From Candidatus Limnocylindrales bacterium (GTDB lineage Bacteria > Chloroflexota > Limnocylindria > Limnocylindrales > CSP1-4), in NCBI GenBank assembly GCA_038327765.1, contig JBBQLI010000004.1:1-57435 (forward strand): a stretch of 57,435 nucleotides of DNA, read 5' to 3'. This document shows, in pieces, positions 1-57,435 of this stretch (within the stretch, counting starts at the first letter, position 1; every line of letters starts with the position of its first letter). Both the position numbers and the translations under genes were made by a program. The notes beneath the pieces are model-generated. The model did no database searches. It was not told the DNA's origin and saw nothing but the letters and a program-made list of their open reading frames with translations.

Positions 1-597
1 GTAGGCCTCGAACCCGACGGTCGCGCGCCGGATGAAGGCGTCGTTGGCGAGGCCCGCGTGGATGATCTCGCGGCCGATCGCGTTGGCGAGCGTGATGTCA
101 CTGCCGACATCGAGGCCGAGCCAGGCGTCGGCCCACGCCGCGCTGCTCGTTCGCCGGGGGTCCACGACGACCAGCGTGGCGCCCTTGTTGACCGCCTTCA
201 GGACGTGGTGGAAGAAGATCGGATGCGTCTCGCGGGCGTTGCTGCCCCACAGGACGATCAGGTCCGTTTCTTCGATCTCACGGTATGAGGATGTGCCGCC
301 CCCGGCACCGAACACTGTCGCCAGACCGGCGACGCTTGGGGCGTGTCAGGTCCGGTTGCAGCTATCGATGTTGTTGCTGCCCAGGATCGTCCGGCTGAAC
401 TTCTGTGCCGCGAAGTTGACCTCGTTGGTCGCCTTCGAGCAGCTGAAGGTGCCGAAGGTCGTCGGGCCATGGGCCGCCTTCGCGGCTCGGAACCCTTCGA
501 CGGTCCGGTCGAGCGCCTCGTCCCATGTCGCGGGTCGGAGCTCGCCCTTCGTGTCTCGCACGAGTGGCTGGGTCAGTCGCACGTAGGGCTTTGCCAC
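1..597 (-). CDS. fdhF: Selenocysteine-containing formate dehydrogenase alpha subunit (molybdopterin oxidoreductase), 3'-truncated by window edge
   Basis: GTG start at 597 with AGGAGG RBS. The frame reads ...SNNIDSCNRT-TGA(346-348)-HAPSVAGLATVFGAGGGTSSYREIEETDLIVLWGSNARETHP... and stays open to base 1, matching the FdhF catalytic motif (CAR-U/C-HxPSVAGL). SECIS follows and sel genes are nearby. Confidence 0.93.
300..348 (-). promoter_or_regulatory. Bacterial SECIS element
   Basis: Minus strand UGA CAC GCC CCA AGC GUCGCC-GGUCU-GGCGAC: a perfect 6-bp apical stem (317-333) starting 12 nt after the UGA, very like the E. coli fdhF SECIS. Confidence 0.88.
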
Positions 598-690
598 GAG
601 GTGGCCTCCTGAAGGGCGGTTGACCGGGCGAGTGTACCGCGCGGTCCGACGGATCCGGTGGGCGGTTGCGCTCGTACGTATGCTCGGCGC

Positions 691-882
691 ATGAGCAACA
701 AGTTCGACGTTCCCGGCAAGCTCCCGGCCCTGGCCGCCCGCCAGGAAGAGGAACAGGCTCGCCGGCGCAGCGATGCCGAGTTCCGGGCCTCGGCGCAGGG
801 TGGCGAGGCTGATGCGGAGCCCGCCGTCGACCCGGTCGCGCGGTTCCTGGCCGCGATCCGTCGAGCGATCCGCCGAGGCTGA
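691..882 (+). CDS. Small hypothetical protein (63 aa), probably leaderless
   Basis: ATG at 691 lies 6 nt after a TATGCT -10 box; typical codon usage; fills the gap between divergent and convergent neighbours. Confidence 0.6.
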   Translation: MSNKFDVPGKLPALAARQEEEQARRRSDAEFRASAQGGEADAEPAVDPVARFLAAIRRAIRRG

Positions 883-905
883 CCGGCGGATCGCGCTCGC
901 CGGTC
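881..905. terminator. GC-rich hairpin between convergent genes
   Basis: GACCGGCG-N9-CGCCGGTC inverted repeat; no U-tract. Confidence 0.4.
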
Positions 906-907
906 CG

Positions 908-1549
908 TTATGCGGCGGGCGCCTCGGAGCGGCCCATGCGCATGACGAAGCGGAGGAAGAGCCCCGCCGCAGTCAGGGCGAACAGCACCAGGCTGATGAT
1001 CAGGATCGGCCAGGCCAACCCGTTGACCACGACCGGATCACCGCTGGTCGCACTGAGCGCAGCCGGCACCCCACCGAGACCGAACTGACCCAGCCAGTCC
1101 ACCTGGTCGGCGGCTTCGAGCCCGTAGACCTGCGGGACGATGTACAGGACCGAGGCGATCACCAGCAGGACGCTGACCAGTGAGAACGCACGCGGATCGT
1201 CGTCGGCATCCCGCACCAGCTTCACGACGAGTGCCCAGAACAGGACGACCACCGCGAGCGGTCCGGTGAGGGGCAGACCGAGGCCGATATACAGGTTCGG
1301 CATCAGCATGATCACGCTCATCGCCAGGACGATCCCCAGCAGCGCATCGCGCATCAGGACGTAGCTGAGCCACCACACGTCGCCGCCGAAGCGGAGCGTC
1401 AGCGACTGGAGGAAGCGGATCACGTAGGGTCGCGCGAAGTGCATGATCATCGCGAAGGACCACAGGATCGGCAGGATCGCGGACACGGAGAGGACCAGCC
1501 AGCCGGCCCCGCCCGTCGTCAGTGCGGTGGCGAGTTCGTCGGCACTCAT
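908..1549 (-). CDS. Uncharacterised polytopic membrane protein (paralogue B)
   Basis: MSADELATAL...; about 5-6 hydrophobic segments; ATG overlaps the upstream stop (ATGA) with an AGGAG RBS; paralogous to 1546-2172. Confidence 0.85.
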   Translation of the reverse strand: MSADELATALTTGGAGWLVLSVSAILPILWSFAMIMHFARPYVIRFLQSLTLRFGGDVWWLSYVLMRDALLGIVLAMSVIMLMPNLYIGLGLPLTGPLAVVVLFWALVVKLVRDADDDPRAFSLVSVLLVIASVLYIVPQVYGLEAADQVDWLGQFGLGGVPAALSATSGDPVVVNGLAWPILIISLVLFALTAAGLFLRFVMRMGRSEAPAA

Positions 1550-2172
1550 CGGGTCTCCTTCTTGCTGAGGTCGAGGCGGGCCTTGCCCGATGCCTGGCGC
1601 AGGTTGTAGCCGACGGCGATCGCGGCGAGCACGCCGACCAGGACCGCAGACAGGTAGCAGAACGCAAGCGCCCAGTCGGGGTTCTGCGAGCTGACCAGCG
1701 TCGCGGCCAGCTGGTTGGTGACGTCGTTGCCGATCTGGGTCACCTGGACCCCGAGGAAGTACGGGACGATGTAGAGCGTCGCTCCAAGCGCGAGCAGGCC
1801 GACCTGGGCGCGGAACCAGCGCAGGTCGCTGTCGCCCTTGACGAGCTTGATGACCAGGACCGCGAACGCGCAGACCGCGGCCAGACCGCCAGTGACGGGC
1901 AGCTCCTTGCCGGTCACCACATCCGGGTAGAAGAAGATGAAGCTGCCCAGGAAGATCTGGACCACGAACAGGTCGCGCAGGGCGATGTAGATGATCCACC
2001 ACAGGTCCGCGCCGAGTCGGAGCGAGAACTTGTGGACGTTGCCGGCCATGTAGGGGCGGGCCATGAAGAGGCCGAGCGCCAGCAACCAGAGCACGACGAG
2101 CGCCGCGCCGATGGTGCCTTCGATGAAGCCTTCGCCGGCATCGAACAGCCCGGATACCTGGTCGGGGGTCAT
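1546..2172 (-). CDS. Uncharacterised polytopic membrane protein (paralogue A)
   Basis: MTPDQVSGLF...; AGGAGG RBS; ATGA overlap with the upstream oxidoreductase; shares ARPY, LR.G.D.WW..Y...RD, LP.TG, KLV and LYIVP motifs with 908-1549. Confidence 0.85.
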   Translation of the reverse strand: MTPDQVSGLFDAGEGFIEGTIGAALVVLWLLALGLFMARPYMAGNVHKFSLRLGADLWWIIYIALRDLFVVQIFLGSFIFFYPDVVTGKELPVTGGLAAVCAFAVLVIKLVKGDSDLRWFRAQVGLLALGATLYIVPYFLGVQVTQIGNDVTNQLAATLVSSQNPDWALAFCYLSAVLVGVLAAIAVGYNLRQASGKARLDLSKKETR

Positions 2173-4124
2173 CGGGGTCCTCCTGCTGTGGGTGTCGTGG
2201 ATAGGGCGGGCCGGCCGGGTCCGTCGGCGGGTCCGCGTCCGGCCACCACGGTGACCGTGGCGCACCCGTCGACGGCATCGCAACGGAAGCAGCGGGCCGC
2301 CTCGGCGAGGGCGGTCGGTTCATCGAACCCGGCCTGATTAGCACGGAACGAGCCTGGTTCGAAGATGGGCAGTGGCTGGCGTCCGCGCGGACGCGGGGCG
2401 AGGTCGAGCCGGAGGCTCGTTTCGACCGCGGTGGGGTAGCGGACTGTGGCGAGGATCTCGGCCTCGCCGTCCTTCGCGCCAGCGAGGTACTCGTGGATGG
2501 CACCGGCCGCCCGTCGGCCCGAGGCGACGGCATCGATGATCGTCTTGGGGCCGGAGACCACGTCGCCACCGGCGAAGACGCCGGCATGGCCCGTGGAGAG
2601 CGTCCGTGGGTCCGCGACGATCCCGGCGAAGGCACTGACCTCGATGCCGGCCCCCTCCGGCAGGATCGATGGATCGGGCTCTTCGCCGACCGCCACCAGG
2701 ATCGTGGTGGCGGGGATGGTCGCGTCGCTCCCCGGTACGGGCGCCCAGATCGCGCGGCCGCCTTCGATGGCGCCGGTCGGCGCCTGTTCGCTGATCCGCA
2801 TCCCGGTGATGGTGCCGTCGGTCCCGAGGACCTCGGTCACGACCGTGCCGATGCGGAGCTGGACGCCTTCAGCTCGGGCGGCGTGGACCTCCTCGGCCTG
2901 GGCCGGCATGTCGGCGGCCCCGCGTCGATAGAGGACCGTGACTGAGTCGGCGCCGCTGCGGAGCGCCGAGCGGGCGGCGTCCATGGCGGTGCTGCCGCCG
3001 CCGACGACCACGACCGGGCCCGCAAGCCGCGGTCGCTCGCCAAGGTTGACCTGTTTGAGGAAGAGCGTGGCCGGGACCACGCCGCGGAGCTGGTCGCCCG
3101 GGACACCGAGACGTCGGCTCTTCGGGGCGCCGGTGGCGAGGAAGATCGCCGCGTAGCCCTCTTGCTCCAGGCCGCTCAGTGTGAAGTCGCGGCCCATCAC
3201 GGCATCCAGGCGCAGGTCGACGCCCAGGTCCACGATCCGGTCGATCTCGGCACGCAGCGCCTCGCGTGGCAGCCGGTACTCGGGGATCCCGATGGCCATC
3301 ATCCCGCCCGGGATGGGCATCGCCTCATAGACCGTCACGCCATACCCGAGTCGGATCAGGTAGTAGGCGGCGGACATCCCGGCCGGGCCGCCACCCACGA
3401 TCGCCACGCGCTCGGAACGGCGGGTGGTGGGCGGCGCGACCGGCGGCAGTGTTCCGTGTTCGACGGCGAACCGCTTCAGGGTGCGGATGGCGATCGGCTC
3501 ATCGAGGATGCCGCGGCGGCAGGCGGATTCGCACGGTGCGGTACAGATCCAGCCGCAGACCGAGGGGAAGGGATTGACCTCGGCGGCCACGGCATAGGCG
3601 TCGTCGTAGCGGCCCTGTGCCACCAGCCCGACATACCGGCCCGCGTCCGTCCCGGCGGGACAGGCGCCCTGGCAGGGTGCCGCGGGAGCGAGCGTGTCAC
3701 CGAGCGGGGACGACTCGATCTGCCACGGCTGAAGCGGGCGGTGGGTCATCCAGCCGTCGGTCTCGAACGGCGAGACGCGCGTGGGCTTGAGGGCCTCGCG
3801 GGTGATCGACGACCACGGGATCCAGCCGCTGGTGGGTTCCGGGCGGGAGATCGGACCCTGGCGCGGTGCCAGCGGCGTCGCGCCATCCACGACCACAAGG
3901 TCGATGACCGAGACCGGGCATTCGCCGACGCACACCGAACAGCCGATGCACTCGCCCACCTGGATGGGGTGCTCCATCGTCCACGGCAGCGCGACGCCGC
4001 CCGGACCGGCTTCGATGCCTGGGCTCGTCGGGCGGGTCATGTCGAGCGCCTGCACCGGGCAGACGTCCATGCAGATGCCGCAGTTGATGCAATCGCTGTG
4101 GTCGATATCGATCCGGTAGCCCAT
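2169..4124 (-). CDS. Fe-S flavoprotein: N-terminal 2x[4Fe-4S] ferredoxin fused to a GltD/NfnB/DsrL-like FAD/NAD(P)H oxidoreductase
   Basis: CINCGICMDVCP and CIGCSVCVGECP; PCQGACP, CGWICTAPCESAC; GGGPAG FAD motif; GIPEYRLP; GGGSTAMD...YRR; GVFAGGD; C-terminal EAARCFRCD. Confidence 0.9.
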   Translation of the reverse strand: MGYRIDIDHSDCINCGICMDVCPVQALDMTRPTSPGIEAGPGGVALPWTMEHPIQVGECIGCSVCVGECPVSVIDLVVVDGATPLAPRQGPISRPEPTSGWIPWSSITREALKPTRVSPFETDGWMTHRPLQPWQIESSPLGDTLAPAAPCQGACPAGTDAGRYVGLVAQGRYDDAYAVAAEVNPFPSVCGWICTAPCESACRRGILDEPIAIRTLKRFAVEHGTLPPVAPPTTRRSERVAIVGGGPAGMSAAYYLIRLGYGVTVYEAMPIPGGMMAIGIPEYRLPREALRAEIDRIVDLGVDLRLDAVMGRDFTLSGLEQEGYAAIFLATGAPKSRRLGVPGDQLRGVVPATLFLKQVNLGERPRLAGPVVVVGGGSTAMDAARSALRSGADSVTVLYRRGAADMPAQAEEVHAARAEGVQLRIGTVVTEVLGTDGTITGMRISEQAPTGAIEGGRAIWAPVPGSDATIPATTILVAVGEEPDPSILPEGAGIEVSAFAGIVADPRTLSTGHAGVFAGGDVVSGPKTIIDAVASGRRAAGAIHEYLAGAKDGEAEILATVRYPTAVETSLRLDLAPRPRGRQPLPIFEPGSFRANQAGFDEPTALAEAARCFRCDAVDGCATVTVVAGRGPADGPGRPALSTTPTAGGPR

Positions 4125-4228
4125 CGCTGACTCCGCTAGGGACGCGTCTCCCGCAGCGTGCGATGGATGGGCCATCCGCGACCCATGCCGGCGAGTGGGA
4201 AGGGCTCCCCTCGGATCGGGTAGGTGGT

Positions 4229-4260
4229 CCCTGCCGTGTGGCCCGGGCCAGATGGCAGGG
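4229..4260 (-). terminator. Hairpin directly after the response regulator stop
   Basis: CCCTGCCGTGTGGCCC/GGGCCAGATGGCAGGG near-perfect inverted repeat. Confidence 0.4.
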
Positions 4261-4938
4261 TCAGCCGGATCGGTCACCGAGCGGCGGCACAAGACCTTCG
4301 CCGACGGCCCGCGCCGCCAGTTCCGCGCGACTGCTCGCGTGGAGCTTCTCGAGGATGTTGCGCAGGTGGAACTTCACGGTGTTCTCGCTGATCCCGAGTT
4401 CGCTGGCGATCTCCTTGTTGCGCTGCCCGCGGGTCACGCACCCCAGGACATCGAGTTCGCGCTCGGTCAGCCGGTCGGGATCCACCGGGCGGCGCGTGAT
4501 CTCCGGTGCGGCGACGAGGCGCTCGCGGCGCAGGAACTCGCTGATGATCCGCGCCGCGGTGGCCGGTGTGATGGCCGCCTCGCCACGTCCCACCGCCTCC
4601 AGCATGGAGCGCAGCTGGGCGGCCTCCAGGTTCTTGAGCAGGTAGCCCTGGGCGCCCGATTTGATCGCCTCGAACAGGTCGTCCTCGTCCTCCGAGACGG
4701 TCAGGATGACGATCGCGGTGGCAGGGCGGGCCGCCTTGATCCGGGCCGTGGCGGCAAGACCGGAGCCACCCGGCATCCGGACGTCCATCAGGACAAGGTC
4801 CGGCTCGACGATGGCAGCGAGCCTCACGGCTTCCTCCTCGCTGCCGGCCAGCCCCACGACCTCGTGCCCCCACGCGCCGACCAGCGACGCGACGCCGTCG
4901 CGCACGAGCGTGTGGTCGTCGGCGATCAGGATCCTCAT
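4261..4938 (-). CDS. NarL/LuxR-family response regulator
   Basis: [24 protein letters not shown] receiver domain; LTERELDVL...[27 protein letters not shown]. Confidence 0.95.
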
Positions 4939-6266
4939 CGGGAGCCGCCGCCGCCCGCCGTCACGTGGACGGGCGGATGGATCGGGACGCGCAGCTCGAT
5001 CGTCGTGCCCATGCCCGGCGCACTCGTCCACGTGATCCGCGCATCGATGGCGGCGGCGCGCCGGCGCATCGCGGTCAGCCCGTAGTGCGGCCAGTCGCTG
5101 GGACCGTCATCGGCGTGGTCAGCGTCGAAACCGCGACCGTCGTCCGTGACGGACACGACGAGCCGATCGTCCTGACGACCGAGGACCACGGACACCCGCT
5201 GCGCAGCGGCGTGCTTGCGGACATTGGTCAGCGCCTCACGGACGATGCCAAAGATCTCATCGCGGACGGGGGATGCGATCGTCCCCGTGTCGAGATCCGG
5301 CTCGATGCGGAGGGCCAGGGCCACCTTGGATGCATCGGCAAAGCGAGTCGCGTAATCGCGGATCTCCGCCCCAAGCTCCACCTCGTCGCCGACCGGCTCG
5401 GTCAGTCCCTGGATCGCCTGGCGAACGTCGACGTAGATGGATCGCGCCGCCTTCCCGAGCTCGGCCATCTGGGTCCGGGCCTCCGCTGTCCGCCCGGCCT
5501 CGAGCAGACCCTCGACGGCCTGCGACTTCGTGTTGACGTAGCCAAGGACCTGGGCCAGCCCGTCGTGGATCTCGCGTGCGATGCGTTCGCGTTCATGGCG
5601 GATGGCGAGCTGCCGAAGTTCGGCTGCCAGCCGGTCGTTCTCGATGGCGATGGCGGCCTGGTTCGCCAGCGACGAGAGGGTCTCGAGGTCGACGACTCCG
5701 TGACCCGGCGTCGCTCGACCGGCCACGGCCAGGGTCCCGATCGTCGCGCCGCCCCGACGAAGTGGCGCGGCCAGCACGGACGGCGGCGGCTCCCCGCGGA
5801 GGAACCGGGCAGGATCGGCTCGTCCGGACCCTCCGGTGCGATCGAAACCGTCCTCGGGGCCGCTGGTCGAGCGAAGCCGCGCGCGCCCGTCGGAGCCGTT
5901 GAGCACGAGCAGACCGAGATCGGCGTGGAGGAGCGAACGTGCGCTGTCCACGGTGACCTGCAGGATCGCATCGAGGTCGGCCAGCGACGCGATGGCAAGC
6001 GAGACTGCGTGGAGCGCCCGGGCCGTCGCGGCGGCCCCCTCCACCTCCGTGTTCCGGACCTCGAGCGAGGCAGTCAGGCGATCCATCCGATCGAACGTGC
6101 GCCCGGCGAAGGCGGCCGCCAGGGCGGCAACGACCAGCGTCACGAGGATCGTGTCCCAGGGGAATGGCAGATACGGATCGAGGACCGTGTCGCTGAGCAG
6201 CTCGAGCGAGCCCACGAGGGCGGCCGGCGCTCCGACCGCCAGCCAGCGCCACTGTCGCGAGATCAC
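4935..6266 (-). CDS. Sensor histidine kinase (2 TM, GAF, HisKA_3, HATPase)
   Basis: [16 protein letters not shown]-box, [11 protein letters not shown]-box, DDGRGFD, YGL; GAF-like segment ending [11 protein letters not shown]; GTG start with RBS. Confidence 0.93.
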
Positions 6267-6284
6267 TCGGCCTTCTCCTGCACG

Positions 6285-7364
6285 CTATCCGTCCAGGCGG
6301 ATGCCCGGACCCTCCCCGCCGCTCGGTTCGATGTGGCCGATCCACCAGGAATCCACGCCGACAGTCGAGAGGGCCGCGCTGACCGCGCCCGCACGCTCGG
6401 GTGGGATCGCGGCAAGCAATCCTCCGCTGGTCTGCGGATCGTGGGCAAGGACGACACGTTCCGGTGCGATCCCGTCGGCCACGGTCAGCGCCGGCGCCAC
6501 GTACCGCCGGTTGTGGGCGGCCCCGCCGGTCTCGACCCCGGCACGGGCCATCTCCAGCGCGCCGTCCAGCGCCGGCAGCGCCGCGGCATCGAACACGAAC
6601 CGTGTCCCGGAGCCGCGTGCCATCTCGAGACCGTGACCCAGCAGACCGAAACCGGTGACGTCCGTGGCGGCCACGATCCCCTCGCGCACGAGGACCTCCG
6701 ACGCGACGCGGTTCAGCTGGCGCATCTGGTCGATGGCGGCATCCAGGTGGGCGACTCGGGTCCTGCCCTGGCGCGAGCCGGAGACCAGGACGCCTGTCCC
6801 CAGGCGCTTGGTGAGCAGCAGCCGGTCGCCGGGCCGGGCGCCGCCTTTGCGCAGCAGTCTGTCCGGGTGGGCGGCGCCGACCACCGCCAGCCCGTACTTG
6901 GGCTCCGGGTCGCGGATGGTGTGGCCGCCAGCGAGGGTGCCGCCGGCTTCCCGGACCTTCGCGGACGCGCCCGCGAAGATCGCCGCCAGCACGTCGCGGG
7001 GGAGATCCTCGGGGAAGGCCGCAATGGAGAGCGCGAACAGGACTCGACCGCCCATCGCGAACACATCGCTGAGGGCATTGGCCGCCGCGATCTCCCCGAA
7101 GGTGCGCGGATCGTCGACGAGCGGTGGGAAGAAATCGAGCGTGCCGATGATGGCAAGGTCGTCCGAGATGCGATACACGGCGGCATCGTCGGGCGGGTTC
7201 AGACCCGCGATCAGCGACCTATCCGGGTCGGCCGCCGCCTCGGCGCCAAGGCCGCTCAGCGCATCGGCAAGGAGGTCCGCGCCGAGTTTCGCCGCACAGC
7301 CGCCGCAGTCCGTCAGGTCGGTGAGGCGGAGCGGGTTCGGCGCCGGGGCCTCGCGCGTCGTCAT
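6285..7364 (-). CDS. selD: Selenide, water dikinase (Cys form)
   Basis: DCGGCAAKL, DDAAVY, DFFPPLVDDP, AAANALSDVFAMGG, GGHT, TDVTGFGLLGH, DPQTSGGLL. Confidence 0.96.
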   Translation of the reverse strand: MTTREAPAPNPLRLTDLTDCGGCAAKLGADLLADALSGLGAEAAADPDRSLIAGLNPPDDAAVYRISDDLAIIGTLDFFPPLVDDPRTFGEIAAANALSDVFAMGGRVLFALSIAAFPEDLPRDVLAAIFAGASAKVREAGGTLAGGHTIRDPEPKYGLAVVGAAHPDRLLRKGGARPGDRLLLTKRLGTGVLVSGSRQGRTRVAHLDAAIDQMRQLNRVASEVLVREGIVAATDVTGFGLLGHGLEMARGSGTRFVFDAAALPALDGALEMARAGVETGGAAHNRRYVAPALTVADGIAPERVVLAHDPQTSGGLLAAIPPERAGAVSAALSTVGVDSWWIGHIEPSGGEGPGIRLDG

Positions 7365-7451
7365 CCGCAGATGATACGAGCCCGCTCGCCTGCGGCTGCT
7401 CGAATGGAGCCTGCGCGGTCGGCGGCACGACGGCCGCGCTACCATCGGCTC

Positions 7452-7548
7452 GGGAGCGGACGGGTCCCGGTGGATCCCCTGGTCTTCAACACCAGTGGCG
7501 CGGCGCTCAGCGCGGCGCGGTGGGTTCGACTCCCACGCGTTCCCGCCA
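7452..7548 (+). tRNA. selC: tRNA-Sec (anticodon UCA)
   Basis: 6-bp D stem GGGTCC/GGATCC with CGGT loop; CTGGT-CTTCAAC-ACCAG anticodon arm; long variable arm; GTGGG-TTCGACT-CCCAC T arm; 3' GCCA; lies directly upstream of selA. Confidence 0.95.
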
Positions 7549-7558
7549 CGGAGGACCG

Positions 7559-8932
7559 ATGTCGTCGAAGCCGAGCGACCGCCCGCGACCCCCGAGCGTT
7601 GATCGCGTGCTCGCGCTCGTCCGCCCCGCGGCCGGCGAACCCGAGATCGACGGCGCCGCCCTGACTGCCGTGGTTCGCACCGTCGTGGAGGACGAACGCG
7701 CTCGCCTGGGAGACGGCGCGGCACCGCGGGCGATCGATGCGCTCGCCGATGCCGCCCGCGCCCGACTCGGGACGTTCGCCCACGCCGGGGTCGAGCCGGT
7801 GATCAACGCGACCGGTGTCATCGTCCATACGAACCTGGGTCGCGCACCGTGGCCGGCCGAGGTCGCCCGTGATGTCGCCGCTCTCGCGGCCGACTACCTG
7901 CTGCTCGAACTGGACCGCGCCACCGGTCGTCGCGGTGCCCGGCTGCGCACCGCGGAAGACCACCTGATCGCGCTGACCGGTGCCGAGGACGCTCTCGTCA
8001 CGAACAACAACGCGGCGGCCCTCGCGCTCGCCGTCGGGCTGGTGGGGCGAGGCGGGATCGTGGTCTCGCGCGGCGAGCTCGTGGAGATCGGTGGCGGCGT
8101 GCGCATCCCGGAGATCGTCCGGCGCGCCGGCGCGCGGCTCATCGAGGTCGGCACCACCAACCGCACGCGCGCCGCGGATTTCGAGGCGCCGCTCGCCGAG
8201 GGTCGGGCGACGGCGGTCCTGCGGGTGCATCCGTCGAACTTCACGATGGCCGGCTTCACGGAGACACCGGATCCGGCTGAGGTCGCTGCCATCGCCCATC
8301 GGCACGGGGCGATCGTCATCGACGACCTGGGCTCGGGCGCATTGCTCGATACCGCGCGGTTCGGGCTGGCACACGAGCCACTCCCCGGCGAACGCCTCAT
8401 GGCCGGCTCGGACGTCGTCACGTTCAGTGGCGACAAGCTGGTCGGTGGGCCGCAGGCCGGGCTGATCGTCGGGCGCGCCGATCTGATCGCGCGGATGCGC
8501 ACGGACCCGCTGGCTCGCGCCATGCGACCCGACAAGCTCACGATGGCCGGTGTGGCGCTCACGCTCGGGCTGTATCGCGCGGGGCGTGCCACAGAGCAGA
8601 TCCCGGTCTGGCGGATGATCGCCGCGAGCGAGGCGTCGCTCCAGGCGCGCGCGGAGATCGTCGCCGGTCGACTCGGCGAGCGGGCCGCCGCTGTCCGTTG
8701 TGCTTCCGCGGTCGGTGGCGGCTCCCTCCCCGGTGAGAGCCTGCCGTCGTGGGGCGTCGCCCTGATGAGCAGGTCCGCGAACCGGCTGCTCGCGGCACTC
8801 CGCGGCGGGACGCCGGTGGTCATCGGGCACGTCGTTGACGATCGGGTCGTGCTGGATCTGCGGACGGTCGAGCCCGCACGTGACCAGGTCCTGGCCGCGG
8901 CCGTCGTACGGGCGCTCGCCGGGGCCGCATGA
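7559..8932 (+). CDS. selA: L-seryl-tRNA(Sec) selenium transferase
   Basis: [60 protein letters not shown] (PLP Lys); GGAGG RBS. Confidence 0.97.
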
Positions 8933-10764
8933 CCGTCGTCGTCGGGACGGCCGGCCACATCGACCACGGCAAGACCGCGCTGCTCCGGGCGCTGACCGGC
9001 ATCGATGCCGACCGCCTCCCCGAGGAGCGCCGGCGCGGGATGACGATCGACGTGGGCTATGCCCATCTCACGTTCGACAACGGGACGATTCTCGACTTCG
9101 TGGATGTGCCCGGTCACGACAAGCTGGTCGGCAACATGCTCGTCGGCGCGGGGGAGATCGATGCGGCGATGCTGGTCGTGGCCGCTGACGACGGCCCACG
9201 CGCCCAGACCCTCGAACATCTGGCCCTCCTCGACGCGCTTGGCATCGACATCGGGATCGTCGCGGTCACGAAGATCGACGCGGTCGAACCCGAACGGGTC
9301 GTCGAGGTGGTCGCGGCCGTCCGCACCCAGCTGACCGGGACGAGCCTCGCCGCCGCACCGATCCTTGCGGTCTCGTCGCGAACCGGCGTCGGGCTCGAGG
9401 ACCTGCATGCGGCCCTGGTCGCGATCCGCGACGCGGTCGCCGCGCGGGTCTCGGCCGCGCCGAGTCGACCGACCTCCCTCGGCATCGATCGGGTCTTCAC
9501 GGTGAAAGGCAGGGGACTCGTGGTGACCGGCTCGCTGCGCGGGTCGGCCGTCGCCCGTGGGATGACGCTGCGGATGGTCCCGGGTGACTCGACGGTCCGC
9601 ATCCGGGGCATCGAGGTCCACGGCGTGCCGGTCGAGTCGGCGGGCCCCGGACGGACCGCGCTGAACATCGTCGGCGTCGACGTCGACGTGGTGCATCGCG
9701 GGGCGGTGCTGACCGACGACCCGGCGATCCAGGCGACGTCGCGCATCCTGGTCGCCCTCCAGCGCCCCGTCGCCGACCGGGCCCGCGCACGGATCCACTC
9801 GGGTACCGCGGCCGTGGACGGCGCCATCGGCCGGAGCGGGGCGGACGCCCTGGACCTGCCCGACGGTCGCGCGATCGCCATCGTCCGCCTGTCCGAGCCG
9901 GTGGCGATCGCCCCGGGCGACCGGTTCGTCGTGCGCCGATCCGGGCCGGATCCCATCGTCGGGGGGACCGTGCTGGATGCGCTGCCGCCTCGAGGGATCT
10001 CGCGCCGGCGTCAGACGATGGCCCGCATGGCAGCCTTGGCGACAGCCGTCCGGACGTTGGACGCCGACGCCATCGCCACGGCGCAGCTCGATCTCCATGG
10101 GCTATCGGCCGGAGCGGCGAGCGTCACGCTGGCGCCCGATATTCGCGCCGCCGTCCGCGCCGCTGCGACGACCGCGCTCGCCCGTGCATCGGGGCCGGTG
10201 GCGATCACCGAGCTGCGAGCGATCGTGGCGCGGGCGATCCGACGGTCGGTCACCGTGGAGCGGGAGGTCGCGACGCAGGCCGCGATCGAGGTGGTGGATG
10301 GCCTCGGCGCGGCCGGGGCCCTCGTGCGCGTCGGCGATCGGGTCGCACGGGCCGGTGCGGCCACGACATCGACCGCGCCCGATCCAGCGGTGATCGCGGC
10401 GATGGATCGCCTCGTGCGTGCGCTCGAGTCCACGGCGCCGCCACCCCTGTCCGACGCGGCACGCGCCGCGGGCTGTCCACCGACCGGCGTGCGTGAGCTG
10501 GAACGGACCGGACGGATCGCGATCCTCGCACCCGACCTCGCCTACGCCACGACGACCTATCGCGACCTGTCAGCCGTCGCGCTGACGATGGCGGCCCGCC
10601 TGGCGCTCACCCCGGCCGCCTATCGGGACGCGACCGGCACCAGCCGCAAGTACGTCATGGCGATCCTCGAGGACCTCGATCGCCAGGGGATCCTGCGGCG
10701 GACCCCCGACGGGCACGTCACAGGCCCGAAAGCACAGCCGCCCTCACGGACCGTGCCGCCGTGA
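8929..10764 (+). CDS. selB: Selenocysteine-specific elongation factor
   Basis: [32 protein letters not shown]; C-terminal winged helix [15 protein letters not shown]. Confidence 0.96.
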
Positions 10765-11336
10765 CGGTCGCGGCGGTGATCCTTGCCGGTGGACGGTCGT
10801 CCCGATTCGGGCGGGACAAGCTGGCTGAGCCGATCGATGGCCGGCCGCTGCTGAGCATCGTGATCGACGCCGTGCGGCCGGTCGTTGACGAGATCCTGGT
10901 CATCGTCGCGACTGATGCCTCGTCCGATCATCCCGGCGACGTCCGAGCGGTCCACGATCCACGACCGTTCGAGGGCCCACTTGCGGGCGCGACCGTCGGC
11001 CTCGCGACGACGACCGCCGACCTGGTCCTCATCGTGGGTGGCGATATGCCCGGTCTGGTCCCGGCCGTGCTGGCGCGACTCGTCGCCGTGTTGGTCGCCG
11101 ACCCACGGATCGACGCCGTCATCCTCGATGCCGATGGGATGCAGCGGCCGCTGCCGATGGCCGTGCGCCGCCTGCCGGCGCTCGCGGCGGCGGAGGCGCT
11201 CTTGACCAGCGGCGAGCGCCGCCTGCGTGCCTTGCGCGATGGCCTGCCACTGGCGGTGGTCCCCGACGACGAATGGCACGCTGACGACCCGGAAGAACGG
11301 ACGCTGCGCGACATCGATACGCCCGCGGACCTCTAG
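10761..11336 (+). CDS. mobA: Molybdenum cofactor guanylyltransferase
   Basis: ILAGGRSSRFGRDK, GPLAG, GGDMP, DIDTPADL; GTGA coupling to selB. Confidence 0.9.
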   Translation: MTVAAVILAGGRSSRFGRDKLAEPIDGRPLLSIVIDAVRPVVDEILVIVATDASSDHPGDVRAVHDPRPFEGPLAGATVGLATTTADLVLIVGGDMPGLVPAVLARLVAVLVADPRIDAVILDADGMQRPLPMAVRRLPALAAAEALLTSGERRLRALRDGLPLAVVPDDEWHADDPEERTLRDIDTPADL

Positions 11337-11384
11337 CGGCAGGCCGCGACTCCGATACGTCGTGGACGATCAGGGGTCGTTCCC

Positions 11385-11468
11385 CCGGACCCCAGAACTC
11401 GGGCCCCAGAACCCGGTTGCGGAACCCGGTTGCGGAACCCGGACCCCGGACCCCGGGTGCGGAACCTG
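11385..11468. repeat. Short tandem repeats (GGAACCCGGTTGC / GGACCCC units)
   Basis: 13-nt and 7-nt units visible in the intergenic region after mobA. Confidence 0.7.
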
Positions 11469-11497
11469 GCCCCCGGCCTCGCCCAGTCACAACGGGC

Positions 11498-11654
11498 GAT
11501 GTCGACTCAGAGGCGACATCTCGGGGTCGAGTGAGACGCCTCCCGCGCCCCCGTCCCGATCCGTCGACTCAGTGGCGACGATCCGCGCCCAGGGAGGCCC
11601 TTTCGAGGCGGAGGCAATCGCTTCGACCCGTTCCTGTCGACGTGGACGCGACAT
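11498..11654. repeat. Three palindromes GTCGAC-N5-(G/C)GCGAC
   Basis: Copies start at 11501, 11563 and 11636. Confidence 0.6.
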
Positions 11655-11721
11655 GCCGAGCCACGCCGGTCACGGCACGCAGAACCCGGTGACGGACCGT
11701 CCCTCGCGCGCCGGCCCTCGG

Positions 11722-13377
11722 TCAGCCGTCGAGGGCGGGATCCTCGAACACCGGCGTGCCCTCGACGAACGTCCCGACGACCCTCGCCTCCATGATCGGC
11801 CCGGCGACCCGGTCGAACAGGTCACGGTCGAGGACCGCGAGATCCGCAAGCTTGCCCACCTCGAGCGTGCCCGTGTCCGAGTCGAGGTGATTGACGTAGG
11901 CAGACCCGGACGTGAAGCCTGCGAGCGCGTCGATCAGGTCGATCCGCTCGTCTGGCAGGAATACCTCGCGGTATCCGGAGAACCACGCTGGAGTCTGCCG
12001 CTCCACCGCGATCGCCATCTCCCAGATCGGATTCGCGCTGGAGACGCTCCAGTCGGATCCCATCGCCAGGACCGCGCCCGCCGCGCGGAGTGACCGGAAC
12101 GGATACTGCCAGCGCCAGCGCTCCCCAAGGAACGGGATGGTCAGCACGTCCATCTGGTCCTCGTGCGAGGCCCACAGCGGCTGGGCGTTGGCAGCGACGT
12201 CGAGCTGTCGGAACCGCGCGATGTCGTCGGGGTGGATGACCTGGATATGGGCGATGTGCGGGCGCGTGTCCGATCGGCCGTTGGCCCGGCGGGCCGCTTC
12301 CACCGCGTCCAGCGATGCCCGGACCGCCCGGTCGCCGATGGCGTGGAAATGTGGCTGGAACCCAAGTGCGTCCAGCATCGGGACCCAGTTTCGCAGGCCG
12401 TCGGGATCGATCTGGAGGAGGCCGCGATTGTCGGTCGCGACCCCGTGCGCATCGAGGTACGGATCCAGCATCGCCCCGGTGTAGTTCTCGAGGACGCCGT
12501 CCATCATCAGTTTCACGCTGGTGGGGGCATAGCGGCCGATCGCCGTCACGCGGCGGCGCTCCACGAACTCCTCGATCTGCTCCGCACCACGGTGGTGCTC
12601 CCACCACAGGGCGCCGACGACACGGCCGGTCAGTTCGCCCCGTGACGCCAGTGCGACGTACGCTCGCTCTTCGGCATGCGCCTCCACGATGGCGTCCTGC
12701 CATGCCGTGATCCCGAACTGGTGCAGATGTCGCTGTCCGAGGCGGAGCCCCTCTTCGAGGTCGGCCGGCGTGTCGTCGGGCATCAGGCGCGCGACCAGAT
12801 CCATCGCGCCTTCGTGGAGCGTACCCGTGGGGCTGCCGTCAGGATCGCGCTCGATCCGGCCATCCGTTGGATCCACGGTCGAGGCGGTGATCCCGGCGAG
12901 TTCCAGCGCCTTCGTGTTGACCCAGGCGCCGTGTCCGTCGCGGTTGGTCAGGAAGACCGGGCGATCCGGCACGATCCGATCGAGGTCCTCCCGGCGCGGC
13001 GTCCCGCCTTCGAAGGCCGCCATGTACCAGCCGCCGCCGCGGATCCATGGCTCGTCGGGATGACTGCGCGCATAGGCGTCGATCTTGTCGTAGCCGGGCC
13101 CCGACTGGGCGTCCTCATGGAGGTCGCAGCGGAGCATCGCCAGACCGCCGTGCACCGGGTGGACATGGGCATCCTGGAACCCCGGCGTGACCGTGCGACC
13201 GCGTAGCTCGATGACGCGCGTGGATGGGCCGATGTGTTCGGCGACGGCTGCCTCGGTCCCGACAGCCAGCAGACGCCCGTCGCGGACCGCAAGCGCGCTG
13301 GCCCAGCTGCGGGCGGCATCCATCGTCGCGATACGGCCGCCGGTCAGGACCAGGTCGGCGGGGCGATCCAGGGACAT
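11722..13377 (-). CDS. Amidohydrolase 3 family (YtcJ-like) metallohydrolase
   Basis: PGFQDAHVH, DGHGAWVN, VKLMMDG, HAIGDRA, GSDW, GTLEVGKLADLAVLD. Confidence 0.92.
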   Translation of the reverse strand: MSLDRPADLVLTGGRIATMDAARSWASALAVRDGRLLAVGTEAAVAEHIGPSTRVIELRGRTVTPGFQDAHVHPVHGGLAMLRCDLHEDAQSGPGYDKIDAYARSHPDEPWIRGGGWYMAAFEGGTPRREDLDRIVPDRPVFLTNRDGHGAWVNTKALELAGITASTVDPTDGRIERDPDGSPTGTLHEGAMDLVARLMPDDTPADLEEGLRLGQRHLHQFGITAWQDAIVEAHAEERAYVALASRGELTGRVVGALWWEHHRGAEQIEEFVERRRVTAIGRYAPTSVKLMMDGVLENYTGAMLDPYLDAHGVATDNRGLLQIDPDGLRNWVPMLDALGFQPHFHAIGDRAVRASLDAVEAARRANGRSDTRPHIAHIQVIHPDDIARFRQLDVAANAQPLWASHEDQMDVLTIPFLGERWRWQYPFRSLRAAGAVLAMGSDWSVSSANPIWEMAIAVERQTPAWFSGYREVFLPDERIDLIDALAGFTSGSAYVNHLDSDTGTLEVGKLADLAVLDRDLFDRVAGPIMEARVVGTFVEGTPVFEDPALDG

Positions 13378-13483
13378 CCGGCTACCTCGGTGGGCGGGGG
13401 CGGCGCGACGCGATGAGTCTGGCACCGGTGCGCCCACCGGACCGTCGTCATCCCGCAGCCCGCGACGCCGTAGCATCGCGAAC

Positions 13484-14032
13484 ATGACGACCGTCCATCT
13501 CCTGCACGCCGGGTACGCCGACGATCGCGTCGGCAGCAGCATCACGTTGATCCGCGACGGCGATGCCCTCATCGTCGCCGATCCCGGGATGGTGGCAAAC
13601 CGCTCGAAGATCCTGGATCCGCTCGCGGGTCTCGGGGTGTCCGCGAACGACGTGACCCACGTCTTCCTCAGCCATCACCACCCCGACCACACGATCAACA
13701 TCGCGCTCTTCCCGAACGCCGAGGTCGTGGACTTCTGGGCGCGCTATCGCGATGACCTATGGCTCGATCATGAGGGCGACGGCTACCGCCTCTCACCGAA
13801 GACCCAGCTGTGGCTTACTCCCGGGCATACGGAGGAGGACGCTACGCTCATCGTCGAAGCCGACGACGCGACCTATGCGCTCACGCACCTGTGGTGGTTC
13901 GCCGACCGGACGCCCGAGGTGGATCCGCTCGGCGCCGATCAGGCCGCCATCGAGCGCGGCCGCACGCGCGTGCTGGCTGCCGCCGACATCGTCATCCCGG
14001 GCCACGGACCGTCGTTCCGCGTCACCGGCTGA
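13484..14032 (+). CDS. MBL-fold metallo-hydrolase
   Basis: SHHHPDH, TPGHT, IPGHG; TAGCAT -10 box 7 nt before the ATG. Confidence 0.9.
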   Translation: MTTVHLLHAGYADDRVGSSITLIRDGDALIVADPGMVANRSKILDPLAGLGVSANDVTHVFLSHHHPDHTINIALFPNAEVVDFWARYRDDLWLDHEGDGYRLSPKTQLWLTPGHTEEDATLIVEADDATYALTHLWWFADRTPEVDPLGADQAAIERGRTRVLAAADIVIPGHGPSFRVTG

Positions 14033-14079
14033 CGCTCAGGGGTGGCCGCGCCGGCGCTCAGGCGTGGCCGCGCTGACGC

Positions 14080-14844
14080 TCAGTCGGAGCCGCCTGCCCG
14101 GCGGGCCACGATGTTGAGGCGGACATAGTCGATGAGCGGCTCGGGCATCGCTGTTGCGACCGCCCGGACGAACCCGTCGCGTTCGGTGGCGGGGAGTCGT
14201 TCGAGGTGCGCGCCCAGGATGACGGTCCGCAGGAACGTTTCGAACTCCGCGCCGGGTTCGAAGCGGGTCGGTTCGTCGGTCAGCCAGCATTCGATGTCCA
14301 GGAAGCCCGCCGCGTCGAGGCGCGTCACCGTGGCCATCGGCGACTGGAAATTCTTTGCGCCGAGCCATCCGTCGCCGATGCTCGCCAGGACGCGTTCCAC
14401 GGTCGCGATATTGCCGATCCCGCCGCATTGCGCCACGAGCCAGCCACCCGGCCGCAGCACCGCGGCCAGATTCGCGAAGAGGGCGTCGTGATCGGGGATC
14501 CAGTGGAACGTGGCAGTCGAGAGGATGGCGTCCACCTGCCCGGAGATCGGCAACGGCCGGCCGAGATCCGCAACGACGAACTCGACCCGATCCCCGAACG
14601 GAGCCAGGCGCGTCCGGGCCGTCTCGATCATCGATGGCGAGGCGTCCAAAGCGATCACGTGGCCGCGTGGGAGTCGCGCGGCGAGGTGCTCGGTGACGCG
14701 GCCGCTCCCGCAGCCCGCATCCAGCACCCATTCGTCGCCGCCCAGCGGCAGGCGATCCAGGACGGCGATCCCCCATCGCGTCTGGGGGTGCGCGATCCGG
14801 TCGTAGGTGGCGGCGTCCCAGTCGCGCGGTCGATCAGTGGTCAT
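14080..14844 (-). CDS. Class I SAM-dependent methyltransferase (trans-aconitate methyltransferase-like)
   Basis: WDAATY, VLDAGCGSG, STATFHWI, LRPGG, DYVRLNI. Confidence 0.9.
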   Translation of the reverse strand: MTTDRPRDWDAATYDRIAHPQTRWGIAVLDRLPLGGDEWVLDAGCGSGRVTEHLAARLPRGHVIALDASPSMIETARTRLAPFGDRVEFVVADLGRPLPISGQVDAILSTATFHWIPDHDALFANLAAVLRPGGWLVAQCGGIGNIATVERVLASIGDGWLGAKNFQSPMATVTRLDAAGFLDIECWLTDEPTRFEPGAEFETFLRTVILGAHLERLPATERDGFVRAVATAMPEPLIDYVRLNIVARRAGGSD

Positions 14845-16427
14845 GCAGCCGAGGCGACCTGGGGGTCCGCGACGTCGTCGACACCCAGCATCACGCCACT
14901 CGGCAGCCCGAACCGGGACACCAGCGACCCGATGACCAGCAGCACGGCGCTGACGATCATGGCCAGGTGGAAGGCCTGCATCGAGGCCTCGCGGGCGGCG
15001 GCGATCTGCGCGGCAGCGACACCGGCCGGCGGGATATTGAGCGGCTGGAAGGCTGCCCGGACGCTCGGGTCGGCCGTATCGAGGCCCGGAACGAGGCCAC
15101 CGAGGGAGGAATAGAACGTCGCGCTGATCGCGATGAAGATGAACGCGCCGAGCAGGGGCTGACCGACCCGCGAAAGAGCGTTGTTGAGCGCCGATGCGAG
15201 CCCCGCATAGCGGCTCGGGACCGAGCTCATGAGCGTGCTCGTCAGGGGGGCGACGATGCACGAGATCCCGGCACCGAAGAGGAGCATCGCCGGCAGCACG
15301 TCGATCAGGGTCCCGACCGGCGGGATCAGCGTCGACGGGTGCTCGAATGATGCCAGCCACGGCGTCGAATCGACCGGGAGACGCGCGAGCCAGCCCAGAC
15401 CCAGCGCCATGAGCAGCGGCCCGATGGTGAGGAACGGCCGTGCGCCGCGGGTGCCAGCCAGCGTCCCGATGCGCGTCGACAGCATCGCGAGCATGAGGCC
15501 GATCGGAAGGCCGATGGCGCTCGACGCCAGGGCGGTGTAGCCGACGACGTTCTGCAGCACGAGCGGTTGGTACCCGAAGGTCACATACAGGCCGCCGTAC
15601 ACGAAGAAGGTCGCGAGATTGATGGCGGTAAAGGGTCGGGACCGGAAGAGCGAGAGCGGGACGAGCGGGTTCGCCCGCGTGGCCATCAGGATCGGGAAGG
15701 CGATGAGCGAGACGACGCCGATGGCGATCGAGATCCAGGCGGCCGCATCGGCCCAGGCTTGCGCTTGGCCGCGGATCAGGCCGAACGCGAGCCCGCCGAT
15801 CGCGAGCGCCGCGACCAGGGCGCCGAGCCAGTCGAATCGGCCGCCCGTGCCGGTATCGCGGGATTCGGCGATGTAACGGCGAGTGATCCACAGCGCGAAG
15901 GCAAGCAGGGGGACGTTCAGGAGGAAGGCGAACCGCCAGCCGATGGTGTCGACCATGGCCCCGCCGACCAGCGGCCCCACGATGTTGAGCGCCGAGGTGG
16001 CGGCGGCCCAGATGCCAAAGGCGCGGGCCCGTTCTGCCCCCTCGAAGGTGCTGGTGATGAGCGCCAGCGCACCGGGCACGAGGAAGGCGCCGCTGGCTCC
16101 CTGGATCAGGCGGAAGACGATCAGCCACTCGAGGGTCGGCGACAGTCCGCACAGACCGGACGAGACGGCGAACCCGATCAGGCCCAGCGAGTAGACCCGC
16201 CGACGTCCGTAGTAGTCCGAGAGGGCACCGGCCAGGATCAGAAGGGCGGCAAGGACCGCGAAGTAGCCGCTGACGACATAGGTCTGGCCTTCGAGGACGC
16301 CCACGAGGGTGGCTGGCAGTTCGCGTCCGATATGCGCCAGGGCGCTGTTCACGACCGAGCTGTCCAGAAAGACCGCCCCCGATCCGATGATGGTCGCGAG
16401 CAGGGTCCAGCGCTGTCGATTCGTCAT
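14841..16427 (-). CDS. MFS transporter, DHA2 (14-TM) family
   Basis: FLDSSVVN, GALSDYYGRRR motif A, FRLIQG, GPLVGG, GWRFAFLLNVP. Confidence 0.92.
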   Translation of the reverse strand: MTNRQRWTLLATIIGSGAVFLDSSVVNSALAHIGRELPATLVGVLEGQTYVVSGYFAVLAALLILAGALSDYYGRRRVYSLGLIGFAVSSGLCGLSPTLEWLIVFRLIQGASGAFLVPGALALITSTFEGAERARAFGIWAAATSALNIVGPLVGGAMVDTIGWRFAFLLNVPLLAFALWITRRYIAESRDTGTGGRFDWLGALVAALAIGGLAFGLIRGQAQAWADAAAWISIAIGVVSLIAFPILMATRANPLVPLSLFRSRPFTAINLATFFVYGGLYVTFGYQPLVLQNVVGYTALASSAIGLPIGLMLAMLSTRIGTLAGTRGARPFLTIGPLLMALGLGWLARLPVDSTPWLASFEHPSTLIPPVGTLIDVLPAMLLFGAGISCIVAPLTSTLMSSVPSRYAGLASALNNALSRVGQPLLGAFIFIAISATFYSSLGGLVPGLDTADPSVRAAFQPLNIPPAGVAAAQIAAAREASMQAFHLAMIVSAVLLVIGSLVSRFGLPSGVMLGVDDVADPQVASAA

Positions 16428-16505
16428 GGCGCGGAGTGTCGCAGCGCGCGGGCGCCCGAACAAGGGGCGCGACGGCACGAGGTGGCACGGGGGCACGAAC
16501 ACGGC

Positions 16506-16586
16506 GGCGCGTCGGCACGAAGGGGCGCGGGGGCGCGAACGGGGGGCGCGTCGGCACGAAGGGGCGCGGGGGCGCGAACGGGGGGC
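16506..16586. repeat. Two 39-bp G-rich direct repeats
   Basis: GGCGCGTCGGCACGAAGGGGCGCGGGGGCGCGAACGGGG at 16506 and 16545. Confidence 0.85.
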
Positions 16587-16604
16587 CGCGGATAGACTCT
16601 GCCC

Positions 16605-17312
16605 GTGCCCGGACCCGTGGCGCTCGTCGGCGCCGGTGAGTTCCTTCCCGAGATGGTCGGTTTCGACCTTGGATTGCTGGCTGCCACGGGCAGGACGCGA
16701 CCACGCGTCGCGATCCTCCCGACCGCCTCGTACCCCGACGGACCTGAGGTCTTCGACCGCTGGGCCGCGATGGGTGCTGCCCATTTCGCGGAGCTCGGCG
16801 CCGATGTCGAACCCGTGCTCGTCCGCGATCGGTCCGATGCCGATGACGCGGCAGCGGCCCAGGCCGTTGGCGAGGCCGATCTGATCTATCTATCCGGCGG
16901 CAAGCCCAGCTACCTGCTTCACGTCCTTGCCGGGAGTGCCGTGGGCAAGGCCATGATCGACGCGAATGAACGCGGAGCCGTCCTCGCCGGATGCTCTGCC
17001 GGGGCGATGGTGCTGGCCGGCGTCACGTTCGATACGCGGATGAAGTTCCTGCCGTGGCCGCTTCGCTGGCAGGTGGGTCTGGGGTTCGCCCCCGGAATCT
17101 CCGTCGTGCCGCATTACGACGCGTGGCCAGAACCGATGTCGGCGCTGCTGGCGTTGCAGGCGCCGCGCGGGACGACCGTCCTCGGGATCGACGAGGAGAC
17201 GGCGATCATCGGCCGCGACGGGACCTGGCAGGTCCACGGAGCTGCACGGGTCACGGTCTGGCGCGGCCGCCGCCGCGAGCGACATCGCGCGGGGGATGTG
17301 TTCCGGGTCTGA
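16605..17312 (+). CDS. Peptidase S51 family (dipeptidase E/cyanophycinase-like)
   Basis: ILPTAS, YLSGG, GCSAGAM nucleophile elbow, VVPHYD, GIDEETA. Confidence 0.88.
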   Translation: MPGPVALVGAGEFLPEMVGFDLGLLAATGRTRPRVAILPTASYPDGPEVFDRWAAMGAAHFAELGADVEPVLVRDRSDADDAAAAQAVGEADLIYLSGGKPSYLLHVLAGSAVGKAMIDANERGAVLAGCSAGAMVLAGVTFDTRMKFLPWPLRWQVGLGFAPGISVVPHYDAWPEPMSALLALQAPRGTTVLGIDEETAIIGRDGTWQVHGAARVTVWRGRRRERHRAGDVFRV

Positions 17313-17454
17313 GGGAGTGCCGCGCAGTCCGATCCTGGTCCATGGCGGCCATATCCGAGCCCGGTCCGCTTGGCGCTCACGCGAACCCGGTCAGCGGGGG
17401 ACTCCTCCGATCCGGTCCTCGGGCCGCCGCGGTCGAACCCGGTCAGCCCGTCAC

Positions 17455-17642
17455 CACCTGGTCGAATGTGCATGTGGCGCACCTTCGGCTCGGTTCGATC
17501 GCTCATTGGGGCTGCCATGGCCGCTCACGAGGGCTACCTCCCGCACGGATCTGCTCGGTCGGGGCTGCTGGCGGCCATCGGAAGCCTCGCAATCGGTCCC
17601 AAACCAAGCCTAAGGTGCATGGGGTGCACATTCGACGAGGTC
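17455..17642. repeat. Long imperfect inverted repeat (MITE/REPIN-like)
   Basis: Arm GTCGAATGTGCA..GCACCTTCGGCTCGGTT...GGCTGCCATGGCCGC pairs with GCGGCCATCGGAAGCC...AACCAAGCCTAAGGTGCA..TGCACATTCGAC. Confidence 0.75.
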
Positions 17643-17742
17643 GCTCGGTTGCCGCGCCTGAGGTCTCGCCACCCTGACGTGGATCAGTACGCAGTGGATC
17701 ACGCAGAGCGCCGTATGACGTTCGACGCAGGTTGGGAATGCC

Positions 17743-17925
17743 CGTCCTTCGCCGTTTGGGCCTCGCAGCGGTCAACCTGACCGGGGAGCACCTCGTCCTC
17801 CGTCGTTTGGCGCTCGCAGCGGACCCCGCCCCGCCAACACGGCCCCGCCAACCCGGCCCCGCCAACACGGCCCCGCCGGCCACGGACCCCGCGCCGCCGG
17901 CCACTGCCCCGCCAGCCGCCGCCCC
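17743..17925. repeat. 29-bp imperfect direct repeat plus GGCCCCGCCAAC(A/C)C tandem units
   Basis: CGTCCT.CG.CGTTTGG..CTCGCAGCGG at 17743 and 17794; roughly 14-nt units from 17820. Confidence 0.65.
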
Positions 17926-17928
17926 TGG

Positions 17929-18267
17929 TCAGTCCGGGCGGACCGTCCGGAAGCAATCGGAGCAGTAGACCGGGCGATCCATGCGCGGCTTGAACGGCAC
18001 CTGCGCCTGGTTCCCGCACGACGAGCAGAGGACCGCGAAGTACTCACGGTTCGGGCGGTCGTCGCCGCGCTCGTAGCCACGCGGACCCCCGATGTCGCGT
18101 GCGTCGTAGCCCCCGTCACGCGATGCGCGACGGCTGGCCCGGCAGCTCGTGCAGCGCTTCGGCTCGCTCGTGAATCCCTTCGCGACGTAGTACTCCTGAT
18201 CCGCCGCGGAATGGATGAACTCGACGGTGCAATCGACGCAGCGAAGTGTTCGGTCGGCGTAGGTCAC
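17929..18267 (-). CDS. Zinc-ribbon protein with CxxC-x17-CxxC domain
   Basis: DRTLRCVDC..EQ-like..PKRCTSCR followed by CSSCG..VPFKP..RPVYCSDCF; GGAGG RBS before the GTG. Confidence 0.9.
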   Translation of the reverse strand: MTYADRTLRCVDCTVEFIHSAADQEYYVAKGFTSEPKRCTSCRASRRASRDGGYDARDIGGPRGYERGDDRPNREYFAVLCSSCGNQAQVPFKPRMDRPVYCSDCFRTVRPD

Positions 18268-18719
18268 GGTGTTCCTCCGGGGAGACGAATGCTCGGATGC
18301 CGTGTGCCCGGAGGGCGGCCGCTTCGGCGGACGGGATAGCGAGGAGGCGGGAGATGCCGGGGCCGCGCGACCCTTGGTGCCGAGGTGGAGTCCCAGATCG
18401 GGGCGCACCGGTTTGTCTGGCCCGGATGATACGACGACCAACCGATTCGGGCGCTCGGGCGCCGGCGACCTCCTTGACGACCGCCTTGACGACCGCCTTG
18501 ACTGCCGGTGGCCGCGGACTCCGCGCGGTGACGCCGGCGACCGGCGTGACAACGTACCTGTCACAATGACCCGTGAACATCCGGGGTGGCGAGCGAGGAG
18601 TCATGGGGGCGCCTCGCTCGCGCAGACCTCCGGCCGTCTCTCTGGCGGCCGAACCGTCATGGGCATCCCGGGCAGACGGTCGACTCGGACCACGATCAGC
18701 GAGGCCAGCCCACATCCCC

Positions 18720-19889
18720 ATGCTCCGCATCATCCACACGGCTGACGTCCACCTCGGCGCTCGACACGACGACCTCGGCGACCAGGCTGCAGCGCAGCGC
18801 GAGCGCCAGTTCGCCGCCTTCAAGGCGACCATCGACCTCGCGCTCTCCGAAAAGGTGGACCTGGTCCTCATCGCCGGCGACCTCTTCGACTCCAACGTCC
18901 AGCCGCGCCGGTCGGTCGACCGCGTCGCCGTGGAGCTGCGTCGACTCGCCGAGGCGCGCGTCCGAACGGTCATCATCCCGGGCACCCACGACGTGTACGA
19001 CCGCGCCTCCATCTACCGTGCTTACGACCTCAAGGCACTGGCGGGCAGCACGGCCACCGACGACCTGGTCACGGTCCTGACGCCTGACCACGCAGCGGTC
19101 CACCTGACCGCGATCGACGCCACGGTCCACGGCCTGGTCTTCGCCACGAAACGAGCCCCGAACAGCCCCTTCGAGGGGTTCGACGTGACGACCACTGGGG
19201 CCGGTGCCACGTGGCAGATCGGCCTGATCCACGGTTCGATCAGCATCCCGGGCAAGACGGACCGCGACGCCGTCGTCATCACGACCGACGAGATCGCGGC
19301 CAGCAAGCTCGATTACCTCGCCCTCGGCCATTGGCACTCCGCCCAGCAGGGCCGCGCTGGGACCGTGACGTACGCGTATGCGGGCGCGCCAGAGGCGGTC
19401 GCGCTCGATCAGGACCGGGCCGGCAAGGTGCTCGTCGTCGAATGCGATCTGGCCAACGGCAAGCGGACGGTCACCGTCACGGAGCGCCAGGTCGGGCGTA
19501 CCCGCTTCGAACGCGTCCAGATCGATGCTGCCACCGTCGTCAGCCAGCCCGTGCTGATCACCAGCCTGGCTCGGCGCGCCGATCCTGACCTTGTCCTCGA
19601 CGCCCGCCTGGTCGGCGTACGACCCGATGAGCTCGATCTCGACGTGGACGAGGTGGAGACCGCATTGGCCGGCTCGTTCCTCAAGGTGCGCATCCGCGAC
19701 GGGTCGACGCCGGCCTTGACCGAGGGGATCCTCCCGTCGGCCGAGACGGTCGTCGGGTCATTCCTGCGGACGATGCAGGCACGCATCGCCGAGGCTGACA
19801 CGACCGGTGACGCGGCGGCGGCCGCCGAACTTCGCGATGCGCTGCGGCTCGGCCGGTTGCTTCTCGCCGGCCACGAGGTCTCGCTGTGA
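18720..19889 (+). CDS. sbcD: SbcD/Mre11-family DNA exonuclease
   Basis: HTADVHLG, IAGDLFD, PGTHD, HG, DYLALGHWH. Confidence 0.9.
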   Translation: MLRIIHTADVHLGARHDDLGDQAAAQRERQFAAFKATIDLALSEKVDLVLIAGDLFDSNVQPRRSVDRVAVELRRLAEARVRTVIIPGTHDVYDRASIYRAYDLKALAGSTATDDLVTVLTPDHAAVHLTAIDATVHGLVFATKRAPNSPFEGFDVTTTGAGATWQIGLIHGSISIPGKTDRDAVVITTDEIAASKLDYLALGHWHSAQQGRAGTVTYAYAGAPEAVALDQDRAGKVLVVECDLANGKRTVTVTERQVGRTRFERVQIDAATVVSQPVLITSLARRADPDLVLDARLVGVRPDELDLDVDEVETALAGSFLKVRIRDGSTPALTEGILPSAETVVGSFLRTMQARIAEADTTGDAAAAAELRDALRLGRLLLAGHEVSL

Positions 19890-22066
19890 GGATCCGGACA
19901 CTCCGCCTGCGAGACTTCCGCCGCTACCGCGACCTGCGCGTCGAATTCGCGCCCGGTCTCACCATCGTCCGCGGCCCGAACGAGGCCGGCCAGTCGACCA
20001 TCCAGCGCGGCATCGAGCTCGCGATCACGCGTCGGGTCACCAGCGCCGCCAGCGACCTCGAGTCGCTCCGCCCATGGGACGCGCCCGCCGACGCCCGCTC
20101 GATCATCGACCTCGAATTCGACCAGGACGAGGAGGACGGGCGCAAGACCGGTACGGTCGAGAAGACGTTCGCGGGCTCGAAGGGCACGGTCCAGCTCGAC
20201 TACGACGGGCAGAGCGTCACCGACCCTGCGCTTGCCGACCAGATCCTGGCCGAGCTGACCGGCATCCCGTCCGAGGCGTTCTTCCGGTCGACGGCCTCGG
20301 TCCGCCACCAGGAGCTGGCCGACCTTGCCCGCGATGAGTCGGCTCTGCGCGACCGCCTCCAGGCATCGATCAGTGGCGCCGACCGTGGCACGAGCGTCGC
20401 CAAGAAGAAGCTCGAGAAGGCCCTCCACGACCTGACGACCAAGGGCGAGAAGAACCCAGGCCGACTCAAGGTGGCCGAGACGGCCGTGGCCCAGGCGGCC
20501 GCCGCGCTCGACCAGGGCGAGTCGGCATTGACGCAGCTCGGCAACGACCGGGACGCGCTGTCGAGCGCGCTCGACCGTCGCGGGCAGGCGGAGATCTCGC
20601 TCACCGAACGTCAGGCGATGCTCGAAAAGGCCCGCCAGGCCGAGCGGCTCACCGTCGAACGGGACACGGCCCAGGAACGCTATGACCGCTTCCGCCAGGC
20701 CGTCGAGGTCAACGACGAACGGACCAAGCTGGCCGCCGAGCATCCATCGCCGCATCCGCTCCCCGTGATCCGCGCGACGGTCGAGCGACTGCGTCAGCTC
20801 CAGTCGCGCGAGCGGGAACTGCGCGCCATGCTCGCCGGCGACCAAACCGTCTCGTTCGAGGTGGCACCAGAGCCGACGTGGCGTCCGCTGTCGCGCTTGG
20901 GCGTCGTGCTCGTGATCGTGGGGCTGCTCGTGGCCGGCGGCTCGTTCGCCCTCGAGACCCTCAAGATCGTCGACCTCGGCATCGTGCCGCGCCTGCTCGG
21001 CGGTGTCGTCGGTGCGATCGGCGTGATCCTGGCTGCGGTCGCCCTGTGGCTGCGCCGAAGCTATTCGATGGGAACCCAGATGCGCGACGTCGAGATCGAT
21101 CGTCGCCTGCGCGGCCGGTCGGAAATCGAGGCGGAGCTCGCCAGCGTCGAAGCCGAGACGACCAAGCGACTCGGCCAACTCAGCCTCGACGATCTCCCCG
21201 CGGCGGAAGCGCTCCTGACGAAGGAGGAGGCCCACGTCGCGGCACTGGCAACGCTCACCGCACGGCTCGAAGGGCTTGTCGGCAAGGAACCCGCGGAGAC
21301 GCTGGCGAGCCAGCGCGATACGGCGGCGCTCGACGTCGCCCAGCGCACCAGCGCGCTCGATGCGCTCGGACCGATCGCCAAGGAGCCACGCGCTCGCGAA
21401 CGCCTTGAGGTGGAGGTGCGCGATCAGGGATCTGCCCTGGAACGCGCTCGCGACGACGAATCGAACGCCCGGGCGCGGGTCGAGGCGAACGTCGTGGACG
21501 CCGAGCAGGTCGCCGGTCAGGCCGAGCGGCTCGCCACGTGGCGAGAGCAGCTTGACGCGCTCCAGCGCCGCAACCGCGTCTACGAGACCACCCTGCGTGC
21601 GATCGAGGAGGCCGAGAAGGCGACGATGCGCACGGCGACCCGCTATCTCGAACGCCGGATGCTCATCGATCTCGGCTCAGCGACGGCCGGCCGCTACCGC
21701 TACGTCCGAGTCGACGACAAGACGCTCGACATCGAGGTTCGCGCCCCCGAGAAGAAGGACTGGGTCAAGGTCAGCGCCCTGAGTCAGGGCACGCTCGACC
21801 TCGTCTATCTCACGGCCCGGCTCGGCCTCGTCCGGCTGGTGACGGGCGATCGTCGTCCGCCGCTCATCTTCGACGACCCGTTCGTGACCCTCGACGATGC
21901 CCGTGCCGGCCGCGCGCTGGACCTGCTCAAGGGCATCACGACGGACTTCCAGGTGATCTACCTGACCACGTCCGAGCGCTATGACGGCGCCGCCGACAAG
22001 GTCGTCGTCCTGCCCGGTCCCACCGCGGTCGATGACGCGGCGGCGCCGGTCGAGACCGGCTCCTGA
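19886..22066 (+). CDS. SbcC/YhaN-like coiled-coil ABC ATPase with internal TM hairpin
   Basis: LRDFRRY, Walker A GPNEAGQST, long coiled coils, two hydrophobic helices mid-protein, LSQGT signature, LIFDDPF Walker B. Confidence 0.88.
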   Translation: MRIRTLRLRDFRRYRDLRVEFAPGLTIVRGPNEAGQSTIQRGIELAITRRVTSAASDLESLRPWDAPADARSIIDLEFDQDEEDGRKTGTVEKTFAGSKGTVQLDYDGQSVTDPALADQILAELTGIPSEAFFRSTASVRHQELADLARDESALRDRLQASISGADRGTSVAKKKLEKALHDLTTKGEKNPGRLKVAETAVAQAAAALDQGESALTQLGNDRDALSSALDRRGQAEISLTERQAMLEKARQAERLTVERDTAQERYDRFRQAVEVNDERTKLAAEHPSPHPLPVIRATVERLRQLQSRERELRAMLAGDQTVSFEVAPEPTWRPLSRLGVVLVIVGLLVAGGSFALETLKIVDLGIVPRLLGGVVGAIGVILAAVALWLRRSYSMGTQMRDVEIDRRLRGRSEIEAELASVEAETTKRLGQLSLDDLPAAEALLTKEEAHVAALATLTARLEGLVGKEPAETLASQRDTAALDVAQRTSALDALGPIAKEPRARERLEVEVRDQGSALERARDDESNARARVEANVVDAEQVAGQAERLATWREQLDALQRRNRVYETTLRAIEEAEKATMRTATRYLERRMLIDLGSATAGRYRYVRVDDKTLDIEVRAPEKKDWVKVSALSQGTLDLVYLTARLGLVRLVTGDRRPPLIFDDPFVTLDDARAGRALDLLKGITTDFQVIYLTTSERYDGAADKVVVLPGPTAVDDAAAPVETGS

Positions 22067-22920
22067 TCGGGTTCGACCCCGGACTCGCCACCGTCGTACT
22101 GGGCCTGATCTCCGCCGTCGCGTGGGGAGCCGGGGATTTCGGCGGAGGGCTCACCAGCCGACGGACGTCGATGTTCGGCGTCGTGCTGATGTCGCAGGTG
22201 ACCGGGATGGTGCTGGCGGCCGCGTTCGCCATCATCCGCGGTGAGGGCTTCCCGGGTCCCACGGACATCGGCCTTTCGGTGCTGGCAGGGATCCTCGGCG
22301 GCATCGGGATCAGCGCCCTCTATCGCGGGCTCGCGGTCGGCAAGATGGGCATCGTCGCCCCGATCACCGGCATCCTCGCCGCCGTGATCCCTGTCATCGC
22401 CGGCATCGTCTTCGAGGGCTGGCCAACGGTCCCGGTACTGGTCGGCATCGCGTTCGCCCTGGTCGCAGTGATCCTTGTCTCGAGGGTCCCGGACGAGCGC
22501 GGCGGTCGCTCCGGTCTTGGTCTGGCGCTGCTGGCCGGGACGACCATCGGGCTGTTCGGCGTCGTGATGTCGCGGGTGACCGACGGCCACGTCTTCGTGC
22601 CGCTGGTGATCCTGCGCGCCACCGAAGGGGTCCTGCTTGGCGCGATCATCCTCCTGACCCGCGATCAGTGGCGGCCGCCGCGGCGGCTCGTCCCCGCGAT
22701 CCTTGGGGTGGGACTTCTGGACATGACCGGGAATGCGACGTACATCCTGGCCATCCAGACCGGGGCGCTGGCCGTGGCGTCGGTCCTCTCGGCGCTCTAC
22801 CCGATCACCACGGTCATCCTGGCAGCGGTCTTCCTGAAGGAGCGCCTCGCCCGGTCGCACGCGATCGGGATCGTGCTCGCGGGCGCGGCCATCGCGCTCA
22901 TCGCGGCAGGTTCCGCCTGA
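22063..22920 (+). CDS. DMT/EamA family transporter (probable non-AUG start)
   Basis: EamA motifs (VAPIT, LYPITTVILAAVFLKERL). The family-like N-terminus LGLISAVAWGAGDFGGGLTSRR lies upstream of the first ATG (22171), so the start is uncertain. Confidence 0.85.
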   Translation: MIGFDPGLATVVLGLISAVAWGAGDFGGGLTSRRTSMFGVVLMSQVTGMVLAAAFAIIRGEGFPGPTDIGLSVLAGILGGIGISALYRGLAVGKMGIVAPITGILAAVIPVIAGIVFEGWPTVPVLVGIAFALVAVILVSRVPDERGGRSGLGLALLAGTTIGLFGVVMSRVTDGHVFVPLVILRATEGVLLGAIILLTRDQWRPPRRLVPAILGVGLLDMTGNATYILAIQTGALAVASVLSALYPITTVILAAVFLKERLARSHAIGIVLAGAAIALIAAGSA

Positions 22921-22962
22921 GGTAGGCTGAGCCGCCACTTACCATCGAACCCGGAGCGCCCC

Positions 22963-23283
22963 ATGACCCAGATCCCCGCCGAGGTCAGCGTCGAGTCGCT
23001 CTGGCTGGTCGAAGCGACCTATGCGCCCGACGGCGCCGAGACCCGGACCCCGTTCCGGCCGGAGCACCTGGCCGCCGCGGCGCGCCGCATCGCCGAGGGC
23101 ATCTACGTGGAGGTCGGGGCGTACGCAGACGTGTCGGCGTCGATCATCTTCGTGCGGGCGGAGAGCGAAGCAGCGGCGCTTGCGATCGTCGGCGACGACG
23201 TCTATCTCCGCAACGGCGTCTGGGTGGAACTCCGGGCCAAGGCGTTCGGGCGAGTGGTCACGCAGGCCGTCGAACGACCCTGA
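22963..23283 (+). CDS. YciI-family protein
   Basis: RTPFRPEHL, G..., DDVYLRNGVW pattern; 106 aa. Confidence 0.75.
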   Translation: MTQIPAEVSVESLWLVEATYAPDGAETRTPFRPEHLAAAARRIAEGIYVEVGAYADVSASIIFVRAESEAAALAIVGDDVYLRNGVWVELRAKAFGRVVTQAVERP

Positions 23284-23803
23284 CGGCATCGATCACGACC
23301 GGATCGGAGAGGACGACGACCGGGTCGAAGCCTTCGGCCACGAGCATCCGCGTGGGGTCGGCCGGATCGAGGAGCGCCCGCAGACGACGGAGATGCTCGT
23401 CGACGACCTCGGCCGGGACCACCCGCCCCACCCGTGCCGCGTTACGTGCCTGGACGACGGCCGCAGGCAGGTCGAACACGATCGCGACCGCAGCGATATC
23501 GGCGTCCCTCGCCCGGCTCATCAGCACGCGGCGCGCATGGGGCGTCAGGTTCGTGGCATCCACCACGGTCAGCCGGCAAGCCGCCAACCGACGCGCCAGT
23601 TCGTTGTGCAGCCGCCGGAACGCGAGCCCGGATGCGCGCTGGTCGGCGGCATCGCCGGCGATGGCGAGGCGGAACCCGTCCGAGGACAGGATCTCGTCCG
23701 GGCTGGCATGGCACGCCGCGAACGTGGACTTTCCCGCGCCGGCCGGCCCGATCAGGACGACCATGCTTGGGTCCGGGACGACGATCTCGTGCATCTCGTG
23801 CAT
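23258..23803 (-). CDS. Stand-alone P-loop kinase resembling the kinase domain of bacterial Pnkp (AAA_33)
   Basis: VVLIGPAGAGKSTFA, ILSSD, DQ..S..AF, LTVVDATN, RN..R. Confidence 0.85.
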   Translation of the reverse strand: MHEMHEIVVPDPSMVVLIGPAGAGKSTFAACHASPDEILSSDGFRLAIAGDAADQRASGLAFRRLHNELARRLAACRLTVVDATNLTPHARRVLMSRARDADIAAVAIVFDLPAAVVQARNAARVGRVVPAEVVDEHLRRLRALLDPADPTRMLVAEGFDPVVVLSDPVVIDAVRVVRRPA

Positions 23804-23850
23804 CTCGCGATGATGCGTCCGTGGCGCCACCTCGTGCGAAGGGTCCGGTG

Positions 23851-25272
23851 ATGCCCGCCCGACCCGCCATCGTCTGGTTCCGCCGGGACCTGCGCCTGCA
23901 CGACCATCCGGCACTCGCGGCGGCGCTCGCCGCGCACGAGGTGGTGGTCCCGCTGTTCGTGCTGGATCCGCGCTTGATCGGCGGGCGGTTCTCGAGCGCC
24001 AACCGGACGTGGTTCCTGCTCGAGTCGGTGCGCGCGCTAGGGGACGGGCTGCATCGCCTCGGGACGGAGCTGGTGGTGCGTGTCGGGGATCCGCGCGTGG
24101 TGGTGCCCGAGCTGGCCGCGTCGATCGGCTCCCAGGATGTCTTCATCTCGCGTGATCACGCGCCATACGGGCGGGCCCGCGACGTCGGGGTCGCGGAGCG
24201 GCTGGCGGCAGGTGGCGCCCGGTTCCATCCGCTCCGAGGGGTGCTCGTCCACGAGCCCGAGGATGTCGCGACGGGTGAGGGACGGCCGTACAGCGTCTAT
24301 GCACCATTTCGGCGGGCATGGGAGACGCGGCCACGACGGACCGTGCTGCCGCCACCAACACGCCTCGTGCCACATGCGGTCCCGGCCGGCTCGATCCCGA
24401 CGCTGGCCTCCCTGGGGTTGGGCGATGGACCCACGGCTGGACCCGGGCTGCTCCCGACGCCTGGCGAGCCAGCCGCTCGAGCGCGCCTGGCCCGCTGGCT
24501 GGACGACGGGATCGCCGGCTATGCCGCGAACCGCGACCGGCCGGATCTCGGTGCCGGTACCTCGCGGCTGTCGGCCGACCTGCACCTGGGCCTCCTCTCG
24601 CCGCTGGAGGTCGTGGAGCGCAGCGTCGGACCCGGCGAGGGCCGCCGGGTCTTCGTCAACGAACTGGTCTGGCGGGAGTTCTACGCGCACGTCCTGTTCC
24701 ATCGGCCGGACGTACGGAGGCGTGCCTTCCAGCCGGCGTTCCAGGCGATCGCGTGGTCGACGGATCCCGTCGCCTTCGATGCCTGGCGCGATGGACGGAC
24801 CGGCTACCCCATCGTGGATGCGGCGATGCGCCAGCTGGCGGGATCGGGCTGGATGCACAATCGGGCGCGGATGATCGTCGCCTCGTTCCTGACCAAGGAC
24901 CTGCTCCAGGACTGGCGGGCCGGCGAGGCGCACTTCATGTGCCACCTCGTCGACGGCGACGTCGCGTCGAACAACGGCGGTTGGCAGTGGGCGGCCTCGA
25001 CGGGGACGGATCCGCAGCCGTATTTCCGGATCTTCAACCCCGTCACCCAGGGGCGCCGCTTCGACCCCGATGGCACCTACGTCCGGCGCTGGCTGCCCGA
25101 GCTGGCACGCGTGCCTGTCAAGCGCATCCACGCGCCGTGGGAGATGGCGGCCGACGAGCAGACGGCGTCAGGCTGCGTGATCGGCAGGGACTACCCAGGG
25201 CCGATCGTCGACCACGCAACGGCGCGCCTTCGGGCGCTCGCCGCCTATGAGACCGCTCGTCGAACCTCGTAG
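23851..25272 (+). CDS. phrB: Deoxyribodipyrimidine photolyase
   Basis: WFRRDLRLHDHPAL, TSRLS, ELVWREF, GRTGYPIVDAAMRQL, WMHNRARM, NNGGWQW, YFRIFNP. An alternative GTG start lies at 23821. Confidence 0.95.
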   Translation: MPARPAIVWFRRDLRLHDHPALAAALAAHEVVVPLFVLDPRLIGGRFSSANRTWFLLESVRALGDGLHRLGTELVVRVGDPRVVVPELAASIGSQDVFISRDHAPYGRARDVGVAERLAAGGARFHPLRGVLVHEPEDVATGEGRPYSVYAPFRRAWETRPRRTVLPPPTRLVPHAVPAGSIPTLASLGLGDGPTAGPGLLPTPGEPAARARLARWLDDGIAGYAANRDRPDLGAGTSRLSADLHLGLLSPLEVVERSVGPGEGRRVFVNELVWREFYAHVLFHRPDVRRRAFQPAFQAIAWSTDPVAFDAWRDGRTGYPIVDAAMRQLAGSGWMHNRARMIVASFLTKDLLQDWRAGEAHFMCHLVDGDVASNNGGWQWAASTGTDPQPYFRIFNPVTQGRRFDPDGTYVRRWLPELARVPVKRIHAPWEMAADEQTASGCVIGRDYPGPIVDHATARLRALAAYETARRTS

Positions 25273-26114
25273 CCACCGCCGTCGACCGCGCGGATCTCGT
25301 ACGCGGGCTGGTCGTAGACCGACGGGCCGCGAACCACGTGGCCGTCGGTGAGCCGATAGCGGGCGCCGTGATACGGGCACTGGAGACAGCCGTCGACCAC
25401 GGTGCCCTTCTCGAGCGGACCGCCGGCATGGGCGCAGACGGCGTGCATCGCGTGGACCGTGTCGCCGACACGGACAAGGACAAGGTCGTTGATGCCCGCC
25501 CTGGCCTTGGTCGGGGTGGCCTCCGGGAGCGCCGCGAGATCCGTGACCGACCCAAGATCCAGCGCGATCCACTTCGTGCCGGCGCCGCGGAAGGCGTGAC
25601 GGCTGACCATGTTGCCGAGCAGGTAGACCACGTCGCCGCCGACGAAGGCGCCCGCGCCGACCAGCACGAACGCCACGATGTCGAGGGTGATCGGGATGGT
25701 TCGGTCGGTGGGCGCAGCGGCCCGCATCGCCAGCGAGGCCAGCAGCACGAGCAGGGCCAGCGTCATCACGGTCCCGTGGAGGGTCGCACGCGTGCGGGCG
25801 GTGCCGTCGGTGACGGAGTAGTCGGCCAGTCCAGACACTGCGGCCAGCAGCATCGTGAGCACGGTCAGGACGAGCGCGATGTCGGCGGCCGCCGGTTGTC
25901 CGACAAGGTCGAGGACGACGGCCCCGAGCAGCAACCCGATAGGCAGGTCGGTGGTGGCCGCATGGAGCGGGTGCCCAAGCCATCGACCATGGAGCAGGTC
26001 GGTGACCGGCCCCAGGCGTCCGAAGAGGGCCGCGGTCCAGCGGTGATTGAACTCGCCGAAGGGTTTTGCCCAGCCGTCGTTCATCGCAACGAGGCGGGCG
26101 ATCAGTCGTGCCAT
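25245..26114 (-). CDS. Membrane (DUF2231-like) domain fused to a Rieske [2Fe-2S] domain
   Basis: WLGHPLHAATTDLPIG TM region; CAHAGGPL and CPYHGARY Rieske motifs; GGAGGT RBS. Confidence 0.9.
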   Translation of the reverse strand: MARLIARLVAMNDGWAKPFGEFNHRWTAALFGRLGPVTDLLHGRWLGHPLHAATTDLPIGLLLGAVVLDLVGQPAAADIALVLTVLTMLLAAVSGLADYSVTDGTARTRATLHGTVMTLALLVLLASLAMRAAAPTDRTIPITLDIVAFVLVGAGAFVGGDVVYLLGNMVSRHAFRGAGTKWIALDLGSVTDLAALPEATPTKARAGINDLVLVRVGDTVHAMHAVCAHAGGPLEKGTVVDGCLQCPYHGARYRLTDGHVVRGPSVYDQPAYEIRAVDGGGYEVRRAVS

Positions 26115-26133
26115 TCCGATACCTCCGCGACGA

Positions 26134-26208
26134 GTATCCACAACTCGTCCACAACGTAGAAGACTTCGGGGATAACGTCGCAGCGGTTTCACCCAAGTTC
26201 GTGGATAA
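26134..26208. promoter_or_regulatory. Cluster of four DnaA-box-like 9-mers
   Basis: GTATCCACA (26134) and TCGTCCACA (26145) on +; TTATCCCCG (26167-26175) and TTATCCACG (26200-26208) on -; consensus TTATCCACA. Confidence 0.5.
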
Positions 26209-26213
26209 GGCCG

Positions 26214-26243
26214 TTGTGGCCCGGATGCACCAGGACGTACATT
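26214..26243 (+). promoter_or_regulatory. Sigma70-type promoter for the candidate 6S RNA
   Basis: TTGTGG-N18-TACATT, ending 7 nt before 26251. Confidence 0.55.
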
Positions 26244-26250
26244 TCGTCTT

Positions 26251-26431
26251 GCCCGAAGGGGCAGGCAAGAACCGCCAGACCGGACCGGGGAGTGATCCAC
26301 GGACCGGCCCCGGGAACCAGGTTCGAGGGCCGCAAGGCCAGCGAGCGAGGGACCCGGCGGCGACCGAAGACTCCGGACTTGTTCGGAGCCAGCGGCCCGA
26401 CGAACGGTTGGTTCCTCCAGTTCCTTCGGGC
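26251..26431 (+). ncRNA. ssrS: Candidate 6S RNA
   Basis: 181-nt rod folded by hand: closing stem GCCCGAAGGGG/TTCCTTCGGGC, then GAACC/GGTTC and CGGACCG/CGGCCCG, a central bubble with a 3' hairpin (26371-26388), an irregular upper stem and a GGCC-GCAA-GGCC apex; has its own promoter. Confidence 0.65.
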
Positions 26432-26592
26432 GCTTTCGTGTGTCCGGGACGTTCCGTGGGGGCGGCGACGAAGCGCCCGCCGGGTCCCCCAGCCACCGGC
26501 GGTCCCGCTTGCGGGCGGTCCCAGGCTCCAGCTTAACGGACCCTGTGGGAGCCGCCGCTCCGCAACCTTCGTCGAGGCTCTACGATCGTCGG

Positions 26593-27831
26593 ATGGTGAC
26601 GACCTCCACGACAGCGAAGACCCAGGACTGGCGCGTCCTGGTCGCGGTGTTCTGGGTCACGTCGATGGTCGAGGGGCTCGGGGTCAGCCAGATCTTTGCC
26701 GAGCTCCCGACGTATCTGCGCCAGATGGGCGTCGTCGGCGAGGACCGGCTGGTCTTCATCGGGATCTTCAGCGCGCTGATCTTCGTGGTCGGGATGCCGC
26801 TGGTCCCGTTGTGGGGTGTCTGGGCGGACAAATACAGCCGCAAGGCCGTGATCGTCCGAAGCGCCCTGGTCGAGGCCGTCGTGTTCGCGTGCGTCGCGCT
26901 CTCGCGCGAACCGTGGCAGCTGGCCCTCTCGCTGCTGCTGATCGGGTTCCAGCTCGGGAACACGGGCGTGATGCTGGCGGGCATCCGTGACGTGACGCCG
27001 CGTCGCCGCCTCGGCACGGTCATCGGCCTGTTCGGGGCATCGGGGCCGATCGGATTCGCGCTGGGGCCGGCGCTGGCCGGGGTCCTCATCGACGGCTTCC
27101 ACACCTCGCTCCCGACCGTGTTCTGGATCTCGGCTGGGCTTTCGGTCGGCACAGCGGCCCTCGTGACCTTCGGATCGCGCGAGGTCCGACCCGAGGTCAT
27201 CCCCACCGGGCGGACCCTCGCCCTCGCCTTCGGCGCGATGCGGGGCGTCCTCCGCGACGTCGCCGTTCGACGCATCTTCCTGATCTTCTCGATCGCCTAT
27301 CTGGCGACGCAGATGACCCGTCCCTACATCCCGGTGCTCGTGGAGGAGATCACGGGGAGCGGCGTCGGTCTGGCGTCCGGGATCGCCCTCGTGGCCGGTG
27401 TCGCGGCCCTCGTCGGCGGGGTGGTGTCACCGCTGGGCGGAGTCATCGGCGACCGCATCGGCTTCCGGCCTGTCCTGATCTCGGCCCTCATCGGCGCCGG
27501 AGTCGTGACGATCCTGATGCCGCTGACCGCGTCACTCGCCTTGCTCGCGCTTCTCGCGGTGGTGCTCGGCGCATCCTCGGCGACTGTCTCGGCGATGGTC
27601 TTCGGACTCCTCGCCTCGGAGGTCCCGGCTGACCGGCGCTCGCAGACGCTCAACCTGGTCTATCTGCCGCTCTATGCCGCGGGCATCCTCGGGCCGATCG
27701 CGGGCGCCGGATTGAGTCAGGCCGGTGGCGTGACAGCTCCCTTCCTGGTCGGTGGCGTCTTCGTCATCGTTGGCGCCATCGCGATCGCGCTCCGTGGTCG
27801 AGGGTCGCTTGCGCCCGTCCCGGCAGCCTAG
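26593..27831 (+). CDS. MFS transporter (DHA1-like)
   Basis: PLWGVWADKYSRK and GDRIGFR motif A copies; about 12 TM; TACGAT 6 nt before the ATG. Confidence 0.9.
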   Translation: MVTTSTTAKTQDWRVLVAVFWVTSMVEGLGVSQIFAELPTYLRQMGVVGEDRLVFIGIFSALIFVVGMPLVPLWGVWADKYSRKAVIVRSALVEAVVFACVALSREPWQLALSLLLIGFQLGNTGVMLAGIRDVTPRRRLGTVIGLFGASGPIGFALGPALAGVLIDGFHTSLPTVFWISAGLSVGTAALVTFGSREVRPEVIPTGRTLALAFGAMRGVLRDVAVRRIFLIFSIAYLATQMTRPYIPVLVEEITGSGVGLASGIALVAGVAALVGGVVSPLGGVIGDRIGFRPVLISALIGAGVVTILMPLTASLALLALLAVVLGASSATVSAMVFGLLASEVPADRRSQTLNLVYLPLYAAGILGPIAGAGLSQAGGVTAPFLVGGVFVIVGAIAIALRGRGSLAPVPAA

Positions 27832-28703
27832 ATCGCCGTCGTCGGCGGGGTCGTGCCCGGCCCGGTGTGCCCGGTCGCCGTGGGCGCCCCCGGCTTCTGC
27901 AGCACGATGACCGCCAGCAGCATGCTCAGGCCGCCGTACCAGAGCGCGGGGAGGGCCAGCATTCCGGCCAGCGGCACCGCCCAGCGGCGGTCGGTCCTTG
28001 CGCCCCAGATCACGACCACGGCCGCGATCGGCAGCCGGATCAGCAGCGGGATCGGCAGAGCGGCCCAGGTCCCCGTCCCATCACGCCCGGAGACGCGGCT
28101 CAGTACCCCGATCCACTGGGCCCACGCGTCGGGCAGGAGCGCGAACGAGACGACCACCACCACGGCCGTCGCGCCAAGAGCGATCGCGAGCTGGCGCCAC
28201 TCACGCCGGACGACGAACCAGAGCAGGCCGATCCCGGGCGTCACCTTGGTCAGCAGCACGAACGACCAGGCCGCGGGGTAGCGGAACCCGATCACCATCG
28301 CCGCAGCCAGCAGCAGGTGGATGTTCCCGCCGGCCAGTTCCATCGCGGCCAGCACGATCCCGATGGCGAACCAGCGCCGACCCGTGAGCACGAACACAGC
28401 CGCCAGCAAGACCACGGTCCAGACCGCCATGTACGCCTGCCACGGCAGGATGCGGATCGGCGTGAGGAGCTGGAGGAAGGCCGGCGAGTAGACGTACGCG
28501 ATCGGCTGGGTCCAATCGGAGTGCGCGTATGGCGCCGCGAGGTCCGGAAACCAGTAGCAGTACGCGTCCTGGCCCGTCCCCCACAGGCGCCCGAACGGCG
28601 ACGACATGACCACGATGACCAGCCACGCCGCGGCCGCCAGCGCCACCCCGACCCAGGCGGGGGGTGGCGTCAGCTTCAGGCGATGCGGGTCGACCGATCG
28701 CAT
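27828..28703 (-). CDS. Glycosyltransferase family 87-like (GT-C) membrane protein
   Basis: DAYCYW, YVYSPAF, GNIHLL, TKVTPG; multi-TM; start uncertain. Confidence 0.75.
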   Translation of the reverse strand: MRSVDPHRLKLTPPPAWVGVALAAAAWLVIVVMSSPFGRLWGTGQDAYCYWFPDLAAPYAHSDWTQPIAYVYSPAFLQLLTPIRILPWQAYMAVWTVVLLAAVFVLTGRRWFAIGIVLAAMELAGGNIHLLLAAAMVIGFRYPAAWSFVLLTKVTPGIGLLWFVVRREWRQLAIALGATAVVVVVSFALLPDAWAQWIGVLSRVSGRDGTGTWAALPIPLLIRLPIAAVVVIWGARTDRRWAVPLAGMLALPALWYGGLSMLLAVIVLQKPGAPTATGHTGPGTTPPTTAI

Positions 28704-28810
28704 GGCAGGGCGGTGGAGTGTCGTGATGTCGGGCCTCGGTGTGGATTCGATGCGTAACTGTGCCACCCGCGAACCGTCGCCGCGTCCTGCGCGGCGCGTA
28801 CGATGGCGTC

Positions 28811-29818
28811 GTGCCCAATATCGTCCTGCCCAAGACGATCGCCCGCCCGCACATCCGTCGATCGACGGACGCGACCGGCCCCGGCGATGAACCGATCGAA
28901 ACCGCCACGCCGGACGTCATCGAGGCGGCCGGTCTGCGCTGGATCCACATCGAGTCCCCACGCGCGGCCGACCGCGACTGGCTCGAAGCCCACTTCGACT
29001 TCCATCCGCTGGACTTCGAGGATGTCTACTCGCGCAACCAGCGCCCGAAGCTGGACCAGTACGACGACTACGTCTTCATCATCCTGCACTTCCCGATGTT
29101 CGATAAGACCGTCGCCCGGCTCCTGACCGCCGAGCTCGACCTGTTCATGGGCCCCGACTATCTGATCACGATGCCCAACATCCCGCTCCCGCCGCTGACC
29201 GCGATGTTCGAGCGCTACCGCGAGAAGGACGACCTGCGGGCGACGACGCTGTCGAAGGGCTCGGGCTACCTGCTCTACAAGATCGTCGATGCCTGCGTCG
29301 ATGCCTCGTTCCCGATGCTCCGCAAGATGGGCCAGAAGCTCGAACGGATCGAGGACGGCATCTTCGAGGGCCGTTCGTCCGAGATCGTGCGCGATATCTC
29401 CGAGGCAAAGCAGGAGATCATCAACTTCCGCAAGATCGTCCGGCCGCAGCGCGCGGTCCTGCGTGACCTCGAGCGAACCAAGCAGCGCTACCTCGAGGAA
29501 GAGATGGAGATCTACTTCGACGACATCTCGGACGCGGCCGAACGCATCTGGGACACGCTCGAGAACTACAAGGAGGTCGTCGAGGGTCTGGAATCCACGA
29601 ATGAGTCCGTGCTGTCACACCGACTGAACGACTCGTTCCGGATCCTGACCGCGGTGAGCGTCGTGCTCCTGCCGCTGACCCTCATCGCGAGCATCTTCGG
29701 GATGAATGTGCCCGTCCCGGGCCAGAACGAGGAATCGGCCTTCCTCGGGATCATGCTGGTCATGGCAGCGATGCTGCTCGTGCTTGTGGCGTACTTCCGG
29801 CGGCGAGGCTGGCTCTAG
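28811..29818 (+). CDS. corA: CorA-family Mg2+/Co2+ transporter
   Basis: FHPLDFED, QRPKLD, IFGMN signature between two C-terminal TMs, RRRGWL end. Confidence 0.93.
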   Translation: MPNIVLPKTIARPHIRRSTDATGPGDEPIETATPDVIEAAGLRWIHIESPRAADRDWLEAHFDFHPLDFEDVYSRNQRPKLDQYDDYVFIILHFPMFDKTVARLLTAELDLFMGPDYLITMPNIPLPPLTAMFERYREKDDLRATTLSKGSGYLLYKIVDACVDASFPMLRKMGQKLERIEDGIFEGRSSEIVRDISEAKQEIINFRKIVRPQRAVLRDLERTKQRYLEEEMEIYFDDISDAAERIWDTLENYKEVVEGLESTNESVLSHRLNDSFRILTAVSVVLLPLTLIASIFGMNVPVPGQNEESAFLGIMLVMAAMLLVLVAYFRRRGWL

Positions 29819-29978
29819 GAAAGCGGTGCTCGTGCGTGAAACACGAGACAGGCGTGGCGCAAGGATCGTCGGTGATATCGATTCGAGGACCGGTGAGGAT
29901 GTGCCCGGGTAGATGCGTCTACGCTCCTAGCAAGTCAGGCGAACGATTGAGCCGCATGGAGTTCACGCTTACCTTGGG

Positions 29979-30644
29979 ATGTCGCGGGATGGTCCGGGCG
30001 TGGTGGGTCGGATTGTGCGGGCGCGAGCCGTGCTAGAGGATCTGGCAGACAACGTCGAGGACGCGATCAAGGGCGCCGTGCGGTGTCGAACGCTTATGGC
30101 GCCGACCTCGCTCGGTAGCATCCTCGACGACATCAGCTACCGGGTCAGGATCATCCCCGATCGCGAAGTCCTCGATGCCGCGCTTCGAAACCTCCTCGCT
30201 GATGGCTCGATCCGGCGGCTGCCCGACGGGGGGTATGTCGATGGCCGATCATCCGCCGGCTCCGCGACATGGCAGCCGATGTCGGATGCCACCTATCGGT
30301 CGGCTATCGATGTCCAATGGCCCGGCAGTGCCGCGACGCAGGACGAAGGTGTGCCTGGCGTCCCGGTCCTCCTCGCCTCGATCCCGACCGCGACCGATGA
30401 TCCGACGCGGGCGGAATGGCAACACACGGAACGCGTCGCGATCGCGGTCACCGAAGCGTTGCGGAGACAACGCCGGGCAGCCGTGGTGCCGCTCATCGTG
30501 GCCGTGCCCGGACACCTCGAATTCACCGTCTTCGGTGGTGTCAACGACGATCCACACAAGGTGCACCGCCTGGCGTCGGCCTTCTTCGATGCGGCCGCGC
30601 CCGCGGGGAGCGAACTCAGGCCGAAGATCATGGGCCTTCCGTAG
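29979..30644 (+). CDS. Hypothetical protein
   Basis: 221-aa ORF filling the gap; possible winged-helix-like segment (LDAALRNLLADGSIRR); no family recognised; start uncertain. Confidence 0.5.
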   Translation: MSRDGPGVVGRIVRARAVLEDLADNVEDAIKGAVRCRTLMAPTSLGSILDDISYRVRIIPDREVLDAALRNLLADGSIRRLPDGGYVDGRSSAGSATWQPMSDATYRSAIDVQWPGSAATQDEGVPGVPVLLASIPTATDDPTRAEWQHTERVAIAVTEALRRQRRAAVVPLIVAVPGHLEFTVFGGVNDDPHKVHRLASAFFDAAAPAGSELRPKIMGLP

Positions 30645-30814
30645 GTCCTATGAACTGGAATCTCATGCGGTAGCCATGGCCAAGGAGTGCATGATCTGGG
30701 GAAGGGCAACCGACGTGCAGTTCCCGCCGACATGCGTCCGACTCGAGGCTCGCGGCCATCGTGACGCGGCCTGGTTCGCGATCCACCGGGATCAGGTTCC
30801 CGTCGCGGCCTTCC

Positions 30815-31174
30815 TCAGCTTTGATCCGAGCGGCGTCGGGGGTGCCTGGCTAACGTGATTCCCTCGATAAGCACACCTATCGCCAATACCGCGATGGCGA
30901 AGCCCAAGAAGGGCACAGCGCTCGCGCCGCCGCACGCATCCTGTGCCTGACACGAATTCACGGTGTTCAGGGCCCCAAGCAGGTAGACGCCGCCTGTGCC
31001 GATCAGCAGTCCACCGCTTACCTCCGCCCGTGGTCGACCGTCGATGTCACCTCCGAGGGCCGCGATCGCTAGACCCAACCCAAGCAGGGGACCGACCACG
31101 ATCAGCAGAAAAGCAAAGGAGGTTGCCAATCCGATGACCACCCCAAGCGAGATCCCGAGCACAATGCTTCTCAT
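30815..31174 (-). CDS. Hypothetical membrane protein
   Basis: About 4 hydrophobic segments and a C-x5-C loop; codon usage more A/T-rich than neighbours. Confidence 0.55.
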   Translation of the reverse strand: MRSIVLGISLGVVIGLATSFAFLLIVVGPLLGLGLAIAALGGDIDGRPRAEVSGGLLIGTGGVYLLGALNTVNSCQAQDACGGASAVPFLGFAIAVLAIGVLIEGITLARHPRRRSDQS

Positions 31175-31271
31175 CGACGACCGGTCAGACGAGATTCGCG
31201 GATCGCTCAACATCAGAATCCAGGAAAAGTACCGTAGGCCGTGATCTTGTCCCAAGGGAGCTGGATTCGAT

Positions 31272-32390
31272 TTAGGTGGGCAGGTCCCGCTCGGCTGGGC
31301 CGACGTACTTGACGTCCGGGCGGATCAGGCGATCCTCCGCCGACTGCTCCAGGACGTGCGCGGTCCAGCCCGCGTGTCGCGCCAATGAGAACGTGGCGGG
31401 AAACAGATCCGGCGACAGGCCGACGCCCAGCAGCACCGGCGCCGCGTAGTACTCGACGTTGGTCTTGAGCGGTCGCTCGGGATGGCGTCCGGCCAGCACG
31501 CGCAGCGCGACATCCTCGACCTGGATCGCCAACTGCAGCCAGTCGGGCGAGTTCGGCATCGATTCGGCCACCGTGCGCAGCGCCGCGGCTCGCGGGTCGT
31601 ACGCGCGATAGACACGATGGCCGAAGCCCATCAGCCGTTCCTTGCGGTCGAGCGCCTCGTTGAGCCACTGCTCGGCGTGTTCGACCGAGCCGATCTTCGC
31701 CAGCTGGTCGACGACCTCGGTCGGTGCGCCGCCGTGGAGCGGCCCCTTCATCGTGCCGATCGCGCCAGCGACCGCGGAGGCGATGTCGGATCGGGTGGAA
31801 ATGATGACGCGGGCGGTGAAGGTGGAGGCATTGAAACTGTGCTCGGCACCCACCATGAAGTACGCGTCGAGCGCCTTGACCGTGCCGGGATCCGGGCGCG
31901 TGCCCTTCAGCTGGTAGAGGAACCCACTGACGAGGTCCAGCGACGGGTCCGGTTCGACCGGGTCGAGGCCCTCGCGGATCCGCGCGAACGCCGCCAGCAT
32001 CGAGGGCGACGCGGACGTCAGCGCCCGTGCCTGTTCGACGGTCGGTGGCCAGTCGAGCGTCGTGACCGCGCCCCACGCGGAGACCGCGGTCCGCAGCGCA
32101 TCCATCGGCTTGGTCGTCGGCGGGAGGGCCCGCAGGACGGCCAGTACCTCGGGCGGGACCGGGGTCGTCGGGAACTGGTGGCGCGGGTCCCATTCGCCGG
32201 TCCACAGCAGGTTCGCGACGGCGCCGTACGACCCCACCTTGACGATATCGCCGATGCGGTAGCCGCGATACAGGAGGCGGCCGCGTTCGCCATCGATGAA
32301 GCACAGTGCGGTCTCGCCGGCGACCACTCCCGCGAGACCCGGCGAATACGGCCGGGTGTCGGCGGCAGGTTCCGAGATGGGATCGGTCAT
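31272..32390 (-). CDS. Citrate synthase / 2-methylcitrate synthase
   Basis: GLAGV, LLYRGY, AEHSFNASTF, GPLHGGA, MGFGHRVY..DPR, NVEYY, AGWTAH. Confidence 0.95.
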   Translation of the reverse strand: MTDPISEPAADTRPYSPGLAGVVAGETALCFIDGERGRLLYRGYRIGDIVKVGSYGAVANLLWTGEWDPRHQFPTTPVPPEVLAVLRALPPTTKPMDALRTAVSAWGAVTTLDWPPTVEQARALTSASPSMLAAFARIREGLDPVEPDPSLDLVSGFLYQLKGTRPDPGTVKALDAYFMVGAEHSFNASTFTARVIISTRSDIASAVAGAIGTMKGPLHGGAPTEVVDQLAKIGSVEHAEQWLNEALDRKERLMGFGHRVYRAYDPRAAALRTVAESMPNSPDWLQLAIQVEDVALRVLAGRHPERPLKTNVEYYAAPVLLGVGLSPDLFPATFSLARHAGWTAHVLEQSAEDRLIRPDVKYVGPAERDLPT

Positions 32391-32433
32391 CGCGTCGATG
32401 GTAGCGGACAGGGACCGGCGGGGCGCCGGCCGA

Positions 32434-32691
32434 TCAATCCCGGCTGCCGAGGTTGATGATCAGCCGCACCAGCAGCGCACCGAAGATCGCCACGATCAGC
32501 GATGCGAAGAAGCCCGGCGTCGACCCGAACCCGGCTTGCTGGGCAAAGTACCCGCCGATCACGCCACCGAGGATCCCCACGACGATATTCGGCAGACACC
32601 CGCGGGCGTTCTTGCCACCCATGAGCCACGCCGAGATCGCGCCGGCCACGAAGCCGACGACGATCCATCCGAAGAATCCCAACTCAGGCAT
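32434..32691 (-). CDS. GlsB/YeaQ/YmgE family stress membrane protein
   Basis: WIVVGFVAGAIS..., NIVVGILGGVIGG, VAIFGALL. Confidence 0.88.
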   Translation of the reverse strand: MPELGFFGWIVVGFVAGAISAWLMGGKNARGCLPNIVVGILGGVIGGYFAQQAGFGSTPGFFASLIVAIFGALLVRLIINLGSRD

Positions 32692-32695
32692 GGCG

Positions 32696-33526
32696 TCAGT
32701 CTGCCACGCGCGGCATGGCGGCGGCAGCCTCCGCGTCGAGGATCCAGGTGGCCCCGGCGCGCCGCGCGAACTGGGCGGGCCAGCGGCTGACGTCGCGGGC
32801 GGAGCCGAAGATCTCGCCGATGACATCGGCCTTGCTCGAACCAGTGACGACGATGAGGACGTCGCTTGCGACCCCGATCAGCGCCGGGTTCAGGGTGACG
32901 CGCTGGACGTGCGGCTCGATGTGGCTGGGCGCCGGGATCGCGAGGGCGAGTTCCGTGGAGTCGATGGCCGCGGACCCCGGGAAGACCGACAGCAGGTGGC
33001 CGTCGCTGCCGATGCCGATGAGCATCAGGTCGAACACGGGCCAGCCGTCCTTCGTCGGCAGACCGGCGGCCCGGAGCGTGTCTGCGAGATCAGTCGCGCA
33101 CCACTCGATGCCGCGTCCGAAGGCGATCGCCTCGCCGGCGTGGAATGGATGCAGGTGGTCGATCGGCAGCGGCACGCCGTGCCGACCGCCGCCCGCCGTG
33201 CCTTCCTCGACCGTGCCGATGTCGAGGAGGATGTCGTCGAACGGCTTCACGTTCGAGAGCGGATGGTCGCGCGGGACATAGCGGTCGTCGCCGAACCAGA
33301 CGTGAGTCTCCGCCCACGGTAGCGCCGCGAAGAGCTGCGGCTCGAGCAGGTGCCGGTAGATCCCGATCGGCGAGGAACCGCCGGTCGTTGCCCAGTCGGC
33401 ACGACCACGGGTCGCCACGGCTGCGGTCAGGCTGGTCGCGATGTGATGTGCAGCGGCATCCGCAGCCGCCTCCGGGTCCGCGACCACCACGATGTTGGGT
33501 TCGCCCGGTGTCACGTCCGTCATCAC
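32696..33526 (-). CDS. pgl: 6-phosphogluconolactonase
   Basis: GGSSP, WFGDDRYVP..HPLSN, FDLMLIGIGSDGH..SVFP, RVTL; follows zwf-opcA. Confidence 0.93.
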   Translation of the reverse strand: MMTDVTPGEPNIVVVADPEAAADAAAHHIATSLTAAVATRGRADWATTGGSSPIGIYRHLLEPQLFAALPWAETHVWFGDDRYVPRDHPLSNVKPFDDILLDIGTVEEGTAGGGRHGVPLPIDHLHPFHAGEAIAFGRGIEWCATDLADTLRAAGLPTKDGWPVFDLMLIGIGSDGHLLSVFPGSAAIDSTELALAIPAPSHIEPHVQRVTLNPALIGVASDVLIVVTGSSKADVIGEIFGSARDVSRWPAQFARRAGATWILDAEAAAAMPRVAD

Positions 33527-34767
33527 GCTCCCTCGTTTCGTCCCACCAGGGCCGCTGCGGCGCGCAACGAACCACTCCCCACCGGATCACGGCCACTCGC
33601 CTCGATCGCTTCGGCCAACAGGTCCACCTCGGTCCGGCGCGCCGCCGAGAACCGCCGGTCGAGCACTTCGACGCCGTCCTGCCAGACCCGGACGTGGACG
33701 GTCTCGGCCTCGGCGGTCACGTCGGCCCGGAGCTCCGAGCCGCGCCGCTCGGCCAGCAGCTCCACGCGCAACGTGGTTCCGGGCGGCATGGTCGAGAGCA
33801 CCGGGCGGATCACCACGGACACCTCCCCGCGACCATCGGACAGCTGCGCCACGAGGCCGCGCGCCATCGTGGTCTTCGAGGCTGCCGCTCGCCCGGCACG
33901 GGACGACGGCGATGGCCCACTGACGGTGGAAAGCGGCTTCACCACGGTCAACCCCAATCGCGATGCCAGCCAGCCGACGTGATAGACCGGCTTGACGAGG
34001 TTCGTCGACGCGGGAGCCCCGGTCTCGTCATGCGTGGCATAGGTCACCGCAACCCGACGCAGGGAGCGCAGGTAGGGGAGGAAGTCCGGATCATCGAAGA
34101 TCGACGCGATGGCCTCACGCCAGCGCGACTGGCGGACGATCGCGAAGTCGCTGACGACGAGGCGGGTGGACCCGAGCAGGCCCGCGAGCTGGGTCAGCTG
34201 ACCCAACCCGTCGCCGCTCCACGTGGACCCGTCCACGATCAATCGATCCGCGATGCCGAGGACCTCCTGCGCCGGCTTGGAACCGAATGGCACTTCGCCG
34301 GGCCACCAGACCGTGACCGGCAGGTCGTGGATGATCAGCGGCGCGACGATCGCCGCCAGGTGCCTGCCGGATTCGCCGCCGGCGGTGATGTGGATCGTCT
34401 CCGAGCAGGTCTCCGGCGCGTCCTCGCGGGGAAGCACGCAATGCGCCTCGACACGCGCGTCCAGCCACGACGGTCCATCCGGATCCACCGACCCGATCAG
34501 CATCGTCCGCGACGGATGCCGCCCGGTGAGCGCCTGGATCGCCGCCGCCGAGTGCTCGGCGATCTCCGGCCGACGCGCGATGACGATCAGGTTCATCACG
34601 CTGGTCCGGGCGGAGATCCGGCGGGTCTCCGGCTCGTTGACCGTGGGCGCGAGCTCGTGGCCGGCCCAGATCCGGCTCAGCTCGTTCTCGACCTCTTCGA
34701 TCGAATGCGCGCGGGCCGACCAGCGCAGGACGGGCTCGCCGACCTTGAGCGGCGTGTTGATCGCCAT
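33523..34767 (-). CDS. opcA: G6PDH assembly protein OpcA
   Basis: RTSVMNL, HPSR, DLPVTVWWPG, RLIVD, WREAIAS.FD; directly downstream of zwf. Confidence 0.9.
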   Translation of the reverse strand: MAINTPLKVGEPVLRWSARAHSIEEVENELSRIWAGHELAPTVNEPETRRISARTSVMNLIVIARRPEIAEHSAAAIQALTGRHPSRTMLIGSVDPDGPSWLDARVEAHCVLPREDAPETCSETIHITAGGESGRHLAAIVAPLIIHDLPVTVWWPGEVPFGSKPAQEVLGIADRLIVDGSTWSGDGLGQLTQLAGLLGSTRLVVSDFAIVRQSRWREAIASIFDDPDFLPYLRSLRRVAVTYATHDETGAPASTNLVKPVYHVGWLASRLGLTVVKPLSTVSGPSPSSRAGRAAASKTTMARGLVAQLSDGRGEVSVVIRPVLSTMPPGTTLRVELLAERRGSELRADVTAEAETVHVRVWQDGVEVLDRRFSAARRTEVDLLAEAIEASGRDPVGSGSLRAAAALVGRNEGA

Positions 34768-34842
34768 CAGTGCGTCGCCCAGCGGCCGAAGGCCATCGGC
34801 CGAGAGCGCGCCCCCGGCGCCACGCGCGCCACCTGCCTCACG

Positions 34843-36552
34843 CTAGAACCGGCGCCAGCGCCGCCCGTCACGCGCGAGCAGCGCATCGGCGGCGGCCGGC
34901 CCCCACGTCCCGGCGTCGTAGTTCGGGAAGTCGGGAGCGGGCTCGGTCGACCACGCCTCGATGCACGGATCGACGATGCTCCATGCCTCCTCGACCTCGT
35001 CGGCGCGGGTGAACAGCGAGGCGTCGCCCTGGAGCGCGTCGAGGATGAGCGTCTCGTAGGCATCGGGCGAGTCCACGTTGAATGCCGAGCCGTACGTGAA
35101 GTCCATCGTCACCGAGCGAACGTCCATGCCGAGACCCGGCACCTTGGCCCCGAAGCGCAGCATGATGCCCTCGTCCGGCTGGACGCGGATGACCAGGAGG
35201 TTCGGGTCGGGGTCCACGGCGGCGTCGCGGAACAGGCGGTGCGGCACTTCGCGGTACTGGATCGCGATCTCGGTCGCACGCTTCGGCAGTCGCTTGCCGG
35301 TCCGCACGTAGAACGGGACGCCGGACCAGCGCCAGTCGTCGATCATCAGGCGGGCGGCCACGTACGTCTCGGTCTCTGACGTCGGATCGACGTCCTTTTC
35401 CTCGCGGTACCCGACCACCTTGTTGGCGGCCACCCAGCCCGGCCCGTACTGGCCGCGGACTACGTCTGTCGCCGCGGAGGCGGGATCGAGCCCGATCGCG
35501 CGCAGGACCTTGACCTTCTCGTCGCGCAGCGCATCGGCATCGAACGTCGCCGGCGGTTCCATCGCGATCAGGCTGACCAGCTGGAGCAGGTGGTTCTGGA
35601 GGACGTCGCGCGAGGCGCCGGTCTCCTCGTAGAACGCACCGCGGCTCTCGATGCCGAGGGACTCGGCCACCGTGATCTGAACGTGATCGACATAGCGCCG
35701 GTTCCACAGGGGTTCGAAGATGCCGTTGCCAAAACGGAAGACCAGCAGGTTCCGGACGGTCTCCTTGCCCAGGTAGTGATCGATGCGATAGACCTGCGAC
35801 TCGCGGAAGACCTTGCCGACCTCGCGGTTGAGCCGCTTCGCGGACTCCAGGTCGCGCCCGAATGGCTTCTCGATGACGATCCGCCGCCAGCCACCGTCGT
35901 GGTGCTCATGATCCAGGCCGACGCGCCCGATCTGGGCCACGATCTCGGCGAACTGCGACGGTTGCGTGGCGAGATAGAAGAGCCGGTTGCCGCGGGTCCC
36001 GCGCTCCGTGTCGAGCGCGTCCAGTCGCGTGACCAGGGCATCGAACCCGGCCGGATCGGCGAAGTCCAGGCGCTGGTAGCAGATCCGCTCCGCGAACGAC
36101 CGCCACGCGGCGACGTCCAGCGGCAGCACGCGGCTGAATTGCGCCAGGGAAGCGTGGATCTCCTTGCGAAACGTCTCCTCGTCGTACTCGCGCCGGCCGA
36201 CCGCGAGCAGCACGAACTCGTGCGGCAGGAGGTTCGTCCGCCAGAGCTGATAGAGCGCGGGGATCACCTTGCGATGGGCGAGGTCGCCGGTGGCGCCCAT
36301 CAGCACGAGGATCGCCGGATCGGCCACGCGCTCCAGGCGCAGCCCTTCGCGCAGGACGTTCTCGTGGGGCTTGGCCCGGGATGCGCGCTTGCCCTCGCGA
36401 GCCTCGCGCACCTCCTTCATGGTCCGCGGCTGGTCCTTCGGCTTGACCCCGGGGATCGGTGCCGCTACGGCCGATGCCGCTACGGCCGATGCCTTCGTCT
36501 CGTCCGTCGCGTTCGCGGCTCCCGGTGCCTTGACCACGGTCTTCCCGGCCAT
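34843..36552 (-). CDS. zwf: Glucose-6-phosphate dehydrogenase
   Basis: GATGDLA, EKPFG, RIDHYLGKE, QNHLLQ, WSGVPFYVRTGKR. Confidence 0.98.
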   Translation of the reverse strand: MAGKTVVKAPGAANATDETKASAVAASAVAAPIPGVKPKDQPRTMKEVREAREGKRASRAKPHENVLREGLRLERVADPAILVLMGATGDLAHRKVIPALYQLWRTNLLPHEFVLLAVGRREYDEETFRKEIHASLAQFSRVLPLDVAAWRSFAERICYQRLDFADPAGFDALVTRLDALDTERGTRGNRLFYLATQPSQFAEIVAQIGRVGLDHEHHDGGWRRIVIEKPFGRDLESAKRLNREVGKVFRESQVYRIDHYLGKETVRNLLVFRFGNGIFEPLWNRRYVDHVQITVAESLGIESRGAFYEETGASRDVLQNHLLQLVSLIAMEPPATFDADALRDEKVKVLRAIGLDPASAATDVVRGQYGPGWVAANKVVGYREEKDVDPTSETETYVAARLMIDDWRWSGVPFYVRTGKRLPKRATEIAIQYREVPHRLFRDAAVDPDPNLLVIRVQPDEGIMLRFGAKVPGLGMDVRSVTMDFTYGSAFNVDSPDAYETLILDALQGDASLFTRADEVEEAWSIVDPCIEAWSTEPAPDFPNYDAGTWGPAAADALLARDGRRWRRF

Positions 36553-36562
36553 CGCGCGTCCT

Positions 36563-38335
36563 TTACTCCTGCGCGGCGTCGAGGGCGGCGCTCAGTGCCC
36601 GTTCGAGCGCCGCCAGCCCGGCATCGAGGTCCGCCCCCAGGTGCACCCGGATGATCGGCAGGTCGTGGCCTTCGATGGCGGCGAAGTCGCCCGCGGCCTG
36701 TGCGTCGATCAGCTGGCCGAACGTGTATGGCCAGCCCGGGATCTCGCGATCGGCCGGATGGTCCGATGTCAGCTGGAGGAACCAGCCGATCGGTGCGCCA
36801 CCCTTGTGGAGCTGACCGGTCGAATGGAGGAAACGCGGGCCATAGCCGGCCGTCGTGGCGCGACCTGTCTTCTCGAGCAGCAGGGTGCGGATCCTGGCGA
36901 GCGACTCGTCGCGGGCCGCCGTCGGGGCGATGAACGCCTGGATCGCGAGATAGGCGCTGGGCTTGCGGCGCGCCAGATGCCGAGCCAGCTCGCCTGTGAC
37001 GCTGCCATCGCCCGCGGTGAGCCGGAGGGGCGCATCGCCGTGAAGCGTGAGACCGTCGCCCGTGGCGATGGCGGGTGGTGTCGCCTCGGGCGGTTCGCCG
37101 CTCTCCGCCTTGGCGAGGACCGAGCGGGTGAGGTTCTTCGCCTCTTCGACGTTTGGCTGGTCGAACGGGTCGATGCCCAGGACGACGCCCGCGATCGCGG
37201 TGGCCACTTCCCAGCGGACGAATTCGCCGCCCAGATCCATCGGGTCGCTCAGGGCGATGCGGATGACGGGGTGCCCGGCGGCTTCGAGTGCCGCGGCGAG
37301 CGCGTCCCGCGCCGTGTCGGTCGTCCCGTCCAGCGTGATCCGCACGAACGCGCGGTCCGGGCCATACGCGGCCACGTCCGCCAGCGGCTCGCGGTCCACC
37401 GGCACGATACCCACGCCGTGCTTGCCCGTGCTCTCGGCGATGAGTTGCTCCACCCACGCACCGAAGCTGCCGATCGCGTCGTCGGTCAGGAAGGTCAGCT
37501 TGTCGCGGCCGCCGACGGCCAGCGTCCCGATCACGAGACCCAGCGACACGCCCGGATTGCTCTCCGGATCCGGTTCGCGGCACGCGCCGAGCATCGCATC
37601 GGCCGAGGCGAGCAGCCCGTCGAGATCGAGCCCGATGAGCGACGCAGGCACCAGCCCCACGTACGACAGCGCGGAATAGCGGCCGCCGATGTCGGCCGGA
37701 TTGAGGAAGACCTCGCGAACGTCGTTGTGGTGGGGGATCGCTTCGAGGCTCTTGCCCGGGTCGGTGACGATCGCGATGAACTCGCCCGGCTGCTCATACG
37801 TGTGATGACCGACCGTGTCGAGAGCGACGTGAGTGCGCTGCCACGCATCTGCGAGGAACGCGTTCGGTTCGGTCGTCGTGCCGGACTTGGAGGCGATGAT
37901 CGTCAGCGTCGCGAGGGGGTCGAGGTCGTCAACGGTCGCGGCGACGAAGGCCGGGTCGGTCGAATCGAGGATGCGCAGGGCGAGGTAGCCCTCCTCGGTC
38001 CCGAATGTGCGGTGGATGACATCCGGCGCGAGGCTGCTGCCGCCCATGCCTGCCACGATGGCCGTCGTGAAGCCGCCGTCCGCGGCGCCATCGCCGAAGC
38101 CTTCGAGCGCGGCGGTCTGGTCGGTGAAGTGGAGCGGGGCATCGAGCCAGCCCAGCCGGTCAGCGATGGTCGCCTGGACCCGGGCGTCGCTCGACCAGAG
38201 CGTCACGTCGCGGTCGAACAGCCGGGTGGCCCATCCTTCGGCGGCGGCTCGTTCGGTGGCCGCTTCGTAGGCGGCAGCGCCGGCGCCGAGCGCGAACCGA
38301 GGCACGGTGATGGCGGGCGGGATGGTGTCGGTCAT
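36563..38335 (-). CDS. pgi: Glucose-6-phosphate isomerase (resembles the Pgi half of Tal-Pgi fusions)
   Basis: GMGGSSL, SKSGTT.E, GGRYSALS, EQLIAESTGK, PFDQPNVE, GPRFLHSTGQLHKGG. Confidence 0.93.
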   Translation of the reverse strand: MTDTIPPAITVPRFALGAGAAAYEAATERAAAEGWATRLFDRDVTLWSSDARVQATIADRLGWLDAPLHFTDQTAALEGFGDGAADGGFTTAIVAGMGGSSLAPDVIHRTFGTEEGYLALRILDSTDPAFVAATVDDLDPLATLTIIASKSGTTTEPNAFLADAWQRTHVALDTVGHHTYEQPGEFIAIVTDPGKSLEAIPHHNDVREVFLNPADIGGRYSALSYVGLVPASLIGLDLDGLLASADAMLGACREPDPESNPGVSLGLVIGTLAVGGRDKLTFLTDDAIGSFGAWVEQLIAESTGKHGVGIVPVDREPLADVAAYGPDRAFVRITLDGTTDTARDALAAALEAAGHPVIRIALSDPMDLGGEFVRWEVATAIAGVVLGIDPFDQPNVEEAKNLTRSVLAKAESGEPPEATPPAIATGDGLTLHGDAPLRLTAGDGSVTGELARHLARRKPSAYLAIQAFIAPTAARDESLARIRTLLLEKTGRATTAGYGPRFLHSTGQLHKGGAPIGWFLQLTSDHPADREIPGWPYTFGQLIDAQAAGDFAAIEGHDLPIIRVHLGADLDAGLAALERALSAALDAAQE

Positions 38336-38476
38336 CGTGGCCTCCGAAGGATAGGCGCCGGTCCGTGAACGGACGGTTACGGGTCGGTTTCGACGGCCGT
38401 CGAATGATTGCCCCGAGACCGGCATGGTACGCCGGTCGCCGTGTCATGCCGGTGACGCCATGCGCTGGGCGACAAG

Positions 38477-38938
38477 TCAGTCCCGCTGCGAGGCCTCGAT
38501 GGCCAGGACCTTGTCGAGCCGACGCTGATGGCGCGGCTCACCGGTGAACGTGGCGCCGACGAACGCGACGGCGCACTCGACCGCCGGTTCGATTCCGATC
38601 ACCCGGGCGCCGAGGGTCAGCACGTTCATGTCGTCGTGCTCCACGCCCTGGTGAGCGGAGTACGTGTCGTGGCAGACCGCGGCGCGGATGCCCCGCATCT
38701 TGTTGGCGGCGACGCTGGCACCGACCCCCGAACCGCAGATGAGGATGCCCCGCTCCGCACGGCCCGCGACGATGGCCTCGCCGAGGCGCTGCGCGAAGTC
38801 GGGATAGTCGTCGAGGGGATCGGTGCCGTCACCGCCGAGGTCGATCAGCTCGTGCCCGAGGTTCGCGGCCGCCAGACGACCGATCAGGTCATCCTTGAGT
38901 TCGGCGCCGGCATGGTCGGCTGCAAAGGCGATGCGCAC
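38477..38938 (-). CDS. rpiB: Ribose-5-phosphate isomerase B
   Basis: [36 protein letters not shown]. Confidence 0.96.
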
Positions 38939-38966
38939 GCTCGAAGTCTACGGCGTCCGCGCAGCG

Positions 38967-39512
38967 CTACGACTGCAGGTTCACGCCGAGGCGTTCGGCG
39001 GCGACGACGAGCGCCGGGTGCGTGATCGTGAGCGGCTCGACTGGTCCGGCGAGGTTGAGTGGGCCGGCCCGGACGCTGAACAGGGTCACGTTCGTCCACG
39101 ACGCCTCGAGCGATGACCACCACGAGCACCCGCTCGCCCCTTCGTCAAAGAGGGCACGGGCCATGCCTTGGGTCGTGGTCCGATGGCGAGTCGCGACCTG
39201 CGATGGCCGCCAGCCGTGGGCCAGGAGCACGGCCGGATCATCCAGATCGACCACGGGCGGCACGGCCGAATCGTCCAGCGTGGCCAGCGCCAGCCGCCGA
39301 CCGCCGACCCGTTCCAGGTCCGCGTCGCGTAACGTCCGGCCACGGAACGCCTGGATCGCCTCGGCGATGGCGCCCTCGGGTTCGCGGGCCAGGTAGAGCG
39401 CTGCATACACGTCCGGGTTGTCGTGGCGGTTCGCGCCCTGGCGGTCGCGTGGCACGTCGAGCGGGCGTGCCAGCCGGCGAGGTGCCCACGGAAAGACGCG
39501 GAACAGCGTCAC
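38967..39512 (-). CDS. RES-domain toxin
   Basis: LFRV, RHDNP, LYLA..PEGAIAE, WWS: the R-E-S residues; GTGA-coupled to the antitoxin. Confidence 0.85.
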   Translation of the reverse strand: MTLFRVFPWAPRRLARPLDVPRDRQGANRHDNPDVYAALYLAREPEGAIAEAIQAFRGRTLRDADLERVGGRRLALATLDDSAVPPVVDLDDPAVLLAHGWRPSQVATRHRTTTQGMARALFDEGASGCSWWSSLEASWTNVTLFSVRAGPLNLAGPVEPLTITHPALVVAAERLGVNLQS

Positions 39513-39841
39513 GCGAAGGCGCCGGTCTCCTCGGCCTCGATCGCCGCGAGCACCTCCGAGACCCGGCCGTCGACGAGCAGGTCCATCGGCCGACGGTCAC
39601 CAAGATGGGCGTTGAGGCCGTACAGCCACGAGACGGCCGTCTCGCGGTGAAAGGTCTGGAGCAGGCGCGCCAGCGCGAACTCGACGGCTTCGAGCTTGCG
39701 GCGGTTGGCGGCATCGGGCGCGGCGTCGCGCAGCCAGCGGGTGACACGCGATCGATCGACACCGAGGGCGCGAGCGACTTCTGCCTGCCCGCCGAGATCC
39801 TCGACGAGCGACCGGACCCGGGCGGCGGTGGCGATGGTCAT
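39509..39841 (-). CDS. Xre/MbcA/ParS-type antitoxin (HTH + DUF2384-like)
   Basis: QAEVARALGVDRSRVTRW HTH; WL.G.NAHLGDRRPMDLL..G...EV C-terminal domain. Confidence 0.88.
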   Translation of the reverse strand: MTIATAARVRSLVEDLGGQAEVARALGVDRSRVTRWLRDAAPDAANRRKLEAVEFALARLLQTFHRETAVSWLYGLNAHLGDRRPMDLLVDGRVSEVLAAIEAEETGAFA

Positions 39842-39878
39842 GCCACGATCGTAGCGCAACGACATCCGTTGCGCGTCG

Positions 39879-42002
39879 TCAGCTGTGGCCCGGGTCCGAA
39901 CTGCTGGTCCGTCCGACGCCAGCCTCCCCGCTGCCGATCGACGGGTGCGAGCCGCCGAAGTGCCCGCCGTCGAGCGTCGGGATGCGGCCCTTCAGACCGT
40001 CACGCACGACCTTGCGGGCCACGTCCGCGACGCGGTCTGCAGTGAACCCGAACTTCTCGAAGATCGTGCCGGCCGGCGCCGAGGCACCGAAGTGGTCGAG
40101 GCCGATGATCGCGCCCTCGTCGCCCACCCAGCGATCCCAACCCAGCGTGACGCCGATCTCGACGCCGACCCGCTTGCGCACCGACGGGGGCAGCACGCTG
40201 TCGCGATAGGACTGGTCCTGGAGGTCGAACGTCTCCCAGCACGGCAGCGAGACGACGCGGGTCGGGATCCCCTCGGTTTCGAGCGTCGTCGCTGCCGCGA
40301 ACACGAGCTGGAGCTCCGAACCCGTGGCGATCAGGATCAGCGACGGTGTGCCGCCGCTCGCCTCGCGCAACACGTACCCGCCATGTCGCAGGCCCTCGCG
40401 CGCCTTCTCGGCAGTTCCCGAGAGCGTCGGCAGCTTCTGGCGGGTAAGGGCCAGCGCCACCGGCCCATCCTGCCGTTCGATGGCGAGCGCCCATGCGGCG
40501 GATGTCTCATTCGCATCGCCCGGCCGCACGAACCAGAGGTTCGGGATCGCCCGGAGCGCCGCGTAGTGCTCGACCGGCTGGTGCGTCGGCCCATCCTCGC
40601 CCAGACCCACGGAGTCGTGGGTCCAGACGTCGATCACATGCAGACCACTGAGCGCGGACAGCCGGACGGCCCCGCGCATGTAGTCGCTGAACGTGAGGAA
40701 CGTGGCGTCGTACGGGATGAACCCGCCGTGATAAGCGATGCCGTTGCTGATCGCCCCCATCGCGTGTTCGCGGACACCGAAGCGCAGGTTCCGACCCGCC
40801 TCAGCGGCTTCGAAGTTCGACGCGCCCTTGACGTCGGTCAGGTTCGATTCGGACAGGTCCGCGGCTCCACCGAACAGCTCGGGCACGCGCCCGGCGAGCG
40901 CCTGGATCGCGTCCTGGCTGGCGTTGCGGGTCGCCACCTCGGAGCCGACCTCGTAGACCTTCAGGTCGGCATCCCAGCCATCGGCGAGCCGCCGATCGAG
41001 CCGGCGCCGGAACTCCGCCGCGAGGTCGGGGTAGGCCGCTCCATATGCGGCGAATTTCGTCTCCCACGCCGAGACCAGTGCCTCGCCCGCCGGGATCGCG
41101 GCACGGAAGTTGGCCAGCGCGTCCTCAGGCTCGAAGAAGGTCTTGTCCGGATCCCAGCCGTAGGCCTCCTTGGTGAGGCGGACTTCCTCGACGCCGAGCG
41201 GCGAGCCGTGCGCCTTCTGCGAATCGTGCTTGTTCGGGCTGCCGAACCCGATGTGGGTCCGGACGGCGATGAGGCTCGGCCGTTCGTCGGCGCGGGCATC
41301 TTCGATCGCTGCGGCGATGGCCGCGACATCGTTGCCGTCGTCGACGCGGCGCGCATCCCACTGATAGGCCGTGAATCGCGCGACCACGTCCTCGGACCAG
41401 GCCATCGCGGTCGGCCCATCCAGCTGGATGTGGTTGTCGTCGTAGAGGACGACCAGCTTGCCGAGGTGCTGATGGCCCGCGAAGCTGGCCGCCTCGGACG
41501 CGATGCCCTCCTGGAGGTCACCGTCCGATGCGATCACATAGGTCCAGTGATCGACGATCTCGTGGCCGTCACGGTTGAACTCCGCCGCAAGCCTGCGCTC
41601 CGCGACTGCCATCCCGATCGCGTTGCTGATGCCCTGGCCCAGCGGGCCGGTGGTCGCCTCGACCCCCGAGGTCAGTCCGTATTCCGGGTGACCCGGCGTC
41701 CGGCTGCCCCACTGGCGGAACGACTTGAGGTCGTCGAGCGTGACGTCGTAGCCGGTGAGGTGGAGGAGCGAGTAGAGCAGCATGCTGGCGTGCCCGGCAC
41801 TCAGGACGAACCGGTCGCGATCGGGCCACTCCGGGTGGGTGGGCGCGTGGCGCAAGAAGCGCGTCCAGAGCGTGTAGGCCATCGCGGCGGCCCCCATCGG
41901 TGCGCCCGGATGTCCGGAATTCGCCTGCTGGACCCCATCGATCGAGAGGGTCCGGATGGTGTCGATGGAGAGCAGGTCGAGGTCGGGTTTCGGGGCGGTC
42001 AT
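39879..42002 (-). CDS. tkt: Transketolase
   Basis: [57 protein letters not shown]. Confidence 0.98.
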
Positions 42003-42101
42003 CGGGCGACTCCGGGTCGACGGTTCGGTGGGTGGTTCGATGGGAGTTCGATGGCGATGTGTGGGCGGCCATTGTAGGTCGGTGACCGCTACCATCGACC
42101 G

Positions 42102-43097
42102 ATGCCGCTCCTCCGACCGCCCAGGCCGCATCGCCCGTCGCGTCCGCGTCGACCGGGTGCAGCGCATGGCGTCGCAGGTCCGGCGCGGATCGTGGTCCTT
42201 GGCGACCTGGTGCTGGACGTGGTGCTGGCACCGGCCGTGCCTTTGGATATCGGCACGGATGTGCCGGGGCGCGTGCGGCTCCTGCAAGGTGGTTCCGCGG
42301 CCACCACGGCGCGCTGGGTCGGGCGTCTTGGTGCACGGGCGAGCCTGGTCTGCGCCGTTGGTCGGGATGGTGCGGGTCGCGCGCTCGTGGATGCGGTCCG
42401 GTCGGACAAGGTAGTCGTCCGCGTGGTTCGCGTGGCGGGCGTGGCTACCGGGCGGATCGGGGTGCTGGTGGCGGCCGACGGGGAGCGGTCGTTCGTGGCG
42501 GACCGGGGCGCTGCGGACCGCCTGACACCGGACGATCTCGAGGCGTCGTGGTTCGCCGGTTCGGAGGTGCTGCATCTGCCGGCGTACTCGCTGCTTGGGG
42601 AGCCGCTCGGACGCGCCGGGATGCGGGCCGTGCAGCTGGCACGAGGCGCGGGGGCGCTGGTCAGCGTTGATCTGGCATCGACCGGGCCGTTGCTGGCGGA
42701 CGGCCGGCGCGCAGCACTCGCGCTCATCCGCGCCGTGGCGCCGGACCTGCTCTTCGCGACGCAATCGGAGAGCGAGGCACTGCTGGGTCGGTCGGCGGTC
42801 GAGGGGCTGCTGGACCTGGCGCCAGCGGCCGTCGTCAAGCGCGGCGCGAAGGGCGCCACGGTCCTGGCGCGCGATGGCGATACGCGGCTCAGGTTCGAGG
42901 TGGCCACGCAGCACCTGACCGTGACGGACACGACCGGGGCAGGGGATGCGTTCGATGCGGGGTTCCTGGTGGGCTGGATCGCGGCCCGGCACGCTGGTTC
43001 GTCGCTGCCGGCTTCTCTCCAGCGCGCGGCCGTGGCTGGCCATCGAGCTGCCACACGCCAACTCGGTTCGGCTCGGCCAGAACTCTCGCTGGGCTAG
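42102..43097 (+). CDS. PfkB-family carbohydrate kinase (possible pseudouridine kinase)
   Basis: [37 protein letters not shown]. Confidence 0.9.
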
Positions 43098-45187
43098 CCC
43101 TTCAGGTAGCGATCGAACCAGTCGAGCATGCGGTTCTGACGATCGACCCGGCGGTCCGGCCGGCCCGACGACGAATACACGTGGTACTCCTCCGGGTAGA
43201 GGACATATTCGACCGTCCGACCAAGCAGTTTCAGCGCGATGAAGAACTGCTCGTTGTCGTGCGGTGGACAGCGCAGGTCTGCCTCGGCCTGGAACATGAG
43301 CAGGGGCGTGTGGACGTCGGCGACATGCGCGAGCGGTGACTGCCGCCACAGCTTGTCGACGCCTTCGGGGGTGGTGGGATCGCCCATCTTCGCCGCCCGA
43401 ACGTAGTCCGGCCCCGAGTCAGAGTTGGCGAAGTCCGAGACCTGGTTCGTGACGCCGTTCTCTGAGATGGCCGCCTTGAACCGGTCCGTGGTGCCCACCA
43501 GCCAGTTGACCATGAACCCGCCATAGCTCAGACCCATGACACCCAGCCGATCCGGGTCGGCGAGACCCAGCGCGATGATGTGATCGATCGCGGCGTGGAC
43601 ATCGGCCGCGTCCGTCCCGCCCCAGTCGCCGAGCTGCGGCTCGATCCAGGCACCGCCATACGAGGCGGACCCGCGGATATTCGGCAGGATCACGCGATAG
43701 CCGCGAGCCACCAGCAACGCCACTTCCACGTGCGGTGCCGCTGCCCACGCACCCAGTGGCCCGCCATGGACATCCACGATGGTGGGGAGCCGACCATCGC
43801 CAGCTCCGGGCGGCGACGCGATCCACGTCTCGATCGAACCGCCGGGTCCCGGGAGCTCGATCGCGCGCATCTCGGGCATGACCAGCCCGCGCTGCCAGGT
43901 GGACCCGATCGTCGTCCGCGTTCGAACGCGCGCGTCGTCGCCATCGATCGTGGCGAGCTCCATCGCCCGAACGCCCTCGGTGCCCAGCCATGAGACGCGA
44001 CCCGTCGCGGAGACTGCGAGCGAATGGGTGGTGCGATCGCCATCGATCATCCGCCAGCCGCCGGTCGGCCGACCGGTCGCCGGATCGAACCCGAAGACCC
44101 ACGGGTGCGAACGACCACGATCCGTCACGACCGCCACGACCTTGTCGTCGGCAAGCCATGCGGGGCCCGGCCGGCTGTCGACCATCCAGCCGTTGAGGTC
44201 CGTGTCGGACCAGTTCCCGACCGGCCGATCGAGGTCCGGGGCGAGCGCGATGGCCGGCGTGGAGCCATCCGCCGGACCGATCACGATGCCCGGACTGACG
44301 TTGTCGAACGGGTCTGCCTCCATGATCCCGATCGCCGCGATCCACCGGCCATCCGGCGACGGGCTGGGGTGGTTGGCGTAGCCGGCCGGCGCGAGGACCT
44401 CGCGTGGTCCTGAGGTCGAACCGGCCCCACCGCCATCCACGTCCACGGCCCAGATCGTGGTGCGCGGATGGAGGTCCGGCTCCAGGCCACGGTCGGTGGT
44501 GAACAGCACGGTCCGGCCATCCGGCGACCACGCGATCTGACCGACACCCCAGTCGCCGGCCGTCACCTGGCGTGGTATGGCACCCAGCCGCGCTTCGACG
44601 ACGAACAGATGGGACCAGCGATCGCTGTGACCGCTGCCATCCCAGCGCCAATCGATGCGGGTGATGTGGCGAGCGAGCGGGGCTTCCTCGGTCACGCCCT
44701 TGCGCGGTTTCGTGCCGATCGGCGGTACCGGGCCGACGAGGAAGCGCGGCGGATCGACCTCGGCAGTGAAGGCGATACGCGTGCCGTCGGGCGACCAGGC
44801 GACCTCGCCGATCCCGCCGTGCTTGCCGCGCTTGAGGCGCCGGACCGTGCCGCCGGCGCTCGGGACGAGGCCGATGACATCGGGCGCATCGGAGTCGGCG
44901 GGGAGGCGCCGGATGAAGGCGACGGTGCGGCCGTCCGGGGAGAGCCGGGGCCAGCCATCGCGGACGAGGCCTGTCGTGATCGCGCGGGTCCTGGTGGCTT
45001 CTGTGGTGCCGCGGGCGGTGGCAAGTGCGCCGTCAAGCGGGACTGCCCACAGGTGCGACAGATAGCGGTTCTTGCGAACGGATCGCCGGGCGACCACCGC
45101 GATCCGGCCGTCGCGGGAGAGGTCGTGCTCCTCGACCACGATCTGGCGGAGGATGTCCTCGGGGACGAACGGGCGAAGGGGTGGCAT
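43094..45187 (-). CDS. S9 family peptidase (acylaminoacyl peptidase-like)
   Basis: WSPDG propeller repeats; HGGP, GLSYGG nucleophile, DLRC, YPEEYH. Confidence 0.93.
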
Positions 45188-45280
45188 CGGCGACAGGGTA
45201 GCCCTCGGCGACCGTCCAAACCGACTCGTCGCGCGGCCGGACCGCGCCACGGGACGACCGGCACCGGTAGGCTTGCCTGG

Positions 45281-46213
45281 ATGCTGACCGACTATCTCAC
45301 CGTCGCGCCCGAGGTCGCCGAGGCGATCGCCGCGGGCCGCCCCGTCGTCGCCCTCGAATCGACGCTCATCAGCCACGGGTTGCCGTATCCGCAGAACCTC
45401 GAGGTCGCGAACGCCTCCGAGGCAGCGGTCCGCGCGTCCGGCGCGGTGCCGGCCACGGTCGCGGTCCACGGCGGCCGGCTGCTCGTCGGCCTGGACGCGG
45501 CGGCGCTCGAGGCACTGGCCACGGCCCCCGCGGGTTCCGTGCACAAGGCCGCCCGGCCTTCACTCGGTGCCGCGATCGCTGCCGGCGGCTGGGCTGCGAC
45601 CACCGTCTCGGCCACGATGATCGCCGCGCATGCAGCTGGGATCGTGGTCTTCGCAACGGGCGGTATCGGTGGCGTGCATCGCGGGGCGCTCGGTGGCGCG
45701 TCGCCCACGTTCGATATCTCATCCGACCTCGAGGAGCTCGGCCGGACCGCGATGGCCGTCGTGTGCGCCGGGCCAAAGGCGATCCTCGACGTCCCGGCGA
45801 CGCTGGAATACCTCGAGACACGGGGCGTGCCGGTCGTCGCGGTCGGCCAGGAGGACCTCCCCGGGTTCTATGCCAGGTCATCGGGCATCAAGGCGCCGTC
45901 GTCCGTGCCGGATATCGATGCTGCGGCTGCGCTCGTCCGGGCGCATCTCGGTCTTGGGCTCGGTGGCGGCATCCTGGTCTGCGTGCCCGTGCCCGAAGGC
46001 GAGGCACTCTCCGAGTACGTGGTTCGCGCCGCCATCGAACGCGCGATCACCGAAGCCGCCGCGGCTGGCATCGGTGGCCCGGTGCTCACGCCCTGGCTCC
46101 TGGCACGGGTGGGCGCGATTACCGCGGGTGCCTCGGTCCGGGCGAACACCGCCCTCATCGTCAATGACGCCGGCGTCGCCGGGGAGCTGGCCGTTCGCCT
46201 CGCCACTCCCTGA
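45281..46213 (+). CDS. psuG: Pseudouridine-5'-phosphate glycosidase
   Basis: PVVALESTLISHGLPYP, ATTVSATM, FATGGIGGVHRG, DISSDL, TLEYLET.GVPV, TPWLL. Confidence 0.95.
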   Translation: MLTDYLTVAPEVAEAIAAGRPVVALESTLISHGLPYPQNLEVANASEAAVRASGAVPATVAVHGGRLLVGLDAAALEALATAPAGSVHKAARPSLGAAIAAGGWAATTVSATMIAAHAAGIVVFATGGIGGVHRGALGGASPTFDISSDLEELGRTAMAVVCAGPKAILDVPATLEYLETRGVPVVAVGQEDLPGFYARSSGIKAPSSVPDIDAAAALVRAHLGLGLGGGILVCVPVPEGEALSEYVVRAAIERAITEAAAAGIGGPVLTPWLLARVGAITAGASVRANTALIVNDAGVAGELAVRLATP

Positions 46214-46231
46214 CGCCGTCGGGGGCGGTCC

Positions 46232-46400
46232 GTGACTCAGAGTCACCAGATCTGGCCCAGGAAGGGTGCGAAGGGCTGCTCGGCCTCCCTTCGGAGATGG
46301 TCGGTGACTCAGGGTCACCACATATGGCACCAGGGAAGGAGCCGGGGCTGGGCTTCGCCTCTTCGGCGGTGATCTGGTGACTCCCAGTCATCAGATCGGA
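46232..46400. repeat. Degenerate 72-73-bp tandem repeat, each unit starting with palindrome GTGAC-N5-GTCA(C/T)
   Basis: Palindromes start at 46232, 46304 and 46377. Short GGAAACGCGCCA and CCGAACCGCC units follow to about 46480. Confidence 0.75.
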
Positions 46401-46554
46401 AACGCGCCAGGAAACGCGCCAGGAAACGCGCCCGGAACCGCCGCCCGCCGCCGAACCGCCGCCCGCGGCCGAACCGCCTCGTCGCCCGTTTCGGCCTCGC
46501 AACCTTCGGTGGTATCCTCCGGTTCCTTCCACCGAACGCTCCCCGGGGACCCGT

Positions 46555-47610
46555 ATGCCCACCTCCCCCGGACCGCTCGCTATCGAAGCGCGCGCCGTCC
46601 GCCGTGTCTACAACATCAAGCCTGCACCCGTCGTCGCCCTTGATGGCATCGACCTTGAGGTCGCGCCCGGCGAGTTCTTCGGCCTGCTCGGACCCAATGG
46701 CGCGGGCAAGACCACGCTCATCAAGATCCTGACGACGCTGCTGCTCCCCACCTCGGGGACCGCGAAGATCTTCGGCTTCGACGTGGCTGACGACGTCAAG
46801 CGCATCCGCCGGATCATGAACATGGTCGCGGGCGGCGAGCAGTCGGGCTACGGGATCCTCACGGTCCGCGAGCAGCTCTGGATGTTCAGCCAGTTCTACG
46901 GTCTGCCGCGCAAGGACGGCTGGCGCCGGGTCGACGAACTGATCGAGGCCGTCGGTTTCACGGAGCAAGCAGCACAGCGGGTCAGCACGCTCTCCACCGG
47001 CCAGCGCCAGAAGATGAACTTCGTGCGCGGGCTGCTCAACGATCCGTGGATCCTCTTCCTCGACGAACCCACCCTCGGCCTGGACGTTGCCGCGGCCCGT
47101 TCCGTCCGTCAGCTGGTCGTGGACTGGAAGGCGGCCGTGCCGGGTCGCACGGTCCTGCTGACCACGCACTACATGGCCGAGGCCGACGAACTGTGCGACC
47201 GCATCGCCATCGTCGATCACGGCCGGATCCTGGCCATCGGCTCGCCAGACGAACTCAAGCGGCGCGTGCAGCGCGAATCGATCTTCCGCCTGGAACTCGA
47301 TCGGCTCGATGGCGGCATCGCGGCCCTTGCCCGGCTCCCTGGCGTGGTGTCGGCCGCGCCGGCCGCCGATGCCGAGTCCGACGACGACCGCCAGACCGTG
47401 GCACTCAACCTGGTCCTCGAGGAGGACGGGGCGCTGGGCGGGGTCGTCGGTGCGCTCGGCGGCCTGGGCAGCCACATCCTGGCGCTGCGCAAGTCGGAAC
47501 CGTCGCTCGAGGACGTCTTCGTCGAGCTCGTCGGTCGCGGCTTCGATGACGTCGACGGACCCGGCCCTGGCACGCCCGACCCGGTCCGCGTCGAAGGCGA
47601 GCACGACTGA
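46555..47610 (+). CDS. ABC-2 type exporter ATP-binding protein
   Basis: GPNGAGKTT, LSTGQRQK, FLDEPTLGLD, LTTHYMAEA, PSLEDVF. Confidence 0.95.
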   Translation: MPTSPGPLAIEARAVRRVYNIKPAPVVALDGIDLEVAPGEFFGLLGPNGAGKTTLIKILTTLLLPTSGTAKIFGFDVADDVKRIRRIMNMVAGGEQSGYGILTVREQLWMFSQFYGLPRKDGWRRVDELIEAVGFTEQAAQRVSTLSTGQRQKMNFVRGLLNDPWILFLDEPTLGLDVAAARSVRQLVVDWKAAVPGRTVLLTTHYMAEADELCDRIAIVDHGRILAIGSPDELKRRVQRESIFRLELDRLDGGIAALARLPGVVSAAPAADAESDDDRQTVALNLVLEEDGALGGVVGALGGLGSHILALRKSEPSLEDVFVELVGRGFDDVDGPGPGTPDPVRVEGEHD

Positions 47611-47611
47611 G

Positions 47612-48490
47612 GTGTCGGCTTTCGTCTACCGGCCCACCGCCAGTCCCCAGGACGCCGCTGCCTGGACTCGCCGCCAGGCGTTCCTGACCGATCTCCGCGC
47701 CGTGGGCGGACGCGCCTACCCGCGCGTCACCGGCATGCTCCGCGAGAAGTCATGGGTCTTCTTCGAGGTCCTGCTGCCGTTCCTGTCGACGTCGGCCTTC
47801 GTGTTCGTCTATCGGGCGCTGGCGGCGCCTGCCGAGTACATCGGGTTCGTGGTCCTGGGCGGCGCCATGACCGCGTTCTGGATCAACGTGATCTGGATGA
47901 TGGCCAATCAGCTCTACTGGGAGCGCAGTCAGGGCAACCTCGAGCTGTATTTCGCGGCCCCGATCGACATCATGGCCATCCTGTTCGGGATGGCGCTCGG
48001 GGGCATGGTCATGAGCACGACTCGTGCCGTGGCGATCCTGGTGGTGGCCACGTTCGTCTTCGGGGTCACCTTCCAGATCACCCAGTGGGCTCTGCTCATC
48101 GCGATCTTCCTGCTGACCCTCGCCGCGCTCTACGGCCTGGGCATGGTGCTGGCCAGCCTGTTCCTGGTCTGGGGTCGCGAGGCGTTCCAGCTGACCCAGC
48201 TCTTCACGGAGCCGATCTACTTCGTCTCCGGGCTGAACTTCCCGGTCGGCCGGCTCGGCTTGATCGGTGCGCTCGCGATCGCAACGCTGCCGCTGGCCGT
48301 GGGTCTGGATGCGATGCGCCAGCTCGCTTTCTCGAACGCCGACATCCCGTTCCAGACCCCACCGCCCGCCATCGAGGCACTGATCCTGGTGGTCATGACG
48401 GTCGTCTTCCTGTTGCTTGCCCGCTGGATGCTGCGACGCATGGAGGAGCTCGCCCGGCGCGAGGGCCGGCTTTCCTTGCGATGGCAGTGA
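47612..48490 (+). CDS. ABC-2 permease
   Basis: Six TM; WERSQGNLE, SGLNFPV, PL..GLDAMR. Confidence 0.88.
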   Translation: MSAFVYRPTASPQDAAAWTRRQAFLTDLRAVGGRAYPRVTGMLREKSWVFFEVLLPFLSTSAFVFVYRALAAPAEYIGFVVLGGAMTAFWINVIWMMANQLYWERSQGNLELYFAAPIDIMAILFGMALGGMVMSTTRAVAILVVATFVFGVTFQITQWALLIAIFLLTLAALYGLGMVLASLFLVWGREAFQLTQLFTEPIYFVSGLNFPVGRLGLIGALAIATLPLAVGLDAMRQLAFSNADIPFQTPPPAIEALILVVMTVVFLLLARWMLRRMEELARREGRLSLRWQ

Positions 48491-49482
48491 CCGCCGCCGG
48501 GCCATCGGCGGCGCCAGACCCGGTCAGCCCGGACCCGGTCAGCCCGGAGGGTCTCGGTTCACCGGCCTGGGGCGGCTTCGACCATCGCCGGACCCGTGAT
48601 CCCGGCCCCGTCGCCGCGTGGCGGGGGTTCCGGACGGCCGTCTCGCTCGGCTGGCAGATGGAGGCGAACTGGACCGACCCGCTGCTGTTCTTCATCTATT
48701 CGGTGGCCAAGCCGGTCTCCGCCGCGCTGATCCTCGTGGTGATGCTCGAGATCATCAGTGGCGGCGGGAACCCGGGCTATCTCGCGTTCGTGGTGGTCGG
48801 GACAGCGCTCTGGGCGTATGTCTACTCGGGGATCGCCGGCGTCGCATGGTCGATCCTCGACGACCGCGAGCGCTACCGGATGCTCAAGTACATCTACGTG
48901 AGTCCGAACGACTTCCTGACCTTCCTGCTCGGTCGGGGTGTCGCCCGTGTCGCGGTCGGCGCGATGGGCACGATCATCACGCTCGGTGTCGGCGTCGTGG
49001 CGCTTGGCGTCCGGTTCGATGCGGGGGCGGTCGACTGGCCACTGCTTGTCCTGGTCATGATCCTTGGCACGGTCGCGATCGTTGCCGTTGGTGTCCTGAT
49101 CGGCGCCGTGTGTCTCCAGACGCGGCAGGAATCGTGGTCCTATCCGGACGCGGTCGCCGGCGCCCTCTTCCTGATCAGTGGGGTCGTCTTCCCGTTGTCC
49201 GTCCTGCCCTCGCCGCTCCAGGCGATCGGGATGCTCACCCCGCTGACCTGGTGGCTCGAAGGAATCCGCCACGCGGTCTTCCCGGCCGGCGCATCAGGGG
49301 TCGGCGGCGCCGGCAGCCTATGGACGTCCTGGGTGGGTTCGGTTTCTCCTGACACCACCACGATCGTCGTCGCCTTGCTCGCGACCGGAGGGCTCGTTAC
49401 ACTCGCGGCCACCGGTATCTTCCGACTGAGCGAGCGTCGCGCAAAGGATCGCGGGCTGCTGGACCGGACGACCGGCTCCTGA
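48487..49482 (+). CDS. ABC-2 permease
   Basis: DDRERYRMLKY, SGVVFPLSVLP, PLTWWLEGIR; GTGA overlap (alternative ATG at 48481). Confidence 0.88.
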   Translation: MTAAGPSAAPDPVSPDPVSPEGLGSPAWGGFDHRRTRDPGPVAAWRGFRTAVSLGWQMEANWTDPLLFFIYSVAKPVSAALILVVMLEIISGGGNPGYLAFVVVGTALWAYVYSGIAGVAWSILDDRERYRMLKYIYVSPNDFLTFLLGRGVARVAVGAMGTIITLGVGVVALGVRFDAGAVDWPLLVLVMILGTVAIVAVGVLIGAVCLQTRQESWSYPDAVAGALFLISGVVFPLSVLPSPLQAIGMLTPLTWWLEGIRHAVFPAGASGVGGAGSLWTSWVGSVSPDTTTIVVALLATGGLVTLAATGIFRLSERRAKDRGLLDRTTGS

Positions 49483-49499
49483 CCGGAGGCTCGACCCGC

Positions 49500-50027
49500 A
49501 TGCGGATCTACGAGGGCAGTCCTCGCCAGGACTTCGAAGAGGTCTTTCGAAGCATCGGCGCGTTCCTCGACCAGCGCGGGATGAAGGACGTCCTGCTCGT
49601 CGAAGCCCCGGATGGGTTCATCGTCCAGGGCCTCGTGATCTCCGGGACCAGCACCGGCACGTGGAGCGACACGATGGGGACGCTGGTCAAGGAGACGCTG
49701 ACCTTCGTCGACGACGACATCGCCCGCTTCATGGAAGAGGCCGCCGCCCGTCGCGGCCGCGTCCCGCCGCCGCCGGTCCACCACGCGGGTCGGTATGAGA
49801 ACGCATTCCGGGTCATCGGCCGGTACATCGACAGCCAGAAGCCGCAAGACGTGTTCTTCTTCGAACAGGACGGCGCGTTCGTCCTTCGCCTCATGCTTAC
49901 CGGGCAGGGCGGCATCCATCATCAGCTCAGCGAATTCACGCGAGAGGACATCGAAGGACTCGTGGCTCGTGGCCCAAGCCTTCGCTATCCCGAGAAGGCG
50001 GCTGGCGCGGCCACGCCGACCAAGTGA
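49500..50027 (+). CDS. Hypothetical protein with an internal two-fold domain duplication
   Basis: FEEVFRSIGAFLD...DVLLVE..DGFIV resembles YENAFRVIGRYID...DVFFFE..GAFVL; GGAGG RBS; strong codon bias. Confidence 0.85.
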   Translation: MRIYEGSPRQDFEEVFRSIGAFLDQRGMKDVLLVEAPDGFIVQGLVISGTSTGTWSDTMGTLVKETLTFVDDDIARFMEEAAARRGRVPPPPVHHAGRYENAFRVIGRYIDSQKPQDVFFFEQDGAFVLRLMLTGQGGIHHQLSEFTREDIEGLVARGPSLRYPEKAAGAATPTK

Positions 50028-50047
50028 TCGAACACGGAGGTCATGAC

Positions 50048-50203
50048 ATGAAAGCCCTCAAGACCGTTGCCGTCGCCCTCGGGGTGACCCTCGCAGCGCT
50101 GATCGTCATCCCGCTCGCGGTGCTCGCCGGACTGTTCGTCTGGCTGAAGCTGACCGAGGAAGCCGACGAGGAGATCCTCGAGCTCGACGGCGAACGCGCC
50201 TGA
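50048..50203 (+). CDS. Small single-TM protein (51 aa), absent from the ORF track
   Basis: GGAGG at 50036-50040; MKALKTVAVALGVTLAALIVIPLAVLAGLFVWLKLTEEADEEILELDGERA; GC3-rich codons. Confidence 0.75.
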   Translation: MKALKTVAVALGVTLAALIVIPLAVLAGLFVWLKLTEEADEEILELDGERA

Positions 50204-50262
50204 GCGACCCGGCCGGAGACCCCGCGCCCGTCACGCCCGCCGGCCGACCGGCGGGCGTCGAT

Positions 50263-51216
50263 GTGTCCGGGCGTGGTCCGGCAGCAGGGTCCCTGCACGA
50301 GCGATCCGGCGATCGGCGCGTGGCCGAGGCCGGGGTCCTGCTGGTCATGGCGTTCTGGGCGGGCAACTTCATCGCGGTCAAGAGTTCGCTCGACGTCCTG
50401 CCTCCGATCGCCTACACCTTCCTGCGCTTCTCGCTGGCCGCGATCATCCTGCTGGTCGCGCTGCGCTGGCGGGAGGGCACCATCGCGCTGCCGCGCCGGG
50501 AGATCGTGCCGCTCGCACTGCTCGGGATCCTTGGGTTCGGCGTCTACCAGATCCTGTGGACGACGGCACTCGGGCGCATCACGGCGGGCGATTCCGCCGT
50601 CCTCATCGCGACGACTCCGGTCTGGACCGCGCTGATCGCGGTGGCCATCGGGACCGACACGCTGACGCCATCGAAGCTGGCTGGCGCCCTCATCTCGGTG
50701 ACCGGGGTCTTCATCGTGGTCGGCGCCGGGAACGGGTTCGACCTTGCCGGTGAGGGCGTGGGATACCTGGTGACGTTGATCGCGGCCGTCTGTTGGGCCT
50801 GCTACAGCGCGCTCGGCGGGCCGATCCTCCGCCGTCACTCCCCGCTGCGAGCCACGACCTGGGCGACCATCGCGGGCGCCTTGTTCATGGCGGTCCCGGC
50901 CGTGATCCAGCTTTGGAGCGTCGACGTCGCCGAGATCCGACCAACGGTGGTCCTCGCTGTGCTGTATTCGGGGACGCTGGCGGCCGGTTTGGGCAATGTC
51001 CTGGTCCTGCACGGGATCGGTCTGCTGGGTCCCACGCGGGTGACCGCGCTCCAGACCCTGGTGCCCGTCCTGGCCGTCGTGCTGGCCTTCCTCATCCTGC
51101 GCGAGCCGATCCGGCTGGGGCAGATCGTGGGCGGGGCGATCGTCATCGGTGGCGTGGCACTGACCCGGTTCGGGGATCGACGGCCGATACGGCCGGCACG
51201 CGCGGCCAACGCCTGA
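50263..51216 (+). CDS. DMT/EamA family transporter
   Basis: FWAGNFIAVK, FLRF, TTPVWTAL, LVPVLAVVLAFLILREPI; start uncertain. Confidence 0.9.
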   Translation: MSGRGPAAGSLHERSGDRRVAEAGVLLVMAFWAGNFIAVKSSLDVLPPIAYTFLRFSLAAIILLVALRWREGTIALPRREIVPLALLGILGFGVYQILWTTALGRITAGDSAVLIATTPVWTALIAVAIGTDTLTPSKLAGALISVTGVFIVVGAGNGFDLAGEGVGYLVTLIAAVCWACYSALGGPILRRHSPLRATTWATIAGALFMAVPAVIQLWSVDVAEIRPTVVLAVLYSGTLAAGLGNVLVLHGIGLLGPTRVTALQTLVPVLAVVLAFLILREPIRLGQIVGGAIVIGGVALTRFGDRRPIRPARAANA

Positions 51217-51345
51217 TGCGCGCGGCCAACGCCTGATGCGTGAGATCGGCGTGGCGCCTGATGCGGGCGGCAAGCGCCTGACGCGGGCGGCAAGCGCCTG
51301 ATGCGGGCGGCAAGCGCCTGATGCGTGAGGCCCACGCCTGATGGG
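51199..51345 (+). repeat. Seven roughly 20-bp units containing GCCTGA(T/C)G
   Basis: Cores at 51211, 51231, 51256, 51276, 51296, 51316 and 51336. Confidence 0.85.
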
Positions 51346-52153
51346 CGAGATCGGTGTCGCGCCCGCGATCGTTCCCCTCCGGTCCGGGGAGCCGCCGCTT
51401 GCCATCCTCGTGGACTACGACGGCACGGTCGCTTTGACGGATGTCTCGGATGCCGTCATGGCCGAGTTCGTGACCGGCGATTGGGAGGCCGAGGTGGCCG
51501 CCTACGACGCCGGGCGCACCGGGTCGCGCAACCTCATGACGCTCGAGATGGCGATGGTGGACGCAGATCCGGCCGATCTGCTCGCCACAGCGGCGGCCCA
51601 GCCGCATGACGCCGGGTTCGTGTCGTTCGTGCGTCTCGCCGAGGCGGCCGGGATCCCCGTCGAGATCGTGTCGGACGGGTTCGGGTTCTTCATCCCGCCC
51701 GCGCTCGATGCACTCGGGGTAAGCGAGTTGCCAGTGATCACCGCGAACACCACGTTCTCGGGCCGACGGGCGCGCATCGAATTTCCCAATGGCAATCCGA
51801 CATGTCTCGTGTGCGGCACCTGTAAGCGGCAGCGCGTGCTCGATCATCAGGCAGCCGGGCGTGCGGTCGTCTTCATCGGCGACGGCGAAAGTGATCGATA
51901 CGCCGCGGGCTATGCAGACGTGGTGTTCGCGAAGCGGTCATTGGTGCCGATCTGCCTGGAGGCCGGCTGGGCGTTCCGGCGCTGGACCGAGTTCCGCGAG
52001 ATCGAGGCGTGGCTGGAAGGCGTGCTGGCGGCATGGCGGGCCGATCCGTCGACGCTCCAGGGACCCGTGACGCGGCCGCTGTTCTGCGGGCCAGAGCCAT
52101 GGGGACCGGGCCGCGAGGATCCGCCCGCGGGCTACTGGCCGCCCGACCGCTGA
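51341..52153 (+). CDS. HAD-IB family phosphatase (MtnX-like)
   Basis: DYDGTV, VSDGF, CLVCGTCK, IGDGESD..AA..ADVVFAK. Confidence 0.9.
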   Translation: MGEIGVAPAIVPLRSGEPPLAILVDYDGTVALTDVSDAVMAEFVTGDWEAEVAAYDAGRTGSRNLMTLEMAMVDADPADLLATAAAQPHDAGFVSFVRLAEAAGIPVEIVSDGFGFFIPPALDALGVSELPVITANTTFSGRRARIEFPNGNPTCLVCGTCKRQRVLDHQAAGRAVVFIGDGESDRYAAGYADVVFAKRSLVPICLEAGWAFRRWTEFREIEAWLEGVLAAWRADPSTLQGPVTRPLFCGPEPWGPGREDPPAGYWPPDR

Positions 52154-52224
52154 GTCTGCCGCGGGGGCGCCCACTCGCCCCGCGCCCGCGCTTCGATCCG
52201 GAGCGCTCCCCTCGGCCCATCGAC

Positions 52225-52520
52225 GCTGTCCCAGGGTCAGCGATTCAACACATTTTCGTCGAACAACGCCTCCGCGCTGACCCTCAGTCAGCGGATCTGG
52301 ACCCGCAGTGGCACCCCGGTCGTTGGGCGCTGACCCTGGGACAGCGATGGCCTCGAAAAGGTCGATCCTGTTCGACACCTGGCCCCCATCCACCCGGACT
52401 CGCTGACTCCGGGACAGCGACCGACGGTCAGCATTGGCTGCGCACTCGCCCCGCGCCGCGGCTGACTCCGGGACAGCGACCGACGGTCAGCATTGGCTGC
52501 GCACTCGCCCCGCGCCGCTG
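52225..52520. repeat. Five GCTG(A/T)C-N5-G(T/A)CAGC palindromes including a 59-bp direct repeat
   Basis: Palindromes at 52225, 52276, 52329, 52402 and 52461; 52402-52460 is repeated at 52461. Confidence 0.8.
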
Positions 52521-52534
52521 CTGACGAAACATGA

Positions 52535-53122
52535 TCAGCCCCAGCGATCCCAGCGCGCAAACTGATCGAACGGGACCCAGCCGCGCTTGAGGCTGGGTGA
52601 CCGGACGTCCGGCAACGGTCGGCCCACCGGCATCACCCCGATCGGCGTGAAATCGTCGGGGATGCCCAGGTAGGCGCGCAGCGCGTCGATGTCCGGCCCG
52701 ACGAACCCGCACCCGAGCCCGGCATCCACCGCGCCAAGCATGATGTTCTGCATGGTCGCGCCGATATCCACCCACCAGAACGGGACCGGCCACTCGATCT
52801 CCGCCCCGCTCTCGTCGACCTTGTCGGCCTCCCGGTAGCGACGGTGGTAGATCTCCTCGCTCACGCACGGGATGAACTGCGCGGCGCACTCGCTGATCCA
52901 CGGGCCGAAGTCGGCTTCGTACTGCTCCTCACCGCAGATGCGGGCCACGGCCCGGCGCGCCGACGGATCGGTCACGACGATGAGCCGCTGCCCCTGGCTG
53001 AACCCGGCCGACGGCGTCCGCTGGGCGAGCCGCGCGATCCGCTCGATGACTGCGCGATCCACGCCCCCATCCTCGAACCGGCGCACCGCCCTGCGCTTCA
53101 TCACGACCTCGACGAATTCCAT
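52535..53122 (-). CDS. Nitroreductase family protein
   Basis: KRRAVRRF, TPSAGFSQG, DIGATMQNIMLGAVDAGLG; GGAGG RBS. Confidence 0.92.
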   Translation of the reverse strand: MEFVEVVMKRRAVRRFEDGGVDRAVIERIARLAQRTPSAGFSQGQRLIVVTDPSARRAVARICGEEQYEADFGPWISECAAQFIPCVSEEIYHRRYREADKVDESGAEIEWPVPFWWVDIGATMQNIMLGAVDAGLGCGFVGPDIDALRAYLGIPDDFTPIGVMPVGRPLPDVRSPSLKRGWVPFDQFARWDRWG

Positions 53123-53422
53123 CGGCGTCCTCCTCGTCCTGGATCCTGGCGACATACGACTGACGGTCGTGCTTTGCGATGTTGGTGTGCCCCACGGGTG
53201 GATCCAAGGTCGCCCCGAGCACGACTCGAGTGTGTGCGGAGATGGCCTGAGGTCGAATCGACCTAGGGAGCCGCATACCACGACTGCGGGTCGTGGTCGG
53301 CAGCGATGTCACGTGAGCGGGTGGGCCCCGCCGGTCGGAGGGCACCACACAGACGACAGCCCGGCGCCGCTCGCCCCTTTCCCGGTCATTCCGGATTCGA
53401 CTTTAGGGACCCATTTCGATAG

Positions 53423-55171
<1,749 letters not shown>

Positions 55172-55184
55172 CCGGGTGCTCCCG

Positions 55185-55850
55185 ATGAGGCGATCGTCGG
55201 GGATCACGCTCCTCACGATGTTCCTCGGGGCGGCGCTGCTCGGCGCTGCCTGTGGTCCTTCGCCAGTCCTGAGCCCCACGACCTCGACCCCGTCACCGGC
55301 CATCGTGTCGTCCTCACCCTCCGCGGTCGAGCCATCCGGGTCGCCGGACGCGAGTCCGTCCGGCTCGGCAGCCAGCCCGAGCGGCACGCTGCCGGACGCG
55401 ACGCCCACCCCATCGCTCAGCCCGACCGCGACCCCCGCCGCGACCGCACGGCCCACCCCATCGACGGGCGCCAACGTCGGCATCGCCCTCTGCACGAAGC
55501 TGACGGTCACTGAGGTCGCCACTGCGGTCGGCGTCACGCCACTGTCTGCCCGGGTCGAGCCCGGAGATTCAAAGCTCGGGAACTGCACCTACCTTGCCGG
55601 CGACCGCGGTGTCGCGGGCACGAGCTACCTGGTCAGCGGTGGCAGGCAAGTGATGAGCGTCGTCGCTGGTGAGGGCGTTGTCGTAGCGGGTCTCGCCGAC
55701 CAGGGGGTCTGGGTCCCGGCTACCCAGACGCTCTACGTCCGGAAGGGCGACAGCGTCATGACGATCAAGCTGACCCCCACCATCGTCCCCGCGGATCAGG
55801 TCAAGGCGAAGACCGTCCAGCTGGGGAGGCTCGCTGCACCACGGTTGTGA
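55185..55850 (+). CDS. Putative lipoprotein with Ser/Pro/Thr linker
   Basis: Signal peptide with lipobox LGAA-C; low-complexity linker; C-terminal domain with two Cys. Confidence 0.75.
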   Translation: MRRSSGITLLTMFLGAALLGAACGPSPVLSPTTSTPSPAIVSSSPSAVEPSGSPDASPSGSAASPSGTLPDATPTPSLSPTATPAATARPTPSTGANVGIALCTKLTVTEVATAVGVTPLSARVEPGDSKLGNCTYLAGDRGVAGTSYLVSGGRQVMSVVAGEGVVVAGLADQGVWVPATQTLYVRKGDSVMTIKLTPTIVPADQVKAKTVQLGRLAAPRL

Positions 55851-55938
55851 TGGCCCTGTCCAGCACCGTAATCCCATCGCCCGACGGCGCAGCGTAGAAT
55901 CCACCGACATTCCCCCTCCCACCCGGAGCTCCTGACCG

Positions 55939-56601
55939 ATGAAGATCTTCCTGGACACTGCCGACATCGAAGAGATCAAGATCGCCGCCCGCTGGGGCGT
56001 GCTCGATGGCGTCACGACGAACCCCACCCTCTACGCCAAGGTCGGCGGCTCGTACGACGAGATCCTCAAGGAGGTCTGCAAGATCACGTCGGGACCGGTC
56101 TCGGCCGAGGTGATCGCCGACGACGTCGACGGCATGCTCGAGGAAGGCCGCCACTTCGCGAAGATCGCGCCGAACATCGTGGTCAAGGTGGCGATGAGCG
56201 AGAACGGGCTCGAGGCGATCAATCGCTTCGCCGAAGAGGGCATCAAGACCAACTGCACCCTGATCTTTACGGCGAACCAGGGGCTCCTGGCGGCGAAGGC
56301 CGGGGCGAGCCTCCTCTCGCCGTTCGTCGGTCGGCTCGACGACATCAACCAGGACGGGATGATCGTCATCCGCGAGCTGGCCGAGATCATCGCGATCCAC
56401 GAACTCGATACCGAGGTCCTTGCGGCCTCGATCCGCAATCCGCTCCACATGACCCAGGCCGCCTTGGCGGGCGCGCATGTGGCGACCGTTCCGTTCAAGA
56501 TCCTCCAGCAGATGGTCCATCACCCGCTGACCGACAAGGGCATCGTCCAGTTCAAGAAGGATTGGGCCAGCGCGCGTGCCGAGGCCGCCGCGAAGTCCTG
56601 A
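55939..56601 (+). CDS. fsa: Transaldolase / fructose-6-phosphate aldolase family
   Basis: MKIFLDTA, GVTTNPT, GPVSAEV, VVKV, NCTLIF, SPFVGRLDD, ASIR, HPLTDKG. Confidence 0.95.
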   Translation: MKIFLDTADIEEIKIAARWGVLDGVTTNPTLYAKVGGSYDEILKEVCKITSGPVSAEVIADDVDGMLEEGRHFAKIAPNIVVKVAMSENGLEAINRFAEEGIKTNCTLIFTANQGLLAAKAGASLLSPFVGRLDDINQDGMIVIRELAEIIAIHELDTEVLAASIRNPLHMTQAALAGAHVATVPFKILQQMVHHPLTDKGIVQFKKDWASARAEAAAKS

Positions 56602-57154
56602 GTCGCTCGCGCCGGACCACCTCGCATGCGCCGCGGCACGTCGTCCGCGGCGCGATTTCCGGCAGATGTCCGCCACGTGGGCGTTCGTCACGAGCCAGCG
56701 TCGCCCTGACCCACGTCTGAGCGTGGCGCACCGCCGCGTTCCTGACAGGCGTCCCCCTTGAGATACATCTGGCAGGGATCTGCTGACCAACGCCCGCCTC
56801 AGTGACATTTGCCGGAAATGTGGTGTCCATCGTGACTTCGAGGCCGCCGTCGGGCTCGTATTCGACGGTCAGCATCCGCTCCTCGCTGAGATCCCGTCGG
56901 TGGTCGGTGCAGTCGAAGACAGTGGCGTGCCGCCCCGACCGAGCTCTCCGGGCGGGCGTCGACCATCGGCCGCATCGATCGGCGCGTCCAGGCATTTTGC
57001 TGACTCTGGCGCCGGCAGTCCTGGATCACTCACGACGCCAGGCGACCGGCGAAACGGGGTTCCTCCGTCGAGTGGAACATGGCGGAGACCAGACGTCGGC
57101 TGAAACACCCGCCAGACCGGTTCCGACGCCGGTCGGCGCTCCACGGGATCCACG

Positions 57155-57205
57155 GCCGGTGCTCGGGCCAGGCACAGCCGGTGCTCGGGCCAGGCACAGC
57201 CGGTG
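57155..57205. repeat. 22-bp tandem repeat
   Basis: GCCGGTGCTCGGGCCAGGCACA twice plus a partial copy. Confidence 0.75.
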
Positions 57206-57210
57206 ATCGG

Positions 57211-57435
<225 letters not shown>

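Follow-up and report, generated by a model that had tools for sequence, protein, structure and literature searches.

A ferredoxin–GltD flavoprotein encoded with two paralogous five-helix membrane proteins in Limnocylindrales: a possible membrane-docked NAD(P)H:quinone oxidoreductase

Through analysis of the window, i.e. the whole stretch of 57,435 nucleotides, a three-gene operon has been identified that encodes a ferredoxin::GltD-like flavoprotein and two small membrane proteins, named here memA and memB. The host is a soil-type Chloroflexota bacterium. The features of the locus and its surroundings are as follows:

1-597, minus strand: TGA-containing formate dehydrogenase (FDH), within the window
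691-882, plus strand: 63-aa ORF between memB and the FDH gene
908-1549, minus strand: memB, 213-aa paralogue of memA (P0003)
1546-2172, minus strand: memA, 208-aa five-helix membrane protein (P0002)
2169-4124, minus strand: flavoprotein gene, ferredoxin::GltD-like Fe-S flavoprotein of 651 aa (P0001)
2172-2474, minus strand: C-terminal extension of the flavoprotein with the conserved motif EAxRCFRCDAVxxC (C612, C615, C621; 76-sequence alignment)
2475-3680, minus strand: GltD/NfnB-like NAD(P)H-FAD module with two [4Fe-4S] sites (residues 149-550; Pfam Fer4_20, Pyr_redox_2)
3681-3899, minus strand: Trp/Pro-rich, family-specific ferredoxin extension with a conserved motif (residues 76-148), candidate docking element
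3900-4124, minus strand: N-terminal 2x[4Fe-4S] ferredoxin domain (residues 1-75), with an insert of ~36 residues between the two Cys motifs
4217-4250, minus strand: candidate operator region between regulator and flavoprotein, with the palindrome TGGCCCGGGCCA (4250-4239) and CCTACCCG (4224-4217)
4261-4938, minus strand: NarL/LuxR-family response regulator upstream of the operon (Pfam Response_reg, GerE)
4935-6266, minus strand: sensor histidine kinase with a hydrophobic N-terminus, GAF, HisKA_3 and HATPase_c (Pfam)
7452-7548: tRNA-Sec

The three genes of the operon are translationally coupled. The start codon of memA (2172-2170) overlaps the stop codon of the flavoprotein gene (2171-2169) and that of memB (1549-1547) overlaps the stop codon of memA (1548-1546), so that both ATGA junctions described in the sequence-only reading agree with the coordinates. 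The best PDB sequence matches of the response regulator are NarL (7.3e-34), VraR and DevR, and only the ATPase part of the sensor kinase matches solved structures. The regulator is found in 92 and the kinase in 83 of the 109 related loci with at least 4.5 kb of upstream sequence. This GAF-kinase/NarL-type pair probably controls the expression of the operon, and the region 4217-4250 is a candidate site for the regulator. Among 75 upstream regions, GG[CG]CC-N0-6-GG[CG]CC is present in 37 and CC[CT]ACCCG in 41 (raw counts), mostly near -100.

In silico analysis of the flavoprotein against Pfam revealed (i) Fer4/Fer4_7 at residues 6-73; (ii) Fer4_20 at residues 149-223 (PF14691, E 4e-16); (iii) Pyr_redox_2 at residues 239-536 (PF07992, E 3.6e-34). 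The cluster ligands of Fer4_20 are present, C151, C155, C190, C194, C198 and C202 being nearly invariant in 76 sequences. Both Rossmann sites of Pyr_redox_2, for FAD and NAD(P)H, have likewise been identified, with G244, G246, G249, G377, R400 and R401 invariant and G375 and G376 nearly so in the same set. The C-terminal extension possesses the invariant residues R611, C612, R614, C615 and D616 and the nearly invariant C621 (76 sequences), and aligns to 9bov_A and StnC at ~559-570 as well as to the N-terminal Cys motif of NfnB (4ylf_B 19-52); C612, C615 and C621 presumably act as cluster ligands. The flavoprotein fits no named equivalog (GltD, AegA, YgfT, YgfK, PRK12771 etc.), all NCBIfam matches lying below the curated cut-offs: the best, PRK12771, reaches 446.8 bits (cut-off 516), and the YgfK model 275.9 (cut-off 835.3).

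The nearest PDB sequences to the flavoprotein are 9n5u_A NfnA (3.2e-102), 9bov_A, 8oh5_C StnC and 4ylf_B NfnB, with E-values from 3e-102 to 9e-89 over residues ~149-619; residues 149-619 align with StnC 102-569. Foldseek with the AF2 model (pLDDT 80.8) gives 9n5u_A as the top match (E 9.8e-45), E-values from 1e-44 to 1e-42 for the closest relatives, and TM 0.54-0.63 on the query for NfnA, NfnB and GltD. The GltD domain of StnC is described as non-bifurcating, with FAD, NADPH and two [4Fe-4S] clusters, and as the NADPH entry feeding a [4Fe-4S] chain (PMC10482914). Homology assigns FAD, NAD(P)H and two [4Fe-4S] clusters to the GltD/NfnB-like module of the flavoprotein, and two further [4Fe-4S] clusters to its N-terminal domain. 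The FAD and NAD(P)H sites, the two [4Fe-4S] motifs and the C-terminal 'RC.xC' segment are common to the flavoprotein, StnC (Sporomusa ovata StnABC, 8oh5) and NfnA (Bfu-type NfnABC, 9n5u, 9bov), while NfnB (4ylf), GltD and DPD are more distant relatives. Unlike StnC and NfnA, the flavoprotein carries at its N-terminus a 2x[4Fe-4S] ferredoxin that bears a special extension, and it lacks any NuoG or formate-dehydrogenase-like domain; its partners are two small membrane proteins instead of soluble HydBC-like subunits.

The ferredoxin domain begins directly with its first cluster motif, and no signal sequence is visible by eye. Its cysteines C12, C15, C18, C22, C59, C62, C65 and C69 are invariant in a 13-sequence alignment that includes stand-alone ferredoxins from loci with a single copy of the membrane gene. 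The extension that follows carries the motif QGPI..W.PLS.(Y/V)T..DPWG..W.P..R..QTWR, common to the flavoprotein and the stand-alone ferredoxins. In the AF2 model of the isolated protein, residues 91-150 have a pLDDT of 54-61, which would suit a stretch that becomes ordered on binding a partner, and the extension may dock on the membrane proteins. At the single-copy loci, a ferredoxin of 147-170 aa, homologous to flavoprotein residues 1 to ~120, is located 3' of the membrane gene in 15 of 16 cases; in the 16th it lies upstream on the opposite strand. Several of these loci are flanked by archaeal-type genes, and in one group the neighbouring AsnRS is most like that of Micrarchaeota. Genes for a YbjQ_1 'putative heavy-metal-binding' protein and a cupredoxin occur near two single-copy loci (L139, L124).

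The paralogy proposed for the two membrane proteins is borne out by BLASTP, in which the two share 36% identity over 145 aa (E 4e-26), much more than chance could explain. The motifs ARPY, LRxGxDxWW..Y...RD, LPxTGxLA, KLV and LYIVP, read earlier from the two sequences, all fall within this alignment and show little or no variation when 29 or 76 sequences are aligned. About 14 polar or aromatic positions are invariant across memA and memB, several of them also kept in the single-copy relatives. Of the charged residues, both paralogues invariably have R66 and D67 within helix 2 and K109 in helix 3, and the single-copy relatives keep the Arg and Asp (R95 and D96 of P0207). Conserved His pairs are lacking in 76 sequences of each protein, as had been claimed. 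The sole His found in at least 50% of sequences is at position 36/37 (79% of memA, 95% of memB), occupied by Phe in the window's memA and by Gln in single-copy relatives. The alignments contain no Cys column common to memA and memB, and the window's memB has no Cys at all.

Neither protein belongs to a Pfam or NCBIfam family (only noise at E<=1) or to a sequence family in the PDB, in line with the view that they form an unrecognised family. Homologues of memA number 1479 at E<=0.001, and the best 120 of these are all unnamed or 'hypothetical'. The AF2 model of memA (pLDDT 90.8) has five transmembrane helices. Foldseek returned 0 matches at E<=0.001 for the membrane-protein model, and the best 50 rows of a wide VIA-align search showed nothing specific, the top Z of 10.3 being to de novo designed helical bundles; scores for helical bundles lie here in the non-specific range of this tool. 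In neither search does a missing match exclude a fold. The solved haem-b anchors (NarI, FdnI, SdhC/D) are absent from the Foldseek matches shown and from the best 50 VIA-align rows.

In both paralogues, Lys and Arg cluster in loop 1, loop 3 and the C-terminal tail (76 sequences each). Judged by this charge distribution, memA and memB are both N-out/C-in and thus parallel, and the inverted topology implied by the term 'pseudo-symmetric' is not supported. Three relatives, P0138, P0143 and P0157, possess a signal-peptide-like start and a hydrophilic domain of ~100 aa ahead of helix 1. Such extracellular domains are confined to 3 of the best 150 representatives, all in the A clade, and are absent from the window's proteins. 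The mature P0143 starts with His and has Met/His/Glu-rich stretches, and P0157 carries HADE-type acidic repeats of His, Asp and Glu; the metal-binding character of these domains was judged by eye and has no Pfam match. The Lys/Arg distribution and the signal-peptide-like relatives both place the most conserved motifs on the cytoplasmic side.

The neighbourhood survey supports the coupling of the membrane proteins to the ferredoxin-flavoprotein that had been suggested earlier. Of the 123 loci that are informative by having 2.1 kb or more of upstream sequence, 122 place the flavoprotein or its ferredoxin domain next to memA, and memB adjoins memA in 135 of the 140 loci with at least 750 nt downstream. 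The order flavoprotein–memA–memB is found in 19 of 20 genome loci; the 20th (L034) has only a 145-aa ferredoxin, with an ATGA overlap with memA, and in L165 the order is memA–ferredoxin–memB. The 122/123 linkage and the stand-alone ferredoxins at single-copy loci identify 'ferredoxin + 5-TM protein' as the conserved core and the GltD module as an addition through which NAD(P)H can feed in. The window fits this provisionally defined family, since an ARPY / LRLGADxWW / RD protein lies beside a 2x[4Fe-4S] ferredoxin with W.PLS.YT..DPWG. Soil Chloroflexota widely possess the module, with occurrences in 27 of 300 further genomes sampled from the phylum, and it is also present in contigs with archaeal-type neighbours. 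In the tree, all 28 memB rows fall in a B clade (support 99/94) next to an A clade (97/84), and A+B is split from the single-copy forms with support 100/100. By these clades, memA and memB derive from one old duplication, and both have been retained in all 28 sampled lineages.

Among known membrane systems, RnfA/RnfE and NqrD/NqrE also consist of two paralogous membrane subunits of ~200 aa in an NAD(P)H- or ferredoxin-linked complex, and served as the original analogy. The Rnf/Nqr pairs have six helices, opposite orientation and conserved Cys holding an Fe-S centre. The analogy is not supported for memA and memB, with five helices, the same orientation and no conserved Cys; apart from noise, no Pfam or NCBIfam match at E<=1 places them in the Rnf-Nqr family. 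A haem-b anchor of the NarI, FdnI or haem SdhC/D type does not fit either: axial His pairs are lacking, and the one partly conserved His is missing from the window's memA. In NrfCD, PsrBC, DmsBC and ActBC, a four-cluster ferredoxin is combined with a cofactor-less quinone-reactive membrane subunit, and this pair recurs with many different catalytic modules. The NrfD-like subunits contain at least eight helices, and many of the Fe-S proteins that go with them are exported. The pairing of a conserved Fe-S protein with a cofactor-less membrane subunit is shared with NrfD/PsrC. Membership of memA and memB in that family is not supported, with no Pfam match at E<=1 and five helices modelled.

The E. 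coli FrdC/FrdD and SdhC/SdhD pairs are two small related hydrophobic subunits that hold an Fe-S protein at the inner face. FrdC/FrdD are haem-less, with three helices each and a quinone site built from Arg, Asp, Tyr, Trp and Ser side chains. Two cofactor-less subunits, a docked Fe-S protein and a quinone site make FrdC/FrdD a possible working analogy, and the conserved Arg, Asp, Tyr, Trp and Ser of memA/memB form a set that we take to resemble the quinone sites of complex II. However, memA and memB have five helices instead of three, the searches above gave no sequence or fold match to FrdC/FrdD, and the docking protein is a 2x[4Fe-4S] ferredoxin, not SdhB/FrdB. The same genome encodes a 611-aa GltD-like + 2x[4Fe-4S] protein at the head of a Rieske/cytochrome b operon and an 872-aa [2Fe-2S]+GltD-like+2x[4Fe-4S] protein between nuoH and nuoJ. 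Fusions of this kind on Rieske/cytochrome b complexes are of the anammox type. This genome thus repeatedly joins an NAD(P)H module, fused to a ferredoxin, with a quinone-reactive membrane system. In those two fusions the ferredoxin domain is C-terminal and the membrane partners belong to familiar families, with haems or with the quinone chamber of complex I, whereas in the flavoprotein it is N-terminal and memA/memB are an undescribed family without cofactor ligands.

It is highly probable that the flavoprotein, memA and memB form one membrane-bound complex. The ATGA overlaps, the adjacency counts and the ferredoxins at single-copy loci argue for this, as does an extension conserved from the bacterial forms to the stand-alone ferredoxins. 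The complex may be a haem-less, membrane-docked NAD(P)H:quinone oxidoreductase with an Fe-S wire, to which we assign a probability of roughly 40%; the two-subunit membrane partner for NAD(P)H/Fe-S electron flow, as first conceived, is kept as the best reading. NAD(P)H would be oxidised at the FAD, and single electrons would travel along a four-cluster wire to the N-terminal ferredoxin domain, which through its Trp/Pro-rich extension would sit on the cytoplasmic face of a memA-memB heterodimer. The putative acceptor site, with a quinone as the most likely acceptor, comprises the invariant R39-P40-Y41, R52, D56, W59 and K109 at the inner surface and R66-D67, some ten residues deep in helix 2. 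The ancestral unit would be the 'ferredoxin + 5-TM protein' still seen at single-copy loci with archaeal-type neighbours, and in Chloroflexota the membrane gene would have been duplicated once and an NAD(P)H input module fused to the ferredoxin. The cytoplasmic position of the most conserved motifs, the single duplication with both copies kept and the relatives NfnA and StnC are in favour of this oxidoreductase, and a quinone is suggested by the Rieske/cytochrome b and complex I fusions, both partners being quinone-reactive. Against it, the membrane proteins lack haem, Fe-S or metal ligands, so that any acceptor has to approach the inner surface closely enough for the last cluster to reach it.

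The module probably represents a route for electrons into the membrane that has so far escaped study. As a tentative proposal, the pair of special ferredoxin and 5-TM protein could be a new minimal enzyme that delivers low-potential electrons to the quinone pool, perhaps with ion coupling; the electrons would come from ferredoxin-dependent oxidoreductases, or from NAD(P)H when the GltD module is fused. Such an enzyme would be an unrecognised entry point of respiratory chains and might explain how ferredoxin is re-oxidised in some archaea that have few respiratory genes. If the acceptor is quinone-reactive or ion-coupled, this small module of two or three genes would be a respiratory input from an undescribed protein family, giving NAD(P)H or ferredoxin a further route to the membrane in addition to complex I, NDH-2, Rnf and Nqr. 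The genome-based reading of energy metabolism would then change for Limnocylindria, an abundant group in soils and sediments, and perhaps for small-genome archaea with uncertain ferredoxin re-oxidation.

The charged R66, D67 and K109 inside the helices would equally fit an ion path. In that case memA-memB would be a redox-driven ion translocator or redox-gated channel, like Rnf/Nqr in logic and not in ancestry, with H+ or Na+ passing by the intramembrane Arg-Asp pairs and the Lys; electrons flowing through the docked ferredoxin would drive or gate this movement. The invariance of these residues, with their counterparts in P0207, and the voltage-sensor domains among the weak fold matches (4g7v_S, Z 7.5; 6n4i_A, Z 7.2) are consistent with this, and the NAD(P)H-to-quinone potential gap could pay for ion transport. 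Nevertheless, it appears unlikely: these Z values lie in the non-specific range noted above, the membrane part has neither a redox cofactor ligand nor an Rnf/Nqr family match, and a pump would still need an electron acceptor, which makes it largely an extension of the quinone oxidoreductase and less an alternative to it.

The neighbourhood beyond the module is variable and gives the quinone oxidoreductase no pathway context, which leaves room for an elsewhere-encoded partner. Accordingly, memA/memB might be a passive tether for a flavoprotein that serves another membrane enzyme, or the flavoprotein a redox sensor of a memA-memB transporter, co-occurrence being a sign of association and not of catalysis. 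Such a role seems improbable, since a mere tether would need neither the ~14 invariant polar and aromatic positions nor the retention of both duplicates.

A purely inner-face quinone site also leaves the Met/His-rich and His/Asp/Glu domains of P0143 and P0157 unexplained. These domains, together with the YbjQ_1 and cupredoxin genes at L139 and L124, would suit a transmembrane link to an outside substrate, e.g. a metal reductase or metal uptake, in which reducing power or a reduced or oxidised metal ion passes between the cytoplasmic ferredoxin and the exterior. This is quite unlikely: a membrane core without conserved His, Cys or Met offers no visible electron or metal path across ~30 Å, and the domains are as rare and as loosely assigned to metals as stated above.

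Finally, the suggested role as membrane partner of the neighbouring Sec-FDH, or in selenium handling, is highly improbable, and the module has nothing specific to do with these genes. In favour of such a role, the FDH gene begins 311 nt beyond memB on the same strand, with selD, tRNA-Sec, selA and selB within 7 kb, three close relatives (L047, L048, L069) also have FDH nearby, and there are matches, well under their cut-offs, to GltD-like proteins such as YgfK. Against it, FDH lies nearby in only 3 of 152 related loci, SelD in 1 and SelA, SelB and MobA in 0, and none of the five occurs at the 20 genome loci surveyed first. Neighbours of this kind are also missing from the single-copy forms, and the FDH gene has its own ribosome-binding site beyond the intervening plus-strand ORF. 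ORFs for SelD, SelA, SelB and a MobA-like protein are also located in the window.

The three-gene module of the window is real and strongly conserved. Its genes are joined through ATGA overlaps and are arranged as follows:

2169-4124, minus strand, flavoprotein with a fused ferredoxin domain, 651 aa
1546-2172, minus strand, membrane protein memA, 208 aa
908-1549, minus strand, membrane protein memB, 213 aa

The amino acid sequences of memA and memB are 36% identical over 145 aa (E 4e-26), which on this comparison makes them clear paralogues. The overlapping gene layout and the paralogous membrane pair claimed in the sequence-only reading were thereby confirmed, and the membrane-protein motifs that it listed were found in memA and memB. 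The GC content of the window is 0.66-0.75, and the closest relatives of its proteins are labelled Chloroflexota or Limnocylindrales. A scan of positions 560-4400 for consensus promoters and terminators returned no site. The same genome also carries an incomplete further copy of the module on a 1.8-kb contig (C163; L002:1-1052), composed of the 3' part of memA (75% identical to memA of the window) followed by a 221-aa memB; it would stem from another operon or from strain variation within the bin (contamination 3.45%).

In a survey of 301 Chloroflexota genomes, memA was detected in 28 (the window's own counted), nearly always as two adjacent matches, and the order flavoprotein-memA-memB was found in 19 of the 20 genome loci fetched first. 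The exception, L034, possesses a separate 145-aa ferredoxin with an ATGA overlap to memA and no GltD part; a 364-aa ORF at this locus was rejected as a ferredoxin-memA fusion, the ferredoxin gene being separate and in another frame. Among 152 bacterial-type loci (100 genomic, 52 metagenomic), the end of the flavoprotein or ferredoxin domain lies no more than 400 nt from memA in 122 of the 123 with at least 2.1 kb upstream, the remaining one (L165) having the order memA-ferredoxin-memB, and memB comes after memA in 135 of the 140 with at least 750 nt downstream. The proposed tie of the membrane pair to the ferredoxin-flavoprotein is borne out by this adjacency, and comparative genomics shows the ferredoxin subfamily to be obligately associated with the family of five-transmembrane (5-TM) proteins. 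At L025:7520-10099 no stop separates the flavoprotein frame from memA, and the resulting ORF spans 859 aa. Because it conflicts with the N-out topology described below, this ORF was not taken as a flavoprotein-memA fusion, and a lost stop with internal initiation is more likely than a functional fusion. Four long matches (P0132, P0226, P0261, P0270) were read as frame-scrambled gene calls.

The following domains of the flavoprotein were identified with Pfam:

residues 6-73, N-terminal 2x[4Fe-4S] ferredoxin domain
residues 149-223, Fer4_20
residues 239-536, Pyr_redox_2

None of the NCBIfam models reached its cut-off, the best being PRK12771 (446.8 bits versus 516). The nearest solved sequences to residues ~149-619 are NfnA of NfnABC (9n5u_A, 3.2e-102), 9bov_A and StnC (8oh5_C), followed by NfnB, GltD and DPD, and the Foldseek ranking of the AF2 model (pLDDT 80.8) agrees with this order (9n5u_A, 9.8e-45). 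The GltD domain of StnC (residues 102-565) is reported to bind FAD, NADPH and two [4Fe-4S] clusters and to be non-bifurcating, electrons going singly into the cluster chain (PMC10482914). This domain is the best model for flavoprotein residues 149-550. The C-terminal extension carries the motif EAxRCFRCDAVxxC; R611, C612, R614, C615 and D616 are invariant and C621 nearly invariant in 76 flavoprotein sequences. This Cys segment aligns to positions ~559-570 of StnC and 9bov as well as to the Cys motif at the NfnB N-terminus, and the extension would be a source of cluster ligands rather than a membrane contact. By homology, the flavoprotein has one NAD(P)H/FAD site and four sites for [4Fe-4S] clusters; it is a new architecture inside the well-known GltD/NfnB/StnC kind.

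The membrane proteins gave nothing above noise in Pfam and NCBIfam at E<=1, and profile A1, comprising 29 memA/memB sequences, had no match among PDB sequences at E<=10. There are 1479 homologues of memA at E<=0.001; none of the 120 listed bears a Pfam domain or any name beyond "hypothetical". A profile search matched only 301 of 1.84 billion cluster representatives at E<=0.001, and the family is therefore narrow. The AF2 model of memA (pLDDT 90.8, pTM 0.84) consists of five long helices and short surface helices. It had no Foldseek match in the PDB at E<=0.001, and the VIA-align wide matches listed are no more than generic helical bundles, with a best Z of 10.3 (designed helical bundles) that is inside the stated non-specific range of the program for helical proteins; no fold assignment was made. 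In the ESM Atlas, memA retrieved unnamed Chloroflexota clusters only, followed by DUF5692, whose score of 0.80 fell short of the lead threshold, and P0249 had no usable match among the named clusters. The membrane family with its dedicated ferredoxin is thus far not described in Pfam, NCBIfam or the sequences and folds of the PDB, nor was it found described in the literature collection searched, to which the claim is limited.

Fourteen positions are invariant in 15 memA and 14 memB sequences: W29, R39, P40, L51, R52, D56, W59, R66, D67, S77, P83, P92, T94 and K109. Several invariant residues are kept in the distant single-copy relatives, loci with one membrane gene and a stand-alone ferredoxin (R68, Y70, D85, W88, R95 and D96 of P0207). 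No conserved Cys is common to memA and memB, and the sole frequent His (36/37) is absent in memA of the window and is Gln in the single-copy forms, which makes haem or Fe-S binding by these proteins unlikely. The haem-anchor reading fails on His, just as had been argued from the sequence alone.

Mean K+R per segment in 76 sequences of each paralogue
N-terminus: memA 0.04, memB 0.16
loop 1: memA 3.6, memB 3.75
loop 2: memA 0.37, memB 0.24
loop 3: memA 2.3, memB 2.0
loop 4: memA 0.58, memB 0.36
C-tail: memA 3.7, memB 2.5

From this distribution memA and memB are both N-out/C-in and thus parallel. The analogy with the Rnf/Nqr pairs drawn earlier fails, as helix number (five), orientation (parallel) and the lack of a shared conserved Cys all disagree with it. 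Judged from secondary structure and topology, ARPY, LRLGAD, K109 and the acidic loop 3 would lie at the surface facing the cytoplasm, with R66-D67 some ten residues inside helix 2. Three A-clade metagenome proteins with a putative extracellular domain (P0138, P0143, P0157) have, as seen by eye, a signal-peptide-like start and a hydrophilic domain of ~100 residues before helix 1, which would lend independent support to the N-out topology. The mature part of P0143 begins with His and is Met/His/Glu-rich, P0157 has repeated DAHADEAE units, and Pfam had no match to the three extracellular domains; the composition of P0143 and P0157 could indicate metal binding at the outer face.

Scanning metagenomes with distant relatives yielded 80 loci, and the 39 of at least 5 kb were examined. 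A single membrane gene is present in 16 of them. At 15 of these a 2x[4Fe-4S] ferredoxin of 147-170 aa, homologous to flavoprotein residues 1 to ~120, is encoded directly downstream on the same strand; at the 16th the ferredoxin is upstream on the opposite strand. The stand-alone and fused ferredoxins have in common all eight Cys and the extension QGPI..W.PLS.YT..DPWG..W.P..R..QTWR, and the pLDDT of 54-61 for this extension when the flavoprotein is modelled alone fits a segment that would become ordered on a partner. Archaeal-type neighbours (family B DNA polymerase, HTH_10, V4R, GvpD) occur at several single-copy loci, among 61 ORFs scanned out of 152 called in 14 loci; one relative bears the NCBI label "archaeon", and the AsnRS adjoining L139 has its closest named proteins in Micrarchaeota and Marsarchaeota (66-71%). 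At the single-copy loci L139, L142, L136 and L143 a Ser_hydrolase (PF06821) gene comes directly after the ferredoxin gene; at L124-L127 the genes that follow encode a V4R protein and a conserved protein of 148-176 aa without a family. Being common to just these four close loci, the 148-176-aa gene was left out of the module.

A maximum-likelihood tree of 77 rows covered 25 of 75 de-duplicated loci, the window, L034, L165, 12 single-copy loci and 9 representatives. It recovered a memB clade (28/28; support 99/94), a memA clade with the three signal-peptide forms within it (97/84), and a split of A+B from the single-copy proteins (100/100). On this tree the membrane gene was duplicated once, both copies being retained, and the two products would form a heterodimer.

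The three proteins probably make up one membrane-bound complex. The most likely role of the module (probability roughly 0.4) is membrane-docked electron transfer from NAD(P)H to quinone, by an enzyme with the undescribed "ferredoxin + 5-TM protein" as its core. The ferredoxin extension would dock at the cytoplasmic face of the memA-memB heterodimer, where the invariant Arg, Asp, Tyr, Trp and Lys would constitute the acceptor site; the acceptor would most likely be a quinone, and the whole a haem-less NAD(P)H:quinone oxidoreductase, for which FrdC/FrdD or NrfD-type subunits are taken as the working analogy. A complex prediction with memA, memB, flavoprotein residues 1-150 (the ferredoxin domain as partner) and two 4Fe-4S, run without controls, gave scores of 0.29 and 0.20 (mark 0.32), which counts neither for nor against binding.

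The same genome encodes two more GltD-like modules fused to 2x[4Fe-4S] domains, on contigs C15 and C56, both in quinone-reactive systems:

L206:2331-7332 (C15), minus strand, Rieske/cytochrome b operon headed by a 611-aa GltD-like flavoprotein carrying a 2x[4Fe-4S] domain at its C-terminus, the rest encoding cytochrome b C-terminal/petD-like, Rieske and cytochrome c-cupredoxin proteins
L207:2710-13326 (C56), complex I operon
L207:5595-8210 (C56), minus strand, 872-aa fusion between nuoH and nuoJ-nuoK-nuoL, with NuoG-like [2Fe-2S] (Fer2_4), GltD-like Fer4_20/Pyr_redox_2 and NuoI-like 2x[4Fe-4S] parts

The C56 fusion suggests that an NAD(P)H flavoprotein input is built into this complex I, and both operons offer a supporting analogy for quinone as the acceptor. 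As rivals to the quinone enzyme, memA-memB could be an ion-translocating or redox-gated device, or a link to an extracellular (metal) substrate, which is hinted at by the rare extracellular domains in relatives. The pair could also be a passive tether.

The suggested link to the Sec-containing formate dehydrogenase (FDH) or to selenium handling did not hold: FDH is near 3 and SelD near 1 of the 152 loci, SelA, SelB and MobA are near none, and all five are absent from the first 20 genome loci. Neighbours outside the module are variable and include Hsp20, Usp, DsrE, Pyr_redox_2, F420H2-quinone reductase and P-type ATPase (37 neighbours surveyed at 9 of the first 20 loci). The corresponding features of the window are:

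1-597, minus strand, FDH gene, GTG start at 597 after its own AGGAGG site, in-frame TGA at 346-348 (..SCNRT-TGA-HAPSVAG..)
691-882, plus strand, putative 63-aa ORF (MSNKFDVPGKLPALAARQEEEQARRR...), converging on memB and parting it from the FDH gene
7452-7548, plus strand, tRNA-Sec (anticodon TCA) between selD (minus) and selA-selB-mobA (plus), overlapping the first in-frame GTG (7520) of the selA-holding ORF

The part of FDH covered by the window has no N-terminal Cys cluster motif before the Sec site.

Upstream of the module the class keeps a GAF-HisKA_3 kinase (83 of 109 loci) and a NarL-type regulator (92 of 109). Among PDB sequences the response regulator is no closer to DevR than to NarL or VraR, and solved structures match the kinase in its ATPase domain only; a specific DosR assignment was rejected. 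Two sequence elements precede the flavoprotein gene and are candidate regulatory sites, taken as a lead only:

4250-4239, GGSCC-type palindrome, present in 37 of 75 loci
4224-4217, CCYACCCG near -100, present in 41 of 75 loci

Seven loci with no adjacent kinase/regulator pair (L151, L159, L160, L175, L182, L190, L195) have, by eye, an AGGGTC-N4-GACCCT-like palindrome and then TA(C/T)T some 60-90 nt ahead of the flavoprotein gene, which suggests a different, possibly NarL/DosR-type, operator.
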